Positions 1-14,750 of a stretch of 14,750 bases of DNA are shown piece after piece. How positions within the stretch are numbered: position 1 is the first letter of the stretch; each line of letters starts with the position of its first letter. The translations under genes were made by a program, and so were the position numbers. The notes below the pieces were generated by a model. That model ran no database searches. It saw only the letters and a list, made by a program, of their open reading frames with translations, and was not told where the DNA came from. Source of the stretch: Candidatus Nanopusillus sp. (GTDB taxonomy: Archaea; Nanobdellota; Nanobdellia; Nanobdellales; Nanobdellaceae); assembly GCA_046536775.1 (NCBI GenBank), contig JAWDMD010000013.1, positions 1-14,750 on the forward strand, written 5' to 3'.

Positions 1-59
1 TTTCTTCATTTTCATATAAAAAATAAAATCTTTTATAAAACAAAAAATAAAGAAATATT

Positions 60-665
60 ATGGAATTAAAAGATGCTATAAGAAATAGAAGAAGTATTAG
101 AAAATATTTAGATGAAGATATATCATATGAAGATATAATAGAAATATTATCTCTAGGGATATTGGCACCAATAGCCGGAAATATATCACATTATTATTTT
201 ATCATTGTAAAAGATCCTGAAAAAATAAGAAAAATCTCTGAATTTGCAGGTCAGGATTTTATAAAAGATGCAAATACATTAGTAGCTATCATATCTGATG
301 ATAATAAATTAAAATCATTATATGGAGAAAGAGGACAAATATTTGCAATACAAGATACTGCAGCAATAGCGGAAAATATATTATTAGCTGCTACTGATAA
401 AAATATTGGAACCTGTTGGATAGGTTCTTTTGATGAAGAAAGTATAAAAAATCTATTAGAAATACCAAAAGAGAAGAATATACATATTATAATTGCAATG
501 GGATATCCAGATGAAAAACCAAAAGAATCTATTAAACCAAATTTATATGATATAATATCATTTGAGAAGTGGGGAAACAAAGTATATAAACCACAATTTT
601 ATCCTTTGTTTAAAAATATAAAAGGTATAACAGATTATTTTAAGAGAGTATTTGAAAAAATATAA
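60..665 (+). CDS. Nitroreductase-family flavin oxidoreductase
   Basis: Complete 201-aa ORF. N-terminal RRSIRKY and central IGTCWIG segments fit the nitroreductase-fold family pattern (recalled, not searched). Stop TAA at 663-665 directly abuts the stop of the convergent gene. Confidence 0.8.
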   Translation: MELKDAIRNRRSIRKYLDEDISYEDIIEILSLGILAPIAGNISHYYFIIVKDPEKIRKISEFAGQDFIKDANTLVAIISDDNKLKSLYGERGQIFAIQDTAAIAENILLAATDKNIGTCWIGSFDEESIKNLLEIPKEKNIHIIIAMGYPDEKPKESIKPNLYDIISFEKWGNKVYKPQFYPLFKNIKGITDYFKRVFEKI

Positions 666-1502
666 CTATATTATTAATTTCTTTTCTACCAAACTTTGTT
701 GCGCTGGTTTTAATTTTGGTAATAATACATCAATCAATTCATCTATGAATTTTGCTAAGGATGGCGCATACAACCAAACAGCAACATCCATTGAAGATGG
801 AACCTCTTTTTCATCAAATAGCATCATTAATATTTCTTCAGAATCTATTGTAACAATTCTTCCTCTATAATCTCCAGAATCATATATTTCAACTACACTC
901 ATCAATTCTTGAACATATTTTGCATTTCCCTCATCTATTGGTGTTATAATCCTAACTGGTATCTGTCTTTCTCTTAATTCATAAAATATTGGCTTTAATG
1001 CAATCGCATCCCTAACAAACGTCAATTGGGTTGTAACAATATTTACGTGCTTTTGGGCTTCTTTTAACATTGATTCTAGATGACTTATTATATTTTGTTG
1101 TCCTCTTATTGCTCCGGATTTTTCAGAAACATCTATTGATCCGGCACCAGATTTATGCAATGTATCTAATTCTTTTATTAAATCAGAAGTTTTTACTTTT
1201 TCTAATTCATTAACTCTTCTCGACATGGTTTCTTCATATCTTCTTTTTACTCTTTCAACAACTTCTGTAGGTGGAACAGCAAGATATTTTATTGGTTTAC
1301 CAAGTTTCATGATTACAAATCCTTTCTTTTCCAATGATTCTAAAACATCATATGCCCTTGACCTTGGTATATCTGCAATATCTGCCAATTCTCCAGCAGT
1401 TGCAATACCTTTCATTAATAAGGCCAACCATATCCTAGCTTCATAAGTATTTAAATTAAAAGATGACTTTATCTTCTCTACAAGCTCTTCACTTATAACC
1501 AT
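666..1502 (-). CDS. TrmB-family transcriptional regulator (N-terminal winged helix plus C-terminal effector-type domain)
   Basis: 278-aa ORF. The N-terminus LNTYEARIWLALLMKGIATAGELADIADIPRSRAYDVLESLEKKGFV matches the TrmB HTH pattern. Stop codon (TAG, complement of 666-668) touches the nitroreductase stop. Confidence 0.75.
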   Translation of the reverse strand: MVISEELVEKIKSSFNLNTYEARIWLALLMKGIATAGELADIADIPRSRAYDVLESLEKKGFVIMKLGKPIKYLAVPPTEVVERVKRRYEETMSRRVNELEKVKTSDLIKELDTLHKSGAGSIDVSEKSGAIRGQQNIISHLESMLKEAQKHVNIVTTQLTFVRDAIALKPIFYELRERQIPVRIITPIDEGNAKYVQELMSVVEIYDSGDYRGRIVTIDSEEILMMLFDEKEVPSSMDVAVWLYAPSLAKFIDELIDVLLPKLKPAQQSLVEKKLII

Positions 1503-1537
1503 AATTTATCTATATAATAAAAAACTTAAAAATAGAA

Positions 1538-3232
1538 TTATCTTTTTTGGCTTTTATATAATTCTATCAACCTATCAATGGTATCAGCATCTTCAATAGA
1601 TTTATCAGGTCTGAGCCTAATAAACCTGGGAAACCTTAGTGCATAACCTGAAGAATATTTAGGACTTTTTTGTATTTCATCATACAATACTTCTATTACA
1701 ATTTTTGGTTTAACTTTTACATATTTTCCATTTTGTTCTTCTATAGAATCTTTTAACATTTCTGTCATTTCTTCAAAAGTTATATCATCTGGAAATTCTT
1801 TTTTCTCTTTGAATCCACTTCCAACTTCCCCAACTTCCAATAATTTTCCTGTTTCTTCATCTCTAACGGCAACTACAAAAGATGTTAGCCATCCACTTCT
1901 CTTTCCCTCCCCCCATTCAGCTCCAACTATTACAACATCTAAAGATTCTTTCACAGGTTTTAATTTAACCATATAACCAACCCTTCTCCCAGGATGATAT
2001 GGCGCATCTAATTTTTTAAACATGACTCCCTCTAAACCATTACTAATTGCCTCTTCAAAAAATCTTTGAGCTTCCTCATCTGAAGATGTTATTATACTTT
2101 CTGACAATGATATTTTATTTATATCCTGCTTTACTATTGATTCTAATATATTCCTTCTTTCTCTAAATGGTGTATTTATTAGAGATTTTTCGTCATAATA
2201 AATTATATCAAAAATTCTAACAACAACAGGTATTTCTTTAACCATTTTTTCTATATCATATTTTCTTCTAATTCTCCTTGAAATTCTCTGAAATGGCAAA
2301 TATTTTTTATTTTCTCTATCATATCCGACAATTTCTCCCTCCACTAAAAAATCCTTATCTTTTGGAAAACATTCTTTGATATATTCTATCACATCAGGAA
2401 ATTGTTTTGTTACATTTTCCAATCTCCTCGTCCATAAAGATATTTGATCTCCCTTTTTATGTATTTGAACCCTGAATCCATCATATTTATATTCAACCTG
2501 TGCGGGTCTTCCAACAACATCTAAAGCTTCCTTAGCACTTTCTGCTTTTATTGCTAGCATTACTCTAATTGGATTTCCCAATATTGGTTTTAATTTAAAT
2601 ACAACATCTTTTCCATTTTCTAAAATTTGCTTTACTAGTTCGCCAAAATCATTTAAAATCGAATATGCAATTTCTACATTTTCCGATGGTAAACCAAAAG
2701 ATACGGCTATAGAATCTATTATAATTCCTTCTCCAACCCCTATTTTCAAATCTTCTAATGTTAATCTCGCAATATATTTTGCTTCTACTGGCGATGATAA
2801 AATAAATAAATTAGCTAAATATTTAATCTTTTTATCTTGCGTTCCTTCTCCTTCCAATTCTCCTATCGTTCTAAAAGTATTATATACATCTTTTACAGTT
2901 AATTTCTTTGTAAATATTGACTTTTGCTTTCTTTCCATTACTAATTTCTCCGCAACCACCCCAAGATCTCCTGTTTTTACAAATAAACTTTCAATATAAT
3001 CTTTATCATAACCTGTAGCTAAAGATAAAGCTCTAATAGTAAATTTTTCAGCTATCCCTATATCTTTATCTTCCCAAGGATAAAAAATCATTCCTTGTAA
3101 TAACATAAATGTCTCTTTTAAAGAATCTTCATCTATTTCTTTAATAAATCTTGCCAATATCTCTGTTTTTTGATTTTTTTCAGAAATAGATTCCAATTTT
3201 CTAAATAACTCAGCCAGCTTTACAAACTCCAT
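1538..3232 (-). CDS. lig: ATP-dependent DNA ligase
   Basis: 564-aa ORF with adenylation motif I (EYKYDGFRVQIH, catalytic Lys in KYDG), EGVMFK and LKPV motifs. Length and N-terminal DNA-binding domain are typical of archaeal Lig. Confidence 0.95.
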   Translation of the reverse strand: MEFVKLAELFRKLESISEKNQKTEILARFIKEIDEDSLKETFMLLQGMIFYPWEDKDIGIAEKFTIRALSLATGYDKDYIESLFVKTGDLGVVAEKLVMERKQKSIFTKKLTVKDVYNTFRTIGELEGEGTQDKKIKYLANLFILSSPVEAKYIARLTLEDLKIGVGEGIIIDSIAVSFGLPSENVEIAYSILNDFGELVKQILENGKDVVFKLKPILGNPIRVMLAIKAESAKEALDVVGRPAQVEYKYDGFRVQIHKKGDQISLWTRRLENVTKQFPDVIEYIKECFPKDKDFLVEGEIVGYDRENKKYLPFQRISRRIRRKYDIEKMVKEIPVVVRIFDIIYYDEKSLINTPFRERRNILESIVKQDINKISLSESIITSSDEEAQRFFEEAISNGLEGVMFKKLDAPYHPGRRVGYMVKLKPVKESLDVVIVGAEWGEGKRSGWLTSFVVAVRDEETGKLLEVGEVGSGFKEKKEFPDDITFEEMTEMLKDSIEEQNGKYVKVKPKIVIEVLYDEIQKSPKYSSGYALRFPRFIRLRPDKSIEDADTIDRLIELYKSQKR

Positions 3233-3262
3233 AAAAAATATATAAAATTAAACTAAAAAAGT

Positions 3263-4348
3263 CTATTGTAGTACATCAATACCTAAATTTACATCTTTCC
3301 TTACTTTTGTTAATTCTCCAGATTCCCATTCTTCTTTCCATCTTCCTAATATATATGGACTCTTAACTCCAGATATAATGACTGTAACCTTTATCTTTCC
3401 TTTCATCTCCTCAGATTGTCTTGCACCCATTATTGTTAATGCATCTTCTCCAAGATGTTGTTTTACATATTCCATTGCTTCATTTATTTCATTCAATGTC
3501 ATATCTTGTCCACCTTCGATGTGTACTAATGCACCAGCTGCACCATTATAATCAACATCCAATAATGGTAATTCTAATGCCCTCTTTGCTGCAGTTAATG
3601 CTCTCTTTTCATCATCTGCAATTCCAATACCTACAATTGAAGCTCCGCCTACACCCAATACTGTCTTTACATCCGCGAAATCTAAATTAATATATGAGGC
3701 TTTATCAAATGTTTCTACTAAACCTTTTATCATTTGTCCTATTAGGTTATTTGCATATCCAAATGCCTGTGTAAATGGTAAATTACCAGCATATTGTAAT
3801 ATTTTGTTGTTATCAATTAATATGACATTATCAGTATACTTTCTTAATTGTGCTAAACCTTCTTCTGCTTTTTCTCTTCTTACTACACCCTCAGTATAGA
3901 AAGGCAATGTTGCAACTGCTACTACGAGTGGTACTCCAACTTCTTTCGCTACTTGTGCAATAACTGGTGCTCCTCCTGTACCAGTTCCTCCTCCCAAACC
4001 CAATAATATCCAAACCATATCTGCACCTTCCAATAATTTCCTTATATCTGATTGAGAAGATCTTGCAGCATCCATTCCTTTTGCTGGTAATCCACCAGCA
4101 CCTAATCCTCTTGTAACTTCTTTACCTAATAAAATCTTTTTATGAGACTTCACAATCTTTAAATGAGCATAGTCTGTATTTGCTGTAATTACTTCTGCGC
4201 CTTTTATATTCATCTTATATAACCAATCTGCCATGTTACTTCCAGCCCCACCTACACCCACTATCTTTATTGTTGGCAATAATTTAAACTCCTCCCCTGG
4301 CGATACTCCTATTATTTCATCTTCCATTTTACTATTAACCTCTGCCAT
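3263..4348 (-). CDS. ftsZ: Cell division GTPase FtsZ
   Basis: 361-aa ORF with GVGGAGSNM and the tubulin signature GLGGGTGTGGAPVIA. Met8 is an alternative start. Confidence 0.95.
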   Translation of the reverse strand: MAEVNSKMEDEIIGVSPGEEFKLLPTIKIVGVGGAGSNMADWLYKMNIKGAEVITANTDYAHLKIVKSHKKILLGKEVTRGLGAGGLPAKGMDAARSSQSDIRKLLEGADMVWILLGLGGGTGTGGAPVIAQVAKEVGVPLVVAVATLPFYTEGVVRREKAEEGLAQLRKYTDNVILIDNNKILQYAGNLPFTQAFGYANNLIGQMIKGLVETFDKASYINLDFADVKTVLGVGGASIVGIGIADDEKRALTAAKRALELPLLDVDYNGAAGALVHIEGGQDMTLNEINEAMEYVKQHLGEDALTIMGARQSEEMKGKIKVTVIISGVKSPYILGRWKEEWESGELTKVRKDVNLGIDVLQ

Positions 4349-4633
4349 TTATAGTTATGGAATTTTATATATTAAAAATATTTCTATAAAAAAATATCAT
4401 TTTTTGAAGATCTTAGTGAATTTTCATAAATTTAAGATAGTTTTTAACATAAAATAATAAATTATATAAATTATATAAACATCTAACAAATTTTTCTGAA
4501 TAGATAAAAAATCATGTTAAGATAATCATTAAAAGATAAATTTTTAAAAATTATATAGAGTATTGCTATTAAATAACTTATAAGATAAACAGAAAACATA
4601 AAGTTTATAAAAATTATTATAAATATTATTATT

Positions 4634-4927
4634 ATGAGGTTAGAATCTACCCTACCAATGTTTATATTACCAGCATTAATTATAGCAGCATCAATAGTAA
4701 CAACTACCCAATATTTATCAACGGATGTGATTCATATGGATTCAAATATTATAGCATATGCAGATTGTGCACAAAATATGATGAATTATGCATTTCTAGG
4801 ACAGGTTTATAATTTTTCTCAATGTTATTTGAATAGTACAAATCAAACATATGTAAATTGCTATTATAATTCAACAAACATTATATGCAATATAAATGGG
4901 ACCAATTATACTTATCCATTAGGATAA
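4634..4927 (+). CDS. Small membrane-anchored or secreted Cys/Asn/Tyr-rich protein (hypothetical)
   Basis: 97-aa ORF. Hydrophobic N-terminus (MRLESTLPMFILPALIIAASIV), then 4 Cys and 6 N-X-S/T sequons (NFS, NST, NQT, NST, NGT, NYT). No family recognised. It sits alone after a 285-nt AT-rich spacer. Confidence 0.5.
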   Translation: MRLESTLPMFILPALIIAASIVTTTQYLSTDVIHMDSNIIAYADCAQNMMNYAFLGQVYNFSQCYLNSTNQTYVNCYYNSTNIICNINGTNYTYPLG

Positions 4928-4980
4928 TTTTTGTTAATTTATAATAAAAAGTTAAAATATTTTTTTATATAAAATCTTTT

Positions 4981-6261
4981 ATGAAATATGCAAAGATAAA
5001 AACAAAGGATAATGAGGTATTTGAAGGTTATTTGGTAAATGAAACATCGGAATTTATAATAATAAAATTAAGAAATGGTTATAATATTGGGATAAAGAAT
5101 GAGGATATTTTAGAATTAAATAAAGAAGAAATAGAATCAAAATATGAAAATAGAGAATATAAAAAATTAGAAAGTAAGAATAATAAAATATCAATATTGG
5201 CTACTGGTGGAACAATATTATCGAAAATAGATTATAGAACTGGTGGAGTTCATATGTTAACTAAACCAGAAGAATTAATTGATCTTGCACCAGATCTATT
5301 AGATTATGTTGAAATTAAAAATATAGAAATACCTTTTTCAATTGCTTCAGAAGATATGCTACCAGATAATTGGATAGAAATTGGAAAAATATTAGTAAGG
5401 TTATTAAATGATGATATAAATGGAGTAACAGTATTACATGGAACTGATACAATGCATTATACATCTTCAGCGCTATCTTTTGTTGTAAAAAATTTAAATA
5501 AACCAGTTTCAATTACTGGATCTCAGAGATCTTCCGATAGACCATCTTCGGATGCTTTTTTTAATTTATTATCCTCTGCAGTGTATGATAATTCAGATAT
5601 AGCAGAAATAGCAGTTGTAATGCATGGAAGCAGTTCTGATAATTTTTCATATGCACATAGAGGAACAAAAGTTAGAAAAATGCATACAGAAAGAAGGGAC
5701 GCATTTCAATCAATAAATTCTTTACCATTAGCAAAGATATTCCCATATAATAAAGAGTTTGAAATAATTAACAATAATTATAGAAAAAGAAATAATAATA
5801 ATCCTTATTTAGATGATAAAATATGCAAAAAGGTTGCATTAATAAAGACATATCCTGGTTCAGATCCCGATATAATAAAATATTATGTAGATAAAAATTA
5901 CAGAGGAATTGTAATAGAAGGAACTGGTTTTGGACATGTACCAACAAATCCAACAGATAAAAAATATTCATGGATTGAAAATATAAAATATGGAATAGAA
6001 AAAGGTACAGTATTTGTTATGACATCCCAAACAATATTCGGAAGAACCAGTCCTTTTGTATATAGTAATGCAAGATTATTATATAATTTGGGAGTTATAT
6101 ATGCAGAAGATATGCATCCAGAGACAGCATATGTAAAATTAATGTATACTTTGGGACATACAGAAGATTATAATGAAGTTAAAAAAATATTTCTAACAAA
6201 TATTGCTGGAGAAATAAATGAAAAAAGTTCTTATGAATTCTTTAACCCTAATAAAGATTAA
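4981..6261 (+). CDS. gatD: Glutamyl-tRNA(Gln) amidotransferase subunit D
   Basis: 426-aa ORF. N-terminal small beta domain followed by an asparaginase-type domain with ILATGGTI and HGTDTMHYT motifs. Length fits archaeal GatD. Confidence 0.9.
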   Translation: MKYAKIKTKDNEVFEGYLVNETSEFIIIKLRNGYNIGIKNEDILELNKEEIESKYENREYKKLESKNNKISILATGGTILSKIDYRTGGVHMLTKPEELIDLAPDLLDYVEIKNIEIPFSIASEDMLPDNWIEIGKILVRLLNDDINGVTVLHGTDTMHYTSSALSFVVKNLNKPVSITGSQRSSDRPSSDAFFNLLSSAVYDNSDIAEIAVVMHGSSSDNFSYAHRGTKVRKMHTERRDAFQSINSLPLAKIFPYNKEFEIINNNYRKRNNNNPYLDDKICKKVALIKTYPGSDPDIIKYYVDKNYRGIVIEGTGFGHVPTNPTDKKYSWIENIKYGIEKGTVFVMTSQTIFGRTSPFVYSNARLLYNLGVIYAEDMHPETAYVKLMYTLGHTEDYNEVKKIFLTNIAGEINEKSSYEFFNPNKD

Positions 6262-6270
6262 AATTTTTTA

Positions 6271-6600
6271 TTAGTGCACAAAAGATCCTTCTTTTATGTC
6301 CCTATCAACCGTTAATAATGATAAATTACCATTTCCATCCTCTGCGGCTAGCAACATTCCTTGGGATTCTAATCCCCTAAAATTTTTTGGTTGTAGATTA
6401 TAAACAATTATTATTTTCTTATTTAATAATTCCTCCTTTTTATACCATTGTTTTATTCCAGATATAATTTGTTTTACTTCATTTCCCAAATCAACTTTTA
6501 ATATATATAATTTATCTGCGTTTGGATGATCTTGTACATCTATAACCCTTCCAACAACCAATTTTACTCTTGAGAATTCATCTATTGTTATATAATCCAT
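6271..6600 (-). CDS. Stand-alone tRNA-binding domain protein (Trbp111/CsaA/MetRS C-terminal-domain type)
   Basis: 109-aa ORF with GRVIDVQDHPNADKLYILKVDLG and GLESQGMLLAAED, the classic OB-fold tRNA_bind pattern. Confidence 0.8.
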   Translation of the reverse strand: MDYITIDEFSRVKLVVGRVIDVQDHPNADKLYILKVDLGNEVKQIISGIKQWYKKEELLNKKIIIVYNLQPKNFRGLESQGMLLAAEDGNGNLSLLTVDRDIKEGSFVH

Positions 6601-6629
6601 TTTAAAATTTTTTTATATAAACTTTATAA

Positions 6630-7571
6630 ATGGATCCTGTGAAAGATCTAAAAATAAACAAAGATATGAAAATAAGAGATTTAATCGAGCAATTTAAATA
6701 TATAGGTGGATTCCAAGGACAGGAATTATATGAAGGATATGAAATATTAAAAGAAATGCTAAATGATAAGAATACAATTAAAGTATTGAGTTTCCCTGCA
6801 GATATTATTGCAACTGGAACAAGAGGTATAATTAAGGATATTATTAAAAACAAGTTATTTGATATAGTTATTACAACAACTGGAACATTAGATCACGATA
6901 TTGCAAAATTAACAAAAGATTATTATTTAGGATATTTTGATTCCGACGATATAAAACTGAGGGAAGAAGGAATATTGAGGTTAGGAAATATTTATATACC
7001 AGAGGAAAATTATGGTATAGCAATTGAAAATACCTTAAGACCAATCTTGGATGATATATTTAAAGAATTAAAAAATAAAAATAAGAATTTAATATCTACT
7101 TATGAATTAATATTCGAAATTGGAAAAAGATTAGAAAAATTTGATAAAAAGGAAGAAAGTATAATATATTGGTCATATAAAAATAATATACCAATAATTG
7201 TACCTGGGATTACAGACGGTGCAGTTGGAACACAAATATTGATGAAAGAATATGATTATCCAGACATACAAGTATCTGTATGGGAAGATGAGAAATTTCT
7301 AGCATCAAAATTCTTTGGAGAGAAAAAAGTGGGAGCATTGATTTTAGGAGGAGGAATATCAAAACATCACACAATATGGTGGGCTCAATTTTCTGGAGGA
7401 TTGGAATATGCAGTATATATTAGTTCTGCAAATGAATTGGATGGGAGTTTATCTGGAGCAAAAACAAAAGAAGCAATAACTTGGAAAAAAATTAGAAAAA
7501 ACGCAAAGCATGTAAATATATGGGGAGATATAACAATTATATTGCCAATAATTATATCTGAATTTTTATAA
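6630..7571 (+). CDS. dys: Deoxyhypusine synthase
   Basis: 313-aa ORF with ITTTGTLDHDIAK, LRLGNIYIP and GGGISKHH segments characteristic of DHS. Met13 (6666) is a possible alternative start. Antisense ORFs 6602..6853 and 7385..7594 are shadows. Confidence 0.9.
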   Translation: MDPVKDLKINKDMKIRDLIEQFKYIGGFQGQELYEGYEILKEMLNDKNTIKVLSFPADIIATGTRGIIKDIIKNKLFDIVITTTGTLDHDIAKLTKDYYLGYFDSDDIKLREEGILRLGNIYIPEENYGIAIENTLRPILDDIFKELKNKNKNLISTYELIFEIGKRLEKFDKKEESIIYWSYKNNIPIIVPGITDGAVGTQILMKEYDYPDIQVSVWEDEKFLASKFFGEKKVGALILGGGISKHHTIWWAQFSGGLEYAVYISSANELDGSLSGAKTKEAITWKKIRKNAKHVNIWGDITIILPIIISEFL

Positions 7572-7620
7572 TCTGAATACCCTCTTTTCATCATTTTTCA
7601 GTCGACATCGATTTCTTCAT
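7572..7620 (-). ncRNA. C/D box sRNA (2'-O-methylation guide)
   Basis: The minus strand reads AUGAAGA (C, 7614-7620) / 12 nt AAUCGAUGUCGA (7602-7613) / CUGA (D', 7598-7601) / AAA / AUGAUGA (C', 7588-7594) / 12 nt AAAGAGGGUAUU (7576-7587) / CAGA (D variant, 7572-7575), 49 nt in total. Flanks 7622-7625 and 7567-7570 can form a 4-bp terminal stem. A TATA-like octamer lies 25-32 nt upstream. Confidence 0.75.
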
Positions 7621-7644
7621 ATATAATTTTATAATTCCATAAGG

Positions 7645-7652
7645 ATATATAA
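7645..7652 (-). promoter_or_regulatory. TATA-like octamer upstream of the C/D sRNA
   Basis: Minus strand TTATATAT lies 25-32 nt upstream of the C box, and the same octamer precedes tRNA-Ala. Caveat: TATA-like words are common in this AT-rich DNA. Confidence 0.35.
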
Positions 7653-7656
7653 TTAT

Positions 7657-7711
7657 TATCGCACCTCCTAATCGATGAAGGATTCCGAGTATGAGGCTGG
7701 TGATACCGCGG
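7657..7711. other. GC-rich island forming an imperfect hairpin; candidate structured RNA of unknown class
   Basis: About 29 of 52 bases are G/C by hand count, against an AT-rich background. Inner stem 7664-7674/7686-7696 has 9 of 11 positions paired, with an 11-nt loop. Outer stem 7657-7663/7698-7705 has 7 pairs including one G:U that exists only on the plus strand. Contains CACCUCC (plus) = GGAGGUG (minus) at 7662-7668. No ORF, tRNA or C/D box fit. Confidence 0.4.
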
Positions 7712-8446
7712 TTAAAAGAAAAAAGCTTTTATCTTTCCTTTTTGCCAATCATATAATATAATCCTTGAAACTCTCTTTATCCAATCATAATCTTTCTTTA
7801 TATTGTATTTTCCCCTTAATTTAATAAATAAATCTTTTATATTTTCTATATTTATATTATAATATTCTTCAAATGGTTTTTTACCTATCTTTTTATATAA
7901 ATATAAAACTGCCTTTTCAGGATATTCTAATTTATCTATATCATATGCTCCTAAAATTGATAATAAATATTTATTTTTTGTTTCAACAATACCTGGAGAA
8001 TCTATTAGATAATATTTTCTAGATAATCTAATTATTTGTAAACCTTTTGTAAATCCGGGCTTTGGAGAAGTACCTGCGCTTCTTCTTCCAACTAATATAT
8101 TTATTATTGAAGATTTTCCAGTATTCGGGTATCCAAATACTCCTATATATGCCTTTTCATATTTTTTTCCAACTTTTTTTATTGCTTCTCTTAATTTTCT
8201 ACTTCCTTTCCTATATTTTGCCGACATATATACTGTTATATACTCTTTACTAAAATCTTCTACTATTTTTTTTAAGAAACCTTTACTTACTAGATCCGAT
8301 TTATTTAAAACTAATATTAGGTCCTTATTTTTATTTTTTATATATTTTTCTATATATTTCGTTCTACATAATTTTGGAAACCTTGCATCCAATATTTCAA
8401 GCAATATATTCGACTTATTTATTAATTCTTTTATCTTAGTATCCAT
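7712..8446 (-). CDS. Circularly permuted GTPase (YlqF/RbgA-type ribosome-biogenesis GTPase family)
   Basis: G4 (NKSDL) precedes G1 (GYPNTGKSS) and G3 (DSPG), which is the permuted motif order. The track's start at 8488 is a TTG. The first ATG (Met15, 8446) gives MDTKIKELINKSNILLEILDARFP, the usual N-terminus of this family, so 8446 is preferred. Confidence 0.85.
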   Translation of the reverse strand: MDTKIKELINKSNILLEILDARFPKLCRTKYIEKYIKNKNKDLILVLNKSDLVSKGFLKKIVEDFSKEYITVYMSAKYRKGSRKLREAIKKVGKKYEKAYIGVFGYPNTGKSSIINILVGRRSAGTSPKPGFTKGLQIIRLSRKYYLIDSPGIVETKNKYLLSILGAYDIDKLEYPEKAVLYLYKKIGKKPFEEYYNINIENIKDLFIKLRGKYNIKKDYDWIKRVSRIILYDWQKGKIKAFFF

Positions 8447-8483
8447 AATATAAAATATTTTAGAAACATAAAATAAAATTTTT

Positions 8484-8499
8484 TCCAAAAACCGTTGAT
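8484..8499 (+). repeat. Direct repeat copy 1 (TCCAAAAACCGTTGAT)
   Basis: Exact 16-mer in the divergent promoter region between the GTPase gene and the small basic protein gene, 36-51 nt upstream of ATG 8535. Confidence 0.9.
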
Positions 8500-8504
8500 A
8501 TAAA

Positions 8505-8512
8505 TTTATAAA
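8505..8512 (+). promoter_or_regulatory. TATA-like box for the small basic protein gene
   Basis: TTTATAAA lies 23-30 nt upstream of ATG 8535, which would give a leaderless or very short-leader mRNA. Low specificity in AT-rich DNA. Confidence 0.3.
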
Positions 8513-8534
8513 TTAATTTTAACAATATTAATAT

Positions 8535-8729
8535 ATGGCAGCTAGAAGAAGAAAAACACTAAAAGAACTTTTATTAGAATTATTAAAAGCTCCAAAAACC
8601 GTTGATGAAGTAATAAAAGCAGTAAAATCTAAAAGACCAAGAACAAGGGTTAGAGTTATAAAAGCATTGGTATCAAGATTATTAAGGGAAGGATCAATAA
8701 AGAAGGTGGGAGATAAGTTACAAGCATAA
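8535..8729 (+). CDS. Small highly basic protein, possible mini winged-helix DNA/RNA binder (hypothetical)
   Basis: 64-aa ORF (MAARRRKTLKELLLELLKAPKTVDEVIKAVKSKRPRTRVRVIKALVSRLLREGSIKKVGDKLQA). Very Lys/Arg-rich with a three-helix-like periodicity. It is the only ORF in this gap, followed by a T-run. No family recognised. Confidence 0.6.
   Translation: MAARRRKTLKELLLELLKAPKTVDEVIKAVKSKRPRTRVRVIKALVSRLLREGSIKKVGDKLQA
8591..8606 (+). repeat. Direct repeat copy 2 (TCCAAAAACCGTTGAT)
   Basis: Exact second copy inside the small basic protein CDS (codons for A-P-K-T-V-D), 107 nt downstream of copy 1. Confidence 0.9.
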
Positions 8730-8739
8730 AAATTTAGAG

Positions 8740-8750
8740 TTTTTATTTTA
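8740..8750 (+). terminator. Oligo-T termination signal between convergent genes
   Basis: TTTTTATTTTA lies just after the 8729 stop. Archaeal termination uses T-runs, and the complementary strand of 8730-8767 also carries T-runs for the convergent AOR gene. Confidence 0.35.
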
Positions 8751-8767
8751 GTTTAAATTTTTAAAAA

Positions 8768-10672
8768 TTAAGGTAATAAGTGCTTTTCCTCTAAGATATC
8801 CACTAACCATTTTAAATCCAATTCTTCTAACTTTTCTCTTGTAGGTCTTCCATTTATCCAACCTCTTACTTTATAATACTCAGGTAGCATATCATTAATT
8901 TTTACTACATAACCTGCAGAAGGTCCTTCTTTAAATGGTTCCTCTAAAAACCTTTTTGGTAAATTATCATATTTTGAATTATCTCCAAATACTAAAATAT
9001 TATATACTCTTTCTGCATTCCATATCCTTTCCCCAATTTTTAATAATTCATTGGAACTAATATCCCATCCAGTAATTGAAGATAATTGTTCAGCATATAT
9101 ATCTTCATTCAATGCATATCTTGAAAATCTACATACAATCATACTATCAATTACTGCAGCTAAATCTTGTTCTTTTTTTATTAATTCTTCCTTTCCCTTT
9201 GTTTCAAATCTATTAATGTTATTATTTCCTAAATAAGTTGGTTCTGTAACTTCTTTAAATAACCCAAGCTGATCATAATCACCTGTATTACTTGTTGCAT
9301 ACCATAATCCATAACCTTGTGCTCCTCTAGGATCAAAACCAAACAAAGGCATTCCTCTTTTATTTATCATTGCATATTCTTCTGAATTATATTTCTTTGC
9401 GAATTCTTTTGTACCTTCTGATAGATCATCTCCAATTCCAACCCTATTTGCAATTCTATATATTAACTCAATAATTAATTCTGGATCACCCCAATTAACC
9501 TTTAATCCTTCTAATTTTTCTTTTGGTATTTTTCCTTTTTCGACTAGTTCAATAAATGTTCCAATAACGTGACCTGTTCCAATAATATCTAAACCCAATT
9601 CATTACACAAATGGTAAGCTCTTAAAACAGAAGGTAAATTATCATTATTTAAATTATATCCAAACCCCCATATACCCATATATTCTGGACCCTCTCCCTC
9701 TGTACTAAATAATTGATTATCAATTTTTGTATATTTTTTACATCCTATTGGACATCCCCAACAGATTGATTCTCTTGTCTTTTCTGGATCTAAATATTCT
9801 TTTACAATTGTCTCTCCAGATAATTTATTAAAATCTGAAAATATATTTGTTTGATAATTTTTTACAGGTATCATGCCTTTTTCTCCTAAAGCTTTTGCTA
9901 AAAATCCTGCAGTTCCATATTTTGGTAATATTATAGAAGTAATTGCTGAATTTCTTACAAATTGTGAAGATTTTAAAATAACTTCTCTAAATTTTTCTTG
10001 ATTCGCAATTTGAGGTTTTAAATTTCCTCTCACAGCAATTGCCTTTAAATTCTTACTTCCAAATACTGAAGCGATTCCACCCCTTCCAACAGCACCCTTT
10101 CCTTTATCTTCCATTACTGCTGCTATTTTAACTAACTTTTCACCTGCAGGTCCTATACTAAATATCTTAATATTCTTTATATCATCTTTTCCTACAATTG
10201 ATGATAATTCTTCTCTAATTAAATCTACAGTCTGATAAACTGTTTTTCCCCATAAATGTTTCGCATCTCTTATTTCTACTTTTCCATCATATATCCATAA
10301 ATATACAGGTCTATTTGCTTTTCCTTCTATTATTATAAAATCAAAACCTGAAAATTTTAATTCTGCACCAAATTTTCCTCCAGCATTTCCTTCATAAATT
10401 GTATTTGTTATTGGAGACTTTGTAACAATAGACCATCTTCCAGCAGTTGGAATTCCAGCAATTCCAGTTACAGGTCCTGTGGCAATAATTAATTTATTTT
10501 CAGGACTTAAAGGATCTACATTGGGTGGTACTTCCTTTATTATATAGTATGTACCAATTCCTCTTCCCCCCAACCATTTTCTCAATATATCCTCTGAAGG
10601 CAAAGGTTCTATAGAAATTTTCTCTTCGGTTAAATTTACTCTTAAAATCTTTCCCATATATCCATAAACCAT
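8768..10672 (-). CDS. aor: Tungsten-type aldehyde:ferredoxin oxidoreductase family protein
   Basis: 634-aa ORF. N-terminus YGYMGKILRVNLT and the Cys cluster motif CWGCPIGCKK (C-x2-C-x3-C) are typical of the AOR family. Exact subfamily (AOR/FOR/GAPOR-like) not resolved. Confidence 0.9.
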   Translation of the reverse strand: MVYGYMGKILRVNLTEEKISIEPLPSEDILRKWLGGRGIGTYYIIKEVPPNVDPLSPENKLIIATGPVTGIAGIPTAGRWSIVTKSPITNTIYEGNAGGKFGAELKFSGFDFIIIEGKANRPVYLWIYDGKVEIRDAKHLWGKTVYQTVDLIREELSSIVGKDDIKNIKIFSIGPAGEKLVKIAAVMEDKGKGAVGRGGIASVFGSKNLKAIAVRGNLKPQIANQEKFREVILKSSQFVRNSAITSIILPKYGTAGFLAKALGEKGMIPVKNYQTNIFSDFNKLSGETIVKEYLDPEKTRESICWGCPIGCKKYTKIDNQLFSTEGEGPEYMGIWGFGYNLNNDNLPSVLRAYHLCNELGLDIIGTGHVIGTFIELVEKGKIPKEKLEGLKVNWGDPELIIELIYRIANRVGIGDDLSEGTKEFAKKYNSEEYAMINKRGMPLFGFDPRGAQGYGLWYATSNTGDYDQLGLFKEVTEPTYLGNNNINRFETKGKEELIKKEQDLAAVIDSMIVCRFSRYALNEDIYAEQLSSITGWDISSNELLKIGERIWNAERVYNILVFGDNSKYDNLPKRFLEEPFKEGPSAGYVVKINDMLPEYYKVRGWINGRPTREKLEELDLKWLVDILEEKHLLP

Positions 10673-10745
10673 AAACTATAATTATTTTCATGCTTAAAAA
10701 TATTTAATATTTGAAAATTATATTTGATAAAATAATAGAGTTATT

Positions 10746-10950
10746 ATGAAATATATAAATAGAGAAATAGAAGAAAAATAAATTTATTGAAAAAATAATT
10801 GGAATAACTGAAAAAACTACATTATTAAGAAATATTATAAAAATCAATGAAAATAGATTATATATTGATATTTATATATATGAGTATAGAAAAAATTTTG
10901 AAGAAAATTATATAGATTTTATTAAAAATATAAACCGGAGAAAGGATTGA
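10746..10950 (+). pseudogene. Frameshifted small ORF (possible pseudogene or homopolymer error)
   Basis: ATG 10746 opens an 11-codon frame ending at TAA 10779. The +1 frame is open from 10771 to TGA 10948-10950 (59 codons) and has no ATG/GTG/TTG. Removing one A from the run 10774-10778 fuses them into a 67-aa ORF. A TATA-like AAAATTATATTT is centred about 26 nt upstream of the ATG. Confidence 0.25.
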
Positions 10951-11017
10951 TAATAACTCTAAATGAATTTAAAATAAAGAATATTTATAATACAAAAGTA
11001 TATACTATTCCGGCATA

Positions 11018-11025
11018 TTATATAT
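11018..11025 (+). promoter_or_regulatory. TATA-like octamer upstream of tRNA-Ala
   Basis: TTATATAT lies 28-35 nt upstream of tRNA position +1. Confidence 0.35.
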
Positions 11026-11052
11026 AAACTTAAAGGATATTTAGAATTTATT

Positions 11053-11124
11053 GGGCCCGTAGTCTAGTCGCAGGATGTCGGCCTGGCTAGCCGGAGATCC
11101 CGGGTTCAAATCCCGGCGGGTCCA
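11053..11124 (+). tRNA. tRNA-Ala (anticodon GGC)
   Basis: Hand-folded cloverleaf of 72 nt. Acceptor GGGCCCG/CGGGUCC with G3:U70 (the Ala identity pair), anticodon stem UCGGC/GCCGG, loop CUGGCUA, T arm CCGGG-UUCAAAU-CCCGG, no encoded CCA. Unusual D loop AGUCGCA and U37. Confidence 0.85.
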
Positions 11125-11841
11125 TTATTTACCAAATCTCCTTTCCCTTTTCCTATACCATTCAATTGCATTTATAAAATCTTCTTTTGTAATCTCTGGC
11201 CAATATTTATCTATAAAATATAACTCAGAATATGCGGCTTGATATAATAGATAATTACTTATTCTGTGTTCTCCACTTGTTCTTATTATTAAATCTGGCT
11301 CTGGATATGGAATTTCATCATCGAAATATAAATATCTCATAAATAGTGATTCATCTAAATTATTAATATCTATAATACCTCTTTTAAAATCTTCAAATAA
11401 CTTTTTAATACCATCAATTATTTCTTGCCTACTTCCATATATAACTGCCAAATTTAAATAATATTTAGAATTGTTTTTTGTTAAATCTTCTACTAATTTT
11501 ATTTCTTTTTGAATGTTATCTGGTAAAAGGTATGTCCTACCGATTATCTTTATTTTTATTTCATTTTCAATAATCCTCTTATCTTCTCTTATCATTTTTA
11601 ATTTTTCTTTTATTAATTCCAATATAGGATCTACATCTTCTTTTGGTCTTTTTATGAAATTATCATATGAAATAATAAAGATTGTAGCAACTTTTATACC
11701 AAATTCTATGCACCAATTTAAAAATTCTACAGCTTTATCAGAACCAATTTTGTATGCTTCATACACAGATAAATTATATTTTTTAGCATATCTTCTATTG
11801 CCATCTGGTATAACTGCTATATGTTTTGGAACATTATCCAT
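11125..11841 (-). CDS. uppS: cis-prenyltransferase (undecaprenyl/polyprenyl diphosphate synthase)
   Basis: 238-aa ORF with IPDGNRRYA and RTSGEHRISNYLLYQAAYSELYF motifs. The stop codon (complement of 11125-11127) directly abuts the 3' end of tRNA-Ala. Confidence 0.9.
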   Translation of the reverse strand: MDNVPKHIAVIPDGNRRYAKKYNLSVYEAYKIGSDKAVEFLNWCIEFGIKVATIFIISYDNFIKRPKEDVDPILELIKEKLKMIREDKRIIENEIKIKIIGRTYLLPDNIQKEIKLVEDLTKNNSKYYLNLAVIYGSRQEIIDGIKKLFEDFKRGIIDINNLDESLFMRYLYFDDEIPYPEPDLIIRTSGEHRISNYLLYQAAYSELYFIDKYWPEITKEDFINAIEWYRKRERRFGK

Positions 11842-11974
11842 AACTAATCATATTTAATATAATTCAAAAATTAAAATGATTTTAATTACAAAGTTAAATT
11901 TTTTATTATATTACTTATAAACAATCCAAAAATCATTATTCCCTTTTTAAATATTTACTTGTAGGATTACAAAG

Positions 11975-11982
11975 TTTAATAA
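11975..11982 (+). promoter_or_regulatory. TATA-like octamer upstream of tRNA-Gly
   Basis: TTTAATAA lies 27-34 nt upstream of tRNA +1 and is preceded by purine-rich AAAG (BRE-like). Confidence 0.35.
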
Positions 11983-12008
11983 TATTAACCATATTAAGAA
12001 TATATATT

Positions 12009-12079
12009 GCACCCGTCGTCTAGTGGCAGGATGCGGGCCTTCCAAGCCCGCGGCCCGGGTTCAAATCCCGGCGGGTGCA
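12009..12079 (+). tRNA. tRNA-Gly (anticodon UCC)
   Basis: Hand-folded cloverleaf of 71 nt. Acceptor GCACCCG/CGGGUGC, D loop AGUGGCA, anticodon stem CGGGC/GCCCG, loop CUUCCAA, 4-nt variable loop, T arm identical to tRNA-Ala, no encoded CCA. Confidence 0.95.
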
Positions 12080-12601
12080 TATATAATTTATTATTTCTTT
12101 TTCTGGATAAACTATGTATTTCCCATATTCTATATTCCCATTTCTTAGATTTTTCCTAATTTCTCTCCCACTAATAATTCTAGTACTATAAATAACTCTC
12201 AAATTAATACCATAAATTATTTTATAAAATATTCCAGATATTTTAAACATTATTAAACGATTTATATCACTAGTTGCTATTACATAATCTGTTTCGTATT
12301 TATAATAATTAATAATATCTCCAATTTTAACAAAAAGATCAACAAGATTTTTATAGTAAGTTCCATATACCTCAATATTATATTTTTCCCCATATATTAT
12401 ATCTAAACCTTTTGATATATTATCTATTGTAACATCCAACGGTATTGGATTGCTATCTAGTTTAGAATTTTCTTTTCTTACGACAATGATTTTTATATTA
12501 TTTACATTATAATTTTCTAAAATTCCTGATAGATTATTCAAATGACCAATATGAAATGGTTGAAATCTACCAATCAATAATGCTGTATATTTACCTTGCA
12601 T
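12020..12601 (-). CDS. nadM: Nicotinamide-nucleotide adenylyltransferase, archaeal type (divergent)
   Basis: 193-aa ORF with GRFQPFHIGH (the H-x-G-H nucleotidyltransferase motif in its NMNAT-specific form) and a C-terminal ISGREIR motif. The last 19 codons plus the stop (12020-12079) are antisense to tRNA-Gly. Confidence 0.75.
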   Translation of the reverse strand: MQGKYTALLIGRFQPFHIGHLNNLSGILENYNVNNIKIIVVRKENSKLDSNPIPLDVTIDNISKGLDIIYGEKYNIEVYGTYYKNLVDLFVKIGDIINYYKYETDYVIATSDINRLIMFKISGIFYKIIYGINLRVIYSTRIISGREIRKNLRNGNIEYGKYIVYPEKEIINYICTRRDLNPGRGLGRPASCH

Positions 12602-12638
12602 TATTAATTTATTAATTATAAAAGTTTACATAAAATTT

Positions 12639-13937
12639 ATGGATATTATTATAGGAAGATCATTGGATGATTTAGAAAAATATGGATTAAAAGGTTCAAT
12701 CTTCATAGGTAAAGAATATATAAAAATGGAAAATGCTTTGTCTTTAGCGAATAATGTTTATTTAGATGTAAATCTTCCACATTTAATATTAATTGCTGGA
12801 AAAAGGGGACAAGGAAAAAGTTATACATTAGCTTCAATATTTGAAAGCTTATCAGATCTTGAAAAGGATTTACTAAATAACTTCTCTGGATTAATATTTG
12901 ATACAATGGGAATATTTTGGACAATGAAATTTCCAAATTATAGAGATGCTGAATTATTGGAAAAATGGGGTTTAAAACCAAAATCAATAAAAAATTGTAG
13001 AATATTGGTTCCTAAAGGTTTGTTAGATGAATATAGAAAAATAAATATCCCCATAGATGATGTTTTTGAATTAAACCCATCAGATTTATCTGGAATCGAG
13101 TGGGTTTTAACATTTAATTTGGATCCAACATCAAATATTGCACTATATATACAAAAAATTATAAAAAGAATGAAAGAAAATAATAATGGATATTCTATAC
13201 AGGATATAATAAGTTATACAGAAAAATTGGATATAGATAGTAATATGAAAAATGCTATAACTACATACTTTGAAAATGCAGACAGTTGGGGATTATTTTC
13301 TGAAAAAGCTGAAAGTATAAAAAATTTAACAAAACCAGGTTATATAAATATATTGGATATATCCTTATATACTGCAATAACTGGTGGATGGTCAATAAAA
13401 AATCTAGTAATTGGATTAATATCTAAAAAAATATTTTACCAAAGATTGATATATAGAAAAGTAGAAGAATTAGAAGAAATATATATTTCAAAAGAAATGG
13501 GTACAAGAGAATTTCCATTAATATGGATTGCAATTGATGAAGCGCATGAAGCAATTCCAAACGATTCAATTACACCAGCAACCGAACCATTAATACAAAT
13601 AATAAGAGAAGGAAGACAACCAGGTATAACATTGGTATTAGCAACACAGCAACCGGGCAAAATGCATACAGATGTAATTACTCAAAGCGATATGGTTATA
13701 TCACATAGAGTAACTGCAGAAAGAGATTTAGAATCTTTAAATGAAATAATGAAAAACTTTACTGCCCAAGATATTGATATATATATGAACGATAACTTAC
13801 CAAAGAAAAAAGGTGCTGCTTTAATTTTAGATGATAAATCTGAAAGAATATATCCTGTTCAAATGAAACCAAGAGTTTCTTGGCATGGAGGTTCAGATCC
13901 AACTTTAATTAGAAAAAGATTATGGTTAGAGGGATAG
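12639..13937 (+). CDS. HerA/FtsK-superfamily P-loop ATPase (DUF87/COG0433-like)
   Basis: 432-aa ORF. VYLDVNLPHLILIAGKRGQGKSYT (Walker A), LIWIAIDEAHEAIP (Walker B with the EAH typical of HerA-like proteins) and LATQQPGKMHTDVITQSDMVISHRV (the TQxP...hR segment of this superfamily). Confidence 0.85.
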   Translation: MDIIIGRSLDDLEKYGLKGSIFIGKEYIKMENALSLANNVYLDVNLPHLILIAGKRGQGKSYTLASIFESLSDLEKDLLNNFSGLIFDTMGIFWTMKFPNYRDAELLEKWGLKPKSIKNCRILVPKGLLDEYRKINIPIDDVFELNPSDLSGIEWVLTFNLDPTSNIALYIQKIIKRMKENNNGYSIQDIISYTEKLDIDSNMKNAITTYFENADSWGLFSEKAESIKNLTKPGYINILDISLYTAITGGWSIKNLVIGLISKKIFYQRLIYRKVEELEEIYISKEMGTREFPLIWIAIDEAHEAIPNDSITPATEPLIQIIREGRQPGITLVLATQQPGKMHTDVITQSDMVISHRVTAERDLESLNEIMKNFTAQDIDIYMNDNLPKKKGAALILDDKSERIYPVQMKPRVSWHGGSDPTLIRKRLWLEG

Positions 13938-14750
13938 TAAAGGAAATAGAAGGTATAATTGCAATAGTAATTTTTATTTCGTTTTTAACATTCTATTTAA
14001 CAATTTATAAAGAATATATGATAAATAATATTAATAACTATGACCAAATAAATTATTATAATAGTTATATAAACAATATATTGAATTCTATTGAAATTGA
14101 ATATTATTTACTATCATTAAATGTTTCAATACCATTGTCAATGTATTATCAATGTTCGCAAAATTCTCCAATATATTATAATTTAAATAATGAATTTGTA
14201 TATAGTGATTTTTGTACATCATTTCCAATATATTATCCATTAAATATATCCTTTTTAACAAATTATTCTGGAGTATTAAATAATACAAATAATACATATT
14301 TAGATCCAAATGTTGGTATATTTTTTTATACAAATTTTTCAAATTTTAATATAAACAATAATCAGCCACAATATGTTTTAATAAATGTTTCAAATCCATC
14401 AAATCAGAATTTAGTTAATTATCCTGTATTTATAACTTCTACTGATATTTTTTATTGGTTACAGAATGATTCTAATCTATCTGTAGAAGATTTGAATGAA
14501 AATAATTATTATTTTTGCTATTTAAATAATAATTTAAATTGTAATAGTTTCAATAATAATTCTTATGGAATTTGGATTGATTTAAATATATCTCAAAATA
14601 GTTATATAATATTAAATATTTCTCCAATAAATGAAATAAATAGTTATTCAGTTGATGGAAAAGAAATATTTCCAGTATATGATAATTTTAGCTATCAAAA
14701 TTATCAACAGTTTAGTCAGTATTGGACAAATAATACTCCTATAAATATTT
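13922..14750 (+). CDS. Partial (3'-truncated by window edge) pilin-like-signal surface glycoprotein candidate
   Basis: I translated this by hand; it is absent from the ORF track because it has no stop in the window. ATG 13922 opens at least 276 codons with no stop and overlaps the ATPase gene by 16 nt. The N-terminus MVRGIVKEIEG-IIAIVIFISFLTFYLTIY is a charged segment, Gly, then a hydrophobic helix. After that come Asn/Tyr-rich sequence, 4 Cys and about 14 N-X-S/T sequons. The listed antisense ORF 14088..14342 is its shadow. Confidence 0.7.
   Translation, partial: MVRGIVKEIEGIIAIVIFISFLTFYLTIYKEYMINNINNYDQINYYNSYINNILNSIEIEYYLLSLNVSIPLSMYYQCSQNSPIYYNLNNEFVYSDFCTSFPIYYPLNISFLTNYSGVLNNTNNTYLDPNVGIFFYTNFSNFNINNNQPQYVLINVSNPSNQNLVNYPVFITSTDIFYWLQNDSNLSVEDLNENNYYFCYLNNNLNCNSFNNNSYGIWIDLNISQNSYIILNISPINEINSYSVDGKEIFPVYDNFSYQNYQQFSQYWTNNTPINI

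Follow-up and report, generated by a model that had tools for sequence, protein, structure and literature searches.

Organization of the locus

The window analyzed here, a stretch of 14,750 nucleotides, ends with two genes read in the same direction: a complete gene for a P-loop ATPase and, overlapping its 3' end, the first part of a long gene for a surface protein. A preliminary description made from the sequence alone had proposed that the pair represents an undescribed envelope or translocation module. The DNA comes from a hot-spring nanoarchaeon with a very compact genome. The following features were identified:

12639..13937, + strand: ATPase open reading frame, HerA-clade P-loop, 432 aa (DUF87 match, AF2 model, Foldseek)
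12639..12779, + strand: short N-terminal beta domain of the ATPase, residues 1–47, three strands (model secondary structure, Pfam scan)
12798..12821, + strand: Walker A motif GKRGQGKS, residues 54–61 (motif and invariant columns)
13524..13550, + strand: Walker B strand and DEAHE, residues 296–304, with IAIDEAHE at 297–304 (motif, invariant columns)
13605..13712, + strand: HerA-type REGRQPG...TQQP...SHRV block, residues 323–358 (alignment to 8xau and 8wiv, invariant columns)
13922..13937, + strand: overlap of 16 nt between the 3' end of the ATPase gene and the beginning of the next gene (ORF coordinates)
13922..14750, + strand: 5' part of the DUF2341 surface protein gene, 276 of about 723 codons, running out of the window (ORF, homologs, hhalign)
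13922..14005, + strand: class III (prepilin-type) signal MVRGIVKEIEG / IIAIVIFISFLTFYLTI, a charged leader followed by hydrophobic alpha-1 (FlaFind-type motif, TM)
14369..14704, + strand: DUF2341 domain, residues 150–261, including a conserved FCY...C motif (hhalign probability 97.3%, E 2e-11)

The ATPase has the HerA fold but is not an orthodox HerA

The 432-aa product had been read as a P-loop ATPase with HerA-like Walker A, Walker B, TQQP, and SHRV motifs, and the reading frame, the motifs, and a match to Pfam DUF87 all bear this out. The DUF87 match (PF01935) spans residues 39–245, with a score of 43.3 bits (cut-off 23.2, E 5.9e-11). Behind Walker B, the motifs REGRQPG (323–329), TQQP (336–339), and SHRV (355–358) follow one another. 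In an alignment of 67 homologs, the invariant residues include G54, K55, G57, G59, K60, and S61 in Walker A and W296, D300, E301, and H303 in the Walker B region; the DEAHE, REGRQPG, and TQQP blocks hold invariant columns in the same set and align with solved HerA chains. The AF2 monomer model has a pLDDT of 90, and its best matches in a Foldseek search of the PDB were archaeal HerA structures (9x1m and 4d2i, E 1e-21 to 1e-19). Nearly all of the top 50 matches were HerA entries, together with TdpA and the C-domain of DndH, with E-values as low as 9e-21. The DUF87 score, the Walker A/B motifs with the Arg/Gln block, and the fold thus place the protein in the FtsK-HerA superfamily.

The ATPase has the HerA fold, but it is not an orthodox archaeal HerA, from which it departs in equivalog score, HAS-barrel, and gene neighborhood. 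The equivalog models gave 31 bits against a cut-off of 970 (NF040819) and 29.5 bits against 800 (NF040937). Upstream of Walker A there are 47 residues, which form only three strands in the AF2 model, and no HAS-barrel family was found among the Pfam matches at E ≤ 1. The absence of nurA, mre11, and rad50 genes from the window, noted in the preliminary description, was confirmed and extends to the neighborhoods of the ATPase gene in 79 related loci. No transmembrane or hydrophobic segment was found in the protein. It would form a hexameric ring, and DNA is its presumed substrate.

Orthologs of the ATPase were present in at least 588 GTDB species genomes, at about 44–50% identity, and form one ortholog group across the phylum Nanoarchaeota. 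Each returned locus held a single match, with a tandem pair in L053 as the exception. A comparison between strains found six synonymous and no non-synonymous changes in the ATPase codons. The ATPase is a single-copy core gene of the whole phylum and is under strong purifying selection. A role in defence, raised by PADLOC mad8 and HerA matches, was rejected because the gene belongs to the core set, occurs once per locus (the L053 tandem aside), and is under purifying selection; a viral packaging ATPase, raised by PHROG terminase and Zot matches, was rejected on the same grounds and on the housekeeping context.

In 73 nanoarchaeotal loci outside the thermophilic clade, the neighbors of the ATPase gene are unrelated and variable with few tight operon partners, and TFF genes occur nearby at about the frequency of a rough chance estimate. 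Genes for SurA-like PPIase, HtpX, SPP, and DsbA-like proteins recur near the ATPase in loci of the Woesearchaeales type, and RFC-like and FEN1 genes recur across deep clades. The window holds no homolog of the partner protein of about 100 aa that is found in Woesearchaeales.

The downstream genes encode pilin-like proteins

The ATG at 13922 opens a frame that has no stop up to 14749. In L001, a longer contig from the same population that encodes an identical ATPase protein, this frame is intact and 723 aa long, which confirms both the 16-nt overlap and the long downstream ORF that had been described from the window. The FlaFind-type motif E10-G11/I-I-A-I is found in 18 of the 19 family members, compared with 11 of 732 background ORFs (1.5%). 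The proposed class-III-like signal therefore holds, but its cleavage is predicted after G11 and not G4 because the motif sits at E10-G11. The protein has a single N-terminal TM. The AF2 model of all 723 residues is poor (pLDDT 52), with a long N-terminal helix at residues 2–56 that is itself of low confidence. Scans of the downstream proteins against Pfam, NCBIfam, and PHROGs gave no match, and the DUF2341 assignment came only through an exhaustive profile search, in which the family profile matched DUF2341 proteins, and through hhalign. One homolog, P0183, lies above the Pfam DUF2341 cut-off (24.5 vs. 23.4).

The number of N-x-S/T sequons in the surface protein (14, compared with 7.3 ± 2.2 in shuffles, p ~0.004) goes beyond composition, so the heavy sequon decoration that had been reported holds. 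Asparagine makes up 20% of the protein and lysine plus arginine 1.4%, which sets it apart from the cytoplasmic proteins of the window. Its codons carried 15 non-synonymous and 14 synonymous changes between strains, which fits a surface protein in contact with the host. This ORF is a real and intact gene for an extracellular pilin-type protein, predicted to act as an adhesin at a pilus tip. What stood in the window as a long "hypothetical" ORF can now be placed in a known class, the pilus-tip DUF2341 adhesins, whose domain marks predicted tip adhesins in Epd-like type IV pili of archaea, and because the gene evolves fast between strains, it is a candidate determinant of host specificity.

Two or three minor-pilin-like genes lie downstream of the DUF2341 gene. 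In L001, these are a gene of 106 aa and another whose product has a hydrophobic segment at its N terminus, joined by 4-nt overlaps. Each of the small proteins has one N-terminal hydrophobic segment or TM; L090_92 alone is a strict class III match, and the others combine K/R-G/S-x with one TM. The downstream extension suggested in the preliminary description thus yielded further pilin-like genes but not the polytopic membrane proteins sought with them, as no polytopic channel protein was found among the downstream proteins. In one relative, L090, the same four-gene block adjoins genes for a split FlaJ/TadC platform and for an ATPase of the FlaI-like type, the conventional pilus motor, whereas a FlaI/PilB-type ATPase with platform is absent within 10 kb of the block in Nanobdella and Nanoclepta. 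Two T4P systems have been reported to be encoded by Nanoarchaeota, and filaments have been reported on Nanobdella cells. Archaeal T4P loci with large DUF2341 proteins and class III minor pilins, one ATPase, and two TadC genes were described by Makarova et al. (2016).

Conservation of the gene pair

The adjacency of the ATPase and DUF2341 genes, which had been singled out for checking in relatives, is conserved in three flanking contexts. Three thermophilic lineages retain the pair with its stop and start codons overlapping: the Nanopusillaceae, L090 and L013 (with HtpX upstream), and L092 (with a methyltransferase upstream). The ATPases of the pair-bearing lineages are 65–68% identical to that of the window. 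The overlap is also 16 nt in L001, L005, L009, and L089, and 4 nt in L013, L090, and L092. In our phylum sample, the DUF2341 gene is the sole gene that recurs as a tight operon partner of the ATPase, and the pair occurred in none of the 73 other nanoarchaeotal loci.

The overlap had been taken as a sign of operon partners. Its retention in three lineages agrees with this, but about half of all same-strand neighbor pairs overlap in these genomes (8 of 16, 7 of 12, and 4 of 8). Examples are the overlap of rpS19e and a pilin-like gene and that of HtpX and the ATPase gene, and some overlapping pairs are functionally unrelated. Because overlap is the norm in these compact genomes, it is weak evidence here. 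A scan with bacterial promoter and terminator models, which are uninformative on archaeal DNA of 25% GC, gave 26 sites compared with 25 expected.

Possible functions of the locus

On balance, we think it somewhat probable that the locus consists of two separate units that follow one another head to tail in a very compact genome and probably share a transcript. On this reading, the ATPase is a soluble HerA-clade translocase that forms a ring and lacks a full HAS-barrel. It would most likely serve genome maintenance by using ATP to translocate or unwind DNA, a job independent of the genes behind it. The downstream genes would supply the accessory proteins for a conventional Epd-like type IV filament of archaea (system 1 / 4A). 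The first of these, a DUF2341 protein that is large, glycosylated, and fast-evolving and carries a prepilin signal, is likely the tip adhesin in host contact, and the two or three minor-pilin-like proteins would complete the set. These secreted proteins would be processed by a prepilin peptidase, and a FlaI/PilB-like ATPase with a split FlaJ/TadC platform, encoded elsewhere, would assemble them. Co-transcription of the two units may be a result of genome compaction, with the ATPase and the pilus genes probably functioning independently. Evidence against this two-unit arrangement is the retention of the pair behind differing upstream genes, which is what selection for co-expression would produce.

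That retention is also the starting point for a functional coupling in nucleic-acid uptake, in which a pilus tipped with DUF2341 takes hold of host or environmental DNA or makes cell contact, after which the HerA-like hexamer draws in or processes that DNA on the cytoplasmic side. The operon would keep the two in step, comparable to the Ups pili and Ced importer of Sulfolobales or to the pilus-dependent transformation of Methanococcus. The DUF2341 gene being the only repeated tight partner of the ATPase argues for such a coupling, as do the transformation of M. maripaludis, which requires the DUF2341 gene of the epd locus along with the epd pilus genes, and the movement of DNA across or at membranes by HerA/FtsK-type hexamers (CedB, TdtA). 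We nevertheless consider it unlikely: the 73 loci outside the clade show no TFF linkage beyond the rough chance estimate, the operon has no polytopic channel and the ATPase no membrane segment, overlaps are frequent even between unrelated genes, and the Methanococcus transformation screen reported no HerA-like gene. A more specific form of the idea seems to us rather improbable, namely that a phylum-wide, HAS-less HerA-like hexamer was recruited in thermophilic Nanoarchaeales into one operon with the pilus-tip DUF2341 adhesin and minor pilins, giving a contact- or pilus-dependent device for DNA uptake or scavenging that serves an obligate symbiont, with the ATPase as its cytoplasmic motor. Another candidate is a role as the organism's own reduced HerA in the resection of double-strand-break ends, with the NurA/Mre11/Rad50 set encoded elsewhere. 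In its favor, archaeal HerA from the HerA-NurA complex gives the best structural matches, the Nanobdella ortholog is called HerA in its source annotation, and the recurring RFC-like and FEN1 genes would fit. The HAS-barrel, however, mediates NurA binding and is cut here to about 47 residues; with equivalog scores of 30–31 bits against cut-offs of 800–970 and none of the three partners adjacent in 79 loci, we give this role little credence.

The preliminary description had suggested, as a lead, an undescribed apparatus powered by the HerA-like motor, in which the ATPase itself assembles or secretes the downstream surface proteins without a PilB/FlaI motor. FtsK-type ATPases act as secretion motors for proteins in type VII systems, and the weak EssC/EccC matches of the ATPase, its first place in the operon with its stop overlapping the next start, and the membrane and secretory biogenesis genes that recur in Woesearchaeales-type loci could be taken to support this. 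The downstream genes turned out to be of a known kind, however: prepilin-type signals and DUF2341 are what canonical TFF systems typically carry, the block in L090 lies next to a split platform and a FlaI-like ATPase, and two T4P systems have been reported for Nanoarchaeota. The ATPase lacks a TM or docking domain, the operon lacks a membrane channel, and the ortholog is kept throughout the phylum, in hundreds of genomes without these partners and beside unrelated genes in 73 loci where TFF genes are near chance. A new HerA-driven surface machine is possible, but assembly or secretion by this ATPase strikes us as very improbable. The reading of the locus as an envelope or translocation module survives as a non-orthodox ATPase, a pilin-type partner, and a conserved adjacency, and not as a new HerA-driven apparatus.

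Nanoarchaeota in culture live as obligate episymbionts. Little is understood of the structures by which they contact the host, and the route by which material is obtained from the host is not settled. The locus singles out a strongly conserved, uncharacterized HerA-like ATPase found across the phylum. If its operon link in the thermophilic clade is functional, the pair would be a pointer to the missing motor of archaeal pilus-dependent DNA uptake; if it is not, the pair serves as a warning that overlapping genes in ultra-compact genomes do not imply shared function.

Comparison with known systems

Archaeal HerA shares with the ATPase a RecA-like core with the DUF87 helical insertion, the Walker A and B motifs, and the REGRxxG / TQxP / SHR block. 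The two are only about 18% identical, and the ATPase differs in its HAS-barrel, reduced to three strands, in the lack of a NurA/Mre11/Rad50 context, and in standing in an operon with surface-protein genes in one clade. The mad8 model of the MADS defence system (PADLOC), also a short HerA-like ATPase, was the only library model that aligned with nearly the whole protein (residues 35–424, E 1e-21); the match is remote, and the nanoarchaeal gene is a single-copy, phylum-wide core gene that does not lie in a defence island. EssC/EccC-type ATPases of type VII systems differ in that our protein has a single ATPase domain and no TM (EssC 23.7 bits vs. 778).

Ced/Ted DNA import systems consist of VirB4-like CedB, VirB6-like CedA, and VirB2-like CedA1, and Ced works with type IV (Ups) pili. 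The nanoarchaeal locus resembles them in that a thermophilic archaeon here encodes an ATPase from the HerA/VirB4 assemblage next to genes for small hydrophobic "pilins". Unlike Ced/Ted, it has no VirB6/CedA-like polytopic protein, its small proteins have one TM rather than the two of VirB2/CedA1, and its ATPase groups structurally with HerA and not VirB4, with no VirB4/CagE family among its Pfam and NCBIfam matches. TdtA of Thermus thermophilus, a bacterial HerA-like DNA-donation ATPase of about 570 aa whose gene accompanies one for a NurA-like nuclease on a mobile element, is likewise HerA-like without an obvious TM. Its hexamer acts at the membrane in DNA transfer and cooperates with the type IV pilus-based uptake of the partner cell. 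The nanoarchaeal ATPase, unlike TdtA, is a conserved chromosomal core gene.

An association between a HerA-like gene and a pilus was not found in two TFF surveys or in the "dark matter" papers, and the secretion system predicted by Makarova (2015; arCOG01314/02884) contains no HerA-like ATPase. The downstream genes compare most directly with Epd-like T4P (TFF system 1 / subsystem 4A). Here the sequences match no Pfam or NCBIfam pilin model and the small proteins fit the FlaFind motif only loosely, in which they differ from that system; a large class III DUF2341 protein and several small class-III-like proteins are shared with it, as are, in L090, the adjoining single FlaI-like ATPase and two half-size platform proteins.

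Gene layout of the window and its relatives

The ATPase gene (12639..13937, +) encodes 432 residues with all of the motifs named in the preliminary description, and the ATG at 13922, which lies within the last 16 nt of this gene, opens a frame that continues to the end of the window. These ORF calls, together with an intact 723-aa ORF for the downstream protein on L001 (a longer contig from the same population), confirmed the reported arrangement of an ATPase with a 16-nt overlap into a long gene. On L001, a 106-aa gene comes after this long gene, and then one whose product has a hydrophobic N-terminal segment; the overlap is 4 nt in each case. The window has a GC content of 25-30%, and the rest of it includes the following features:

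Window: archaeal housekeeping genes for DNA ligase, FtsZ, GatD, deoxyhypusine synthase, AOR, and UPP synthase
4634-4927, +: 97-aa protein (MRLESTLPMFILPALIIAASIV...), between ftsZ and gatD
11052-11125, +: tRNA-Ala(GGC), abutting the UPP synthase gene (11125..11841, -) at its stop codon
12008-12080, +: tRNA-Gly(TCC), overlapping the mechanical ORF 12020..12601 (-) at its 3' end

Several Cys residues and several sequons are present in the 97-aa protein, along with a hydrophobic segment at the N-terminus, and it may be a further small protein of the secreted or pilin-like type. Nanobdella and Nanoclepta have unannotated genes of 98 and 97 aa at the corresponding position. The ORF at 12020..12601 is nucleotidyltransferase-like, its last residues being merely the reverse complement of the tRNA-Gly(TCC); in L001 this gene was called at only 106 aa and may be frameshifted. 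Strain variation was seen between AOR and UPP synthase, where contigs L002 and L003 carry a 416-aa ATPase_2/DUF4143 gene (3007-4257) that is absent from the window (about 10700-11100) and from L001.

The ATPase family

The ATPase scored 43 bits with Pfam DUF87 (cut-off 23), and HerA_C, Zot, and FtsK matched weakly. A confident AF2 model (pLDDT 90, 67 homologs as input) was used for a Foldseek search of the PDB, and nearly all of the top 50 matches were HerA-clade chains, the best being archaeal HerA from the Thermococcus HerA-NurA complex and from Sulfolobus (E 1e-21 to 1e-19, about 18% identity). Scores against the NCBIfam HerA equivalogs were only 30-50 bits, where the cut-offs are 800-970. 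Because only 47 residues (three strands) precede Walker A in the model, the HAS-barrel, the N-terminal domain of orthodox HerA, is incomplete. No hydrophobic segment was found in the protein. Membership in the orthodox HerA family was rejected on three tested features (equivalog score, HAS-barrel, and linkage to nurA, mre11, or rad50 in the window and 79 loci), and membership in Ced/Ted on three others (a VirB6/CedA-like polytopic protein, a two-TM VirB2/CedA1-like pilin, and a VirB4-type ATPase).

The identical protein occurs on JGI hot-spring metagenome contigs, and Nanopusillus and Nanobdella proteins are 81-94% identical to it, which places the source within the Nanopusillaceae (Nanoarchaeota, DPANN). 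Orthologs at 44-50% identity form a large, tight family in at least 588 GTDB species genomes, all within Nanoarchaeota sensu lato (Nanopusillaceae and Woese-, Pace-, and Parvarchaeales). Each returned locus had one match, except for a tandem pair of paralogs (442 aa, then 445 aa) in one Nanoarchaeota genome (L053, 4641-7329).

The downstream proteins

The 723-aa protein has a single hydrophobic segment, at its N-terminus. A class III motif of the FlaFind type (E-G|I-I-A-I) is conserved at residues 10-15 and was seen in 18 of 19 family members, versus 1.5% of background ORFs. Its composition (Asn 20%, K+R 1.4%) is sharply unlike that of the cytoplasmic proteins of the window, and it has twice the number of sequons predicted from that composition. 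By word-based search, family members were confined to Nanopusillaceae. When 1.84 billion representatives were searched exhaustively with the profile, 22 proteins were returned; all non-family matches among them fell at profile positions of about 150-260, and the seven that were scanned all contained Pfam DUF2341. This domain was aligned by hhalign to residues 150-261 (97.3% probability), and one family member (P0183) scored above its Pfam cut-off. The AF2 model of the 723-aa protein was poor (pLDDT 52), with a long N-terminal helix followed by beta structure. Large DUF2341 proteins are predicted to be pilus-tip adhesins of archaeal type IV pili (Makarova et al., 2016). A giant metagenomic protein (P0191, 3098 aa) combines a bacterial N-terminal methylation (type IV pilin) motif with at least four DUF2341 repeats, which shows that pilin-type leaders carry DUF2341 in bacteria as well.

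One N-terminal TM segment and a K/R-G/S-type leader are found in each of the small downstream proteins (106 aa, 146 aa, and the 156-aa product of a convergent gene), which fits minor pilins; the strict class III motif is present in only one of them.

Between the window and L001, the ATPase gene has six synonymous and no non-synonymous codon changes, and the first 276 codons of the large gene have 14 and 15, respectively. The two genes evolve very differently, and the changes in the large gene match the excess of non-synonymous SNPs reported for Nanoarchaeota surface proteins with a single N-terminal TM segment.

Conservation of gene order

In Nanobdella and Nanoclepta, the order of ATPase, large protein, 106-aa, 146-aa, and convergent 156-aa genes is kept, and the surrounding synteny is otherwise conserved. 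A sister clade (ATPase 67-68% identical) has different flanks, with HtpX upstream, and a homologous large protein still follows the ATPase with a 4-nt overlap. A third context is found in L092 (65% identity), a locus with a methyltransferase upstream, where the pair is kept and DUF2341 sequence is plainly visible in the partner. In locus L090, which belongs to the sister clade, the large gene is followed by two small pilin-like genes, and beyond these lie a pair of FlaJ/TadC-like genes, each of half size, and a FlaI-like ATPase that scored 407 bits with the FlaI model. In locus L013, the DUF2341 gene is followed by a THEP1-like NTPase and, beyond it, by FlaG-like and FlaF-like genes (10909-12469), so that archaellum genes are close to the ATPase-DUF2341 block in this lineage.

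At ATPase identities of 58% or less, the pair is gone. A radical-SAM gene is downstream in L091, and across 73 Woesearchaeales-type and Pacearchaeales-type loci the neighbors vary (DnaG-like, RFC-like, Trm5-like, SurA-like PPIase, HtpX, SPP, FEN1), the only other repeated same-strand partner being a roughly 100-aa helical protein. This conserved, unannotated protein (MAFSKSFPK...ALFEKRASH..YWKE..AKEKFD; e.g., L007 5513-5818) is encoded on the ATPase strand, between one and three genes downstream, at 11 of 79 loci (L007, L016, L031, L045, and L063 among them). These loci represent 9 of the 44 clades defined at 70% ATPase identity, and no homolog was found in the window. The HtpX-like M48 membrane protease adjoins the ATPase, overlapping its start codon, at:

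L090, 5881-6741
L013, 7141-8001

It also adjoins the ATPase in 10 Woesearchaeales-type loci. A membrane-anchored SurA-like PPIase is encoded divergently, immediately upstream, in 18 loci, and no more than three genes upstream in 20. SPP and DsbA-like genes also recur nearby, and together these neighbors suggest a theme of secretory-protein biogenesis.

Are the ATPase and the pilus genes one system?

Overlap alone is no sign of shared function because about half of the same-strand neighbor pairs in these genomes overlap (8/16, 7/12, and 4/8); for example, rpS19e overlaps the 156-aa pilin-like gene, L37ae overlaps small genes unrelated to it, and HtpX overlaps the ATPase gene. Type IV filament (TFF) genes were found no more than 8 kb from the ATPase in 3-4 of about 80 loci, roughly the rate that we would expect by chance from a rough estimate. 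The most economical reading, and on balance the one we favor, is that two units are juxtaposed. One would be a phylum-wide HerA-clade translocase, probably acting on DNA, and the other a cluster of adhesin and minor-pilin genes belonging to a conventional type IV filament with a FlaI-like motor; their co-transcription would be a result of genome compaction.

A functional link between the ATPase and the pilus genes stays a candidate because the pair was retained through three rearranged contexts, though we consider such a link improbable. Its most attractive form is pilus-dependent DNA uptake: transformation of Methanococcus depends on the epd pilus genes and on the DUF2341 gene, and HerA/VirB4-like hexamers drive DNA transfer in Ced/Ted and Thermus. 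The preliminary description had instead proposed that the HerA-like ATPase itself assembles or secretes surface proteins as part of a new apparatus. Its interpretation was supported in part: the ATPase lies outside orthodox HerA, and the pair is conserved in relatives. A new HerA-driven apparatus was not supported, and a FlaI-like motor adjoins the block in L090; we regard this least supported reading as very unlikely.

The operon link between the ATPase and the DUF2341 gene is a lineage-specific lead, and a new apparatus is not demonstrated. Archaeal type IV pili with large DUF2341 proteins are described as having a single ATPase, a pair of TadC-type platform genes, and several minor pilins with class III signals (Makarova et al., 2016), and a 2026 preprint reports this composition for TFF system 1 and subsystem 4A, Nanoarchaeota included. 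The ATPase and the pilus genes described here are new members or variants of kinds already known.
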